A stretch of DNA of 58,181 nt from an uncultured Verrucomicrobiota bacterium (GTDB taxonomy: Bacteria; Verrucomicrobiota; Kiritimatiellia; CAIKKV01; CAIJXV01): NCBI GenBank assembly GCA_964497135.1, contig CAZCDO010000003.1:1-58181 (forward strand), written 5' to 3'. A model generated the notes under the pieces. It ran no database searches and had not been told where the DNA came from. It saw nothing but the letters and a program-made list of their open reading frames with translations. Position numbers and translations under genes: made by a program. Numbering within the stretch: position 1 is the first letter of the stretch; each line of letters opens with the position of its first letter. Positions 1 to 58,181 of the stretch are shown piece after piece.

Positions 1-106
1 TCGTAACGAGCGTACAACCGTGCGCGACGGCGGCATAGCCACCCACGACAACAAAAGCCACCTGGCGTTGAATCAGGCGTTCAAGAAGGCTGGTGAGATC
101 ACCCAT
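1..106 (-). CDS. Nucleotidyltransferase-family protein, N-terminal part (runs off window edge)
   Basis: Read manually from ATG at 106: MGDLTSLLERLIQRQVAFVVVGGYAAVAHGCTLVT, matching the VVGGxAxxxHG..T start of small Pol-beta-like nucleotidyltransferases; overlaps the stop of the upstream ORF. Confidence 0.7.
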   Translation of the reverse strand, partial: MGDLTSLLERLIQRQVAFVVVGGYAAVAHGCTLVT

Positions 107-281
107 GATGTTTTTTCATACCCCGTCGCAACTCTAAAGCTGTCATGAGTGCACGGCTGTGTTGCTGAAGGCGTTCGGAAGGAGTTTTACGGCGATTGGC
201 GACTAAAAGAGACACATCAATGCCGTAATCCTTGGCTTGTTCCCAAGCGGATTTGAGGGTCTTTCCTGGTGCACATTTCAT
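99..281 (-). CDS. Small hypothetical protein, probable partner of the nucleotidyltransferase (TA-like pair)
   Basis: 60 aa, contains GIDVSLLxxNxRKTPxERL; overlaps the start of the NTase ORF. Confidence 0.6.
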   Translation of the reverse strand: MKCAPGKTLKSAWEQAKDYGIDVSLLVANRRKTPSERLQQHSRALMTALELRRGMKKHHG

Positions 282-322
282 AGCTGGAAGAGTACTAACG
301 CGCCGTGATCGCGACAAGTGAA

Positions 323-1675
323 TTAGTACACATAATCGACCGACACCTTGAAATGACGCGACATGCCGAGTCCATCCAGAAAGGGATCGCCGGTGTCCGT
401 CAGGAAGCGATCCAGCCGCCGGGTCAACTCGGCGCGGAGTCCGGCCGAGGCTGGATCGTCAGCCAGATTATGCAGTTGCCAGGGATCGATTTCGTTGTCG
501 TAGAGCATCCAGCACGACCGGTCGGTGCGCAAGGCGAAAGTGTGACGGGCGGTTCGCAGTCCCCGCCATTCTGGAACGGGAAAATCGGGACGAAAGACGT
601 ATTTACTATAAAAGGCGAGAAAAACGGCGTCGGGCTCCGGAGTGGTGCTTGGGCCGCGGAGCCAGGGGTTTACATCAACCCCTTCAAAGGATTTGGGGGC
701 TTCCCAGTCGAGAAGGCCCGCCAGGGTGGGGAGCAGATCCACGGATCCGATCGGGGTGGTGCAAACCCGGTTTTTCGGCAAGCCTTGCGGCCAGCGCAGG
801 AGGAGGGGAACCTGGACGGATTCTTCGAATGGAACGCATTTGTAGAGCAACCCTTGGGACCACATCATGTCGCCATGATCAGACGTAAAGACCACCAGGG
901 TGTTATCGGTGATTCCGAGGCGGTCTAATTCTCCGAGAAGTCGCCCGAGCTGGTCGTCCAGCGAGGTGATCATCGCATAATAATCGCGGGTGGTGGGCAA
1001 ATGAGACCACTTGGGATCCAACGATTCGCGAGGAATGGGTTTGCAGTTGGGGCGTAAGTGGAGTTTTTCCGGATCGTAGAGCGCGCGGTATTTGTCGGGG
1101 ACATAGCAGTAGTCGTTGTGGGGCGGGCCCCAGGAGAGGGCCAGGCAGAAAGGTGTTTGGCGGGCGTGCTGGTTGCGGATGAAGTCCAGGGCCAGATCCG
1201 TTTGAATCTCGGGCTCATAGCCGGATCGATGAATCAGCTCGGGGGTATCGAGGTAATATTTCGTATCGAAATAATCATGATGGGCATTATATGCGGCCCA
1301 GTAATCGTCAAAGCCGAGGCGATCGGGACCGGGCGGAGTGAAGCGGTCGCGCGGGCCGGCATCCATGTGCCATTTGCCGATGTAACCGGTGGCATAGCCA
1401 CGGGCCTTGGCCATCGTGCCGAGCGAGGGGAGGTCGGTGCGAACCGGGACATCGTTGAAGAGCAGGCGATGGGTGGTGGGATAGGTGCCGGTGAACATCG
1501 TCGCGCGGTTGGGACTGCAGATGGGGCAATTTGCGTAATGGCGGGAGCCTCGGACGCCTTCCGCGGCGAGGCGGTCCATGGCGGGGGTGATAATGTCGGG
1601 GTTTCCCGCGCAATGCATGTCCATGCCGCGCATCTGGTCGGCGAAAACGAAGAGAATATTGGGGTGGGCTGACAT
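323..1675 (-). CDS. Formylglycine-dependent (S1) sulfatase
   Basis: PNILFVFADQ, CSPNR (CxPxR), GKWH, SDHG motifs; start set at MSAHPN. Confidence 0.93.
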   Translation of the reverse strand: MSAHPNILFVFADQMRGMDMHCAGNPDIITPAMDRLAAEGVRGSRHYANCPICSPNRATMFTGTYPTTHRLLFNDVPVRTDLPSLGTMAKARGYATGYIGKWHMDAGPRDRFTPPGPDRLGFDDYWAAYNAHHDYFDTKYYLDTPELIHRSGYEPEIQTDLALDFIRNQHARQTPFCLALSWGPPHNDYCYVPDKYRALYDPEKLHLRPNCKPIPRESLDPKWSHLPTTRDYYAMITSLDDQLGRLLGELDRLGITDNTLVVFTSDHGDMMWSQGLLYKCVPFEESVQVPLLLRWPQGLPKNRVCTTPIGSVDLLPTLAGLLDWEAPKSFEGVDVNPWLRGPSTTPEPDAVFLAFYSKYVFRPDFPVPEWRGLRTARHTFALRTDRSCWMLYDNEIDPWQLHNLADDPASAGLRAELTRRLDRFLTDTGDPFLDGLGMSRHFKVSVDYVY

Positions 1676-1766
1676 GCCGTTGGATTTTGCCTGAAACGAA
1701 GGGGGGAGCGCAACCGAATTGTACAGCCTTGACTCCCCCCGTCTGAGAGACCAATATCCCGGGGAA

Positions 1767-2825
1767 ATGAAAGAATACCTCAACCTGCCCGACTCGTTCC
1801 AGGTTCATTACCAGGATGTGTATGCGCGCTACCGGTTGCTGTTTACGGATCCGGAGCGCTGTCTGCCGATGATTATTGTCAACACCCCGGCCGTGGGGAT
1901 CCCGTCTTGGGAAGAACGCCTGGCCGATCCGCTCGTGATGCTAAAGGCCGAACTCGACGTCCTGCGCCCGCATCTCGAGATTCGGGACGATCGGGTGCCG
2001 ACCGTGCGGATTCAGTTTGGCACCGCCCAGATCGCCGCCGCGTTCGGCTGCCGCATCGTCGTCCCGAAAAACAATCTACCGGCCGCCGGCGATCATGTTC
2101 TCAAGCGGGCGGAGGATGTGTATTCCATGAAAATGCCCCTCCTGGATGCCGGCTGGTATGGAAAACTGGCCGAGTGGACCGCGCTTTGGAAAAAACAATT
2201 ACCCCCGGGCATCCACATTCAGCATCCGGACATCCAAAGCGCCTTCAACACCGCCCATCTGATCCGGGGCAACGACATTCTGACCGATTTTTACGATCAG
2301 CCGGAAGCCGTCGAGGCGCTGTTGGATCGGGTGACCGATTACATGCTGGCGCTGACGAAACATCTCAAGGCGATGATCAGCGACGATCCGGATTGGTTTT
2401 TCGACTGGGGCGCCCTGTGGAAAGGGGCGGCGCGCATCAGTAATTGTTCGATGCAAATGATCTCGCCCCAATTTTACCGGGACCATGTGCTACCCCGGGA
2501 TCGGCGTTTTTTCCGGGGCCTGGGCGGCGGGCGCATGCACTATTGCGGAATCACCGGCGAAGTGCTCGATGATTTCTTTGCCGTGCCGGAAATCTCGGGA
2601 CTCGATTTCGATTCATCGCGGCATGACTTTTTTGCCCTCTGCGAACGGGCTCCGCGCCATCTCGTCCTCATGCCCGGCGGCTATAGGGCCGACGCGCCGG
2701 AAATAGAACGTCTGTTGGCGGGCGGGTGGCCGCGCAAGCGTAATTTCATTCTGCCCGTCTGGGCGAACTCGGTGGACCAGGGGAAAGATCTGCTGGCCCG
2801 TCTGCGCCAGTCCATGCCGTATTAA
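1767..2825 (+). CDS. Uroporphyrinogen decarboxylase/CmuA-methyltransferase superfamily protein
   Basis: DIQSAFNTAHLIRG, DFYDQPEAV, MISPQFYRDHVLP, MHYCG motifs. Confidence 0.65.
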   Translation: MKEYLNLPDSFQVHYQDVYARYRLLFTDPERCLPMIIVNTPAVGIPSWEERLADPLVMLKAELDVLRPHLEIRDDRVPTVRIQFGTAQIAAAFGCRIVVPKNNLPAAGDHVLKRAEDVYSMKMPLLDAGWYGKLAEWTALWKKQLPPGIHIQHPDIQSAFNTAHLIRGNDILTDFYDQPEAVEALLDRVTDYMLALTKHLKAMISDDPDWFFDWGALWKGAARISNCSMQMISPQFYRDHVLPRDRRFFRGLGGGRMHYCGITGEVLDDFFAVPEISGLDFDSSRHDFFALCERAPRHLVLMPGGYRADAPEIERLLAGGWPRKRNFILPVWANSVDQGKDLLARLRQSMPY

Positions 2826-2866
2826 TCCGAAAACGGAACTTATCCCTGCGCAACAGTGGAAGAGAA

Positions 2867-4159
2867 TCAACAGTGGGCCGTGGCCGCCAGGGCGAGAAAA
2901 TGCGCCAGATCCGCGTCGGTGTGGGCGGCGGAAATGAAACAGACCTCGAATTGTGAGGGTGGCAGGTAAATACCGTGATTTAGCATGTGGTGGAAAAAGC
3001 GGGCATACCGGGCGGTGTCGCACTTTTTGGCGTCGGCCAGATTGCGAAGGGGTGCTGCGCCGAAGAAAAGCGTGAAAAGTCCGCCGAGTTGTGCGCAGTG
3101 GGCCGAGCCGTCACGACAGATCGGCAGGTTTGCAAAGGCTTCCGCCAGTTGCTTCCCCCGGCGTTCCAGTGCCGGATACGGATTCTCATTGATCAACACC
3201 CGGAGGGTAGCCAGCCCGGCGGCCAGCGCCACCGGATTTCCGCTCAAGGTGCCCGCCTGGTAAACCGGCCCCAGCGGGGCGAGCCGGTTCATGATGTCCG
3301 CCCGCCCGCCAAACGCGCCGATGGGCATTCCGCCCCCGATGATTTTTCCCAGGCAGGTCAGGTCCGGCTGAAGACCCCACAGATGGCCCACGGTGGTAGG
3401 TGCCAACCGGAACCCGGTAATGACTTCGTCGAAGATGAGCAACGCGCCGCAAGCTGTGGCCGCTTTCCGCAAGGTCGCCAGAAAACCCGGTTCCGGCGGA
3501 ACCAATCCCATGTTTCCGGCGATGGGCTCCACGATGATGGCGGCCAGTTCCGAACCCTGTGCGGCAACAATCGCCTCCACGGCGGGCACGTCATTGTACG
3601 GGGCCACCAGCACCTCCGCCACCGCCGAAGCGGGCACGCCCGCCGAGCTGGTGATGCCGCCGGTGAGCAGGCCACTGCCGGCGGAAACCAACAGGTAATC
3701 CGCATGGCCGTGGTAACAGCCGTCGAACTTAAGGATTTGGGTGCGTCCCGTGAAGCCGCGTGCCAGACGGATGGCCGACATGACGGCTTCCGTCCCGGAA
3801 TTGACCAGCCGCACTTTTTCCATCGAAGGCACCTGGGTGCGGAGTAATTCCGCGAATTCAACTTCGGCCGGTGTGCAGGCGCCAAAGGTCAGGCCGTCGC
3901 CGGCCGTCCGGCGCACCGCCTCAACCACCGCGGGATGCGCGTGCCCCAAAATCAGAGGACCCCAGGATCCGCAAAAATCCAGCAGGGACCGACCGTCCGC
4001 CGTGGTCAGCCGGGCGCCGTGCCCCGCCGTCATATAGACCGGTGTGCCTCCGACCGAACCAAAAGCGCGAACGGGACTGTTCACGCCGCCGGGAATGACC
4101 TGGCAAGCGCGTTTAAACAGACTATCGGTTTTCGGTTCCAGGTTGATGGATTGACTCAT
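2867..4159 (-). CDS. hemL: Glutamate-1-semialdehyde 2,1-aminomutase
   Basis: PGGVNSPVRAF, GCYHGH, FDEVITGFR, GKIIGGG, YQAGTLSGNP. Confidence 0.97.
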   Translation of the reverse strand: MSQSINLEPKTDSLFKRACQVIPGGVNSPVRAFGSVGGTPVYMTAGHGARLTTADGRSLLDFCGSWGPLILGHAHPAVVEAVRRTAGDGLTFGACTPAEVEFAELLRTQVPSMEKVRLVNSGTEAVMSAIRLARGFTGRTQILKFDGCYHGHADYLLVSAGSGLLTGGITSSAGVPASAVAEVLVAPYNDVPAVEAIVAAQGSELAAIIVEPIAGNMGLVPPEPGFLATLRKAATACGALLIFDEVITGFRLAPTTVGHLWGLQPDLTCLGKIIGGGMPIGAFGGRADIMNRLAPLGPVYQAGTLSGNPVALAAGLATLRVLINENPYPALERRGKQLAEAFANLPICRDGSAHCAQLGGLFTLFFGAAPLRNLADAKKCDTARYARFFHHMLNHGIYLPPSQFEVCFISAAHTDADLAHFLALAATAHC

Positions 4160-4180
4160 TCGAATTCGACTCCTTTATAG

Positions 4181-4284
4181 GGTAGGGCGGTTTCGCCGAA
4201 ACCGCCGCGCTGCATCTCCTCTTTCACCAACACCGGTCGCCTCGGCCCATCGACGCGGCTCAGGGCAGGCGAGGCGGCCCTACC
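4181..4284. repeat. GTAG-type REP inverted doublet; second REP carries a 24-nt insert (4247-4270)
   Basis: ggtagggcggtttcgccgaaaccgccg ... ggtcgcctcggc[ccatcgacgcggctcagggcaggc]gaggcggccctacc. Confidence 0.85.
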
Positions 4285-4301
4285 TTGAGAATGCATTTTC
4301 C

Positions 4302-5294
4302 TTAACCGCCTTCGGCAAAAATCGAATCATACCGGCTCGCCCAGTAGGAAATGATCAGATCGGCACCGGCGCGGCGGATGGCGAAAAGGGATTCGCGCAC
4401 CATGGCGTGCAGATCGCCCATGCCGCGGTCAGCGGCGGCAATCAACATGGAATACTCGCCACTGACATTGTAGGCGGCGAGGGGCAGACGCGTGGTCGGG
4501 CGCAGGCGGGCGATGATATCCAGATAGAAGAGCGCGGGCTTGACCATCAGAATGTCCGCGCCCTCGGCTTCGTCCAATTCCGATTCGCGCAACGCCTGGG
4601 CGGTGTCGCGGTAGGACGCCTGATACCCTTGCCGATCCCCTTTCTGGGGCGCCGACTGTTCGGCTTCGCGGAACGGGCCATACAGGGATGAAGCGAATTT
4701 CGTGGAATAACTCATCAGGAGGGTGTCGTCGGAGCCGGCCTGGGCCAGGGCCCGCCGGAGGGTCAGGACCTGACCATCCATCATGGCGCTTGGGGCCACG
4801 CCATCCGCGCCCGCTTCCGCGTGGGACACCGCGGTTCGGGCGAGGTGGGCGCACGCGGCGTCATTATCCACCTGGCCATCCGGGCGCAGGGGCCCGCAAT
4901 GGCCATGGCTGGTATAGGCGCAGAGGCAGACATCGGTAAAAACCACGAGATGGGGATAGGCTTTTTTTACCGCCTTCACCGCCTGTTGCACGGGCGCCCG
5001 GGGGTTCCAGGCTTCGGATCCGTTGAAGTCTTTGCGCCGGGCCTCACCGAGTCCGAAGATCAGAAGGCCGCCGATTCCGAAGCGCACCGGTTTTTCCAAG
5101 TCGCGCAGAAGTGAATCGATGCTATATCGAAATTGACCGGGCAGGGTTGTGATGGGTTCCTTCACGTTCCGGCCCGATTTTACAAAGACCGGCCAGATGA
5201 ATTTTTCCGGGCCCGGCAGGGGCTCGTCGAATAAGCGGCGGCGTTCCGCCGTCAACCGCAACCGCCGCAACCGGACATCGGGATATGTTTTCAT
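4302..5294 (-). CDS. hemB: Porphobilinogen synthase (ALA dehydratase)
   Basis: RLRRLR, DVCLCAYTSHGHCG, YSTKFASSLYGPFR, MVKP. Confidence 0.97.
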   Translation of the reverse strand: MKTYPDVRLRRLRLTAERRRLFDEPLPGPEKFIWPVFVKSGRNVKEPITTLPGQFRYSIDSLLRDLEKPVRFGIGGLLIFGLGEARRKDFNGSEAWNPRAPVQQAVKAVKKAYPHLVVFTDVCLCAYTSHGHCGPLRPDGQVDNDAACAHLARTAVSHAEAGADGVAPSAMMDGQVLTLRRALAQAGSDDTLLMSYSTKFASSLYGPFREAEQSAPQKGDRQGYQASYRDTAQALRESELDEAEGADILMVKPALFYLDIIARLRPTTRLPLAAYNVSGEYSMLIAAADRGMGDLHAMVRESLFAIRRAGADLIISYWASRYDSIFAEGG

Positions 5295-8100
5295 ATAGGT
5301 CCTCGTTTTTCACTGACACCGGCCGCCTCGGCCCATCGACATCGCTCAGGGCAGGCGATGCAGCCCTACCTTCGGCCTGAGGTAAAGTGGTTTCGCCTGC
5401 CCTGAGCGGAGCCGAAGGGCCGAAACCACCGCTTTCCATTGTCCACACATGCGGCCAATCTTCCGGTGCTGTAACCAATCCAGCCCGCACCGGATTCATC
5501 CGAATATAATGGGCTTTTTCGACGAACGACTCGTCCTTTCGTAACCGGTGGTCAAAGAAGTCATCTTGCCAGACAATTCCCAGGGTACGGGCCGTGAACC
5601 GTTTCCAATCCTGCACAACACGGCGCATACCGGGGTCGCGTGCAAAACTTACCAAGGCATGCAGATGATCCGGCATTACGAGAACCAAATGCGGCCACCA
5701 CTGTTGTAGGTCTGCCCGATGTCGGATGCTATCCCAAAGCCGTTCTGGAATTCCGGTCTGACCCAGTGGAGCCAACCCGCGGGATTCTACACAGATCGTG
5801 ATGAAAAACACAGCCCCGGGTTCAACCCATGTGGGAATATCATGTGGGAGGGTCCTGCGAACCGGTCGGGCGCTTTCGCCATTCTTCCCCAACGGCCGTC
5901 TCGGCGAGACGGCCCTACCTTCGCCCTGAGGTAGGGCGCTTTCGCCGAAAGCGCCGATTTCTTTTTCGACCATCACGGCGGCCAGGGTTTGGATGGCCGA
6001 CTCGACTGACGCTTCCACCGCCACGCGTTCAACTTGAACCCCGTGTTTTTTCAATGCCGCCCAGGTCGGCTGTCCCATTGCCATAACCGTCTTCTCCGCC
6101 AGTGCGTTCGGCGGTTGCACGGCCAGATAGGCTTCAACGGCTGAGGCACTGGCAAAGAAAACCGCATCGAAGGCCGGGATCCGGTCCGGTCGAATCGGTT
6201 CAGTGAAGTATGACACCCCATCGGTCACGCGAAACCCCCTCTGGCCCAGCGCGTCCGCCAGGCCGGGCCCGGCCCGATGTGAGCGCAGGCGCAGGAGGGA
6301 GGCACCCGCGGGGAAGGCTTGTTGGGCCAACTCAAGGACGCCTTCCGCGCCAAAGTTGCGATCGGGTATTGCGTCCGGCGTCACCCCCTGGGCTTTGAAG
6401 GCCTCGGCAGTACCCGGACCCGCGACCAGTATCTTGGGCAGAGCCCGGACATCCAGCCCGGTCTCCGGCAATAGTTGCATCAGCATTCGTACGGAGGAGG
6501 GCGAAGTCACGACCAGTCCGTCGAAAGTCCGGATGGTTTTCAACAGGGGAAGGCAGGTGGGATCGGGGACCAACCGGATTAACGGAAGCGGGAGGGGAAT
6601 GCCGCCGAAATCACGAACGGCATCGACGGATGTTTTTTGAAGGGCATCACTACCGGGCAGGAGCACACGTCGGCCCTGAAGGGCGCTCCATTCCGGGTGA
6701 TAACCACCGGTTGCCACCGACCCCACGAGGATGATGCCCGGGCGGGAATCGGGGGATAGGTGTTGGTTGGTAGGTGGTGGGAGGTGCGCGGCCAATTTTT
6801 TAGCAATGTCATCCAAGGTGCCGCGAATGATGGTTTCATCCACCGATCCGGCATCGAACACAACGGCGACCGGCGTTGTTTCCGGCAGGCCTTCTGCAGC
6901 GAGTTGCGCCCCGATTTCATCCAATACGCCCACGCCCATGAAGAAGGCCAGAGGGAGTTCGGCGCGCGCGTCGGCCCGAACGGAACCGCCCCCCCCGTTT
7001 TGTTGGCGCGGGGTCATGACGGTAAAGCCGCGGGATACTCCCCTCCGAGTCAACAGCAATCCCGTGCCGGTGGTTGCCGCGTTCAGACTACTCACGCCCG
7101 GAATCACCCGGTAAGGGAGATGCAATGTGTCCAGCGTCTCGATTTCCTCAGCCAGCCGTCCAAAAATTCCAGGGTCACCGCCTTTGAGGCGGACCACCCG
7201 TTGCCCGCGCCGGGCGGCATCGGAGAGCAACCGGTTGATTTCAGATTGAGGAACCGTGTGATCGCCACAGCGTTTGCCCACATCCACCCGTTCCGCCTGG
7301 GGCGGCAATTGATCCAGCAGGCTGGCATCCAGCAGACTGTCATAAAAACAAATATCACAACGCGCCAGGGCGTCCCGCGCGCCGAGGGTGCAGGTTTCCG
7401 CCGAGCCACAGCCCGCGCCGGCAAAGATCGCCGCCTTGACCAGTAAACTGCGGATGCGCAGCCAGACGGGATCGCCGTCGCGGAACGTGAGGGCGAGATG
7501 GCCCTGTCCCCGCGGCGGGGGAAGGTCTTCCCGGGAGATTCCTTGGGTGATGCGGGATTCCCATCCGAGTCGCTGGAGTGCCGCCGCGGCCAGGATCAAG
7601 GCCTCATAGGGGCCGTTATCCAGTTGGGCGAGACGTTCGTCGATGGTTCCGCGAATGGAGACGATTCGGCCAGCGCTGAAAAATCGACGGACATAAGCTT
7701 CCCGACGTTGACTACTGATTCCCCAGACGGCATCCGGGCGCAGGGACTCCAGTGTTTCACCGCGCCGCAGAACGATCACATCCTGGGGGTTTGCGGGGTG
7801 GGGAAGCCAGGCCCAGTCCAGTCCCGGGGGAACCGGATCTTCCAGATCCTTGGCGCTATGGATGGCGCAATCGATCACTCTGTCGCGCAGGGCGTCATGC
7901 AAATCCCGGGTGAAAAAATCCGGATCGCAACATCTTAGGTCGGTGGCCTTGTCGCGGTCGCCCGGACTCGAAAAAGGGACGACGTTGAACCGGATGGACG
8001 GCAACAGGGGCTGAAGGGCGGTCACCGCTTCGGCGGCCTGAATCAAAGCCAACCGGCTGTTTCTAGTTCCCACCTTGAATGCTGGTTCGGATGCGTTCAT
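5122..8100 (-). CDS. HemC (no domain 3)-CobA-HemD fusion continuing in frame into a RAYT transposase domain
   Basis: GTRNSRLA, HSAKD, SSQRR, IRGTIDERL, GQG (HemC); VGKRCG, VRLKGGDPGIFGR, IPGVSS (CobA); VTSPSSV, FASASAV (HemD); then MPDHLH and YIRMNPVRAGL (RAYT). No stop until 5122. Confidence 0.9.
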   Translation of the reverse strand: MNASEPAFKVGTRNSRLALIQAAEAVTALQPLLPSIRFNVVPFSSPGDRDKATDLRCCDPDFFTRDLHDALRDRVIDCAIHSAKDLEDPVPPGLDWAWLPHPANPQDVIVLRRGETLESLRPDAVWGISSQRREAYVRRFFSAGRIVSIRGTIDERLAQLDNGPYEALILAAAALQRLGWESRITQGISREDLPPPRGQGHLALTFRDGDPVWLRIRSLLVKAAIFAGAGCGSAETCTLGARDALARCDICFYDSLLDASLLDQLPPQAERVDVGKRCGDHTVPQSEINRLLSDAARRGQRVVRLKGGDPGIFGRLAEEIETLDTLHLPYRVIPGVSSLNAATTGTGLLLTRRGVSRGFTVMTPRQQNGGGGSVRADARAELPLAFFMGVGVLDEIGAQLAAEGLPETTPVAVVFDAGSVDETIIRGTLDDIAKKLAAHLPPPTNQHLSPDSRPGIILVGSVATGGYHPEWSALQGRRVLLPGSDALQKTSVDAVRDFGGIPLPLPLIRLVPDPTCLPLLKTIRTFDGLVVTSPSSVRMLMQLLPETGLDVRALPKILVAGPGTAEAFKAQGVTPDAIPDRNFGAEGVLELAQQAFPAGASLLRLRSHRAGPGLADALGQRGFRVTDGVSYFTEPIRPDRIPAFDAVFFASASAVEAYLAVQPPNALAEKTVMAMGQPTWAALKKHGVQVERVAVEASVESAIQTLAAVMVEKEIGAFGESALPQGEGRAVSPRRPLGKNGESARPVRRTLPHDIPTWVEPGAVFFITICVESRGLAPLGQTGIPERLWDSIRHRADLQQWWPHLVLVMPDHLHALVSFARDPGMRRVVQDWKRFTARTLGIVWQDDFFDHRLRKDESFVEKAHYIRMNPVRAGLVTAPEDWPHVWTMESGGFGPSAPLRAGETTLPQAEGRAASPALSDVDGPRRPVSVKNEDLYENISRCPVAAVAVDGGTPPLIRRAPAGPGKIHLAGLCKIGPEREGTHHNPARSISI
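5321..5956 (-). mobile_element. REPtron: RAYT (Y1 HUH transposase) domain at ~5440-5860 flanked by REP doublets at 5321-5431 and 5893-5956
   Basis: RRTLPH, FFITIC, MPDHLH, WQDDFFDHRLR, YIRMNPVRAGL, DWP; GTAG/CTAC-ended hairpins on both sides with similar spacers ttcggcctga and ttcgccctga. Confidence 0.9.
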
Positions 8101-9562
8101 AGTCTTCCAGATGTTCGTCGATAATGCGGTTGCCCCCGTCGCGGGCCTGTTGAAGGATGACCGTCTGGTGAGGCCCCGTCCGCTTGATGGCATCCAGATC
8201 CGCTACGCGCACGGTTGACTCTCCGAGCGCAAAATCCGGAGCGACATTTCGCGGGACCCCAAAATCCAACACGATGACCGCATGTCCTCCGGCCGTAACG
8301 GCCCGAAGGTGTTCCGCCGACAGGAGGGGGCCTTCACCCCGGATTGCGCAAACAATGGCATCCTGATTTTGAAGCGCCTCCGGCAGGGCGATCCAGGGAA
8401 AAACGGGAATGTGATCTGTCGGTCCGGAAAATACCGGAACCCGGCTATGGTAACAACAGGAGACCCGGGCCCCTTCCGCCACGAGCCGTTCCACAAGGCC
8501 TTTTCCGATCGTACCTGATCCAATGACCAGGATGCGCCGACCCGGGAGGCCGCCCCATTCGCCGGCGAGATAATCCCGGCAAAGATCCTCGACATCGGCA
8601 CTCCCCAGAATGGGTTGGGTGGCTTGGCGGATAACTTTGCCGATATGCAAGGCGGTACCGACCCAATCCTGCAAAACGCCGGCCGACCATCCGGCCCGGG
8701 CACTCACGTCCAGGGCCGATTTGACCTGGGCGCAAATATGGGTTTCGCCCGGGTTTTGGGAGAGAAGGCCGGCGACCACCTGGGCCAAATGGCGGAACGC
8801 ATCGCGGCCGGTCTGAACATAGATCCGCGCTTCCGGTCGGTCGAACCCGAGGATGCGCCGGACGAGTTGCACGAGGGGCGGGGTTACGGTTGCCAGTGCG
8901 ACGAGTTCGACCCGATTACAGGTACTTAACAGCATGAACTCATGGATCCCCAGCAACTGGCGCAACATCTCCGCGGTTTCATTCAGGCGGTCGCCGGAGA
9001 GGTGCAGGGATTCCCGTTGCGCGAGAGGGGTGAAGCGATGATCGGTGCCGATGACCAGGAGATCCGCCTGACCCAGCGCATCCGCGTGACGGGCGAGACT
9101 CTCCTTGATCAATCTCGAGCGACGGCAGGCGGCGCCACCGGTGGACACGCTGACGGTCAGGTCGCCGCGTTTGAAGCTCGCCGGGGAGATAAAATCGCCG
9201 TTCTCCCAGCCGGTGTCGGGGCAGGCGCATAAAAGGCCCCGCGCTCGACAGCACTCCAGAATACTCCGGTTCAGGGCGGGATTGTCCGTAGCGGTGATGA
9301 CCAGAAAGAGGCCGCGCTCCAAATCCGCTGGAACATAATCGCGCTGGAGAATGCGGACCCCTGACACCGAGCGCAGGGTCTGCACGGAATCGGCGAGTTT
9401 GGGTGCGACGAGGATGACCTCCGCTCCGGCGGTGGCCAGGGCTTCGGCTTTGCGCCCGGCCACGGGGCCGCCGCCCACGACGAGGCACCGCCGGCCTGCG
9501 ACGAGTAAGGCCACCGGCAGGATCGGTTTCGAACGACGGGGGGGATGACCCTTATCCGGCAT
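8063..9562 (-). CDS. hemA: Precorrin-2 dehydrogenase (SirC/CysG N-terminal) fused to glutamyl-tRNA reductase lacking the dimerization domain
   Basis: VVGGGPVAGRK, ATDN, VSTGG; then STCNRVE, GETHICAQVK, GSGTIG, DFGVPRNV. Confidence 0.88.
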   Translation of the reverse strand: MPDKGHPPRRSKPILPVALLVAGRRCLVVGGGPVAGRKAEALATAGAEVILVAPKLADSVQTLRSVSGVRILQRDYVPADLERGLFLVITATDNPALNRSILECCRARGLLCACPDTGWENGDFISPASFKRGDLTVSVSTGGAACRRSRLIKESLARHADALGQADLLVIGTDHRFTPLAQRESLHLSGDRLNETAEMLRQLLGIHEFMLLSTCNRVELVALATVTPPLVQLVRRILGFDRPEARIYVQTGRDAFRHLAQVVAGLLSQNPGETHICAQVKSALDVSARAGWSAGVLQDWVGTALHIGKVIRQATQPILGSADVEDLCRDYLAGEWGGLPGRRILVIGSGTIGKGLVERLVAEGARVSCCYHSRVPVFSGPTDHIPVFPWIALPEALQNQDAIVCAIRGEGPLLSAEHLRAVTAGGHAVIVLDFGVPRNVAPDFALGESTVRVADLDAIKRTGPHQTVILQQARDGGNRIIDEHLEDYERIRTSIQGGN

Positions 9563-9635
9563 GGGATGCCTTGGTTTTTTGGGGCGATGCGCCAGCCATG
9601 GGGGAATCTCCTTTTCCGCAGTTTGTTGGACCTGT

Positions 9636-10577
9636 TTAATCGAAGAGCGAAGTCGATAGATAGCGTTCGCCGGAATCGGGCAGGATGACCACGATGGTTT
9701 TGTCCTTGAATTCCGGTTCCCGGGACAAGCGCGCGGCGACCGCAACGGCAGCGCCACACGAGATGCCCGAAAGCAGGCCTTCCTCGCGAGCCAGTCTGCG
9801 GGCATACTCGAACGCTTCCTCGTTGGATACGGTTTCCAAACGATCCACCAGCGACAGATCGAGCACCTCCGGAACGAATCCGGCCCCGATACCCTGGATC
9901 ATGTGCGGACCGGGTTTCAGCGCCAGGCCGGCCCGGTATTGGGAGAGGATGGGGCTCTGCGCCGGTTCCACCCCCACCGTCAAGAGGGCTTTACCTTTCT
10001 GTTTTTTGATAAAGCGCGAGATCCCGGTGATCGTGCCGCCCGTTCCAATTCCGGCCACGAGCACATCAATTTCACCCTCCGTAGCGTCCCAGATTTCCGG
10101 GCCGGTAGTTCGTTCATGGATGGCCGGATTGGCTGGATTCTTGAATTGCTGGGGCATGAAGATATGGGCCGGATCCTGTGCCGCCAACTCTTCTGCTTTC
10201 GCGATGGCGCCCGCCATGCCTTGGACGGCATCGGTCAGGACGAGTTTGGCGCCAAAGGCCTTCAAAATCTGACGGCGTTCGACGCTCATGGTCTCGGGCA
10301 TAATCAGCGTTACCGGGTAACCCCGCGCCGCGCCGACAAAGGCCAGCGCGATGCCGGTATTGCCGCTGGTGGGTTCAACGATCTCCATGCCCGGCTTGAG
10401 CACGCCCCGTTGCTCGGCGTCCCAGACCATGGCGGCGCCGATGCGGCACTTGACTGAATAGGCGGGATTTCGTCCTTCCACTTTGGCCAGAACCCGCGCC
10501 TGGGTTCCGACCACTCGCCGTAATTGCACCAGCGGTGTGTTGCCGATCGACAACGAATTATCTTCATAGTATGGCAT
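9636..10577 (-). CDS. cysK: Cysteine synthase A
   Basis: [38 protein letters not shown]. Confidence 0.96.
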
Positions 10578-10589
10578 GATATTACTCCG

Positions 10590-10616
10590 CGGCGCTTTCG
10601 GCGAAAGCGCCCTACC
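10590..10616. repeat. GTAG-type REP, close match to the RAYT-flanking copy at 5930-5956 (opposite orientation)
   Basis: cggcgctttcggcgaaagcgccctacc. Confidence 0.85.
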
Positions 10617-10662
10617 TATTTGCAATGCGCAACACCCCTGTTTTCCAAACACCTCCCACCGA

Positions 10663-12978
10663 TCACCGTTTCTTTGTCACCACCACCTGCCAATGGCCGT
10701 CGTTGAGTTGTTGGCTATCGCCGACGGCCTGCCCTTCATTTTTGAAACTCACCGGCACATTCCGGATGGGGTCGCCGTCATCGAGAATCAGGGCCAGCGA
10801 ATCCCCGACCTGCATCGATTCCAGTTTCATTTTGGCTTTGACGAAGTTCAGCGGGCAGGCGACGCCGCGGAGGTTGAGTTCAGCCGTCGCAGCGACGGCT
10901 GGGTTGGCGGGCGGGTTCCCGTCCCGCGGAACCGCGTCCGGCGGATGGAAGGTGAGGCTGGCATCGAGGGTTGAAAAGAGCAACTCCACGCGATCGCGCA
11001 AGCGGGCGATGCCGTCGGCCTGGTCGTCGAGAGCGGCTTTCCAGCCTTGGGTGAAGCCGCGGGCGCGGGTCAACACGGCGCGAAACTCTTCCGCCACGAG
11101 GCCGGTTTCGATGAAATGGCGATCGAACTCGCGCAAGACCGTATCAGGGTCCTGGGCATCCACGCCGCGGGTAATCAACAAGGCCCGGGTGGTGGGGAGC
11201 AGGATGTCGAAGGGGCTTTCGGCTTTTTTAGCCACCGCCAAATCCTGCTGGATCACCTCGAAGACGCCGGCCCCGCATTCCCCGGCGCCGCGGCCGGCGA
11301 GTGAGAAATCCTCGGAGGCTTCCCAATCGCGATAGTAATCCGGACGCTCCTCGAACCGGGGCAGGAACGCATGCCGGGCGACCTGTGCTTCGAAATGCGC
11401 CGGGCCCAGCCGGTCGAAATATCCGACAAACGACTCGCCCGGTGCGCGTCCGGATTCAAAATCGGAAGCCAGATCCCGGATGAAGTCCGGCAGGGCGCGG
11501 GCGGGCACCTTGCCCACCGGAGTGCCGAAACGGGCGCCTTCCGCCGTGCACCGCCCCCCGAGCGTGATGTGGTAGGAGGGCACCAACCGGTCATCGGATC
11601 GCTGGGCGGCACCGAAGAGCCCGATGGGGCCGACCGGTTGCTGACCACAGGCGTTGGAGCAACCATTGAGATAAAAATCCATGGCGTCCAACGTCTCGCG
11701 GGCCAGTCCGCTTTGGGACAGCGCGCTGGCGCAAGCCCGGGCGGCATTGCGCGCCAGGCAGATGCCCAGCCGGCAGGTCGAGGCGCCGGCACAGGAGATG
11801 AATCGGTTGAGGGGGGTGGGGGAAAGGACGTCCGTTTCCAGGGACCGCAGCCCAGCAACCAGGTCTGGAAGATCGGCGAGATTCACAGAGCGGATGAGTA
11901 GATTTTGGGCCCGCGTCGTGCGCAAGCCCAATTCCCGGCTGAAGCGCGCGGCGAGTTCCCCGATGCGCGCCAGATCCGAGGCCGGCAGGAAACCCATCGG
12001 CAGATACAGCGGCACGGCCACTTCGTTGGCCTGGCGCTGGGGAATCACCCGGATCCCGTTCTGAAGGACCGGGGTTGGAGGGGTCGGATGGGGATCGTCC
12101 GAGCGGGCATCCAGGTCCAGGCGCCCCTTCCATTCCGGAACTCCCGCCCGGATGACTTCGGCCAGGCGTTCGGCGAACAACCGCCGGAATTCGTCCACAC
12201 CGAGGCGGTTGAAGACGAATCGCAGGCGGGCTTTGTGCCGATTTGTCCGGTCTCCGAACTGATCGAACAACCGGCGGACTGTCTCGGCCACGCGGATGAT
12301 TTCGGTGGCGGGCGTCCAATCGAGGAGCCCGTCGGCGATTCTGGATTGAGCGCCCATGCCGCCGCCGGCCAGAACGCGAAAGCCGGGTTGTCCATTGCGG
12401 ACGGCCGCGATGAAGCCCAGGTCGCAGACCTGGGCCAGGGCACAATCGGCGGAACATCCGCTGAAGGCGATTTTATATTTGCGTGGAAGATTGTAACTCC
12501 CGACAAGGGCAATGAGATATTCAGTGACCGCGTGGGCGCAGGGGGTGACATCGAACCGTTCCAGGGGGCAGATGCCGGCGTAGGGGCAGGCGGCGACATT
12601 TCGCACCGTATTGCCCCCGCCGCCCTTGCTCGTCAGTCCCACGGGCAGCAGGCGGCGCATGACAACGGGAGTGTTTTCGATGGCGACATCATGAAACTGC
12701 AGATCCTGACGGGTGGTGACGTGCAGCAGGCCGTTCCCGAATTCCCGGCTCAAAGCGGCCACTGCGCCGGCTTGAGCGGCCGTGACCGTGCCGGCGGCCA
12801 CCCGGACGCGAACCATGAACGTGCCATCTTGGCGTTGCTCATAAACGCCCCGGGGAACCCGTTTGGCCTTGAGCACGGAGGCGGGGATTTCGCCGGCCAG
12901 AAAGCGGCGGACTTCGCCTTCATACGTATCAATATCCGCTGCCAGATCGGCCGGAAGGTTATAGTAACCCGTTGTCAT
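10663..12978 (-). CDS. Siroheme-[4Fe-4S] sulfite reductase with C-terminal TusA/SirA domain
   Basis: TTRQDLQ, NLPRKYK, CPYAGIC..GCSADC, CAGASTC..GCSNACG; C-terminal [12 protein letters not shown] (TusA-like). Confidence 0.9.
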
Positions 12979-13403
12979 GGTGTATCCTTATTCTTCTCGC
13001 AGTCGACCAGGGTGAGTTCCACCGTTTCCGCCTGCCCGTTGTGAAGGGTAAAACCCCGCAAATCCGGTGCCGACGGAACGGCCAGCGACACGATAAGATA
13101 GACCGTTTCCGGTGTGAAGGCCAGTCGCAGATCTTCGTCGGACATTCGCGCCGGGGTGGCGGGATGGCTATGCCAGATGGCGAGCAAACGGGAATCGTGG
13201 GTGCGCATATTTTTGACGGCGGCAAATTGTTCTTCGGGGAGCATGCGGTAATGTTCGCCCGAGGCATCGGCGTTGGTGAGTTCATAAAAACGAGTCACCT
13301 GTCCCGCGGTTCCCCCGCACAGGCCACAGGCTTCCAACGGAGCCGCCCGGCGGGCGGCCCGGACGATGGATTCAAAGACTGGTCGGTCGATTTTTAGATG
13401 CAT
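12975..13403 (-). CDS. JAMM/MPN+ (M67) metallopeptidase, HcyD/Mec-like
   Basis: PLEACGL and HSHPATPARMSDED (HxH-x7-S-x2-D). Confidence 0.9.
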   Translation of the reverse strand: MHLKIDRPVFESIVRAARRAAPLEACGLCGGTAGQVTRFYELTNADASGEHYRMLPEEQFAAVKNMRTHDSRLLAIWHSHPATPARMSDEDLRLAFTPETVYLIVSLAVPSAPDLRGFTLHNGQAETVELTLVDCEKNKDTP

Positions 13404-13413
13404 AGGGATCTTC

Positions 13414-14238
13414 TCACACCGGGCACCGTTCGCCCGGTTTGCAGGCGCAGGCGGCCGGCGTCTCGTCCTCCAATTCCATGATCGTCGGGGCCTCACCGCA
13501 TAGCGGGCATTTGGGATTACGCTTTAACGGGATATTCCGGAAAGAGGCCCGCAAGGCCTGATAGATCAGAAGATGATTCGTTAATAAATCGCCCTGACCC
13601 AGCAGGAATTTGATCGCTTCCGTGGCCTGGAGCGTGCCCATCACCCCCGCCAGCACGCCCAGGACGCCGGCCTGCGAGCAGGAGGGGACGGCCCCGGCCG
13701 GGGGCGGGGCGGTGAAGACACAGCGATAGCAGGTGGTCACGCCCGGGCGAACGGTCATCAGTTGCCCATCGAATTTCAGGATGCCGGCGTGCGCATAAGG
13801 TTTGCCGGCAAAATGACAGGCGTCGGCCACGAGAAACTTCGAGGCGAAGTTGTCCGTTCCATCGATGACGAAGTCATAGTCGCACAAAATGGCGAGGGCA
13901 TTGGCTGCCGTCAGTCGTTCCCGATAAGATTGGATCGTGACATCCGGGTTGAGCGCCCTGAATTTTTCAGCGGCTGAGTCAACCTTGGGCCTGCCAATAT
14001 CCGGGGTGGCATGCGCGATTTGGCGTTGGAGATTACTGAGATCAACCACGTCGGCATCCATGATCCCGAGGGTGCCCACACCCGCGGCTGCGAGATACAG
14101 GCCCGCCGGACAACCCAAGCCGCCGGCGCCGACCAGCAACACCCGGCCGGCCAGGAGTTTTTCCTGGCCCTGGCCTCCCACTTCAGGAAGGAGGATATGG
14201 CGCGAATAGCGTTCGATCTGTGAGTCTGTCAGATTCAT
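13414..14238 (-). CDS. MoeB/ThiF-family sulfur-carrier adenylyltransferase
   Basis: RYSRH, GAGGLG, SNLQRQ, DGTDNF, CYRC, CPLC. Confidence 0.93.
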   Translation of the reverse strand: MNLTDSQIERYSRHILLPEVGGQGQEKLLAGRVLLVGAGGLGCPAGLYLAAAGVGTLGIMDADVVDLSNLQRQIAHATPDIGRPKVDSAAEKFRALNPDVTIQSYRERLTAANALAILCDYDFVIDGTDNFASKFLVADACHFAGKPYAHAGILKFDGQLMTVRPGVTTCYRCVFTAPPPAGAVPSCSQAGVLGVLAGVMGTLQATEAIKFLLGQGDLLTNHLLIYQALRASFRNIPLKRNPKCPLCGEAPTIMELEDETPAACACKPGERCPV

Positions 14239-14364
14239 GTGGTTTGGTCCTTTCTTTCGGTTTTTGTGCGGCATCCGCATAATAACGGGAAGCACGTCCA
14301 TCTGTTTCTGGTGTCGTTACATTCTTTGCGTTGCTCACCGTTGTGGCCTTTGTATTAAAAATCC

Positions 14365-14419
14365 CCTTCGATAAACTCAGGGCTGGTCCGCCCGAGGACG
14401 GCGACACGCCGTCCCTCCC
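14365..14419. repeat. Free copy of the 24-nt ccttcga..ctcagggc element next to a GGAG-type REP hairpin
   Basis: ccttcgataaactcagggctgg; ggacggcgacacgccgtccctccc (related hairpin at 43193-43216). Confidence 0.65.
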
Positions 14420-14450
14420 TTTCTGAAGCCAACAACCAACACCTGTCACC

Positions 14451-14675
14451 TCAAACCTTTGCCTCTCCGTCGGCGCCGCCGCCCATGAAATAGAGGAACT
14501 CGAGCCGGTCGCCTTCCTTGAGCACGGTGGACTCGAAGGTTTTACGTTCCAAAATTTCGCCGTTCAGTTCCACGGTCACCATATCCGGCATCTTCACCTG
14601 TTGATGGGCCAGCAAGGCCGTCACGGATAAATCAGCCGGCACTTCGGTCGTCGCAGCGTTCACATTAATTTTCAT
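14451..14675 (-). CDS. ThiS/HcyS-like ubiquitin-fold sulfur carrier with C-terminal extension
   Basis: VELNGEI..LKEGDRLEFLYFMGGG followed by ADGEAKV. Confidence 0.9.
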   Translation of the reverse strand: MKINVNAATTEVPADLSVTALLAHQQVKMPDMVTVELNGEILERKTFESTVLKEGDRLEFLYFMGGGADGEAKV

Positions 14676-14777
14676 CGTCAGACCTTTCTCCTGCATGTTT
14701 CAGACCTGTTTCCATCCACCCCTCCGCCCAGCCGGGCCCACGGTCCAGCGTTTTGCGGAACTGGCATTGGCTGTCCG

Positions 14778-15500
14778 CTACAAACCGAGCCCGAATATCA
14801 GCCGGCTTTGCAGATCAGCCGCTTCATCATCCAAACCGCACAATACACCGACGGCAAGGAAATACCTATTCTTCCGCAGGGAAACCGTCGGGCCGACGGC
14901 GTATCCCCCCTCGCTATAATTGCCCGTCGCTTCGATACCTGCGTGAAAAGTCGGGCATACCTCATAACCCAGCCCGGCTGCGAACTTGTGCTCCGCTTCG
15001 CCGATGTCGTCCAGGGGCCATTCAAAGACCTGGTTGTAGCTCACGTTGAAATGCCGGATGGTCTTCGCGAGGATGATCTTCATTTCACCAACATCCGCCG
15101 CGGCGAGGTCGGAGGCCCGTTTGTATTCTGCATAAAAGAGTAAGTCCAGCGGCAGCGCATCCTGTTCCGCGACGCGGTACCGGGTCCGCAGCTTGAATCC
15201 ATCGTAGTCGAAATCGTCTGATTCCGCTGTCCGGTCCTCCTGCCAGACCTGGTAAAGCGCGAGGTCCCAGCGTGGCGTGACGCCGTACTCGATCTCGACC
15301 TGGTGTTGCCACGAGCTGGTCTCCCGCTCGGAGGTATCCGGGACCTTGGCGGTGAGGTAATACTCCAGTTCCGCAGCGCCCTCGGGCATGGTCATGTACT
15401 CGTACGTCCACACGTAGGACCGCGCGTCCGCCCACGATTCCCCGGCGCCGGTCACCATGAGCATCACCGCCACGACACTCGTTACCACATTCTTCCTCAT
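14778..15500 (-). CDS. Putative outer-membrane beta-barrel protein
   Basis: Signal peptide ending SWA-D; alternating aromatic beta strands (ELEYY, EIEYGVT, LLFYAEY); ends RLIFGLGL. Confidence 0.6.
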   Translation of the reverse strand: MRKNVVTSVVAVMLMVTGAGESWADARSYVWTYEYMTMPEGAAELEYYLTAKVPDTSERETSSWQHQVEIEYGVTPRWDLALYQVWQEDRTAESDDFDYDGFKLRTRYRVAEQDALPLDLLFYAEYKRASDLAAADVGEMKIILAKTIRHFNVSYNQVFEWPLDDIGEAEHKFAAGLGYEVCPTFHAGIEATGNYSEGGYAVGPTVSLRKNRYFLAVGVLCGLDDEAADLQSRLIFGLGL

Positions 15501-15571
15501 CTGTATTTGGTCCTTTCTTTCCGGCCGTATTTCGACCTTTGAAGTTGCATTTCGACCAACCCGTCTCGCTA

Positions 15572-16822
15572 TCATACGGCCGCCAAACCCGTTTCAATGT
15601 CGCCCAGAATATCCGCCGGATCCTCGATGCCGATCGACAGCCGCACCAAATCATCTGAAACGCCCACCGCCTGGCGCTCGGCGTCCGACAAATCGCGGCA
15701 GAAGGTGGAGGCCGGGTGAATGACCAGGGTCCGGGCATCGCCGAGGTTGGCGAGATTCTGCGCGAGTTTGAGCCCATTGATGAATCGGAAACATTGGGCC
15801 TTGTTGTCGAGACGCAGGGTCAACACCGCGCCATACCGTCCAGCGAACTGGCGGAGCGCCACGGGATGATCGGGATGGCCGGCCAGGCCGGGATAGCGCA
15901 CGCCCCGGACGCGGGGGTGGTCCGCCAGGAAACGGGCGACCCGGGCGGCATTGGCGCAATGGCGCTCCATGCGGACCCCGAGCGATTCAACGCCGATGGA
16001 CATCAGGAACGCATTGAACGGGGACAGGCAGGCGCCGAGATCGCGGCAGATCTGGTTTCGGAGGCAGGCCAGGAAGGCCATTTCCCGGGCCCGTTTATAG
16101 AAGGGGTTCAAATGGACATACCGGGGATGGGACCAGTCAAAGGTTCCGCTGTCGACAATGATTCCGCCGATCGCGTTGCCATGGCCATTGATGAATTTGG
16201 AGGTGGAATGAATCACCAGATCGGCGCCGAGGGTTTTCGGCTGTAGCAGCAACGGGGTCGTGAGGGTATTATCCACAACGAGGACGACGCCCGTTTCCCG
16301 GGCGACTGCCGCGAGAGCGGCGAGATCGGGCACATCCAGTTTTGGATTTCCGACGGTTTCGACGAAGATCAGGCGGGTACGATCCGTGATGGCCTGCCGA
16401 TAGGCGTCGACATCGGTGGCCTCGACAAAGCGTGTGGTGATTCCGGTGCGGCCGAGCGTCTGGCGGAACAGGGAATAGGTTCCGCCGAAAATGCTGTTGC
16501 CGGAAACTATTTCATCCCCGGCTCCGGCGAGCGCGAGAACGGTGGCGCTGATGGCGGCCATGCCCGAGGCACAGGCGACGGCGCCGAGTCCGTCTTCCAA
16601 GAGGGCCAGGCGGCGTTCAAACTGGGTGACCGTGGGATTCGAGATCCGCGAATAGACGTAGCCGGGTTCACGTCCGGCGAAGACGGCCTCGAGTTCCTCG
16701 GCGGTGGCATAGGCAAAGGACGCGGTCTGGAAAATTGGAATGGCAGTTGCGCCGGTTTCGGATTCCGGTTTAAAGGCGCCGTGCAGAACCTGGGTATCAG
16801 GATGGAATTGGGAAGCACTCAT
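15572..16822 (-). CDS. O-acetylhomoserine aminocarboxypropyltransferase (MetY/MetZ family)
   Basis: YSRISNPT, ASGMAA, VDNT, HSTSKF (PLP Lys), NLGD, RLSIGIED. Confidence 0.92.
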   Translation of the reverse strand: MSASQFHPDTQVLHGAFKPESETGATAIPIFQTASFAYATAEELEAVFAGREPGYVYSRISNPTVTQFERRLALLEDGLGAVACASGMAAISATVLALAGAGDEIVSGNSIFGGTYSLFRQTLGRTGITTRFVEATDVDAYRQAITDRTRLIFVETVGNPKLDVPDLAALAAVARETGVVLVVDNTLTTPLLLQPKTLGADLVIHSTSKFINGHGNAIGGIIVDSGTFDWSHPRYVHLNPFYKRAREMAFLACLRNQICRDLGACLSPFNAFLMSIGVESLGVRMERHCANAARVARFLADHPRVRGVRYPGLAGHPDHPVALRQFAGRYGAVLTLRLDNKAQCFRFINGLKLAQNLANLGDARTLVIHPASTFCRDLSDAERQAVGVSDDLVRLSIGIEDPADILGDIETGLAAV

Positions 16823-17079
16823 TAGCCCCCTCCTTGAGCCGATGCCGGGTCTTGATGGGCGAGGCCCCAAGCCACACGATGCCAGGCCCGTTCGTGAAAA
16901 TAGAAGGCAACAATCTTGATCGCCGAGTCGATCAGGCTGATGCTCAGGCCGATCCGCAAAGAACCGGTGATCCACCAGCCAACCAGGCAGGTTCCCAACG
17001 TGCCGGCCAAGCGCCAGGTCATGGCCTTGACGATACTCCGGCGACGCAACTCAACGGGGAAGGCCAAAACGGTTTTCAT
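16822..17079 (-). CDS. DUF2061-like small membrane protein
   Basis: [10 protein letters not shown] and FYFHERAW; coupled to cysN and metY. Confidence 0.8.
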
Positions 17080-18884
17080 ATGCTGTACTCCAGGATGACG
17101 TTCTTTTGTTTCAACAGATCGCAGACGGCTTCTACCCCGTTGCCCAACAGGGAGTCGACCGCGAGGGTCAGGCTGGGCTGGAAGTTAACGAACGGGTTTT
17201 CGCCGATGTGGATCGTTAGGATCTCGTTGGGGCTGTTCAGGAGCGTCAATGTTTGGAGGTCGTAATCATCGACGTTGGCGAGGGAGGTAATGAAAATCTG
17301 GCCGGAGTCGGTAAAGATCCGGGCCAGTTCGCCCAGCCGCCGGATGTGATCGTCACGGAGGTCGCCCTCGGCGGCCAGGTCCGCATCCAGGCCGCGGGTG
17401 ACATTTTCCAGGCCGAGGTAGTAGGCTTTAAAGTTCAGGGCGAAGAGTTTCCGTTCCAGGGCCCGGGCATAGGCCTCGCCGGTCGATTCGTCCGTTCCGG
17501 TAAAGACCACGAATTTGGAGCCATGTCCATAGGTGGCGGTCCGTTCGCTGGGGGAAATGGCACTGTTTTTCCAGGCGCGTTCACGGGTGCGGATATGGTC
17601 CTGCAAGGTGGAATCCCGGGTGGTCAACGCGGCGAGGATGATGCCGGCGCCCGCGATTTCATGGTTGTCCACAATCACCAGCCGGCCGGTTTGTTCAATG
17701 TCCCCCACCACATCAAAGGCAACCGGCTTCGGGGTCTCGAGGATCACTTCCGCGACATCGTGCCGGTCCACCTGTTGTTTGTTGGCCACGGTGCCGAGTT
17801 CGGTGGCATCGAGCACCGCCAGCACCTCCACCAGTTTGACCGGGGAGCGCAGGGCCCCCAGCTTCAATTTATAGGTTTTTTCCCGGATCATCGGGGCGTG
17901 GCCCATCCAGAACAGATTCACGCGAAAACGCGTGCCCACCTGCAACGGCGGTTCGCCCTGCTTGACCATCCATTCGCCGGGCTTGATATAGAGTTGGGTG
18001 TCGAGGGTGAAACCCGGGGCCTGGCCGGCCACGGCGGTCGGCTGAACCGGGCCGTTGAAATATTCGATGGATTGGATCCGCGAAACTTTGCCGGAGGGTT
18101 GAAAGACGACGGGATCGCCGGTGTTGATCGAGCCGGTTTCGATGGTTCCGGCCACAATCCGGCGTTCGTCGCCCTGTTCGGTGAATTTGTAAACATCCTG
18201 AACCGGCAGACGGAAGGGCAGGGTCTCGGGAAATTCCTTCCGGTGAAAGCGGTCGATTTGCTCCAAAACCGTCGGCCCCGTGTACCAGGCGGTCTCGGGT
18301 GACCGGGCGGCAATGTTGGCACCGGACAACCCGCTGACGGGAATGAAGCTTACCGGCTGGAGGCCCAACCGGCCGAGGAATGCGTGGTAGTCCTCGCGGA
18401 TGGTCTCAAAGACGCGCTGATCGTATTGCACGAGGTCCATTTTATTCACGAGGACCGAGAGTTGCCGGAGGCCCAGCATGGAGAGCATGTAGCCATGCCG
18501 CTTGGTATTTTCGCGAATGCCCTCCTTGGCATCGATGACCAGCAGGGCGGCTTCCGCACGTGACGCGCCGGTGATCATGTTTTTCAGGAACTCGATGTGA
18601 CCGGGTGCATCGATCAGGATATAGGGGCGTTGGGCGGTCCGGAAAAAGCAGCGCGCCGCATCGATTGTGATCCCCTGGGCCTGTTCATCCTTGAGGGCAT
18701 CCAGCAGGAAGGCATATTCGAACGGTTTGGCATTCCGGCGGCAGAGATCGCGAATCTGTTCGAGCTTGCCTTTCGGCAAGGCCCCGGTTTCGGCCAAAAG
18801 CCGGCCGATGACCGTGCTTTTGCCGTGATCGACATGGCCCGCCATCACGATGCTGATCTGTTCGTTTTGTTCCAACGCTTGCAT
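17076..18884 (-). CDS. cysN: Sulfate adenylyltransferase large subunit with degenerate APS-kinase-like C-terminal domain
   Basis: [30 protein letters not shown]; C-terminal region resembles CysC but lacks GxxGxGKS. Confidence 0.9.
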
Positions 18885-18933
18885 AGGTATCATCCTTTAT
18901 CCGAGCCCCCACGCGCTCACCTGACCGCTTTGC

Positions 18934-19815
18934 CTACATGTAACCCCCGCGCCGCAAGGTCTCCAATCCCCCGCCATCTTCCTTGTCCTGCTCGCGACCC
19001 GACCGTTCGGCGATGTCGGCGAATTTTCCACTGCGCAACTCCGTGATGATCTCCGGAACCGTCCGGGCGGTCGATTCCACCGGGCTCGTGCAGGGATAAC
19101 AGCCCAGCGATCGGTAGCGTTTGCCGTCCCCGCGGTCGAAATAGAGCGAAATAATGGGAATGTTTTCACGGTCGATATATTCCCAGATATTCAGCTCGGT
19201 CCAATCGAGTAAAGGATGAATCCGCACATGGGTGCCCGGTGCGAAGTCCGTTTTATATTGCTTCCAGAGTTCCGGAGGTTGATCGCCCACATCCCACTCG
19301 CTGTGCTGGTCCCGGGCGGAGAAGTAGCGCTCCTTGGAGCGACTGCCTTCCTCGTCGGCCCGCGCACCCACAATCGCCCCGGTGAAGGCTCCGGGTTTCA
19401 GTTCCGGTTCGAGGCGGTTGGTCGCGTGATCCATCCGCAGGCGGGGCCATTCGCCGGACAGGGTGTGTTTGAGCGCCTCGCTTTTCAGTGACCGGCAGCA
19501 TTCGACCCGGGTCAACTTTCCGTCGGGAAAGGTATGCTTCGCCGCCAGAGCGGTGCGATTTTCGCCGACGATCAAGTCCAGGTGCCATTCGCGCGCCATT
19601 TGGTCGCGATAGGCGATCATCTCGGGAATTTTGAAGTGGGTATCGACATGCATCAGCGGGAAAGGCACATGGCCGAAAAAGGCCTTGCGCGCCAGCCAAA
19701 GCAGGACCGTGCTGTCCTTGCCGATGGACCAGAGCATCACCAGGCTCTTGAATTCCCGGTAGGCTTCCCGGAGGATGTGAACACTGGTCGCTTCAAGTCG
19801 GTCGAGATGGGTCAT
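18934..19815 (-). CDS. cysD: Sulfate adenylyltransferase small subunit
   Basis: [35 protein letters not shown]. Confidence 0.95.
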
Positions 19816-19829
19816 AAGGTCATCCTGTC

Positions 19830-20534
19830 TTAAATGGTCCAATTTGGCACATGCAAGCCGCATTCCTTGTGTCCGGCCTGTTCCCAGGGCCAGCGCCCGC
19901 TTCGGGGATCATCGCCCGGCTCTACCGCCTGGGTACAGCAGGCGCATCCGATGGACGGATATCCCCGGTCGAGCAGGTGATTATAGGGAATCCGATGCTT
20001 CAGGATGTAGGTGTGTACCTCTTGGGCTGACCAATCGGCCAGAGGATTAATTTTGAGAATACCCCCATGAGCGGTATCCCGTTCTATTTTCCGAATCGAC
20101 CCACGGGTCACATTATCATCCCGGCGCATCCCGGTGATCCAGGCATCCAGGCCGGCCAGGGCGCGGTTGAGCGGTTCGACTTTACGGATAAAGCAGCATT
20201 CCCGACGGTTTTCGAGACTTTTTTTGAATGAAAAAGGGCCTTTTTCGGTTTCCAGCTTTTCCACGGATTCATGCCGGGGGAAATACCATTCAATACGGAC
20301 CCCGAGTTGCGCCCGGATTTCCTCGGCACAGAGATAGGCCTCTTCGGGGAGGCGACCGGTATCAATTGAAAATACGCGGACATCCGGTTTAATTTGTCGG
20401 ACGAGATGGATGAGGACAGAATCTTGCAAACTGGAGGCGATGGCGATGCGGGGGTGGAACTTGTTCAAGGCCCAGTGCAAAATGTTCTCAGACGATTCGT
20501 CCCCGGAATACCCCGTTGCATCTTCAGTAATCAT
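19830..20534 (-). CDS. cysH: APS reductase, Fe-S type
   Basis: [29 protein letters not shown]. Confidence 0.93.
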
Positions 20535-20590
20535 AGCGGTTATTTTCTCTGCCTCAGTTTTGCTGGGAAGCAGTCTTCCCGGGTCAAACA

Positions 20591-20646
20591 ATACCTAGTA
20601 AGCCGATAGAGTTACTAGATAGTAACATTCTGGGAAACAATGGCAA
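20591..20646 (-). promoter_or_regulatory. Putative sigma70 promoter of the sulfur cluster with an overlapping palindromic operator
   Basis: Minus strand TTGCCA-16 nt-TACTAT with TGn extension; inverted repeat gttacta-ga-tagtaac at 20611-20626 covers the -10. Confidence 0.5.
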
Positions 20647-20779
20647 GCGTTTTTTTGAAAAATATCGGCGTGACTAAAAAAGCCACGATGCCGTGGTAGC
20701 CTGATATATAGTAAAGAAACCGGGATGAATTAAGTCGTGCGGGACGCCCGGCTTTACCAGGGGAGAGGGCATCAGGGCG

Positions 20780-21958
20780 TTAAGGGGGTGGGCAGGACCG
20801 CCCGTTTATCTCAATCTCCTCCGCCCGGAGGGTGAGGGGATCGCCCAGAAGACGCGGAGCCAGCCAGTGGACCCGTTCGCCCCGCTCGATATGGACCAAT
20901 TCTTTGACCCGAGTGCGGGTCAAGCTGCGGGTTTGAATTTCACAGGGATAGAGTTGACCATCCGCGGCGCAAGACCAGGTGCAAACCTTGCCTTTATGTT
21001 CACTAATGGGCGCGACCAGTCGGGCCCGATCCATCGTCCCGGGTTGAAGCCCCGGCGGGTACGATGGGGTCAGGGCCAGAAAACAGAATTTCAAAAAAGG
21101 AATCTGGTGGGCCATGCGACGATTCACGACAACCAGGGAGCTCGGCGGTGTCCACCGCCGAACTTCATGGCACCAAACCTCCCCCTTGCGAAGCAGGGGA
21201 CAGGGTTCAGCATGGAGGCACGGGCCCAGGATCCGGGCCGTCCGGGCGGCGCTGATGGCGTCGCGCAAAATCTCAAGCCGTTCCGCACAAAGATGTAAGG
21301 CGGGTTCCAGGATCAGGAGCAGCCCGTCGGGGGCGAGGCGACTGACCAGATTTTCGATCCAGCGGAAGACCGCCTCGGGTGCGGCATTAACCATAAGTTC
21401 ATTCAGCGTGGAACCCACGAGGATGATATCCCAGGGGTCATGGAATCGATCCAAACCGGGCATCAGGTCCCCGGGCACAACGGTCCATCGGCCCTGCGGC
21501 CAAAGGGTGGTGCGGTATTTTTGGGCGATGGAATCGGCATGACGCAGGCTTTCGGTGGAGTGATCCAGGGCCCAGACTTTGAAGGGCAATTCCGGAGCCT
21601 GTTGGGCGATGGCGGCGCCGACCGCGAAACCGGTGGCGCCGGTTCCGGCGCCCAGATCGAGAATTTTAAGGGAACGGTCCGTGGGCAGACGCCAGCCGGC
21701 TGGACCGCAACATTCGTTAAACACCCACTGGGTTTTGATAAAGGATTGGGGAAAGAAGAACAGGCCATACGCGAGCGCTTCGGCGGCGGACGCGATATAG
21801 GGTTCAAACCGATCCGGGCGTTCCTTGGTAAACAGGTCGCTCAGCCGTTGGACGGTCGGCTCGAGTTGGGCGGCGGCTTCGGCAAAGGGAGCGGCAGGGC
21901 TGAGACGCCGGGCGCACTCCATCCAATATTGTTCAAGGCTGGGAGGGTAAAGAATCAT
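20780..21958 (-). CDS. Rsm22-family SAM-dependent methyltransferase
   Basis: ILDLGAGTG, LILEP, GPCLHAEPCPL, WCHE. Confidence 0.75.
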   Translation of the reverse strand: MILYPPSLEQYWMECARRLSPAAPFAEAAAQLEPTVQRLSDLFTKERPDRFEPYIASAAEALAYGLFFFPQSFIKTQWVFNECCGPAGWRLPTDRSLKILDLGAGTGATGFAVGAAIAQQAPELPFKVWALDHSTESLRHADSIAQKYRTTLWPQGRWTVVPGDLMPGLDRFHDPWDIILVGSTLNELMVNAAPEAVFRWIENLVSRLAPDGLLLILEPALHLCAERLEILRDAISAARTARILGPCLHAEPCPLLRKGEVWCHEVRRWTPPSSLVVVNRRMAHQIPFLKFCFLALTPSYPPGLQPGTMDRARLVAPISEHKGKVCTWSCAADGQLYPCEIQTRSLTRTRVKELVHIERGERVHWLAPRLLGDPLTLRAEEIEINGRSCPPP

Positions 21959-22029
21959 GGGCGTATGATAAGGGGTTAGGCGGGGAATCGCAAGCTCCGC
22001 TTAAAAAGAGCTGCTTTAATTCAGGTTGA

Positions 22030-23841
22030 TTACCGCAAAACAGGCCATTGCGGCTCAAAGCGGATTTCATCCAACCAAAAGGTGACCGAAGGGTCGGTTG
22101 ACCGGGCACACAGTTCATAACCTTCCACGGGACCCGTCGGTGCGGGACAGTTAAGGGTGAAGAATTGCCATTCTTCCCGTCCGGCGATCATTTTGGGGGC
22201 GATCGAATCGGGGGATGGGACGGGACGCGAATCGACGGACAAGTCCCGGCGTAAGCGATCCACAACCGGTCGGCTCCAATCCGGGGGGATAACCGGTCGG
22301 ACTTGAATTTCAACCGGGCCGGCCGGTCGGGCTTTGACCCAACCCGTCAAACGATGGGATAAGGTGGGCACGTGCAATAATTTTAAGGTGATCCAGGAAG
22401 CGGTCCGTCCCCCCGCCGGCGGATCGATACGGAGGCTTTGTCGGCCGCTCTTGAAAACCGCTGAATCGGCGGCACCCGGCAGAAGCCCGCACCCGACCAG
22501 TTGTTTGACTTCGTCCGGTTCGAAATCGCCCCAAGGAAAACCGTTCACATCGGGAGGATCAAGGGGCGACTCGATTCCCAGTTGGCGGGGAATGACGGTT
22601 TGGGGCAGGGTTGAAGAGAGGACATTCCGATCATCCACCGCATTGCCATAGACCAACAGGGGCAGATCGGGATCGGGCACCGGAAGATAGGTTTCACAGG
22701 TCCAGGGGGCGTTGGGCGCGACGGGGGGAATAATTTTAACCGGGAACGGCTGATGGAGGCGATGAACCCAGCCCTGCCAGGGAACGGTGGGTCCGAAACT
22801 GACGAGCACTTCAGCGTGGACCACCGGATTAGCGCCGGTGACGGACCAGCCCACTTTCAGTCCTCGGGCATCGCGCCGGATAAAAAGGTCCTGGGCCTGG
22901 TTGTAAGCGGGCCGGACCGGCGGCAATCCCTTATCTTCCGGGCGGGCGAGTTGGGTGTCGAACCAATCGATCAGCTGTTGGTCCAGGGCTTCAGAGAAGC
23001 CATGGTCCCAATGGGGAAGGATGGCGAGACGCATGTCCCCCAGGGACCCGCGGGCGGTTTCGATCACGGCGGGGAAGTGAAACCAATGATCGTTGGCCGC
23101 GACGCCCCAGATAAAAGGGACCGCTCGTTGACGGAGACGCCAGGCGGGATCGATGGTTTTTCCCCAAAGTTCAACCTGATCGCGGCTGTTCAAGCCTGTA
23201 AATTGGGGAAGGTGCGAGCCCAACTCGTGATGCCCGCCGGCGAAGAAGCTCATTCCGGCCTTGATCCGGGGGTCGGCCCCGGCGATCAGGGTTGCGAAAA
23301 AACCGCCATAAGAGGAGCCCCCGATCCCGATGCGAGCGGGATCGAGTTCCGGGCGTTGGGTCAAATAGGTGATCCCGCGCATTTGGGCGACAGCGAACGC
23401 GGTCAGGTTTCCGTCCTGTAAAGCCTGACCCTCGAAAAGGGGCGGAGGGGGGAGGGGAGCGGAGGGGAGGGTGAGGGTGAGCGTGATATACCCTTTACGG
23501 GCAAATATTCCCGACCAATATTTATTGGCAGGGGCCATGCCCGGCATACTGAAAAAAACCGCCGGGTGGCGTCCTTCCGAGGGCGGGAGACCGAGAAGGC
23601 CGGAAACCCGGATGGGTGTGCCGCTGAAGGTCTGACTGGTGAATTCGACGGTTTCGAAACGCAGACCGTTTTCGGTTTCGGTTTTCAGGATCCGGGCATC
23701 GAGGGGATCGTGGAAGATCGCCTGCAAATCGAAACTCGGATCGGCGGGTATCGGGTTGGAGGCGGGTGTGGCCGGCGTGGCGACCGGCAGAAGCAGGAGG
23801 ACCGCCCAACGGAAACGGCGAAGAACGAAAAGTGTGGACAT
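22030..23841 (-). CDS. Secreted alpha/beta hydrolase (acetyl esterase-like) with C-terminal CBM-like domain
   Basis: Signal peptide; GSSYGG nucleophile elbow, NDHWF, HWDH; C-terminal SGRQSLRI..FWLDEIRF. Confidence 0.7.
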   Translation of the reverse strand: MSTLFVLRRFRWAVLLLLPVATPATPASNPIPADPSFDLQAIFHDPLDARILKTETENGLRFETVEFTSQTFSGTPIRVSGLLGLPPSEGRHPAVFFSMPGMAPANKYWSGIFARKGYITLTLTLPSAPLPPPPLFEGQALQDGNLTAFAVAQMRGITYLTQRPELDPARIGIGGSSYGGFFATLIAGADPRIKAGMSFFAGGHHELGSHLPQFTGLNSRDQVELWGKTIDPAWRLRQRAVPFIWGVAANDHWFHFPAVIETARGSLGDMRLAILPHWDHGFSEALDQQLIDWFDTQLARPEDKGLPPVRPAYNQAQDLFIRRDARGLKVGWSVTGANPVVHAEVLVSFGPTVPWQGWVHRLHQPFPVKIIPPVAPNAPWTCETYLPVPDPDLPLLVYGNAVDDRNVLSSTLPQTVIPRQLGIESPLDPPDVNGFPWGDFEPDEVKQLVGCGLLPGAADSAVFKSGRQSLRIDPPAGGRTASWITLKLLHVPTLSHRLTGWVKARPAGPVEIQVRPVIPPDWSRPVVDRLRRDLSVDSRPVPSPDSIAPKMIAGREEWQFFTLNCPAPTGPVEGYELCARSTDPSVTFWLDEIRFEPQWPVLR

Positions 23842-23955
23842 GGAGACCTCCGGATGGTGCGGGAAGAACGGTGATAGAATACCGAAATCAAGCTCCGGAA
23901 GGCAAGGGGCGCTTTTTTCTTTGCGGAACGCGTGGGGTGGGATAGGATGGAATCT

Positions 23956-24417
23956 ATGAAAAAACAAGGGTTATTAAAGACAATGCGGCGGACCCGGGCC
24001 GGGTTTACCTTTTTGGAAATCCTGGTCACGATCCTGATCATCAGCATTCTGTCGGGCGTGGTGGGCTTATCGGTGATCCGGCATTTGAGTCAGGCCCGGA
24101 TGGAAGCGGCGCGGGCCCAAATCAAAACCCTGCAAACCGCCCTGCAAATCTATCGCTCGGAGCAGGGCAATTATCCCACCCAGGAACAAGGCTTGATGGT
24201 GTTATGCCAAAAACCCACGACCGAACCGATTCCCCGGACCTATCCGGAGGAGGGTTACCTGTCCAGTCTGCAACCTCCGCTGGATCCTTGGAAAAACGAA
24301 TATATTTTCTTGATTCCCGGCCGGCAGGGGGAACCTTTCGAGGTGCTCAGTTATGGGAGTGACGGCGAGCCGGGCGGCGAAAAGGAAGCGGCCGATTTGT
24401 CGAGTTCCGACCGGTGA
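23956..24417 (+). CDS. gspG: Type II secretion major pseudopilin
   Basis: G/FTFLEI prepilin site, YPTQEQGL, DPWKNEY, SYGSDGEPGG. Confidence 0.9.
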   Translation: MKKQGLLKTMRRTRAGFTFLEILVTILIISILSGVVGLSVIRHLSQARMEAARAQIKTLQTALQIYRSEQGNYPTQEQGLMVLCQKPTTEPIPRTYPEEGYLSSLQPPLDPWKNEYIFLIPGRQGEPFEVLSYGSDGEPGGEKEAADLSSSDR

Positions 24418-24418
24418 A

Positions 24419-24808
24419 ATGAAATCCTCCGGATTTACCCTGATCGAAAACCTGGTGGCCCTGCTGGCCTTGGTCGTGGTGGTGACGGCCTTGCTGGCGG
24501 TCCACTTGAATATTTTGCGCGCGGAAAAAACCGCGCGCCAACTGCAGGAGTCCTGCCGGGCGGCGGAAGCGGTCCTTGCCCGCCAGGTGTTTGGTTTGAC
24601 GCCTGCGGCGGTTGAGACCAATACGCTGTCCGAGCTGGTGGTGACCTCCGAGCCGGTCCTGGGCGACGCCTTGGAATCGCAGGGGCAAGCTTGGGAGCGG
24701 TGGACGATTGCGCCGAGCAACCGGCCGGGGCTGGGGGTCCAATTTGATCTGATCGATAAAGGGGGATCCCCCACCTCCGTGCCCGCCGCGAAAAACTTGG
24801 TCCGGTGA
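24419..24808 (+). CDS. Minor pseudopilin-like protein
   Basis: MKSSG/FTLIE N-methylation motif followed by a hydrophobic helix. Confidence 0.75.
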   Translation: MKSSGFTLIENLVALLALVVVVTALLAVHLNILRAEKTARQLQESCRAAEAVLARQVFGLTPAAVETNTLSELVVTSEPVLGDALESQGQAWERWTIAPSNRPGLGVQFDLIDKGGSPTSVPAAKNLVR

Positions 24809-24880
24809 TTCAGCCGGGCAATGTCTCACTGTGAAAACGCCCCCGTTGGGCAGGCTTGCCTTGGCGGCGTCTTTGGGTTT

Positions 24881-24919
24881 CTCCCTCCCCCCGGCGAGGG
24901 GGAGGGCGGGGTGAGGGGG
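24881..24919. repeat. CCCTCACCC-type GC-rich palindromic repeat family; other copies near 25462, 35593, 35729, 35860, 41211, 42987, 43060, 57353, 58061, 58131
   Basis: Consensus ccccctcacccNNccctccccc(t/g)cgccggggggaggg in both orientations, often as inverted pairs. Confidence 0.88.
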
Positions 24920-25049
24920 ATCCTCTGCGGAATAAATTAAAAAGGTTCATTCTGAATAAGTGTGGGTGATTGGTGTTTCGTGGGCAGGCGAGGAGTATTA
25001 CGCGAATTCCAGGTTGCCATTCCACACCCAACTGACGGGACAGCGATTC

Positions 25050-25437
25050 ACCACTGAGTCACCGCGACACGGAGGTGAAATTCAGAAAACCGCAGATGCG
25101 GCCAGCCTTCGCACGCAACGTGCCAAGCCAGTCCGCGATGGTTCGTGAAGGAGCAGGAGAGCACAGAACAACTCCTGTGAACTCGATTCCCTCAAGAGAG
25201 CCCGCGGGCTGGATTGAAAGGCCGCCTTTCGAGACGGCCCGCATCGGGGTTCGCGACGTCTTCCTCTCAACCTCCGTGCCCCAGTGCCTTCGTGGTGAAT
25301 CATCGGGAGAACGACGAGGAGCAGGTTTAACCACAGAGCCACGGGGGCACGGAGGGGGCCAACCGATGCGGCCTGTCTTCGCGCGGGGCGCGCCAAGCCA
25401 GTCCGCGATGGTTCTTGAAGGAGCAGGAGAGCACAGA
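25050..25437. repeat. Two-copy direct repeat (73-bp core, 270-bp period) with accacNgagNcac..cacggagg-type repeats
   Basis: gatgcggcc...gccaagccagtccgcgatggttc(g/t)tgaaggagcaggagagcacaga at 25095-25167 and 25365-25437. Confidence 0.85.
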
Positions 25438-25589
25438 TGGAGTTGAAAAACATACAAGGAGCCCCCTCACCCTACCCTCCCCCTCGCCGGGGGGAGGGTT
25501 AAACCTGCATCGCTTAATTGCCGATGTTCTCTCGGCGTCCCCTGAAAAAGGGCGGGGTGAGGGCACCCCGGCTCCACAGGCTAACCTCA

Positions 25590-25952
25590 TTAGAGGGGCA
25601 ACGGGGGAACCGGCGGGGGGCGGGGTTTCACGCGTCTCCAGACATCGACGAGGCTTACGGCGTAAACTCCCGTCAAACAAAGAATCCAGATAAACATGCC
25701 GCCCAGCATACGTCCGTAGTGGACCTCCGGCAGTGGGGCGTTCGCATCGCCGATCGCCGCGGAAGCCTGTTGCATGAAAAGCCGGATTTGCGCCCAGAAT
25801 TCTATAAAAAAAAGGACGGCAAACGCGGTTGCGAGGGCGGCGAAAATGAGACCAAATACCGGGCGGCCCAGAAGGAAATGGCCAATTCCGGGATAGACCA
25901 GGGCATAGTAAAAGGCATCCCGGGAAGGCCGGCTGTTTTTTTTGTCATTCAC
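25590..25952 (-). CDS. Hypothetical membrane protein
   Basis: YPGIGHF motif and hydrophobic helices; GTGA overlap with the potD stop. Confidence 0.7.
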   Translation of the reverse strand: MNDKKNSRPSRDAFYYALVYPGIGHFLLGRPVFGLIFAALATAFAVLFFIEFWAQIRLFMQQASAAIGDANAPLPEVHYGRMLGGMFIWILCLTGVYAVSLVDVWRRVKPRPPPVPPLPL

Positions 25953-27004
25953 TCCGCGGCCTTGATCTCGTCCCACATCCGGGTATACAGCGGGAGCGCC
26001 TCGCCAATATCATCGATCATTTCGCTTTTGGCGCGGATGGCGGGATCGAGAAAAATCGAGGGGTTTTCGCGGATGTCCGGGGAGAGCAGGCGGTAGGCGC
26101 CGGTATTGGGGCAGAGATACTGGATGAATTCGGTGTTTTCCTTGGCCACTTGGGGGTCATGCAGGAAGTTGATGAACTGATGGGCTAATTCAACCTGGGT
26201 GGCCGATTGGGGGATAACCAGATCGTCGCAGGAGATGCTGGTGCCCTCGCGGGGAATGGCAAACGCAATATCTGGATTTTCGCTCTGGACTTGGAGGATA
26301 TCGCCGCTATAGCCGTGGACGAGGAGGAATTCGCCGGAGGCGAGGCCGGTTTTATATTGCTCGTTTTCGAACTTGGCCAGGTTCTTTTTCCAGCGGATGA
26401 CGATATCGCGGGCTTCGGCCAATTCCTGGGCGTTGGTGGAATTCAAACTGAATCCGCTGAACTTGAGGGCCGCGCCGATGGTTTCGCGCATGTCATCGAG
26501 GAGGGTCATTCGGCCTTTCAGCGAGACCGCATCGAACATCGCCCAGGTGGGTTGGAAATCGGCCACTTTGCTTTTGCGGTAGGCGATGCCGGTATTGGTC
26601 AGCATATACGGGACGCTGTGATGCAGGGTCTTATCGAGGGAGATCTTCAGATGTTCGGGGTCGATCTGGATAAGGTTGGGGATCAGCTCGTGGCGCAGGG
26701 GCTGGAGCAGGCCCTGATCGAAGAGCGTCTTGACCATGTAGCTGGACGGCGTGATCAGATCGTAGCCGCCGGCGCCGGCCTGGAGTTTGGCGTGCATGGC
26801 TTCGTTGGAGTCGAACGTGTCGATGACGACGCGGCAATGGTGTTCGGTTTCGAAGCGGGCGACCAGTTCGGGTTTGATGTAATCGGCCCAGGTATAAAGA
26901 TGCAAAACGGTGCGCGGCGGACGGCAGGCGATCCCCCCGGCGGCGGCGAGCAGGGTGCAACCGAGCGCGATTTTCAGGCATGTTCCCCAAACGCTGGATT
27001 TCAT
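25949..27004 (-). CDS. potD: Spermidine/putrescine ABC substrate-binding lipoprotein
   Basis: Lipobox-like GIAC, LYTWADY, FDSNE, PSSY, PREG. Confidence 0.9.
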   Translation of the reverse strand: MKSSVWGTCLKIALGCTLLAAAGGIACRPPRTVLHLYTWADYIKPELVARFETEHHCRVVIDTFDSNEAMHAKLQAGAGGYDLITPSSYMVKTLFDQGLLQPLRHELIPNLIQIDPEHLKISLDKTLHHSVPYMLTNTGIAYRKSKVADFQPTWAMFDAVSLKGRMTLLDDMRETIGAALKFSGFSLNSTNAQELAEARDIVIRWKKNLAKFENEQYKTGLASGEFLLVHGYSGDILQVQSENPDIAFAIPREGTSISCDDLVIPQSATQVELAHQFINFLHDPQVAKENTEFIQYLCPNTGAYRLLSPDIRENPSIFLDPAIRAKSEMIDDIGEALPLYTRMWDEIKAAE

Positions 27005-27771
27005 TTTTTTTCTCCGATCAGGTGTTGACTGAATCCCACGAGCGCAAATGTTACCACGAGCAACAAGGTTGACAACGCATTTATCATCGGCGGGGAGCCG
27101 TGTTTGATCAGACTATAAATACGGATGGGCAGGGTGGTGGCCCCGGGCCCGGCGACGAAAAAGGAGATGACGAAATCGTCGATCGAGAGGGTGAAAGCGA
27201 GGAGCGCGCCGGAGGCGATGCCGGGTGCGAGCAGGGGAAGCGTGACCCGGCGGAACGCCGTCCAGGATCCCGCGCCGAGGTCGTGGGCCGCCTCGATCAG
27301 CCCTTCATCGAAATCCTGGAGGCGGGCGAGTACGACCATGGCGACATAGCTGATGCAGAAGGTGACGTGCGCCAGGAAGATCGAAAAAAGACCCAAAGGC
27401 AAACCGATGGCGACAAAGAACAGCAGCAGGCTCATGCCCATTAATATTTCCGGCATGACCAGGGGCGTATAAATGAGGAGGTAATGGACGCGTTGCATGC
27501 GGCTGGAGTAGCGGTGCAAGGCGAAAGCGGCCGACGTGCCGAGGAGGGTGGCGACTCCGGTGGCGGTGACCGCAATCAGGAGCGTATTACGCAGGGCGAG
27601 CCAGACTTCGCGCGACTCAAACAGGCGGATATACCAGCGCCAGGAGAAGCCTTCCCATCCGCCGCCGAAGCGCGACGCGTTGAATGAGTTCAGGACCAGG
27701 ATGACGATCGGGAGATAGAAGAAAATCAGGATGGCCAGGGTGACCAGGAAAGGGAGCCGGCTGCGTTTCAT
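27001..27771 (-). CDS. potC: Spermidine/putrescine ABC permease
   Basis: FFYLPI, EAAHDLGA, FTLSIDDF. Confidence 0.9.
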   Translation of the reverse strand: MKRSRLPFLVTLAILIFFYLPIVILVLNSFNASRFGGGWEGFSWRWYIRLFESREVWLALRNTLLIAVTATGVATLLGTSAAFALHRYSSRMQRVHYLLIYTPLVMPEILMGMSLLLFFVAIGLPLGLFSIFLAHVTFCISYVAMVVLARLQDFDEGLIEAAHDLGAGSWTAFRRVTLPLLAPGIASGALLAFTLSIDDFVISFFVAGPGATTLPIRIYSLIKHGSPPMINALSTLLLVVTFALVGFSQHLIGEKK

Positions 27772-28664
27772 GAGTCCTCCAGAATCGTGGGCTCGGGCCG
27801 GTTTTTTTTGCCTTGGAGCCACAGCACTCCGGTCATCGGGGCCAGGACGGCCAGGGTCAGGAGGGCGGAGAGCCCGGCCGCGTGGGGAAGGTTGCGGTCG
27901 GCGAAAGTGCGCTGGGCGATTTTATTGCCGATCATTTCGCTGGTCGGTCCGCCGACCAGGTCGGGAATGACATACGAGCCGAGGGCCGGGATGAAAACGA
28001 CCAGAAAGGCGGTCACCAGTCCGCGGCGGATACCGGGCAAAAAAATTCGGAAGAAGGCGCGCAGAGGACCGGCGCCGAGATCGCGGGCGGCCTCCAACAG
28101 GCGGAAGTCGAATTTTTCAGCGGCGGCGAAAATCGGGAGGATGGCGAACGGCAGGCAGGTATAGACCATGACCAAAAGGACAGCGCCTGGATTGTAGAGC
28201 AGGGAATCCTCGGATCCCAGCAAACCCAGAAAGACCAGGACTTTTTTAATCGCACCCTCGGGATGCAAGAGAATCTTCCAGGCGAAGATGCGAATGAGAA
28301 AGCTGGTCCAAAAAGGCAGAATGACCAGGAGCAGGAGAAACCGGCGCCAGGGTTGGGCGGCGCGGGCGATGGTGTAGGCGGCAGGAAGCGCGAACAGGAG
28401 GCAGAGTGCGGTGGTGGCCAGGCTGATCCAGACCGTGCGCCAGACAATGGCCGGGTAATTGGGATTGCCCAGACTATTGAACGTGGCCAGGGTCCAGCCG
28501 GCATCGATTCCCCCGTGGGGCGAGGCGGGTTTGAAAAGGATGGCAAAGACGATCAGGGTGGGGACCAGGAACAGGAGGCCCAACCAGAGGAAGGAAGGAG
28601 CGGTCGTGAGAGCTTCGCGAAGCTTCCGACGCGGCGACGGGGAGGGTTGAGTGGGGGCGGTCAT
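27768..28664 (-). CDS. potB: Spermidine/putrescine ABC permease
   Basis: PFWTSFLIR, LPFAILP, EAARDLGA, PDLVGG. Confidence 0.9.
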   Translation of the reverse strand: MTAPTQPSPSPRRKLREALTTAPSFLWLGLLFLVPTLIVFAILFKPASPHGGIDAGWTLATFNSLGNPNYPAIVWRTVWISLATTALCLLFALPAAYTIARAAQPWRRFLLLLVILPFWTSFLIRIFAWKILLHPEGAIKKVLVFLGLLGSEDSLLYNPGAVLLVMVYTCLPFAILPIFAAAEKFDFRLLEAARDLGAGPLRAFFRIFLPGIRRGLVTAFLVVFIPALGSYVIPDLVGGPTSEMIGNKIAQRTFADRNLPHAAGLSALLTLAVLAPMTGVLWLQGKKNRPEPTILEDS

Positions 28665-29827
28665 GTTTTTAGGGGGGCGGGGCGGGGGGCCGAATCACCG
28701 GGCGAATCGACCAGGGCCTGATCCGCGGCCTGGTAGCGTTCAAGCATGAACCCATCATCGCCGTGCCAGGTGAGCCAGACCCGGTCCCGCCAGGTGATGG
28801 GATTTTCATCCAGGAAAAAACGGCTGTGATGGCGGTTGACGGCGACGCGGTGGTCCCGGACGCGAACCCAGTATTTGGTCTGGGCGCCGAGATAGATCAC
28901 ATCCTCGACGGTCCCCTCGACGGCATTATAGTGGGGATGGGGTTCGGGTTTCTCACGGGCGATATGGAATTTTTCGGGGCGGATACTGAGGTAGACCAGG
29001 TCGCCGATTTCGAGGTGGTTATCGTTGTAGCAGTTGACTTCGGCGAAATCGGCGACTTGGAGGCGGACATAATCGTCATCGAGATGGGCGGTCACCTGGC
29101 CTTCGAGGAAATTGGTGTCGCCGATGAAAGCGGCGACGAAACTGCTCCGGGGCGCCTCGTAAATCTGGGCGGGTGAGCCGATCTGTTCGACGCGGCCGCG
29201 GTTCATCACGGCGATCCGATCGCTCAGGCTCATGGCTTCATTTTGATCGTGGGTGACATAGAGGAAGGTGATGCCGACCTCGTCGTGGATCACGTCCAAT
29301 TCCAAGAGCATGCGCTGGCGCAGTTTGAGGTCGAGCGCGGCGAGCGGTTCGTCGAGGAGGAGAACCCGGGGCTTGAGAATCAGGGCCCGGGCAATGGCGA
29401 CGCGCTGTTTTTGTCCACCGCTGATCTGGTCGGGTTTTTTATGGGCCTTGTCTTCCATCTGGATCAGGGCCAGCATTCGATCGACCTCGGTGCGGATTTC
29501 GGCGCGGGGCCGGCGGGCCACCTGGAGGCCGAAGGCGATATTTTCCCAGACGGTCATGTGGGGAAACAGCGCATAATTCTGAAAGACGGTATTCACCTGG
29601 CGCTGATGGGGGGGCAGGGCGGTGATATCTTCGCCATCGAGCAGAATGCGGCCGGCATCGGGCTGTTCGAAACCCGCCACCAACCGGAGGAGAGTTGTTT
29701 TTCCGCACCCACTGGGGCCCAGCAGGGAGAAGAATTCCCCTTTTTTCACGCCGAAAGAGACGTGATCGACCGCTTGGATGGGGCCAAACTGCTTGGATAC
29801 ACCAACGAACTCCAAAAATTCCGGCAT
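28661..29827 (-). CDS. potA: Spermidine/putrescine ABC ATPase
   Basis: GPSGCGKT, FQNYALFPH, SGGQKQR, LLLDEP, C-terminal TOBE-like region. Confidence 0.92.
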   Translation of the reverse strand: MPEFLEFVGVSKQFGPIQAVDHVSFGVKKGEFFSLLGPSGCGKTTLLRLVAGFEQPDAGRILLDGEDITALPPHQRQVNTVFQNYALFPHMTVWENIAFGLQVARRPRAEIRTEVDRMLALIQMEDKAHKKPDQISGGQKQRVAIARALILKPRVLLLDEPLAALDLKLRQRMLLELDVIHDEVGITFLYVTHDQNEAMSLSDRIAVMNRGRVEQIGSPAQIYEAPRSSFVAAFIGDTNFLEGQVTAHLDDDYVRLQVADFAEVNCYNDNHLEIGDLVYLSIRPEKFHIAREKPEPHPHYNAVEGTVEDVIYLGAQTKYWVRVRDHRVAVNRHHSRFFLDENPITWRDRVWLTWHGDDGFMLERYQAADQALVDSPGDSAPRPAPLKT

Positions 29828-29933
29828 GATCACTCCTGGTTAGGGCGAATGGACAACAGCATAAATTGAAGGGACGGGAGTGCAATCAAAAATTGCATTG
29901 AATTTTCGGAGCGGCCCCGGCAGGATTCACGAG

Positions 29934-30371
29934 ATGAAAGCCAATTTTCCATTGACCGGGACGGAGTTTGAAACGCGGACCCCGGAGGAGACCTGGGCGG
30001 TGGCCGCCCAAATCGCCGCCCGGTTGCCGATCCGGGTGGTTCTGGCGTTGCATGGAGAATTGGGGGCGGGAAAGACCTGTTTTGTGCAGGGTTTGGCGCG
30101 GGCGTTGGGAATTACGCGGCCGATCACCAGCCCGACCTTTACCCTGGTCCAGGAATATCGGGCATCGCGCCGGCTGGTGCATATCGATCTTTACCGGATC
30201 GGCTCGCCCGATGAACTGTTGCATCTGGGATTCGAAGACTACCTGCAAGAGGATGGGGTCGTGGCAATCGAGTGGGCTGAGCGGGCGGGGGATCTCCTGC
30301 CGCCGGATACTCATCATCTATATTTCCGGCTCAATGCCGGCGAGGGATGCCACACGATTCGCATCGGGTGA
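29934..30371 (+). CDS. tsaE: tRNA t6A biosynthesis ATPase
   Basis: GELGAGKT, SPTFTLV, HIDLYR, IEWAE. Confidence 0.95.
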   Translation: MKANFPLTGTEFETRTPEETWAVAAQIAARLPIRVVLALHGELGAGKTCFVQGLARALGITRPITSPTFTLVQEYRASRRLVHIDLYRIGSPDELLHLGFEDYLQEDGVVAIEWAERAGDLLPPDTHHLYFRLNAGEGCHTIRIG

Positions 30372-30448
30372 TGATACCGTTATGGAACTGGAGCCGGGGC
30401 GCCCTCACCCCGCAATGTCCTTGGAAAAGAGCGGGGTGAGGGCACCCC

Positions 30449-30875
30449 CATACGTGTTAAGCTAAGAACGGTTCATCCTGGATATCTGAACCTGGCGCCA
30501 CTGTGCAATATCTCTCGCTTCATATTCTCTCAAAAGCGGGGAAGCTCTCGCAGAGTTCCACAGGGTCCAGACGCGTGTTCGCAGAGTAAAGAACGGCCGG
30601 GCCATTTCGCACAAGGCTGTGAAATGTCCCGTCCGCCGCTTGTTTTTGAGGCAACCAACCTTCCTCCTCTTGGCTTCATGAGAACACGGGACGGGTGATT
30701 CCGCCGCCGCGGCGAAATCGCACGGCCCTGCTTCACTCTTGTCTTAACTCTATCTGAACCTGGCGCAACTCTGCGTGAGACATCCCTTGGTTTTCACTCA
30801 CTTCAAAATAGACCTAAATCCATATACCCCAAATTAGTTACAGAAAGAGCCGAAGTCCTTAGCTTAACACGTATG
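30449..30875. mobile_element. 427-bp non-autonomous IS4/IS231-like element (MITE/MIC)
   Basis: Perfect 18-bp TIRs catacgtgttaagctaag (30449-30466) and cttagcttaacacgtatg (30858-30875); 10-bp TSD agggcacccc at 30439-30448 and 30876-30885; no transposase ORF. Confidence 0.9.
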
Positions 30876-30956
30876 AGGGCACCCCGACTCCACAGCCTCC
30901 ACGGGTTGCGGAACTTTTTTTATTGCGCGACCAGAGAGACCCCTTCGCGTCGGCCA

Positions 30957-31556
30957 TCAATTTTTTAGCCCGATTTCGTCGAGCCTCTCGTACCGAGCGC
31001 CTTCGGGTTTCAAATGGCTTTGCATCAGGAGCAGGCGGGAGACGGGCAGAATGCCCCAGATATGGGCGCGGTCCTTTTCCAAACGCCGGATCCAGTCGGG
31101 ATCGCGGGGTCCGGGTTTGATTCGGCCCAGGGTGATATGGGGGTGCGGATCGCGCTTTTCCGGAGGCCAGCCCAAGGCGACGGCGGTTTGTTGGAGGGTT
31201 TCGATCAGACGGAGCAGGCAACCCGATGAGTCGCTGACACCGGCCCAGACAATTCGGGGAGAATGGGGCGGGCCGAAGGTGCCGAGTTCGGCGACGGTGC
31301 AGGCAAAGGCGGGGGGCGGAGGAAAGATTTGGCGGAGGCGGGTCATGAGTTCGGCCAGGCGCTCCGGGGGAGAATCTCCCAGAAAGAGCAGGGTGACATG
31401 CAGATTTTCGGGGGGCACCCAGGACATATGGGCCGATGTGAATCGCAGGCGATGCAGGGTGCGAACCAGGCCGGCACGGATTTCAGGATTCAGTTCAAGC
31501 GCCAGAAAAGTCCGCACCAGAGGGGGTTCGTTTACGGGCGTCTCGTGTGAGGGCAT
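30957..31556 (-). CDS. thpR: RNA 2',3'-cyclic phosphodiesterase (2H family)
   Basis: RTFLAL, HVTL and HITL 2H motifs. Confidence 0.88.
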   Translation of the reverse strand: MPSHETPVNEPPLVRTFLALELNPEIRAGLVRTLHRLRFTSAHMSWVPPENLHVTLLFLGDSPPERLAELMTRLRQIFPPPPAFACTVAELGTFGPPHSPRIVWAGVSDSSGCLLRLIETLQQTAVALGWPPEKRDPHPHITLGRIKPGPRDPDWIRRLEKDRAHIWGILPVSRLLLMQSHLKPEGARYERLDEIGLKN

Positions 31557-31604
31557 GGAAAGTTGTGTCAAGGTGTCTTCCTCGGGATCGCGAATCCTTG
31601 CGCA

Positions 31605-33269
31605 TTAATACTCCCTTTTCCGGAGAGAGCGCAGGCCCAGCCAGAGCGGCAGAATCGTGGTCAGAAGAGTCAGGCCGACGATGACGGGCCCGATGAACTC
31701 CAGCATCCGATATAGCGTGGCGGGTCCGATTTTACCCTGGTTTAAGAAGTGGAAAGGCAGGGCGCAGGGGAGGATGACGGCCGCCATGAAGATCAGGCTC
31801 AGGGCGAGATTGAGCGTGCCGCCGAAACTGGAGACGATGGCCATGGGGTTGGATTGTTTGAGGTTGAGGAAGATGGCTCCCAGCCCGGTGGACAGCCCGC
31901 AGGTGGCCAAGGCGATGGCGAGCGACAGAGAAATGGTGACCCCCTTGAGGAGCGGAGCGACCCCGAGCATGGTGGTGGAGAGAGCGATCAGCGCGACGCT
32001 GATGGAGGCCATGGCGGCGAGGGCGGTGAAAAATTTGGTCAGCATAACCCGGCCCAGGCTGGCGGGGGAGAGTCCGATGATCCAGAAAGCCTGTCCCTCG
32101 AGACTGAGCTGGGGATAGACAAAGCGGGACGAGAGGGAACAGAGGACGGCGGCCACGCTGAAGACGTTCAAAAAGACGATCAGGTTGCGCCAGATATCGG
32201 GCAGGGCGTGATAGCGGAAGGTGCGCAGACTGGCGAAATAGAAACCGAGGAGGCCGAAGAAGATCAGCGCCTGGGACCATTGCATGGGGTCGCGCAAGAA
32301 GGTGCGGATATCCTTGAGCGCGAGGCCCCGGCTGATGGTGCCGAAAGGGCTGAGCCAGCGATCGAGCACCATCCCGAGCCGTTCCCGCCGACGCCGGGGG
32401 GGTGCGATACCCCAAAGGCGTTGACAGGCCCGGGCGAACAGGAGCTGACCGAGGCATCGGACGATCCAGATGACGAGGAGCGTGTTGGAGACGAGAACGC
32501 CCCAGAGAAGAAGGCCCCGGGCGATCTGGCCGCGGGCCAGAGACACGATGCCTTCAGAGGTCCACCAGTTCGGCCCCAGGGGATGCGATGCCAGTTGGAG
32601 CCCCGGAATCAATCGGGAGAGCAGAAAATGGGAATCGTCGAGTCCGGTGCGGGCCGCCGGGCGCAAATAATAGGCGAGGAGTCCGGCCGCGATCAGGCCG
32701 AAAACCAGCAGCCATTCCCGGAGGTGGCGGGGAATCCAGCGGATGAACAGTAGAACGAAGATCGTGCCCAGTCCGGAACAGAGGATCAGGAAGGGGATTG
32801 AGAACAGGAGCGTCCAGCCGACGAAGAAGGGGGACAATTTTTCATGAACGGCGTAAGCGAGGGTATAAGGCAGGATGATGAAGAAAAAGGCCCAGGAACT
32901 CAACAGGCAGGACTCGGTGAATTTGTAAAGGACCAGGGTTGAATCGGGGATGGGACTGGTCAGTAACAGGACGCTATCCCGGGAGCGGAAGAGGGCGGAG
33001 TAGGACGTGATGATGCCCGAGAGGACCATCATGATTCCGAGGGCGAGAAAAATCAGGGAAAACAGGTAGCGGGTGACCATGAAACCGGCGCCGCCGAGCA
33101 GGTTCAGAAACCGGAAGCCGGAGAGGAAGGCAGCATAGAGCCCGAAGAACAGCCCGAGCGCGAAAGCGAGGATGAAGAGGACCTTAAAGCTCGATTCGCG
33201 GCGCAGAACCGTATTGAGGTTGGCAAAAATATGTGCGTCCTTTTTGTAAAGGACCCTCAGAGGATGCAT
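31605..33269 (-). CDS. Putative ABC exporter permease
   Basis: Many TM helices; LLTSPI, KDIRTFLRD, SLEGQAFW; coupled to an ABC ATPase. Confidence 0.8.
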   Translation of the reverse strand: MHPLRVLYKKDAHIFANLNTVLRRESSFKVLFILAFALGLFFGLYAAFLSGFRFLNLLGGAGFMVTRYLFSLIFLALGIMMVLSGIITSYSALFRSRDSVLLLTSPIPDSTLVLYKFTESCLLSSWAFFFIILPYTLAYAVHEKLSPFFVGWTLLFSIPFLILCSGLGTIFVLLFIRWIPRHLREWLLVFGLIAAGLLAYYLRPAARTGLDDSHFLLSRLIPGLQLASHPLGPNWWTSEGIVSLARGQIARGLLLWGVLVSNTLLVIWIVRCLGQLLFARACQRLWGIAPPRRRRERLGMVLDRWLSPFGTISRGLALKDIRTFLRDPMQWSQALIFFGLLGFYFASLRTFRYHALPDIWRNLIVFLNVFSVAAVLCSLSSRFVYPQLSLEGQAFWIIGLSPASLGRVMLTKFFTALAAMASISVALIALSTTMLGVAPLLKGVTISLSLAIALATCGLSTGLGAIFLNLKQSNPMAIVSSFGGTLNLALSLIFMAAVILPCALPFHFLNQGKIGPATLYRMLEFIGPVIVGLTLLTTILPLWLGLRSLRKREY

Positions 33270-34030
33270 GGGGGGGCGTCCTCCTTTCCAGCGCCGACCG
33301 GCAAGCCGTAATCGTCGGCCGTCAGGGTGAGAAAGACCGATTCTAGATCGCCGGAAATATCGTGGCGTTTTTTGAGGTCGTCAATGGGACCGAGGGCGAC
33401 GAGGCGGCCCCGCGACAGGATCCCGACGCGATCGGCGATTTCCTCGGCGACAGCGAGGATATGGGTCGTCAGGAAGACGGTGACCCCGGACCGGGCCTTG
33501 GCCTTGAGCAGATCCTTGATCATGCGGATGGTATAGGGATCGAGGCCGACGAGGGGTTCGTCGATACAGAGAATTTTGGGGTCGTGGAGGAAGGTGGCGA
33601 CATAGATCAGCCGTTGGCGCATCCCGTGGGAGAGGTCGCCGACCAAGGCGCGACGATGATCGGCCAGCCCGAAGCGGGTCAATTCCTCGTCGCAGGCCTG
33701 GTTGACCCGGCGTCGATCGACGCCGTAGAGGTCGCCGACGAATTCAAGAAATTCGGGCGGGGTCAGGCGTTCATAGAGAAAGGGCAGGTCGGGGATGTAG
33801 CCGAGGAGTTGGCGGGCGGGAAGGGGATCCCGCGCCAAATCGAATCCACAGAGCCGGACGGAACCAGCGTCGGGATGGACCAGGCCGGTGAGCATTTTGA
33901 TGGTGGTGGTTTTGCCGGCGCCATTGGGGCCGAGGAAGCAGAACAATTCGCCGCGCGGAACGACCAGGTTCAGATCGATGACGGCCTGGACCGTTCCATA
34001 GCTTTTGGAGAGATGTTCAATTTCAATCAC
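33257..34030 (-). CDS. ABC transporter ATP-binding protein
   Basis: GTG start VIEIEHLSK; GPNGAGKTT, LSHGMRQR, IDEP, TTH. Confidence 0.92.
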   Translation of the reverse strand: MIEIEHLSKSYGTVQAVIDLNLVVPRGELFCFLGPNGAGKTTTIKMLTGLVHPDAGSVRLCGFDLARDPLPARQLLGYIPDLPFLYERLTPPEFLEFVGDLYGVDRRRVNQACDEELTRFGLADHRRALVGDLSHGMRQRLIYVATFLHDPKILCIDEPLVGLDPYTIRMIKDLLKAKARSGVTVFLTTHILAVAEEIADRVGILSRGRLVALGPIDDLKKRHDISGDLESVFLTLTADDYGLPVGAGKEDAPPCIL

Positions 34031-35564
34031 GGGGGGCCTCCGGACGGTGGTGGTGGGTCGGTTCAACTTCGATTTGCAGGCGGCCGATATAGCCGAGCAG
34101 TTGCATCTGGTCGGCCAATTCGCCATCGAGCAGGGCGAGATGGGTGGCATCGACAGAGGTTTGACCGAAGGTGGGATCCATTTCATGCCAGCGATCGACG
34201 AAGACGGCGGGCCAGGCGTGATAATAAAAGGCGCCATTGAGATAGACCAGGCCGACCCGGACCCGCGCGGGCAGGCCTGCCGCCCGCGCGAGGGCGGTGA
34301 AGAGATACGTATGTTCGTTACAATCGCCCCGGCGTTGGGCGAGGACATCGACGGCGGAAGGCAGGCTGATGGTGGGGATTTTATCGACATTTTTGAAGAC
34401 CCAATTATTGAGGGCGACCGCCTTGTCCCAATCGGAGGTGAGGGCCCCGGTGATTTTGGCCGCTTGCCGCCGGATATTGGGGTGGTCGGACTGAATGAAG
34501 GGCGTGGCCGCCAGATCATTGGTTTGGAAGGCCGGGGCGGTTTGGGGTTCCGCGGCTTGCACGGGAACGGCGGAATCGGCAAAGAGTCGGATATGGATTT
34601 TGCCGGCCGACCGACTCCGGACGATTTGGCGGGGGGATTCGACAATCTGATCGAGTTTGGCGGGGCCGAGGAGGGTCAGGTTCAGGACCGTCTGGGATCG
34701 GGGATTATCGATGGGGGGCGTACAAGGAACGGCCATGGCGGCGAGTAAGTCATCGGCGGAGGCCGTTTCGTCGCGGGTGATGGCGTCTTCCGGGGCACAG
34801 GCCAGCAGGGTCCACCCGAGCGGGGTTTCCTGCTTGAGAATCCGGCCTTCGGCATCCATCCAACTGGTCATGGAAAGCCCCTGGACATTGGCTTCGAGAA
34901 CGATGGTCGGCGTATTCGTGCCGAGGATGGCAAGGGTTTCGTGGCGGAGCGCCCGGACGGGGATATCGCTGACCGCGAGGGTGGCGGGATTGAAGAGACG
35001 GACGCGGACCGTCTGCCCCGGTTGGAGACGTTGCAGCATCATATCCGTGAGGGGCGAATAGAGGACGGCATCGTCGGGGATTTCAATCCGCAGCGTTTGC
35101 TGGTTGCCGGCGGAACTGATGACGACCCGGAAGACCTGATTTTTTTCGCGACGGCCGAAGAGAGTGACGGAATAGCCGCGGGAGACGATGGCGAAATGGA
35201 AGGTTTGAAGGTGATAGAAGGCGTCCAAATTGGCACGGGAGGTGACGCGGACATTCTGGTCGGTATCGAGAATCTTGAGCGTCATGAGGGTTTCGTTTTC
35301 GATGAGGATCTGGCGGTCGGGAGTGGTTTCGTCGATATCCACCACGGTATGGCTGTAACCGATACGGGCTTGGTTAAAGCGGATGAGCATCCAGCGATCC
35401 ATCAGCAGGGTTCCGGTATTAGCCAGACCGCGGTAACCGGGAGAGCGGGTTCCGAAATATTCCGGGAAAGCCTCGGTGCGGATCAGCCAGGTCATCATGA
35501 CGGCCCAGAAGGCGAGGATGGCGATGGGAATCAGCCAGCTGAAAAGGGCGCGGGGTGGTTTCAC
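34023..35564 (-). CDS. Membrane-anchored transglutaminase-like protein
   Basis: N-terminal TM helix; GDCNEH, YHAW, DPT Cys-His-Asp triad motifs. Confidence 0.85.
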   Translation of the reverse strand: MKPPRALFSWLIPIAILAFWAVMMTWLIRTEAFPEYFGTRSPGYRGLANTGTLLMDRWMLIRFNQARIGYSHTVVDIDETTPDRQILIENETLMTLKILDTDQNVRVTSRANLDAFYHLQTFHFAIVSRGYSVTLFGRREKNQVFRVVISSAGNQQTLRIEIPDDAVLYSPLTDMMLQRLQPGQTVRVRLFNPATLAVSDIPVRALRHETLAILGTNTPTIVLEANVQGLSMTSWMDAEGRILKQETPLGWTLLACAPEDAITRDETASADDLLAAMAVPCTPPIDNPRSQTVLNLTLLGPAKLDQIVESPRQIVRSRSAGKIHIRLFADSAVPVQAAEPQTAPAFQTNDLAATPFIQSDHPNIRRQAAKITGALTSDWDKAVALNNWVFKNVDKIPTISLPSAVDVLAQRRGDCNEHTYLFTALARAAGLPARVRVGLVYLNGAFYYHAWPAVFVDRWHEMDPTFGQTSVDATHLALLDGELADQMQLLGYIGRLQIEVEPTHHHRPEAPRD

Positions 35565-35853
35565 CGGGACCTCCTTCTGGCAAAGGGACGATCCCCCTCA
35601 CCCGGCCCCGATGCGCCGCCGCGGCGATCGGGTCCGACCTCTCCCGCGCCGGGGAGAGGTAAACGACGGACCCCGTCGAAGTTATGATTGATCCGGTTAC
35701 CCGCGGACTTGAGCGCAACCCTGCTTTGCCCTCGTCCTGTGAGGGAGAGGTGAGGGGTTATCGGCAGGTCCAACCGTGGATTGACGAATATTGAACAGCA
35801 GACTTTCGAAGTCAATCGAGGGTTCCCTATTTTTAGGAGGCGGTGGTGGAATT

Positions 35854-36816
35854 TCACTCCTCCCTCCCCCCGGCGCGGGGGAGGGCCGGGGTGAGGGGGA
35901 GCCGACCGATTAACGCACTGCTTCCCTTAGGGAGAAGCGGTTTGCTCCGCTGGTTGGGGATAACCGGTTTTTTCCCCGGGTTCCGGAGTAGTGGCTGGCA
36001 TCGGGGACAATAATGGGTACTGCGCTGCCCGACGAGCATCCGTTGGATCGGGGTGGCGCAGATGGGGCAGGGGGCGTGGGTGCGACGGAAGACGTTTAAA
36101 ATCCCCTGGTTCCGGCCGCGTCGGCCATCGAGTGAGTTGTAATTGGTTTTGCCGTCGCCGAGCGACGTCCCGCGATTGCGGACGCCCTGGCGGAGGACGC
36201 TCCGGATCGCACTATGCAACGCGCGGATTTCCGTGGAGGATAAGGATTGGGAAAGGCGTTCCGGATGCAGGCGGGCGGTCCAGAGCGCTTCATCGACATA
36301 GATATTGCCCAGGCCGGCGACGCAGCGCTGGTCGAGCAACAGGGGTTTCAAGCGCCGTTTGAAGCGGGCGAGTTGTTCGCTGAAAACCGCCAGGGAAAAG
36401 GAGCGATGGAGGGGTTCGGGCCCCAAATGGGCCAGGTGGGCTTGGGCATCAGGGACGATGAGCCAGCGTCCGAATTTGCGGGTATCACGGTAACAGAGGC
36501 GGCGGCCGTCGTCGAGCGTCAGGACGAGGCGGTCATGGTGGGTGGGCGGGCTGGCGGGGGTTGCCCAGTGGAATTGGCCGGTCATACGAAGATGGACGAG
36601 CAGATCAGAACCGCCGGAGAGATGGAAAACGATGTATTTGGCCCGACGTTCAAGGGTCTTGACGGATTGACCTTGAAGCGCGGCGACAAAACGGGCGGGT
36701 GCGAGGGGCGCGACAGTGCGGTGCCAGAAGACTTCGATCTTGCTGAACGAGCGCCCTTCAATACCGGCCCGGCGCAAATCGCGCACGACCGTTTCAACTT
36801 CGGGCAATTCCGGCAT
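35854..36816 (-). CDS. mutM: Formamidopyrimidine-DNA glycosylase with partly repeat-derived C-terminal tail
   Basis: MPELPEVE, HLRMTG, GLGNIY, CPIC..CPRC zinc finger. Confidence 0.96.
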   Translation of the reverse strand: MPELPEVETVVRDLRRAGIEGRSFSKIEVFWHRTVAPLAPARFVAALQGQSVKTLERRAKYIVFHLSGGSDLLVHLRMTGQFHWATPASPPTHHDRLVLTLDDGRRLCYRDTRKFGRWLIVPDAQAHLAHLGPEPLHRSFSLAVFSEQLARFKRRLKPLLLDQRCVAGLGNIYVDEALWTARLHPERLSQSLSSTEIRALHSAIRSVLRQGVRNRGTSLGDGKTNYNSLDGRRGRNQGILNVFRRTHAPCPICATPIQRMLVGQRSTHYCPRCQPLLRNPGKKPVIPNQRSKPLLPKGSSALIGRLPLTPALPRAGGREE

Positions 36817-36940
36817 GAGGTTCTTCTCCGTTTCTAATACCAGATCGATAAAATATCAAAAAAAGAGCGGTCGGCCAATGGAATTGGAAATTTTGACTGG
36901 CTACGGTCGTGGTGAGGGCTCTTCCGATCCCCCCAAAATG

Positions 36941-37157
36941 GTAGCGCCGCAGGTCCCTCTGCGGCGCTGTTGCCGGGTCTCCTCCGCGGGAGGGGAACAA
37001 GCGGGAGAAGACCCACCCCGGCTAGCGCCACCCCTCCGCAGGAGGGGATCAAGAGGGCGTTGATCCCCTCCCTGGAGGGGTCCGCGAAGCGGGGGGTGGG
37101 TGATATCGAAGTCGGCCATTCCTGGCCGACCCGGTCGGGCAGGAATGCCCGACCTAC
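36941..37157. repeat. Cluster of mixed palindromic repeats: GTAG REPs and cccctcc..ggagggg hairpins
   Basis: gtagcgccgcag..ctgcggcgc; three cctccNNNggagggg hairpins at 36979-37101; gtcggccattcctggccgac and ggtcgggcaggaatgcccgacctac. Confidence 0.8.
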
Positions 37158-37227
37158 TCCGCTGAATTATATGGCGATTCGGATATTATTTTTTTATTAT
37201 TTATTTCCAACTCGTTGGAGAAAAATC

Positions 37228-39282
37228 ATGGTCCCTGTTAACGCTTACGAAAACTGCGCCTCACGCATGGAGCAACGTGGCTGGCATCCGCCCCGCGCGG
37301 CATCAGTGGATGCACTGATCGAGGGGGTGTTGGCCGCGGGGGTCGAGGCTATCATTCATTCGGCCGTCAGCCAGGCGGGGCAGGCGTTATTTCCATCCAA
37401 AGTCTTTCCGCATTGCCATCCGGATGCCAGTTGGGAATCGTTCCATTATCTGATCGAACAATTGCATCGGATCGGCCGGCCGGTCCTGAGTTGGTATCCG
37501 CTCAATCATTCCGAGAGCGTCATCCAGGCCCATCCCGACTGGCGCATGTTGCCGATCGCCGGCGATGAATTGCCCCAGCCGGCCGCCAAAGATCACGGTT
37601 ACTATGTTTGCATCAATTCACCCTACCATGAACTCCTGCCGGAATTCTGCCGGGAAATCGTTCGCGATGTCGGATTCGATGGCGTGTGGTTCGATGGATC
37701 GGCCTTTGCGGTCAACGGCAACAAGCTGCCGGGATGTATCTGTGAATTCTGCCGGCGCCGCTTTCGCGACGATACCGGCCGGGCGTTGCCCGTTCGGACT
37801 GACTGGGATTCCCACGATTTCAAGGTCTGGGTCAACTGGCGGTATGACCGGCTGATGGGGTTCTGGAAAACGCTGGCCGATGCGATTCTGTCGGTCTCGC
37901 CTCAGGCGACGGTCGCCTTTAATAATTACCGGCGGCGAGGGCGTGACGGCGGGGGAGGGTGGGGGACGGGCATTCCGTTGCGGGAACTCGGATGGGATGT
38001 CCTGATGTCCGGCGAACTCGACCTGCACGCGTTACAGGGTGATTTTCAGATGAAGATGCACCGGGCCGCCCGTTGTGCGCGCGGGCAGGACACCTGGCTG
38101 GCCCTGTGCGATCACTGGAACATGTGGACGCCCGACGTGGATCTCGTTCCGATTCGTCAGGCGGCGGCGGGCTGTGCCGCGGCCGGGGGGGTGTTGTGGA
38201 TGGGCAGCGGGTTTGAACCCCGCCTGGTACCGCAGGTGTGCGCCACGGCCCAAGCCACCACAGCTCCCCTGATGCCGTATGTCAAAGATCCGCCCCTGCC
38301 CTATGCCGCGATCTGGGTCAGCCAGCAGACGCAGGATTTTTATGGAAAAAGCCGGCCGGAGGAGGCCTGGGACGCCTGGCATGGCGCCAACGAGCTGTGC
38401 CTGCATGCGCATGTGCCGTCGGCCATTGTTTTCGACGACCAGATTTTGAAGCCGGAAATTCTGCGGCAGTATCCCGTGCTCCTGGCCGGTAACACGGCCT
38501 GCGTGAGCGGGGAACAGGCGGCGCACCTGCGCCAGTATGTGGAGCAGGGCGGCGTTTTGATCGCCTCGCATGAATTCGGCACGCGGGATGAATGGGGACA
38601 GCCCCATGCGCGGCCCGTGCTGGATGATTTGCTGGGGATTCGTGAACGCCGGCCCGGCGCCGGAACGGCCACCCTCGAGCTGACCGCTTCCGACTTGATC
38701 GAGGCGTGTGGCCGGTGGGTCAGCACCGCATGGGTGCCGCACACCCTGGCGGTTCCCGGGGATCGGGTTGAATTGCTCGCACAGGTCGTGGATCACGGTC
38801 AGGAATCCTGGGACGACATGGAAAAACAAGGTCCGCCGAAACCCCGCCAGCCGGGTTTATGGCGGATGTCCCACGGGCAGGGTCAAATCGTTTATATCGG
38901 TACCGATCTATTCCGGGCGCATATCAAGGCCGCGACCACGTTTCACGTGCGCCTGTTCGCGGCGCTCCTTGAACGGGTGGCTCCGCCGCCGGTCAAGCTG
39001 CTTGCGCCGTTACAGGTAACGCTCAACGTCGCCGTGCGTCCGGATGGTTTCTGGGCGGTGCATTTGCACAATGCGCCCGGCACGATCTGGCGATACCAGA
39101 CCTATTTCAACAGCGGGGAGCTGTTGCCGGTCCACGACCTGCGGCTGAGCGTGCGGGTGCGGCGGGTGCGTGAGGCGCATTCCGGGCTGACCGGGCAAAC
39201 CTTTGCGGTGGATGCTGCGGGTACGACCGTGACGATTCCGGTGTTGGAGTGCAATGAGGTGGTGATTCTGGATCTCGCATAA
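37228..39282 (+). CDS. GH42-like/GHL6 glycoside hydrolase with beta-galactosidase trimerisation-like domain
   Basis: HPDW, CINSPY, FDGVWFD, CICEFC; C-terminal YVEQGGVLI and GQGQIVY. Confidence 0.65.
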   Translation: MVPVNAYENCASRMEQRGWHPPRAASVDALIEGVLAAGVEAIIHSAVSQAGQALFPSKVFPHCHPDASWESFHYLIEQLHRIGRPVLSWYPLNHSESVIQAHPDWRMLPIAGDELPQPAAKDHGYYVCINSPYHELLPEFCREIVRDVGFDGVWFDGSAFAVNGNKLPGCICEFCRRRFRDDTGRALPVRTDWDSHDFKVWVNWRYDRLMGFWKTLADAILSVSPQATVAFNNYRRRGRDGGGGWGTGIPLRELGWDVLMSGELDLHALQGDFQMKMHRAARCARGQDTWLALCDHWNMWTPDVDLVPIRQAAAGCAAAGGVLWMGSGFEPRLVPQVCATAQATTAPLMPYVKDPPLPYAAIWVSQQTQDFYGKSRPEEAWDAWHGANELCLHAHVPSAIVFDDQILKPEILRQYPVLLAGNTACVSGEQAAHLRQYVEQGGVLIASHEFGTRDEWGQPHARPVLDDLLGIRERRPGAGTATLELTASDLIEACGRWVSTAWVPHTLAVPGDRVELLAQVVDHGQESWDDMEKQGPPKPRQPGLWRMSHGQGQIVYIGTDLFRAHIKAATTFHVRLFAALLERVAPPPVKLLAPLQVTLNVAVRPDGFWAVHLHNAPGTIWRYQTYFNSGELLPVHDLRLSVRVRRVREAHSGLTGQTFAVDAAGTTVTIPVLECNEVVILDLA

Positions 39283-39399
39283 GGGAAACAGCTTTTAACC
39301 CCTAATATGCCTCTGGATATTTTTGACGCATAATACTCGGCACAATAAGAATGAAACTACCATCACCGCGCCTCAGCGAACCACCGCCCTTGATTGAGA

Positions 39400-39433
39400 T
39401 TGACAATGGTTCGAGCTGACGTACAATTGTACG
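39400..39433 (+). promoter_or_regulatory. sigma70 promoter with palindromic operator; probably a leaderless TA transcript
   Basis: TTGACA (39400)-16 nt-TACAAT (39422); perfect palindrome cgtacaattgtacg at 39420-39433; ATG at 39435. Confidence 0.7.
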
Positions 39434-39434
39434 C

Positions 39435-39824
39435 ATGAAGATTGTGGTCGATACAAATACGTTCTTGGCAGTCTCGCTGAATGAACCGGAGAGGGATTGG
39501 TTGATCGAGGCAACAGACGGGCATGACCTCGTTGCGCCGGCTGTGCTGCCATACGAGATCGGGAATGCTTTGTCATCTCTGGTGCGACGCAAACTTCTGA
39601 CGGAAGCGCAGCTTGCCGCAGCATGGGATGCAACGGCTGCCATTCCCGTGGAACTTGCATCCGTTAATGCGCGGGCGGCGCTTCTTCTCGCGGGACATTT
39701 TCGAATCTACGCTTATGACGCATACTTTCTTCAGTGTGCACTGGAGACAAAATCGCCGTTGCTCACGCTCGACCGCAGTATGAAGCGTGTGGCCGAACTG
39801 CTAGACATCACTCTCGTGGAGTAA
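39435..39824 (+). CDS. PIN-domain (VapC-like) toxin
   Basis: VVDTN, YEIGNAL, YDAYFL, LLTLD. Confidence 0.9.
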   Translation: MKIVVDTNTFLAVSLNEPERDWLIEATDGHDLVAPAVLPYEIGNALSSLVRRKLLTEAQLAAAWDATAAIPVELASVNARAALLLAGHFRIYAYDAYFLQCALETKSPLLTLDRSMKRVAELLDITLVE

Positions 39825-39826
39825 TC

Positions 39827-40066
39827 ATGAAAGTCTACACGTATTCACAAGCAAGACAGAATCTGGCAGAAGTACTGAACCAGTCGAAGGATGAATCGGT
39901 GATCATCCGCCGCCGCAGCGGCGATTCCTTCGCCGTGGTCCCCAAGCCACGGGAAGGCTCGCCCTTTGATGTGCCGGGCGTGAAGACCGCAGCCCGCACA
40001 TCCGACATTCTCGCGGCCGTGAGAGAAAGCCGATCAAAGCCATCCCAACAACGGCGCGCACGGTAG
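39827..40066 (+). CDS. Phd/YefM-like antitoxin
   Basis: MKVYTYSQARQNLAEVL..VIIRRR; directly follows the toxin gene. Confidence 0.85.
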   Translation: MKVYTYSQARQNLAEVLNQSKDESVIIRRRSGDSFAVVPKPREGSPFDVPGVKTAARTSDILAAVRESRSKPSQQRRAR

Positions 40067-40103
40067 CCTCGCAAGTTCGGCTCTGTGACGCCGGGCGTGA
40101 AGA
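40043..40103 (+). other. Degenerate integron attC-like site
   Basis: TCCCAAC-AACGG-CGCGCACG-GTAGCC-loop-GGCT-C-TGTGACG-CCGGGC-GTGAAGA; attC-like spacing with an extra G and T, but GTT reads GTG. Confidence 0.55.
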
Positions 40104-40308
40104 GGATGAGATTCATGAGTGCAATTCAACGGCTTGCTTTGACAGCCCTCAGAAGTGCCTGCCCGATGGGATGGCTCCTGTCGGCGCGGCGTAGCACGCT
40201 TTCCACATTGATCGGAAGAATTTTCGGAGAAATCCAGCTATCATTGAGGGTCGAGTTCCGAGATTTCATTTCCGGCTGGACCGCACTCGCGAAACTGAAG
40301 AGATCCGA

Positions 40309-42873
40309 ATGAAAAAAAATGATGATCGTCGTCTTGATGGTAAAATATCCGATTCGCTCCGAACGGGCGGCATCGGAGTCAACGACTCCCATGCGATCCG
40401 GTTCGACGGACCGCTGAACAACATCCATGAGGCGCCGGCGATCGGCAACGGCGATCTCGGTGCGCTGGTCCAGGTGTTTCAGAATGAGTTCCGGCTGCAC
40501 CTGGGCAAAAACGACATCTGGGATGCGCGCTTCGATAATGTGGCCCAGGAGGGAGTGGTCACGCAGGATGACTTGATTCGCATGTCGCGGGATTACGGGT
40601 TCCGGTTGGGCGGTGCGGCGTATGAAGGTAAGCCGGTGTTCGACCGGAAGCCGCCGAAAGGATTGCGCTACATCGATCATAACCCCGGTTGGGACAAACA
40701 TGTGTTTCCCTGTCCGAAACCGGCCGGGTTAATCCGAATCTTTCACTCGGGCACCAGTTCCACCCGCATTCGGACGGTGATCGATATAAAAACCGGCACA
40801 GTGATTTCCGATTTTGAAATGGAATTCGGCTGGCATGGCACCAGCGCCCTGCGGATCGAGGCATTTGTGGATCGGACAACCAACGCTGTCCGGATCCGCC
40901 TGACCCAGAAACAAAAGATGGGTGGAATGCGGTTGTGTGTCGAAAAGCCGCCGGACGGCATCGATCCTACGATTCCCCTGCCGCAGGTAACCCGGGAAGG
41001 GGACTGGCAGGGCGTGGTCACCCAAACGATTCCCGCGGGATATGGGGCAAAGAGGTTCCAATGGCATCTGGCGGCGCAATTCCCGCAACCGGAAAAGGGG
41101 CGCATGGTCAAGCCCGTGCAGGCGCATCCCTATCGATTGTGGCAGGTGTGCGAGCTGCAGGCGGAGCAGTCGCTGGAATTCATGGTGGGGGTGGCGACGG
41201 ATCGGGATACCCCTCACCTCAGTCCTCTCCCTCAAGGGGCGAGGAAGGAGCGGCAAGGCAGTAGGGCACGGGCGAGGCGGCTGGCGGGGAAGGCGACCGC
41301 GCAAGCGTATGATCGCGCGCGCCATGCGCAGGTCCGGGCGTGGAGTGAATTCTGGGATCGGTCCGGCATCGAGCTGGCCGACAAGGAACTGGAGAAGACG
41401 TGGTACCGGAACCTCTTCGCGCTGGCCTGTCAGATCCGACCGGGTGCGATGGCACCGGGGCTGGTGGGGAATATCGTGCCGTGGGAGACGTCCTCCTGGC
41501 ATGGCACCTTCACCGTCAACATGAACACGCAGAAGATGTTCCTCTCCTCGGTGCCGACGAATCATCCGGAATGGATCGATTGTTACGCCGATTGGCTGGA
41601 TCACATGAAGCCCAGCTTCCGCCATCTGGCGAAAATCACCTTTGGGCTCAAAGGGATCCATTCGCCGCACATGATTTTCCCCTATCAAAGACCGGAACGA
41701 CAGGCCAGTTCGAACCAATGCGGGCGGGCCTTGGGCATGACCGGGTGGCATGGCCAACCTCTCTGGTGGCGCTGGGAATTTTTCCGCGATAAAACCTTCC
41801 TCCGGCAACGGGCCTATCCCTATTTCAAGGAAGCCGCCAGTTTTTATTGGCGGTACTTGCAAAAATATCTGGATGAAAGCGGAGATCTGTATCCCTCACT
41901 CAATTTGGAAGGGCCGCCCTGGACGAAGGATTTTGTGCACAACCGCGATCCGTTCATCGATCTCATTTTGTTTCGCAACACCTTTCAGTATGCGATCGAG
42001 GCCGCAAAGGTGCTCAAGGTGGATGCCGCCTGGCGGAAACGATGGGACTGGGGGTTGTCGAAAATCCGACCGGTCCGCGTGGACCGGCTGGACAGCGGCC
42101 GGTTTTGGATCTATGCGGACAAAAACGATGTCCCGAACAATCCCGACAACTGGCGCGGGCCGCGGCAGATTCAAGCCGGCCAATCAGTGGCGGCGGCCTG
42201 GACGGTTTTCCCCGGCGAAACGGTGGAGGGCGATGAGCCGGACGGGTTGGCGCCGGCGCTGCGCCAGATTATGCGGGATAATCACTGGGCGAAATGGCAT
42301 CCGGATGTGATCTGGATTCACCACTGGTGGTGCGCTATTCCGGCTTTGCGCATGGGGTTGCCCGATGCCTTCAAGATGGCGCGCGCGATCATCCTGCGCG
42401 AACGCTTCCCGGCCGGTCAGGCCCGGACGACGCACTGGATCCATCTTCAACCGGATGTGTGGCGCGTCCCCGAGGATAATTATTTGGGGGTGACGGCCAC
42501 GACCGAGATGTTGATGCAAAGTCAAGGCGGAGTGATCCGGCTTTTTCCCTGCTGGCCCCGTGCGAAGCGGGCGGCCTTCCGCGGGTTACCGGCGCGCGGG
42601 GGCTTTGTCGTGGCGGCGGCTTGGGTTCCGGGCCAAGGATTGAGCGCAGATATCGACAGTTTGGCCGGAGTCGAATGCCGCATCCGGTGGCCGTTCGACC
42701 ATCTGCCGCGCGTAACGGCGGGAGGTCGTCGGGTGGCGGTGTCGAAAGCCGGGCGCGACATTATCTTCCGAACCCGCGCGGGGGGGCGGTACCGAGTAGT
42801 CGAGGAACATGCAAAACTCCCGCCAGAACGGTCGGGACGGCTCGTGCTTCGTAGCGAAAGAAGCCTTCGCTGA
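40309..42873 (+). CDS. GH95/GH65-like glycoside hydrolase
   Basis: IGNGDLG, LGKNDIWD, WSEFWDRS, EMLMQS..IRLFPCWP, LPARGGF. Confidence 0.75.
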   Translation: MKKNDDRRLDGKISDSLRTGGIGVNDSHAIRFDGPLNNIHEAPAIGNGDLGALVQVFQNEFRLHLGKNDIWDARFDNVAQEGVVTQDDLIRMSRDYGFRLGGAAYEGKPVFDRKPPKGLRYIDHNPGWDKHVFPCPKPAGLIRIFHSGTSSTRIRTVIDIKTGTVISDFEMEFGWHGTSALRIEAFVDRTTNAVRIRLTQKQKMGGMRLCVEKPPDGIDPTIPLPQVTREGDWQGVVTQTIPAGYGAKRFQWHLAAQFPQPEKGRMVKPVQAHPYRLWQVCELQAEQSLEFMVGVATDRDTPHLSPLPQGARKERQGSRARARRLAGKATAQAYDRARHAQVRAWSEFWDRSGIELADKELEKTWYRNLFALACQIRPGAMAPGLVGNIVPWETSSWHGTFTVNMNTQKMFLSSVPTNHPEWIDCYADWLDHMKPSFRHLAKITFGLKGIHSPHMIFPYQRPERQASSNQCGRALGMTGWHGQPLWWRWEFFRDKTFLRQRAYPYFKEAASFYWRYLQKYLDESGDLYPSLNLEGPPWTKDFVHNRDPFIDLILFRNTFQYAIEAAKVLKVDAAWRKRWDWGLSKIRPVRVDRLDSGRFWIYADKNDVPNNPDNWRGPRQIQAGQSVAAAWTVFPGETVEGDEPDGLAPALRQIMRDNHWAKWHPDVIWIHHWWCAIPALRMGLPDAFKMARAIILRERFPAGQARTTHWIHLQPDVWRVPEDNYLGVTATTEMLMQSQGGVIRLFPCWPRAKRAAFRGLPARGGFVVAAAWVPGQGLSADIDSLAGVECRIRWPFDHLPRVTAGGRRVAVSKAGRDIIFRTRAGGRYRVVEEHAKLPPERSGRLVLRSERSLR

Positions 42874-43366
42874 CTTCGCAGCGACTCCACCGCCGACGGC
42901 CGGCGGATCAAACAGACGAGAAACTCGAGATGGTTACGAGGGGCAATTTGTATCTGTTTCCGGACATTGTCGGTGGCTTATTGCACCTCCCTCCCCCCGG
43001 CGAGGGGGAGGGCCGGGGAGAGGGGGATCCGCCCAAACGAAGCGTGGGATTCTAAAGATCCCCCTCACCCTACCCTCCCCCTCGCCGGGGGGAGGGAAAA
43101 ACTCGCTTCTCCTGCGAAACATGCGGAAGTTACTGGGGAGAGTAGCAAGCCCGACCCTCCAGAAAACGGGAAAAAGGCTTGTTTGCATCAATGGAGGGAC
43201 GACCTCCGTGTCGTCCGCGGGAGGTTTTGCAAGCGGCTTAGTCGGTAATAGCCTGTAAATCAACGACTAAGCCGTTGGACTAAGTGTAACCGACTAAGAC
43301 ATGCGACGAAGTGTTCTGTTATTCTGATTCAACTTACGTTGTTAGGTTGAACCTTCCGGCCCGACC

Positions 43367-44488
43367 TTATCGGATTTTGAGTTTGAACCAGCGGATGACG
43401 GAGACGCCTTCTTCGTAACCCCAGAAGGCGACCAAGATCGTTCCGTCCGGTGCCCGGGTAATGCTGGGTGCCCCAAATTTTAGAACCTGGAAGTTTTGTG
43501 CCATGTTTTTGGATCGGCTGGTCAAGCCGCCGACCTGGGTGCCCCATAAAGGGAGTTCGTCATCATTGACCCAACGGTCCCCTTTTAGGTGGGAAATATT
43601 GGCCCAGAGACCGGGTTTATCCATGCGGCGATAGACGCAGAGGATCCGCCCATCGGCGAGGAGAAAGGGAGTCAGGGTTTGCCCCTGTAACCCGGTGGAG
43701 CGGGGCGCAGACCAGGATTTGCCCCCCTGCCGGCTGATGACATATTGGTTGGGGCGGTCTTTGGCTGCTTTGTCGTCATACGCCCAGGCCAGCGCGAGTA
43801 AAGTGCGGTCCTGGAATTCGACGATTTTCGATTCCCAGAAGAAAACCCGGCCCTTGGGTTCCCGCATCACATTCAGATATTCCGGCCAGGTCCTGCCGCG
43901 ATCCGGGGAGACCAGCGCGATCATTTTAACGCCGTTGGGGCACTGCCCCTGCCAGCCCGGCCAGGTCAGGGTCGGGAGCAGCCACCGCCCATCTTGCAGA
44001 GGGGTGATGGGAGAACACATTTCGAAGGAAGGTCCAACCAGGGGCGGGGTCAAGGTCTTAGGGGTGGACCATGAACGGCCATAATCGAGGGATCGGATCA
44101 ACAGCAATTCGGTCGGGACAAATCCCAGCGTTTTCGGGTTGGTCAGACCTTCGTGGGGATGATCTGTTCGGTCGTGGCGGATCATAAAGACGACGAGTTC
44201 GCCGTTGGGAAGGGCCGTCAAACGGGCGCAGTTAGAGGTCAACCGGCCTTTAACCCCGGCGGCGAGGGCGCCTTCGAGCGCCCAGGTTTCTCCCCCATCG
44301 GTAGAGCGGCAGACATGGGTTCTCAGGTTCGGCGCCTCAAAGGCCTCGCCCAGCACAACGGTGGCGAGCATTTCGCCGTTATCCAGGCTGACCACGGAGG
44401 GAAAATAGGCGTGGAGGCTGTGGACATGGGGTGCCGGGTTTTTGTAGATCAGCCCGGTTCCGATTTGTTGAATGGAGGATTTTTTCAT
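43367..44488 (-). CDS. Sialidase-like BNR/Asp-box beta-propeller protein
   Basis: Asp boxes STDGGETW, SLDYGRSW, SPDRGRTW, SRQGGKSW. Confidence 0.8.
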   Translation of the reverse strand: MKKSSIQQIGTGLIYKNPAPHVHSLHAYFPSVVSLDNGEMLATVVLGEAFEAPNLRTHVCRSTDGGETWALEGALAAGVKGRLTSNCARLTALPNGELVVFMIRHDRTDHPHEGLTNPKTLGFVPTELLLIRSLDYGRSWSTPKTLTPPLVGPSFEMCSPITPLQDGRWLLPTLTWPGWQGQCPNGVKMIALVSPDRGRTWPEYLNVMREPKGRVFFWESKIVEFQDRTLLALAWAYDDKAAKDRPNQYVISRQGGKSWSAPRSTGLQGQTLTPFLLADGRILCVYRRMDKPGLWANISHLKGDRWVNDDELPLWGTQVGGLTSRSKNMAQNFQVLKFGAPSITRAPDGTILVAFWGYEEGVSVIRWFKLKIR

Positions 44489-44762
44489 AACACCCTGAAA
44501 ATACATCACCTTATGGCGAATCCGCAACCTAAATATGAAGAGGCCTTCCCCCTGATTTCGGAGTATCGTTTTATACATAAATTGGATCGAAACGTACATA
44601 CCTTTGTAATCGCTACGGAACCGTTTTTTTGGTATAAATCTTTGGATTAGATGGAATTTTGTGCAATAAGGTCGATTTCAGGAGGCTTCCCAACAATGCT
44701 GGATTGTGGTAATATCTTTTAAAAGTGGGTGGGTTATTCATGCTGAAAGAGGTATTTAAACG

Positions 44763-47700
44763 ATGAACGCATATCCATTCGAACGATACTGGAAATGGGC
44801 GGCCGTGATAGCCCTGATCGGGATGGTGACTGGCACGCAGGCCGCGAATCAATACTGGGATTCCGCGACGGATGCGGGGTACCAGCATGGGACCGGGGTG
44901 TGGAGCACGGCGGACGCGAATTGGACCGCCAACGGGGGGGCGCCGCTGGCGGTTTGGGCGCAGACCAACCGCGCGGTGTTCGCGTCGACCGACGGCAGCG
45001 CGTCGCGCATTACGGTCAATAGCGGCACGATCTTGGCGACCGGCCTGGTTTTTACGGGCAACGGGTATACGCTGATCGTGACGAACGGCGCGACGGTCAG
45101 CAACGGGACGTTGGCGGTGTCGATGATCGGGGGGGCGAACCGGATCGAAATGGCGGGGGGCGCGACGGCTGCCTATTGGAAGAACCCGACGACGCTGAAC
45201 ATCGGGCTGACGAACGGGAACAACGCATTTTGGGTGGATGGTCTGGGGACGGCGGGGAGCGCCTGGGCGACCAATGGGGGCGTGATGACGGTCGGGAATG
45301 GAACGGGGAGCGATGGGAACCGGCTGGTGGTGACAAACGGGGGGTATTTGTTCAACGGCAACGCGGTGTATGTGGGGTTTCCTTCGACCAATAACAGCGT
45401 CGAGGTGACAGGGGGCGGCTCGACTTGGAATCTGGGCGGGCAATTGATGACGGTCGGTCGGACGGCCGGGGCGAATGGGAATCGATTGACGATCGACGGG
45501 CAGGGGACGGCGGGGGGAGCGCGGGTGACGAACATGACGTCCTTGGTGGTTGGCTTGATGGGAGCCAGCGAGAATGTTTTGACGATCAAAAATGGCGGGT
45601 ATTTGTTCAGCGGCACGCCGTATGTGATGGTGGGGGCCACCTCGTCGTATAACCGGGTGACTGTGGCGGGGGGAGGCGCTCTTTGGAATGCCGGTGCGCA
45701 AACCTTATACATCGGATATACCATGGCCACGGGGAATGTGCTCACCATTGACGGTCTCGGCGTGGCGGGGGGCGCGAAGGTGACCAATGTTTTACAGATG
45801 GTTTTGGGCTCCGGGGTGACGGGAAATGGATTGAACCGGCTGGTGATTACCAATGGGGGGAATTTATTCAGCGCGAGCACCCTATCCTACTTGGGCAATT
45901 ATTCGATCTCCAATAGCGCCGAGATATCGGGCGGAGGCGCGCTTTGGAATCTGGGCGGCGCAATCTTGACGATCGGGCGCGCGGGCGGGGTGGGCAATCG
46001 ATTGTTGATCGACGGGCAAGGGGTGTCCGGCGGAGCCCAAGTGACGAATCTGGCCGCGATCGTGGTGGGAGATATGTTGGGCGGCAGGGAAAACGAACTG
46101 GTCATCACCAATGGCGGACATTTGGTCAATACGGCGAATTTGACGGTTGGTTACACTTCGTCCTACAACCGCCTGACGGTGGTGGGGCCCGGCTCGCTTT
46201 GCCGATTGGGCGCCAATTATTTATTTGTTGGCGATGCCGGTTCCACGGGGAATGTGCTGACGATTGACGGTCTCGGCGTGGCGGGCGGAGCGGTGGTGAC
46301 AAATGGGACCCTGATGCGGGTGGGAAATGCCGCGGGTGCCAACTTTAACCGGATGGTCATTACCAACGGGGGTGCTTTATACCACTCGGGAATGGCCTAT
46401 GTGGGCCAGGCTTCATTTTCCAATAGCGCCGAAGTGACAGGCGGCGGGGCGCTTTGGAACCTGGGCGCACAAGCATTGGTGGTGGGCCATGCGACGGGGG
46501 GCAATGGGAATCGCCTGGCCATCGACGGGCAGGGGGTCGCAGGCGGGGCGCGGGTGACGAATGTGGCGGCGTTGACGGTGGGGAATCTGGCGAGTAACGC
46601 GTTCAATGAAATGGTCATCACGAACGGCGGCCAATTATTCACAACCGGGGCGGCGCTGATCGGATATACCTCATCCTATAACCGGGTCAGCGTGGCCGGA
46701 ACCGGGAGCGTGTGGCATTTGAATGGGCAGACATTGACCCTTGGGCGAGGGACTACCGCGACGACCGGAAACGTTTTGACGGTGGACGGGCAGGGGGTGG
46801 CGGCGGGCGCGTTGGTGACCAACGCGGGCGCGATCACGGTCGGGTCGTTGGCGGGGAGCGTATTCAACGAGTTGACGATCACCAATGGCGGAAGGGTTTA
46901 TAGCCGGGGCACCTCGGTGATCGGGAGCACGGCGTCGAACAACACGGCGCGGGTGATCGGGGCGGGGTCGGTGTGGGATCACGGGGGCTCGAACCTGACC
47001 ATCGGGACGGCGGGTTATCTGGAAAACGCGCTGGTGATCGATCAGGGCGGGTCGGTGTTGAATGTGGGCACATTGACCGTTTTGGCGACCAACGATCTGA
47101 TTTTGAGTGGCGGGACGTTGACGGCGACAAATATCACGAGCGGTCTGCAGACTGAATTTGTGGTGGGGGATGGAACACAAGCGGCGAGTCTGGGCGGGCT
47201 GGGGGGCGGAATCTTGTCGTTTCCGCAAGGACTTTTCGTCAACAGCAACGCGCAGTTGACCGGGCAAGGGGTGGTTACGGGCGGCAATGCGGGAGTCATT
47301 TTAACGAACGGGGCGGCGATTGCGCCGGGGTTGGCCGGGGCGGGATCCCTGACCATTCGAGGGAGCAACCTGGTCTGGCGCGGAGGGGCGACCTATCGGT
47401 GCGACATCACCAACCTGGCAACGGGACCGGGCGTGGGCTGGGATGTGCTCAACGTGAGTTCGCAACTGGTGATGACGGGCGAGGGGTTGTGTCGGATTTC
47501 GGTCGAATCCCAGGGACAGGCCACCGCCGGGTACCTGCCGGGCTCCGATTACAATATCTTGATCATGACGCTGGGGGATATGAGCGGGCTCGACCTCGGC
47601 AAAATCAGCCTGCGGACGAACGATTTCGCGAATCCGGCGAATGGGACATGGGGAGTGACGAATTTCGGGACGAGCGTGGATCTGGCGTATCGGGCGGCGG

Positions 47701-50700
47701 TTTCGGTGGCGGCGGTGTACACTTGGGATGCGCCGAGCAATGGGAACTGGACGGTGGGGATGAACTGGACGAATCGGAGTGCGCCGCCCGTGAACAGCCT
47801 GTCCATGATTTTGCAATTCGGCGTGGGCGGTTCGACGGCGCGCTATACGGCGACCAACAATAATGCCGGCTGGTTCGCGTTGAATCAGTTGGTCTTGACC
47901 AATGCCAATGCGGCGGCGACCAACGCCCTGATGGGCAACGGCTTGGAATTCTGGAACACCGGCGCGGGGCTGGAACAGGGCGGCGCGGGGCCGATGATCA
48001 TCAGCAATGCGGTGAATTTGCGGGCCGATCTCGCCTTGTCCGGCAACGGCTCCGGCGCAGTCACGTTGGCCGGAGCGATCGGCGGGACCGGCACCTTGAC
48101 CAAGACGGGCAGTTCGACGGTGATCCTGCCGATCTCGAACAACTTCTCCGGTGTGGCGACAGTCAATGGCGCGGGCGGGGTCTTGCGCATGGATAATGTG
48201 AATGCCTTGGGGACAAACTCCTTTGCGGTGAACAGCGGTACGTTATGGGGCACCGTCGATTTCTCCCTGGGGGTGGGCAGTCCGTACCGAACGGCCCAGG
48301 TGGCGGGGTCGGGTGCTGTGTGGAGCAATTCCCTCGGTTTGACTCTGGGTACGAACGGGTTGATTACCGTGGATAATGGCGGACGGTTGGCATGCGGCCT
48401 GTTGACCGTAGCCCATGCGGGGGTGCCCAACACCGGCTTGATCGTGACCAACGGCGGACAGCTTTTCAGCCGGGGCGCGACCGTGGTGGGCACGACCACC
48501 TCGAACAACACCGTGCTGGTTACCGGTACGGATGCGCTATGGAATCACGCGAATTCCAATCTCACCATCGGTGCGGGGAGTTACACGAACAGCCAACTCC
48601 GGATCGATCAGGCTGGCTCGGTTTTGAATGTGGGCACATTGACCGTCACGCCGAGCAACGACTTGGTATTGCTGGGCGGGACCCTGACGGCGTCGAACCT
48701 GATGAGCACCAAAGGTTCGTTGTTGACCGTGGGTAACGGGGTTCAAGCGGTTGCGCTGGGGATATTGGGCGGATCTTGGACAAACACCGCGGGGATTTTG
48801 GTGCAGAGCAACGCAACGGTTTCCGGGCGCGGACAGTTGACCGGCGCGAATGGCGGTTTAATTATCACCAATGGCTCTACCCTGATTCCAGGCTTGCCGG
48901 AGAGCGCGACGAACACGATGGGCACGATACTGCTCGGCAATTCCACCTGGTATGGCGGCATGACCCTGGACTTGAACGTGACCAATGTGGCCGGGACCAA
49001 CGGATCGGGGTGGGATCTGGTGCGGGTGGTCGGCAACCTCAACCTGATACCGAATGGCGGCAAATTAAAGATCAAATTGGACTCGTTGGGTGAAACGGTC
49101 GGTGGGTTTAACGCCAATACCGCCCGGGTGATCAACCTGGTCGATTTCACCACGGCTTCGGTCAGCACGAATGACATCGAGGTGGACACCAACAAGTTTT
49201 TGATCGGCAATAATTGGTTTCTGGAAGTGACCGCCACTGATATCCGCTATGTTTACCGGCGGGCGGAATCGGGCATTTATGTGGCGACCAATGGGAATAA
49301 TTCGGTGGGGACGAATTGGGTGACGGCCTTCACGACACTGTCGAATGCCCTGACCTATGTGCAGAATTATGACACGGTTTACGTGGCCGGCCAGACGTTC
49401 GGTATCACCTCGCAAGTCGCGTTGAGTGGGAGAGTGGGCGTGTCGATTCTCGGGGGGTATCAGGCCGCCGCCGGGGGGGCTTTGCCCGGGGCGAATGACC
49501 CGGTGACTTGGCCGACGGTTTTACAAAGGACGAATGGCAATACCCGGATTCTCTATCTCTCCGGGTTGACCAATGGCTTGATTAAAGATTTGACGGTGCG
49601 CGATGGGTCTATCACGGTCACAGCCTCGACGATAGCCGGCCCCGGAATTATGATGAATCAATGTCGGGCATTGACGTTGGATAATCTCATCATAACCAAT
49701 AATTATGCCGGTCATGCCAGTTATACTTCCGTAGGCGGCGGCCTTTATGCGGCAGCCAGCATCTTCACATTGACCAATTGCCTTATCACGATGAACACAC
49801 CTGCCGGGATTGGTAATTCCCGTTCAGATGGGGGCGGGGTTTACCTGGCATCGAGCGTGATGACCATGTCGAACTGTCGGGTGACGCGGAACCGGGCGTT
49901 GGGCGGATCGAACACCGGTTTGTCGCCCAATGGAGGGGGGCTTTATGTAGATGCGGGATCGACCGGCATGGTGATCCGGTCGGTTATCTCCATGAATCAA
50001 TCCGGGAATCAAGGGGGGGGGATTTACAATCTTGGGCGGCTGAACCTAATCAACGGCTTGGTTGATCACAACGATGCGCTGGCCGACAATGGAGATGGGC
50101 TGGGGTTGAATGGTGGGGTGGCCAACCTGTCGAACTGTACGATTGCCGATAATGGTGGGGTGGGGATCCTGTACTCGGCGGGAACCGTTTCCATCACGAA
50201 TTCGATTCTGTGGGGGCATTTGGATGATCTCAAGAATTTCCCCAATGACGGTCAAATTCCCGTGACGTTGTCGAACGTGTTTTATTCCTGCATCGGCAAC
50301 GGCGATAATAACGGGCGGCAGGGGTGTATTTCCATCGACCCGCAATTCGCGGACGCCCTCTATTATCATCTGCGCTCCATTCAAGAGCACTACACCGGCG
50401 GGTATTTCAGCGGAGGCTCCTGGACGACGGCGATCAGCAATAGTCCGGTGATCGACAAGGGCGATCCGGCGGCGGATTATTCGCTGGAGCCCACGCCGAA
50501 TGGCGGCCGGATCAATCTGGGCGCCTATGGCAATACGCCGGTGGCCTCGAAAACCGACATCACGACGGTGTTCACGGTCCCGGCGGTGGCCAATCTGGGC
50601 GCGACCGTTTGCGGTCATCGGACGGCCCGGTTGAATGGGCAGGTGACGGCGACGGGGGGACAGACGCCGGAAGTGCGGTTCTACTACTGGATCACGGGCA

Positions 50701-53700
50701 ATGCCTCGACCTCCATGGTGAGCGCGGGGTTGCGGGATGTAGCTGTGGCGTATGATGTGGCCGGACTGACGCCCGGCAGCGCGTACGAATATTACCTGAC
50801 GGCCTCCAATGTGGCCGGGGTGTCCACCTCGTTGGTTGCGGCGTTTTCGACCCACGGCGGCGGCGCGGCCCTTTATGTCTCGACCAACGGGAGCAACACC
50901 GCGGGAACGAGCTGGTCGACGGCGTATACCAACTTGCAGGAGGCGATCGATATTATCGAGGACGGCGACACGGTCCATCTGGCCGGACACACCTTTGCGC
51001 GATCGCCCGGTTTCCAGCAGTCGAGTTTGTGGACCTGGTCGGGCGACAGCGGGGTCACCGTCATCGGCGGTTACCAGGCGACCAGCGACGTGGGATTGCC
51101 CGGCGCCAACGATCCACTCCAGTGGCCGACCGTGCTGACCCTCGCCAGCAGCACGGCGCGAATCGTCGCTTTCGCGAATTTAACCAATTGTACCTTGCGG
51201 CGTGTGACGATCCGCAATGGTTTTTTCAACACAGCGGCCGCTGTGGACGGCGTGGGAATGCATTTAACGAGTAGCCGGGGATTCATTCTGGACCAGTGTG
51301 TCTTTACAAACAATATCGCCTATGGAACGACGATTAGGGGGGGAGGCTTGTTTGTCGCTGCCAGTTCTGTATTCATGACGAATTGCCTGTTCACGAAAAA
51401 CAGAGCCCTTGCCAATGGCAATTCGCGAGGATTGGGTGGAGGCCTGTTTGTGAATTCGGGATCGATAACGATGGTTTTGTGCCGGGTTGAGAATAATACT
51501 GCGGAGCATGCCAATAATCCTGGCGGGCCATGGCCATCTGGCGGCGGCATATACGTTGATGCGTCTGCCACCGGCGTTCTTATTCGGACGGTGGTGAGGG
51601 GTAATTACGTCTCTTATTATGGCACTTCAGTCTGTGGTGGAGGCGGAATCTTCAGTTATGGATCGCTCCTGCTTCAGAACTGTTTGATTTTTGGCAACAA
51701 CGACGCCGGCGACCTGGCTGACGGGATCTATGCCGCCGGCGGTGCTATGCGTATCCAGAATTGCACCGTGGCTCACAATAGTGGCGGGGTCGGAATCATG
51801 TATAATGCCGGCGGCACCATTGGAATAACAAATAGTATTATTTGGGGTCACAGCGATGACTTGAAGAATTTCCCCAACAACGCCGGAACCCTGTCGAATG
51901 TGGCCTATTGCATCATCAAGGACGGCGATAATTCCGGAATCGATGGATGCATCAGTTTGGATCCGCTGTTTATCGATGCCAATTATTACCACGTTCATTC
52001 CCAACAAGGCCAATATACCAATGGGTTCTTCAGTGGCGGGGGATGGGGCGTAGGATTGTCCAACAGTCCGGCGATCGATCAGGGCGATCCGGCGAGCGAT
52101 TACACCAATGAGCCCGCCCCGCGCGGCGACGCGATCAACCTGGGAGCCTACGGCAATACCGAAGTCGCATCCATGACCCTTTCGGTGGTTGCCAATCCGG
52201 CGGTTGTCACCAATTATGGCGCGACGGTCTGGGGTCATCGGACGGTCCGGCTGAACGGCGAAGTGCTCGATACGGGCGGCGACATTCCCACCGCCGGCTT
52301 CCTCTATTGGGAGGTCGGGAACAGTGTTACCTCCATGGTTTCGGAAGGGCTGAAAACCGCCGGATTCGGGTCGGATGTGATCGGGTTGACGCCGGCTAGC
52401 GACTATGAATTTGTCGCCTATGCCAGCAATTCCGCGGGCTTGGTCCTGTCCAATCCGAGGACCTTCTCCACCCACCCGACGCCGTCGAGCCTGTATGTTT
52501 CGACCAATGGGAACAATACGGCGGGGACGAGCTGGACGACGGCGTATACCAATCTGCAGGAGGCGTTCGACAATGTCGAAGCCGGAGATACGATTTATCT
52601 GGCCGGGCAGGCCTTCTCGAATAATCCGGGATTTGCGCAGACCGACATTTGGACCCTGCGCGGCAAGAGCAATATTGTGGTCATCGGCGGCTATGCGGCC
52701 ACCAATGATGCCGTTCTTCCGGGCGCTAACGATCCGCAACAATGGCCCACCCGTTTAACCCGGATGAGTTCCACGCAAGCACGCATCCTTCGGTTGAGCG
52801 GTGTGACCAACAGCTTGATTTCCAAGTTGCGGATTATGAATGGTTATTGGAGCGGCGGGAACGGAACCATTTATGCCATGGGGATTTACATCGACAACTC
52901 GGCGGGGTTGTCCCTGCAGGATTGTGTGATCACCAATATCACCATGTCGAGCGGTCCCAGCTACGGTGGCGCAATGTATATAACCGGCAGTTCGGTGGTT
53001 ATGTCCAATGGCGTGATTGACACGGTGTCTTGTTGGAATGGCAACAATGGCGGGGTCTCATACGGGGCGGGCATTTTCCTGAATTCGGGAACGATGACCG
53101 TTTCGGATACCACGATCCGCAATTGCCAGATCGGCGTGAATAATGGCGGAACACCCTATGGGGGCGCCATCTTTGTGAATTCCGGAGCCCGCTTGAACCT
53201 CTATCGAAGCGTCCTGAAATCTAACCGGTCCAATTGGACCACGGGCAATGGTTACGGCGGCGGGATTTACAACGCCGGAACCAGTTGGGTCGAAAATTGT
53301 CTGATTTTCACCAATGGAACGGCCGCCAATCAATATGGCGGCGGCATTCAATCGGACGGAACAATGACGATCTTGAACTCCACAATCGCCAACAACCGGT
53401 TCGAGGGAATTCGGGTCAGTGGCGGAACTTTGGCCGTCACCAACTCCATCATCTGGGGCAATGGCGTTGATCTGACCGGAACGATGAGCGTGGCGTATTG
53501 TGATATCGGGACCGCGAACGCCTTCTGGACCAATGGGGTCAATGGATGTTTGTCGCAGAATCCCCTGTTTGTGGACACCACCTATTATCATCTCCAGTCC
53601 CGTGCGGGCCACTACGTGGGCGGGTATTTCAGCGGCGGAAGCTGGAGTTCATCGATCGATAATGACAGTCCCTGTATTGACGCGGGTGACCCGACCAGTC

Positions 53701-53816
53701 CCTACAGTCTGGAACCCGCGCCCAACGGCCGGCTGATCAATCTGGGGGCATATGGCAACACGCCCGTGGCGTCCAAGAAATTGACGCCGACCGGATCGAT
53801 CTTTACGGTCAATTGA
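44763..53816 (+). CDS. Giant (3017 aa) secreted/surface beta-helical repeat protein
   Basis: Signal peptide; many NxLxITNGG and GxxWN repeats; autotransporter-associated-like GTLTKTG; three YVxTNG...INLGAYGNT modules with FN3-like spacers. Confidence 0.85.
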   Translation: MNAYPFERYWKWAAVIALIGMVTGTQAANQYWDSATDAGYQHGTGVWSTADANWTANGGAPLAVWAQTNRAVFASTDGSASRITVNSGTILATGLVFTGNGYTLIVTNGATVSNGTLAVSMIGGANRIEMAGGATAAYWKNPTTLNIGLTNGNNAFWVDGLGTAGSAWATNGGVMTVGNGTGSDGNRLVVTNGGYLFNGNAVYVGFPSTNNSVEVTGGGSTWNLGGQLMTVGRTAGANGNRLTIDGQGTAGGARVTNMTSLVVGLMGASENVLTIKNGGYLFSGTPYVMVGATSSYNRVTVAGGGALWNAGAQTLYIGYTMATGNVLTIDGLGVAGGAKVTNVLQMVLGSGVTGNGLNRLVITNGGNLFSASTLSYLGNYSISNSAEISGGGALWNLGGAILTIGRAGGVGNRLLIDGQGVSGGAQVTNLAAIVVGDMLGGRENELVITNGGHLVNTANLTVGYTSSYNRLTVVGPGSLCRLGANYLFVGDAGSTGNVLTIDGLGVAGGAVVTNGTLMRVGNAAGANFNRMVITNGGALYHSGMAYVGQASFSNSAEVTGGGALWNLGAQALVVGHATGGNGNRLAIDGQGVAGGARVTNVAALTVGNLASNAFNEMVITNGGQLFTTGAALIGYTSSYNRVSVAGTGSVWHLNGQTLTLGRGTTATTGNVLTVDGQGVAAGALVTNAGAITVGSLAGSVFNELTITNGGRVYSRGTSVIGSTASNNTARVIGAGSVWDHGGSNLTIGTAGYLENALVIDQGGSVLNVGTLTVLATNDLILSGGTLTATNITSGLQTEFVVGDGTQAASLGGLGGGILSFPQGLFVNSNAQLTGQGVVTGGNAGVILTNGAAIAPGLAGAGSLTIRGSNLVWRGGATYRCDITNLATGPGVGWDVLNVSSQLVMTGEGLCRISVESQGQATAGYLPGSDYNILIMTLGDMSGLDLGKISLRTNDFANPANGTWGVTNFGTSVDLAYRAAVSVAAVYTWDAPSNGNWTVGMNWTNRSAPPVNSLSMILQFGVGGSTARYTATNNNAGWFALNQLVLTNANAAATNALMGNGLEFWNTGAGLEQGGAGPMIISNAVNLRADLALSGNGSGAVTLAGAIGGTGTLTKTGSSTVILPISNNFSGVATVNGAGGVLRMDNVNALGTNSFAVNSGTLWGTVDFSLGVGSPYRTAQVAGSGAVWSNSLGLTLGTNGLITVDNGGRLACGLLTVAHAGVPNTGLIVTNGGQLFSRGATVVGTTTSNNTVLVTGTDALWNHANSNLTIGAGSYTNSQLRIDQAGSVLNVGTLTVTPSNDLVLLGGTLTASNLMSTKGSLLTVGNGVQAVALGILGGSWTNTAGILVQSNATVSGRGQLTGANGGLIITNGSTLIPGLPESATNTMGTILLGNSTWYGGMTLDLNVTNVAGTNGSGWDLVRVVGNLNLIPNGGKLKIKLDSLGETVGGFNANTARVINLVDFTTASVSTNDIEVDTNKFLIGNNWFLEVTATDIRYVYRRAESGIYVATNGNNSVGTNWVTAFTTLSNALTYVQNYDTVYVAGQTFGITSQVALSGRVGVSILGGYQAAAGGALPGANDPVTWPTVLQRTNGNTRILYLSGLTNGLIKDLTVRDGSITVTASTIAGPGIMMNQCRALTLDNLIITNNYAGHASYTSVGGGLYAAASIFTLTNCLITMNTPAGIGNSRSDGGGVYLASSVMTMSNCRVTRNRALGGSNTGLSPNGGGLYVDAGSTGMVIRSVISMNQSGNQGGGIYNLGRLNLINGLVDHNDALADNGDGLGLNGGVANLSNCTIADNGGVGILYSAGTVSITNSILWGHLDDLKNFPNDGQIPVTLSNVFYSCIGNGDNNGRQGCISIDPQFADALYYHLRSIQEHYTGGYFSGGSWTTAISNSPVIDKGDPAADYSLEPTPNGGRINLGAYGNTPVASKTDITTVFTVPAVANLGATVCGHRTARLNGQVTATGGQTPEVRFYYWITGNASTSMVSAGLRDVAVAYDVAGLTPGSAYEYYLTASNVAGVSTSLVAAFSTHGGGAALYVSTNGSNTAGTSWSTAYTNLQEAIDIIEDGDTVHLAGHTFARSPGFQQSSLWTWSGDSGVTVIGGYQATSDVGLPGANDPLQWPTVLTLASSTARIVAFANLTNCTLRRVTIRNGFFNTAAAVDGVGMHLTSSRGFILDQCVFTNNIAYGTTIRGGGLFVAASSVFMTNCLFTKNRALANGNSRGLGGGLFVNSGSITMVLCRVENNTAEHANNPGGPWPSGGGIYVDASATGVLIRTVVRGNYVSYYGTSVCGGGGIFSYGSLLLQNCLIFGNNDAGDLADGIYAAGGAMRIQNCTVAHNSGGVGIMYNAGGTIGITNSIIWGHSDDLKNFPNNAGTLSNVAYCIIKDGDNSGIDGCISLDPLFIDANYYHVHSQQGQYTNGFFSGGGWGVGLSNSPAIDQGDPASDYTNEPAPRGDAINLGAYGNTEVASMTLSVVANPAVVTNYGATVWGHRTVRLNGEVLDTGGDIPTAGFLYWEVGNSVTSMVSEGLKTAGFGSDVIGLTPASDYEFVAYASNSAGLVLSNPRTFSTHPTPSSLYVSTNGNNTAGTSWTTAYTNLQEAFDNVEAGDTIYLAGQAFSNNPGFAQTDIWTLRGKSNIVVIGGYAATNDAVLPGANDPQQWPTRLTRMSSTQARILRLSGVTNSLISKLRIMNGYWSGGNGTIYAMGIYIDNSAGLSLQDCVITNITMSSGPSYGGAMYITGSSVVMSNGVIDTVSCWNGNNGGVSYGAGIFLNSGTMTVSDTTIRNCQIGVNNGGTPYGGAIFVNSGARLNLYRSVLKSNRSNWTTGNGYGGGIYNAGTSWVENCLIFTNGTAANQYGGGIQSDGTMTILNSTIANNRFEGIRVSGGTLAVTNSIIWGNGVDLTGTMSVAYCDIGTANAFWTNGVNGCLSQNPLFVDTTYYHLQSRAGHYVGGYFSGGSWSSSIDNDSPCIDAGDPTSPYSLEPAPNGRLINLGAYGNTPVASKKLTPTGSIFTVN

Positions 53817-53894
53817 TTGAGGTTCATTCTGGATCAGTGTGGGTCATTGAGGTTCGTGAGTGTTTCTCAGTCATCGAAAGGTGGAAAAGAGACA

Positions 53895-54102
53895 TCTCAC
53901 GCAAAGCCGCAGAGCCCGCCAAGGTCCGGGTCGCCACGAAGAGCCGCCCCGCAACGGGCCGGGGTTTCGCGCCGACCGTTTGCCATTAGGCTGGGCTTTC
54001 TTCTTCACCGGAGAACCGGACGCGCGAGGTACGATCCCGTTGCGGGAGCGCTCGTCGCGCGGCCCTGTTTCCCCTCCGCGTCTTTGCGAGCTCCGCGTGA
54101 AA
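53895..54102 (+). mobile_element. ~210-bp MITE-like element, copy 1
   Basis: Ends tctcacgcaaagccgcagag and ctttgcgagctccgcgtgaaa; interior homologous to the reverse complement of 55084-55299. Confidence 0.65.
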
Positions 54103-54236
54103 TTCCCTTACTTCATGCAAAACGCCAACGGACACGACGAAGCGTGTCCCTCAGTTTGCGAAACGGTCTATTTCCCGGTTTTCCGGAGGGTCACTCTTCG
54201 TCTTTATTGATCGGCGGTTATCTTCCGTTTCGAAAA

Positions 54237-54295
54237 GGTAGGGCGCGCTCTCCGAGCAAGCCGCCGCCCGGCTCCCTCGGAGAGGTCGCCCCACC
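54237..54295. repeat. GTAG-type REP doublet
   Basis: ggtagggcgcgctctccgagcaagccg...cggctccctcggagaggtcgccccacc; homologous to 57476-57558. Confidence 0.75.
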
Positions 54296-54434
54296 TTCCA
54301 TCTCGACACGGTGCGGAATGATGCTGTCGCTGTACTCGGTGGGCCTGCCTATTCTCCTTGCGTTGTTTTAGGGAAAGCTGGTTAAATACCAAACCAATAC
54401 GGGCGGTGGGGTGCGCCCAAACAAGGAGGATTCT

Positions 54435-55025
54435 ATGAAGGCTACCTGGATTGTTCTCGGCATTGTGGTGGTGTTGTTTCTCTTCGCGATCGGGATTTAT
54501 AACCGGCTGGTCGCCCTGCGCAACCGTTTCAAAAATGCCTTCTCCCAGATCGATGTCCAACTCAAGCGCCGCTACGATCTGATTCCGAACCTGGTGGAGA
54601 CCGCCAAGGGCTATCTCCAGCATGAACGCGGGACCCTGGAAGCGGTGATCGCCGCGCGAAACCAGGCGTCAGCGGCCAGCTCGCGCGCGGCGGCCAATCC
54701 CGGCGATCCGTCGGCCATGCAGGGCTTGATGGGCGCCGAAACCGCGTTGACTGGAACCTTGGGCCGGTTCTTCGCCCTGGCCGAAGCCTATCCCGATCTG
54801 AAGGCCAATCAGACCATGATGCAACTGTCCGAGGAGCTGACCTCCACGGAAAACAAGGTGGCCTTTGCGCGACAGGCCTTCAACGATTCGGTCATGGAAT
54901 ACAATACCGCGCGGGAAACCTTCCCGAATGTGGTCCTGGCCGGGATGTTCGGTTTCCAGCCCGCCCAATTGTTCGAAATCTCCGCCCCCGCCGAACGTGA
55001 GGCGCCCAAGGTTTCTTTTAAGTAA
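54435..55025 (+). CDS. lemA: LemA family protein
   Basis: YNRLV, IDVQLKRRYDLIPNLV, EAYPDLKAN, TENKVAFARQ. Confidence 0.95.
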   Translation: MKATWIVLGIVVVLFLFAIGIYNRLVALRNRFKNAFSQIDVQLKRRYDLIPNLVETAKGYLQHERGTLEAVIAARNQASAASSRAAANPGDPSAMQGLMGAETALTGTLGRFFALAEAYPDLKANQTMMQLSEELTSTENKVAFARQAFNDSVMEYNTARETFPNVVLAGMFGFQPAQLFEISAPAEREAPKVSFK

Positions 55026-55083
55026 TCCAGGATGAAGCGGGGCTTCGTCCCCAACCTTACAGAGAGGAGACCTAATCGATTAT

Positions 55084-55299
55084 TCTCACGCAAAGCCGCA
55101 GAGGTCGGGAGGACTGGGGATTCCGAAGGGCTGTGCGGTGAGCGCTCCCGGGACGGGATCGTGCACCGCGCATCCGCTTCCCGTTTTTTTATGACGTTAC
55201 GGAAGGCACACGATCAGCCGCGCGAGGCACCCGCCGGCTTGGCGGTGGGCTCGTCGCGCGGCTCGGTTGAACTTGGCGTGCTCAGCGGCTTTGCGTGAG
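55084..55299 (-). mobile_element. ~215-bp MITE-like element, copy 2 (inverted)
   Basis: TIRs ctcacgcaaagccgcagag and ctcagcggctttgcgtgag; shared interior acgatcccgtNNcgggagcgctc. Confidence 0.65.
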
Positions 55300-55332
55300 G
55301 AAAATCGGGTAAGCGAGGTCTCCTTTAACCAC

Positions 55333-57306
55333 ATGAATTTTTTTGAACACCAGGAAATTGCGCGTCGGCGCACTTCGGAACTGATCGCCTATTATGTGCT
55401 TGCGGTCATCTTGATCGTGCTGGCCATTTATGCGGTCACCCTGGCGCTGCTCAACTGGGGTACCAGCGCCGATGGGGAATTCCGGGTCAGCCGCCTCTGG
55501 GTCCCAGAATTATTCCTCGGAGTGGCTGGAGCGGTCCTGGTGGTTATTGTCGTTGGCACTTTGTATAAAATCGCGGCCTTGTCGCACGGCGGAGGGGCGG
55601 CGGTCGCTGGAATGCTGGGGGGCACCCCGGTTCCGGCCAATACGCGCGATTTTGAACTGCGACGGCTGCTGAACGTCGTTGAAGAAATGGCCCTTGCGGC
55701 CGGTGTTCCCGTGCCGCAAGTATTCGTCTTGGAAGAGGAGGAGGGGATTAATGCCTTCGCCGCGGGTTTTACCCCGGCGGATGCCGTGATCGGGGTGACC
55801 CGGGGCTGTCTCAAGGCCTTGAATCGCGATGAACTCCAGGCGGTGATGGCCCATGAATTCAGCCATATTCTCAATGGGGATATGCGTCTGAATTTGCGCC
55901 TAATCGGGGTGCTGCACGGCATCCTGATCATTGCCTTGCTCGGGTATGGGCTTTTCCGGGTAATGTTACACAGCGGCTCCAGCCGGGGAAGCCGATCTTC
56001 CTCCCGCGAAAAAAAAGAGGGCGGCGGATTGGGAATCGCGCTGTTGCTGTTCGGGCTGGCGCTGATGGCGATCGGATATATCGGCGTCTTTTTCGGCAAG
56101 CTGATCAAGAGCGCCGTATCCCGTCAGCGCGAATTTCTGGCGGATGCCTCGTCGGTTCAATTCACCCGGAATCCGCCCGGCTTGGCGGGGGCGCTCAAGA
56201 AGATCGCCGGGTATCAGCCGGCGGGGCGGATTATGAACCAGCGGGCGGAGGAAGCCAGTCACCTTTTTTTTGCCAACGGTCTCGCCGCCGGCTGGATTTC
56301 GCTGATGGCGACGCATCCGCCCCTGGAGGAGCGGATCCGGCGGCTCGATCCGTCCTTTGACGGGCAGATCCCCCAATTCGACGGGAGCGATTCAGAGGCG
56401 AACCCGGAGGATGCGGTCAGCGCTTTAGCCGGCAGCCGGCGACCGGCGATGCCCCCGCCGATTCCTGGGGCGACCCGCAAGCTCCGTTTGGCGCCGGGTC
56501 AATTGACGGCGCAGGTGGGGGTTATGGATGCCGAGCATCTGGACCAGGCGGCCCGTCTGTTGGCCGGACTGCCGGTCCGGGTCCGCGAACGGGTTCGCGA
56601 GGCCGAAGGCGCCCAGGCGCTGGTGTTGAGCCTGCTGATCGGCGCCGAGCCGGCTTTGCGGGCCCGGCAGTTGGATTATGTGGCCGCCCGGGATGTGAGG
56701 CTCCAGGCCACAGTACGGGAAACTCTGGGGGACCTGGCCCAACTGCCGGCGGAAATGCGAATGCCGCTGGTCGACCTGTCGTTTGGCGCGCTTCGTGGAT
56801 TAAGCCCGGAACAATATGAGCCGTTTCGGGAAACGGTGCTGGCTTTGGCCGGGATGGATCAGGCCATCGATCTGTTCGAATATGCCCTGATGCGCTCCAT
56901 GGTCCGGCGGTTGGATCCGTTGTATCGCAAGGTCAAACGCCCGACAATTCAATATTATGACCTGACGGGGGTGACGGCGGAGGTCGCCGATTTGCTGGCG
57001 ATGCTGGCCTGGACGGGGGCCGCTTCGCCGACCGTTGCGGAGGATGCCTTTCAGAAGGGGTTGGCGGTTTTGAATGCGAAAGGGACCGTTCTGCCGGAAG
57101 CGGCGGCCTGCACTTTGGAACGGTTGGATCAGGCGCTGGAGAAGATGTTGACCGCGAGCCTGCCGGTGCGGGGTCGGGTATTGGAAGCCTGTGCGGCGTG
57201 TGTGGCCCACGATGGTGAGGTGACGGTCGAGGAGGGCGAACTGCTTCGAGCCATCGCCGATTCGATGGAATGTCCGGTGCCTCCCATGTTACAATCGGCG
57301 GCGTGA
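55333..57306 (+). CDS. M48/HtpX-like membrane zinc metallopeptidase with C-terminal extension
   Basis: INAFAAG, HEFSH, SRQREFLAD, THPP; follows lemA. Confidence 0.9.
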   Translation: MNFFEHQEIARRRTSELIAYYVLAVILIVLAIYAVTLALLNWGTSADGEFRVSRLWVPELFLGVAGAVLVVIVVGTLYKIAALSHGGGAAVAGMLGGTPVPANTRDFELRRLLNVVEEMALAAGVPVPQVFVLEEEEGINAFAAGFTPADAVIGVTRGCLKALNRDELQAVMAHEFSHILNGDMRLNLRLIGVLHGILIIALLGYGLFRVMLHSGSSRGSRSSSREKKEGGGLGIALLLFGLALMAIGYIGVFFGKLIKSAVSRQREFLADASSVQFTRNPPGLAGALKKIAGYQPAGRIMNQRAEEASHLFFANGLAAGWISLMATHPPLEERIRRLDPSFDGQIPQFDGSDSEANPEDAVSALAGSRRPAMPPPIPGATRKLRLAPGQLTAQVGVMDAEHLDQAARLLAGLPVRVRERVREAEGAQALVLSLLIGAEPALRARQLDYVAARDVRLQATVRETLGDLAQLPAEMRMPLVDLSFGALRGLSPEQYEPFRETVLALAGMDQAIDLFEYALMRSMVRRLDPLYRKVKRPTIQYYDLTGVTAEVADLLAMLAWTGAASPTVAEDAFQKGLAVLNAKGTVLPEAAACTLERLDQALEKMLTASLPVRGRVLEACAACVAHDGEVTVEEGELLRAIADSMECPVPPMLQSAA

Positions 57307-57475
57307 TCGGCAGGGCGACTCGACCGGCGGTGGCCGGCGGATCACAAAGGATCCCCCCTCACCCTGCCCTCCCCCTCGCCGGGGGGGAAGAGCCAAGCGG
57401 AAGGCGTGTCGATGACGATTCGGTTAATCCCTCCGCCGGGGGGAGGCAGCCATGCGCAAAGGCGAAGAGCAAAAA

Positions 57476-57558
57476 GGTAGGGCGAGATCTCCGAGCGAGC
57501 CGTTCCAGACGCGTCGGCGTGGAGCAGAAGACGGCTCCGTCGGAGACGTCGCCCTACC
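57476..57558. repeat. GTAG-type REP doublet
   Basis: ggtagggcgagatctccgagcgagccg...cggctccgtcggagacgtcgccctacc. Confidence 0.8.
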
Positions 57559-57628
57559 GGTGGTCGAGGGTCGGATGAAAATCGGCGATTATCGATTTAT
57601 GGGTAGAGTCCGTCAAAAGGAGATACGC

Positions 57629-57982
57629 ATGAAAACTCAAAAACAAAAGGCGGCGGGGGTGCTGGCCAGTCGCGCCCGCACCTTGGCGGATGCGCACCGG
57701 TCCCAGTCATCCACGCGGGTGGTGGTGGCGGTGATCGGCCGGGACCGGCCCGGGATCATGGCCGGTGTCACCGCGATCATGGCGGCGCATAACGCCAATA
57801 TCGTCGATGTCAGCCAGACGATCATGAGCGACCTCTTCACGATGCTGATGCTGGTGGAGATCGACGGGTTGAAGGGGACCTTCGCTGATCTTAAAAAGGA
57901 ATTGGAAACGCATGGGCGACGCGAGGATTTGTCGATCCTGATCCAACGCGAGGATATTTTCCGGGCCATGCACCGGGTGTGA
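57629..57982 (+). CDS. ACT-domain protein (UPF0237-like)
   Basis: VIGRDRPGI, NIVDVSQT, QREDIFRAMHRV. Confidence 0.88.
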   Translation: MKTQKQKAAGVLASRARTLADAHRSQSSTRVVVAVIGRDRPGIMAGVTAIMAAHNANIVDVSQTIMSDLFTMLMLVEIDGLKGTFADLKKELETHGRREDLSILIQREDIFRAMHRV

Positions 57983-58181
57983 CTTTTGGAGAAGGACGGG
58001 GAGGGGCTTAGACTTATAGGCTGCCAGGCCCTGAACCATGATTACGATAAAGCAGGTTTTCCCTCCCCCCGGCGCGGGGGAGGGTAGGGTGAGGGGGATC
58101 GATGGAAACCCGGGTCTCGTTTCGTCGGATCCCCCTCTCCCCGGGCCCTCCCCCGCGCCGGGGGGAGGGAGGAGCGAAAAG

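What the first reader, a model, noticed from the sequence alone, without database searches (positions are those of the whole stretch)
5122..8100. Whole REPtron (REPs plus a RAYT transposase with intact motifs) fused in frame to the HemC-CobA-HemD tetrapyrrole enzyme
Seen: HemD ends at ..VMVEKEI with no stop. The frame reads through a REP doublet (translated [21 protein letters not shown]) into a RAYT domain with HUH (MPDHLH), WQxxFxDH and catalytic Tyr (YIRMNP) motifs, then through a second REP doublet, stopping 173 nt inside hemB. I found no in-frame ATG ahead of the RAYT domain, only a TTG. Known: RAYTs are usually stand-alone genes between REPs. Inference: a HUH nuclease carried as a passenger domain on a housekeeping enzyme, so REP mobilisation may be tied to siroheme/sulfur-operon expression, or the element spreads by frame-preserving insertion into genes.
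Basis: partly seen in the sequence, partly recalled or inferred. Interest (0 to 1): 0.88.

Follow-up and report, generated by a model that had tools for sequence, protein, structure and literature searches.

The report
REP transposase fused onto heme enzyme
An intact REP-associated transposase gene with its flanking repeats sits inside the coding tail of a three-domain heme-pathway enzyme gene, so the two read as one long protein; this is real in wild lake populations, but it looks more like a tolerated hitch-hiking arrangement than a new enzyme partnership.

Summary
One open frame (5122-8193, minus strand; 992 aa from the ATG at 8100) joins HemC-CobA-HemD through a REP doublet to a full-length RAYT. 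It then runs through a 110-nt REPIN hairpin and stops 173 nt inside hemB. Contigs assembled independently from three studies carry both junctions with 0 differences.

The sister species has the empty site. There hemD already ends in a REP-coded tail and stops at a TGA overlapping the hemB ATG. This ATGA overlap occurs in 7 of 14 relatives' loci.

The RAYT keeps HUH, the catalytic Tyr and every invariant column, and folds like E. coli TnpA-REP. It lacks the ATG that its nearest stand-alone relatives place upstream of the REP-coded leader. Only a TTG next to a GC hairpin remains.

Its cognate REPs number 19 here against 3 in the RAYT-less sister.

Similar start-less fusions (MnmG, CinA, ArsC-like, ParA-like) occur elsewhere in the phylum. 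The MnmG-linked RAYT has core dN/dS 0.12. Most relatives still stand alone (806 short against 47 long clusters).

Best reading: a real read-through fusion in which the RAYT rides on hem-operon translation. An adaptive link to siroheme or sulfur metabolism is unsupported. New variant of a known kind; moderate interest.

The parts
5959..8100 (-). hemC-cobA-hemD coding part, from the ATG at 8100 used by the public gene call. The frame is open from 8193.
   Evidence: Pfam PF01379, PF00590 and PF02602. TIGR01469 and TIGR00212 above their cutoffs. Gene call P0001.
5929..5956 (+). REP-A: GTAG head plus palindrome, written on the + strand. It is read on the - strand as codons GAFGESALP within the hemD frame. 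It is also present in the sister species' hemD tail.
   Evidence: exact pattern at 5930-5955.
5913..5933 (-). Head-to-head REP junction, copy 1 (CTACC, 8 nt, GGTAGG). It forms a direct repeat with 5364-5384.
   Evidence: family D1, 44 nt, 82% identity, spacing 549; only two copies in the genome.
5894..5919 (-). REP-B: GTAG head plus a 10-bp GC palindrome, translated as GRAVSPRRP. It ends one base before the TTG.
   Evidence: RNA fold.
5890..5892 (-). The only canonical in-frame start candidate (TTG) ahead of the RAYT core, 14 codons before the LPH motif.
   Evidence: No Shine-Dalgarno core was seen in the 20 nt upstream (read). It is paired in the predicted fold.
5864..5880 (+). Half copy of REP-A (A'), translated as GESARP. 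It corresponds to the second REP-coded leader segment of stand-alone relatives.
   Evidence: family D2, 94% identity; alignment.
5449..5829 (-). RAYT (TnpA-REP) catalytic core, residues 789-915. HUH at 5659-5667; catalytic Tyr codon at 5506-5508.
   Evidence: NF047646, 85.4 bits. PDB 4ER8 by sequence, E 4.3e-7. Model pLDDT above 90 over the core. Foldseek top hit 4er8_A, E 8e-8. All 31 invariant columns kept.
5315..5436 (-). 3' REP doublet folding as one long REPIN-like hairpin. It is translated in the RAYT frame and contains junction copy 2 at 5364-5384.
   Evidence: inverted pair I1. (-86.9 kcal/mol, z -8.0, 0 of 200 shuffles as good)..
5122..5294 (-). Tail of the fused frame overlapping hemB out of frame (173 nt). 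Stop codon at 5122-5124.
4302..5294 (-). hemB (porphobilinogen synthase), with its own GAGGA Shine-Dalgarno and ATG just 3' of the REPIN hairpin.
   Evidence: Pfam ALAD, 409 bits. Sequence.
4181..4286 (.). Further REPs of the same families in the hemB-hemL spacer, shared with the sister species.

Best explanation
Shown:
- A REPtron lies in the short slot between the REP-bearing coding tail of hemD and hemB. It consists of a single-copy, intact HUH/Y1 RAYT bracketed by two copies of a head-to-head GTAG-REP junction.
- The slot is upstream of the ancestral hemD stop, which is the TGA of an ATGA overlap with hemB.
- These REPs have no stop in two of three frames.
- RAYT genes of this lineage normally read through their own flanking REPs.
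- The tetrapyrrole frame therefore runs on for 278 codons. It passes through REP-A, REP-B, the RAYT and a REPIN hairpin, and ends 173 nt inside hemB in another frame.

Inferred:
- Ribosomes that start at hemC cannot terminate after HemD. They make a 992-aa HemC-CobA-HemD chain that carries the RAYT behind a disordered REP-coded linker.
- This copy has lost the ATG that its nearest stand-alone relatives have upstream of REP-B. It keeps only a TTG without a Shine-Dalgarno sequence, abutting a GC hairpin. Most RAYT made here is therefore probably the passenger form, at a level set by the hem operon.
- The RAYT is probably active on its cognate REPs.
- The arrangement is a tolerated hitch-hiking state produced by REP biology. 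It is not a catalytic partnership with tetrapyrrole enzymes.
- A side effect is loss of the ATGA translational coupling of hemD and hemB.
For: The frame and both junctions are real in three independent assemblies.

Empty site. The sister species' hemD ends [16 protein letters not shown], with its TGA overlapping the hemB ATG. The ATGA overlap is seen in 7 of 14 relatives' loci, and none of the 14 has a RAYT at this site.

The RAYT is intact:
- NF047646 covers profile positions 5-145 of 146 at 85.4 bits against a cutoff of 80.
- The HUH, WQ..F..H and Y...NP motifs align to 4ER8.
- The core is modelled confidently, with low-confidence REP-coded flanks (pLDDT 40-52).
- The top structural match is 4er8_A.
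- It keeps all 31 invariant columns among 14 sequences.

Start codon. In the 10 closest stand-alone homologues that I fetched (P0054-P0062 and P0064; listed at 62-72% identity), 9 of the called proteins begin with M. In 7 of these, M lies ahead of a REP-coded GRxxSPxxP leader. Here the hemD tail lies in the corresponding place. The TTG sits inside predicted structure, and no promoter-like site was found in 5100-6300.

REP activity. The exact REP pattern occurs 19 times in this genome and 3 times in the sister, with 0 in reversed-pattern controls. A REPIN-occupied spacer here is empty in the sister. No other RAYT paralogue lies on a contig that carries these REPs.

Precedent for viable hitch-hiking:
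- MnmG::RAYT clusters have no Met before the core.
- Their RAYT core has dN/dS 0.118 (dS 0.95, 140 codons), against 0.68 in the linker.
- Two CinA::RAYT proteins are colinear at 62% identity over 605 columns.
- ArsC-like::REP x4::RAYT and ParA-like::RAYT were confirmed by family scans.
Against: No RNA or protein data exist; no RNA run holds the stretch.

The TTG lies 14 codons before LPH. Many more distant homologues have their ATG 8-15 codons before it: about 37 of 46 loci, counted by eye. A separate, weakly translated RAYT therefore cannot be excluded.

Selection on this particular copy could not be measured. The nearest DNA available is 57% identical or less, and the population contigs show no variation.

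A higher REP count in this genome could predate the fusion. With 2 mismatches allowed, the sister also holds 21 REP-like sites against 81 here, most of them from a second family.

The fusions found elsewhere were ascertained by searching for long proteins. One MnmG-linked copy is out of frame (L071) and one is broken (L073).

Only 5 of 98 RAYT matches in a sample of 401 genomes from the phylum lie in frames longer than 300 aa, and at least two of those frames are spurious upstream.
Confidence: 0.5

Rival explanations
1. Two genes that merely share a frame. The RAYT is made as its own small protein from the TTG at 5892. The long fusion chain is a rare or rapidly degraded by-product with no role.
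For: In many homologues a start codon lies 8-15 codons before the LPH motif, and the TTG is at -14. Minority GTG or TTG-only starts occur in other members: L028, L052, L056 and L061. Weak starts would suit transposases, which are usually made at very low levels (recalled; not tested here).
Against: No Shine-Dalgarno core lies upstream, and the TTG follows a 10-bp GC stem by one base. The closest relatives start upstream of REP-B rather than at this position. With no stop in hemD, every ribosome from hemC must traverse the RAYT, so the fusion product cannot be avoided unless the RNA is cut.
Confidence: 0.2
2. Dead or dying cargo. The element arrived recently. The RAYT no longer matters to the cell, and the frame is open only because too little time has passed. 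The extension is neutral ballast on HemD.
For: The sister species lacks it. No close orthologue was found: the best DNA-level relative is 57% identical, and a 64% identical fragment with a stop occurs in G009. Other fused copies do decay, as in L073. The frame after the RAYT core is open for 107 codons, which chance allows at 0.08-0.21.
Against: The 151 codons from the TTG through the core are stop-free, where composition alone predicts P about 0.03. All invariant residues are kept. Identical REP-A and REP-B copies are scattered over 15 contigs, which suggests recent mobilisation. The allele is held at half or more of the sampled words by 8 listed runs, dated 2020 to 2025.
Confidence: 0.15
3. 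Adaptive coupling. The fusion is selected because it ties REP processing to expression of the siroheme, heme and sulfur operon, or because the nuclease acts together with the tetrapyrrole enzyme.
For: The operon context is cysK, CysG-N::hemA, hemC-cobA-hemD::RAYT, hemB, hemL. REPs lie in three spacers of this operon.
Against: The fusion is absent from the sister species and from 14 of 14 relatives' hemD loci. Partners of related fusions are functionally unrelated. No shared chemistry is known.
Confidence: 0.07
4. Assembly artefact. Repeats caused a chimeric join in a metagenome-assembled genome.
For: The genome is a 342-contig MAG, 89.8% complete. REPs are repeated sequences.
Against: Contigs from runs of three studies cover both junctions with 0 differences. 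The right-hand junction lies in sequence that is not repeated elsewhere.
Confidence: 0.03

Closest known systems
REPtron / TnpA-REP (RAYT) of E. coli (PDB 4ER8) and the group 2/3 REPtrons studied in PMC8266576
   Same: HUH and catalytic Tyr. Same fold: top Foldseek hit, E 8e-8, and sequence E 4.3e-7. Single copy. Flanked by cognate REPs with a GTAG head and a palindrome that are also dispersed in the genome. The definition was read in passages of PMC8266576.
   Different: No start or stop of its own. The frame is continuous with an upstream housekeeping gene and runs into the downstream one. The REPs are translated.
GTAG REPs lying inside or at the ends of ORFs, and REPs overlapping RAYT gene ends (Di Nocera et al. 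2013, PMC3733652; passages read)
   Same: REPs at coding ends. REP-coded amino acids. The GTAG sometimes supplies a TAG stop. Verrucomicrobia are noted as GTAG-REP rich. Flanking REPs may overlap the 5' or 3' end of tyrosine transposase genes.
   Different: Here a whole RAYT, not only a REP, is carried in frame by the host gene. The paper's list of target ORFs is in a supplement that I could not open.
'Unexpectedly long' TnpA-Y1 proteins set aside as 'gene fusions or annotation errors' (Quentin et al. 2018, PMC6006769; passage read)
   Same: The same kind of object was seen in bulk surveys.
   Different: Those were discarded without analysis. Here the junctions are verified, the empty site is defined, and related fusions are shown to be conserved.
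Rickettsia palindromic elements inserted in frame in protein genes (mentioned in the background of PMC3733652; otherwise recalled)
   Same: A palindromic repeat is tolerated as extra peptide in a functional housekeeping protein.
   Different: Those elements carry no enzyme. Here the repeat-coded peptide links a complete nuclease domain.
Stand-alone RAYTs of the same lineage with REP-coded N- and C-terminal tails (P0054-P0060)
   Same: 64-72% identical core. The same GRxxSPxxP and GA(F/L)GE(S/R)ALP REP-coded leader and tail.
   Different: They begin with their own ATG upstream of the REPs and stop soon after the 3' REP.

Membership tests
REP-associated tyrosine transposase (RAYT / TnpA-REP; NCBIfam NF047646) | Profile score at or above the curated cutoff over the full-length model | tested here: met
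   85.4 bits on the 221-aa segment and 80.9 bits on the whole ORF, against a cutoff of 80. Profile positions 5-145 of 146 are covered.
REP-associated tyrosine transposase (RAYT / TnpA-REP) | HUH motif and catalytic Tyr on the C-terminal helix | tested here: met
   HLH and HYIRMNP align to HMH and YIYINP of 4ER8. Both are invariant in alignment A1.
REP-associated tyrosine transposase (RAYT / TnpA-REP) | HUH/Y1 fold | tested here: met
   Model core pLDDT above 90. Foldseek rank 1 is 4er8_A, E 8.1e-8, target TM 0.67, followed by IS608 and ISDra2 TnpA.
REP-associated tyrosine transposase (RAYT / TnpA-REP) | Flanked by cognate GTAG-tagged palindromes that also occur dispersed in the genome (REPtron) | tested here: met
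   (19 exact-pattern copies, controls 0).
REP-associated tyrosine transposase (RAYT / TnpA-REP) | Stand-alone gene with its own start and stop | tested here: not met
   No ATG and no stop on either side. The frame is continuous from hemC into hemB.
REP-associated tyrosine transposase (RAYT / TnpA-REP) | Cleaves and rejoins single-stranded REP DNA | not testable with these tools
   Only indirect evidence: 19 against 3 REP copies compared with the sister species, and one occupied-against-empty site.
Pfam PF01797 Y1_Tnp (IS200-like transposase) | Score at or above the gathering threshold | tested here: not met
   16.4 bits against 23. Most close homologues also carry no precomputed PF01797 hit.
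Trifunctional HemC-CobA-HemD | Three domains in order, conserved in relatives | tested here: met
   Colinear matches were found in relatives: 27 of 31 genomes had some match to the query, and 81% identity in the sister species.
Selected multidomain fusion protein (HemD plus nuclease) | The same fusion conserved in related genomes | tested here: not met
   0 of 14 relatives' hemD loci carry a RAYT. Only the window's own protein has this architecture among the database hits.

The most novel reading that the evidence does not exclude
A clade of verrucomicrobial RAYTs has given up its own translation start and is expressed only as a C-terminal passenger of whatever housekeeping gene lies upstream (HemD here; MnmG, CinA, an ArsC-like and a ParA-like protein elsewhere). 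The link is a disordered peptide encoded by REPs. The REPtron would then be a stop-free cassette whose nuclease dose is set by host-gene translation, and selection would keep it in frame.
Probability: 0.3. Interest if true: 0.75.

Novelty: new variant of a known kind. Interest (0 to 1): 0.55.

Why it matters
RAYTs are regarded as domesticated, single-copy transposases that maintain REP populations. How their expression is set is largely unknown. This locus is a verified natural case in which an intact RAYT has no start of its own and must be translated from an essential biosynthetic gene. Conserved parallels exist in the same phylum.

The locus gives a concrete, testable model for translational hitch-hiking of a mobile-element enzyme. 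It also shows how REPs in coding tails can remodel operons, here by breaking an ATGA coupling between hemD and hemB.

There is a practical point for annotation as well. 'Too long' RAYT proteins should not be discarded automatically as errors.

Tried and rejected
1. REP arrays kept at periods divisible by 3, as a sign of coding constraint. The first three arrays looked that way. Over all fetched loci from other genomes, 6 of 10 arrays had a period that is a multiple of 3. Without the three arrays ascertained through fusions, it was 3 of 7. The idea was rejected.

2. DNA of close RAYT relatives for a dN/dS of this copy. The metagenome-contig scan gave at best 57% identity. No estimate could be made for the window's copy.

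3. RNA evidence. No RNA holder was listed.

4. An empty-allele joint in the runs that hold only part of the stretch. X9 gave only fragments, with none across the hemD junction.

5. Rfam. Only two sub-threshold miRNA-like hits on the long hairpin.

6. Promoter scan of 5100-6300. 0 sites were found, against a shuffle mean of 0.3. One terminator-like site lies on the antisense strand at REP-A, against a shuffle mean of 1.6.

7. The large gaps between hemD and hemB in three relatives (L017, L018, L023) were checked by reading the frames by eye for another mobile insert. None was evident. Two reverse-strand frames in L018 looked to me like tetrapyrrole-pathway genes, but this was recognition by eye and no family scan was run.

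8. Long open frames at G373 and G218 (692 and 424 aa). Their upstream parts are arginine-rich junk frames, not fusions.

9. Literature. Three searches were made, and passages of four papers were read. They gave no analysis of in-frame RAYT fusions beyond the remark in PMC6006769. Supplements were closed, so Additional file 3 of PMC3733652 and Figure S1 of PMC6006769 may list such cases unseen by me.

Full report
**What is in the window.** On the minus strand one frame is open from 8193 to a stop at 5122-5124. Public gene calling starts it at the ATG at 8100 and gives 992 aa (P0001). Pfam finds porphobilinogen deaminase (residues 40-242), a tetrapyrrole methylase (256-463) and uroporphyrinogen-III synthase (524-735).

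After ...VMVEKEI the frame continues without a stop. It passes through a REP doublet translated as [21 protein letters not shown]. It then passes through a region matching NCBIfam NF047646, REP-associated tyrosine transposase, over profile positions 5-145 of 146. The score is 85.4 bits against a cutoff of 80. Pfam Y1_Tnp stays below threshold at 16.4 bits against 23.

The frame then crosses a second REP doublet that folds as one long hairpin (-86.9 kcal/mol, z -8.0). It ends 173 nt inside hemB (4302-5294, Pfam ALAD), in a different frame.

The neighbourhood is cysK, a CysG-N::HemA fusion, this gene, hemB and hemL.

**Is it real?** Logan contigs from runs of three studies carry the junctions with 0 differences. 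X1, which may be the source, covers 4900-6400. X6 covers 4900-5987. X8 covers 5716-6400 and 4900-5368. No indel, stop or empty-site joint appeared at these junctions. Eight listed runs dated 2020-2025 hold half or more of the sampled words. An assembly artefact is therefore unlikely.

**The empty site.** The one other species of the genus (G001) has hemC-cobA-hemD at 81% identity and no RAYT of this clade at E up to 1e-20.

There hemD reads ...[23 protein letters not shown] and stops at a TGA that overlaps the hemB ATG. REP-A is thus already part of the hemD coding tail in the genus. The window has about 627 nt where G001 has 12 nt.

The ATGA overlap of hemD and hemB is seen in 7 of 14 relatives' loci. 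Two more have gaps of 9 and 17 nt, three have larger gaps without a RAYT, and two loci lack hemB.

The extra DNA lies upstream of the ancestral stop and shifts its phase, so the frame misses the TGA.

**The element.** The RAYT core is bracketed by two copies of a head-to-head REP junction (CTACC, 8 nt, GGTAGG) in direct orientation, 549 nt apart. These are the only two copies in the assembled genome.

The REP pattern (GTAG head, variable stem, loop TCGCCGA) occurs 19 times in this genome on 15 contigs. Stems vary with compensatory changes, and reversed-pattern controls give 0. The sister has 3 copies, all on the hem contig.

With two mismatches allowed, a second family (loop TCTCCGA) appears. 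It surrounds the paralogous RAYT on contig C41 (46% identity). The counts are then 81 here against 21 in the sister.

One REPIN-bearing spacer here is empty in the sister. Another is occupied in both.

None of the seven paralogous RAYT matches (24-46% identity) lies on a contig that carries the first family. This RAYT is therefore the likely cognate enzyme, and REPs have probably moved since the two species split. Whether they moved before or after the fusion is unknown.

**Is the RAYT intact?** It aligns to E. coli TnpA-REP (4ER8) across HUH, WQ..F..H and the Tyr helix. A model built on 14 sequences has pLDDT above 90 over the core. The REP-coded flanks score only 40-52. The best structural match is 4er8_A, followed by IS608 and ISDra2 transposases. 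The copy keeps all 31 invariant columns of the alignment. From composition alone, 151 stop-free codons have P about 0.03.

**How is it translated?** In 9 of the 10 closest stand-alone homologues that I fetched (listed at 62-72% identity; 150-252 aa) the called protein starts with M. In 7 of the 10 this M lies upstream of a REP-coded leader: GR(A/D)xSPxxP, then G(A/G)(F/L)GE..(A)LP, then (V/A)RK.LPH. Their C-terminal tails are REP-coded too. Translated REPs are therefore normal in this lineage. The window's copy is unusual in that the hemD tail lies where the ATG should be.

The only canonical in-frame start is the TTG at 5890-5892. It follows the 10-bp GC stem of REP-B by one base and has no Shine-Dalgarno core. 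It is paired in the predicted fold.

More distant homologues mostly have an ATG 8-15 codons before LPH. That is about 37 of 46 loci by my reading, with about 5 GTG or TTG only and 3-4 with none. The TTG at -14 therefore remains a possible weak start.

No promoter-like site was found.

Because hemD has no stop, every ribosome from hemC must run through the RAYT. I infer that the passenger form is the main product.

**Is this a wider habit?** A search restricted to long proteins found seven other fused clusters besides the window's own protein and the sister-type empty allele P0008. These are CinA::RAYT and five MnmG::RAYT clusters, all with REP-coded repeat linkers and no Met before the core.

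A second long-protein search gave 47 clusters of 266-2000 aa:
- 33 are RAYT::cytochrome c. The RAYT is N-terminal with its own ATG and runs through a REP-coded GAPGGRALP into the signal peptide of a c-type cytochrome (seen in the three intact sequences fetched). One cluster is labelled Candidatus Udaeobacter.
- A second CinA::RAYT.
- A ParA-like::RAYT.

The MnmG clusters were missed by that search, so these lists are incomplete. Family scans confirmed the partners. By comparison, 806 clusters are of stand-alone length.

In an even sample of the phylum, 64 of 401 genomes had 98 matches. Only 5 of these lie in frames over 300 aa: this one, an ArsC-like::REP x4::RAYT (L068), and three whose upstream parts are not real genes or were not resolved.

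For the MnmG family I obtained DNA of three loci:
- L072 is fused.
- L071 has the RAYT frame shifted by one base within the last REP unit, with no ATG, GTG or TTG upstream.
- L073 is broken.

Between L071 and L072 the RAYT core has dN/dS 0.118 (dS 0.95, 140 codons), against 0.68 for 40 linker codons. The two CinA::RAYT proteins are colinear at 62% identity over 605 columns, junction and RAYT included.

Start-less, host-fused RAYTs can therefore persist under purifying selection. This makes hitch-hiking plausible here. These cases were found because they are long, though, and in-frame retention as such has not been tested without that bias.

**Chance and mechanism.** Stops are rare in this genome (2.37% of trinucleotides). 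Two of three frames of the 5' doublet are open, and 22 stop-free codons have P about 0.6. Given an element inside the coding tail, an in-frame join is about a 1-in-3 outcome. No special mechanism is needed to explain the origin. The open question is whether the state is now used.

The idea that REP arrays keep periods divisible by three did not survive a wider count.

**Known work.**
- Passages of Di Nocera et al. 2013 (PMC3733652) describe GTAG REPs at and inside ORFs, REP-coded residues, REPs overlapping tyrosine-transposase gene ends, and Verrucomicrobia as REP-rich.
- Quentin et al. [quoted passage not shown]
- Passages of PMC8266576 give the REPtron definition.
- PMC5581495 had no relevant passage.
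- Other RAYT papers were seen only in the listing.
- My three searches found no analysis of RAYTs carried in frame by housekeeping genes. Supplements that might list such cases were closed.
- Two points are recalled from general knowledge and were not read here: that REPs close to stop codons can affect translation, and that IS200 transposase translation is limited by RNA structure.

**Verdict.** The locus is a verified REPtron-in-a-gene, and the RAYT very probably depends on hem-operon translation. A functional link to siroheme or sulfur metabolism has no support, and neither does a habit of spreading by in-frame insertion. It is a new variant of a known kind, of moderate interest, with a bolder general reading (obligate translational hitch-hiking in a verrucomicrobial RAYT clade) that remains open at about 0.3.

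Noticed in passing
P0009-P0052 (database proteins); sequences P0012, P0020, P0024, P0026 and P0032: A large family of RAYT::cytochrome c open frames. 33 of the 47 long hits carry a cytochrome c Pfam domain, and one cluster has 136 members. One cluster is labelled Candidatus Udaeobacter. In the three intact sequences fetched (P0012, P0020, P0024) the RAYT is N-terminal with its own ATG, lacks a stop, and runs through a REP-coded GAPGGRALP into what looks like the lipoprotein signal of the cytochrome.
   Followed up: partly
L071 3863-4486 and 1702-3900; L072; L073: MnmG-linked RAYTs. L072 is fused in frame. In L071 the RAYT frame is shifted by one base within the last REP unit and has no ATG, GTG or TTG upstream, yet the core is 91% identical to P0005. 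L073 has an internal stop. Core dN/dS between L071 and L072 is 0.118.
   Followed up: partly
L068 2706-4100 and arrays at 3202-3650 and 4576-5135: An ArsC-like low-molecular-weight phosphatase is joined to a RAYT through four 105-nt REP units translated in frame. The same array recurs downstream of the RAYT.
   Followed up: partly
window 8066-9805 (-): hemA is itself a fusion. The siroheme synthase N-terminal domains (NAD_binding_7, Sirohm_synth_M) precede glutamyl-tRNA reductase. Its 3' end overlaps the start of hemC by 38 nt.
   Followed up: partly
G000:C41:16641-17836 (L002); window 54237-54295 and 57476-57558: A second GTAG REP family (loop TCTCCGA) forms 84-nt tandem arrays on both sides of the paralogous RAYT on contig C41. 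Copies are also present near the end of the window. With 2 mismatches allowed, the two families together give 81 sites here against 21 in the sister species.
   Followed up: partly
window 4181-4286 and 10591-10616: REPs of the same family occupy the hemB-hemL spacer and the region upstream of cysK. Three junctions of this operon therefore carry them. The hemB-hemL ones are shared with the sister species.
   Followed up: partly
window 5364-5384 and 5913-5933: The two direct repeats that bracket the RAYT are 549 nt apart, a multiple of 3. A deletion between them would remove the RAYT and keep the frame. No such joint was seen in the four runs laid.
   Followed up: partly
window 5935-5965 (+): On the antisense strand REP-A is followed by a T-rich run and scores as an intrinsic-terminator-like site. 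One site was found against a shuffle mean of 1.6, so this may be chance.
   Followed up: no
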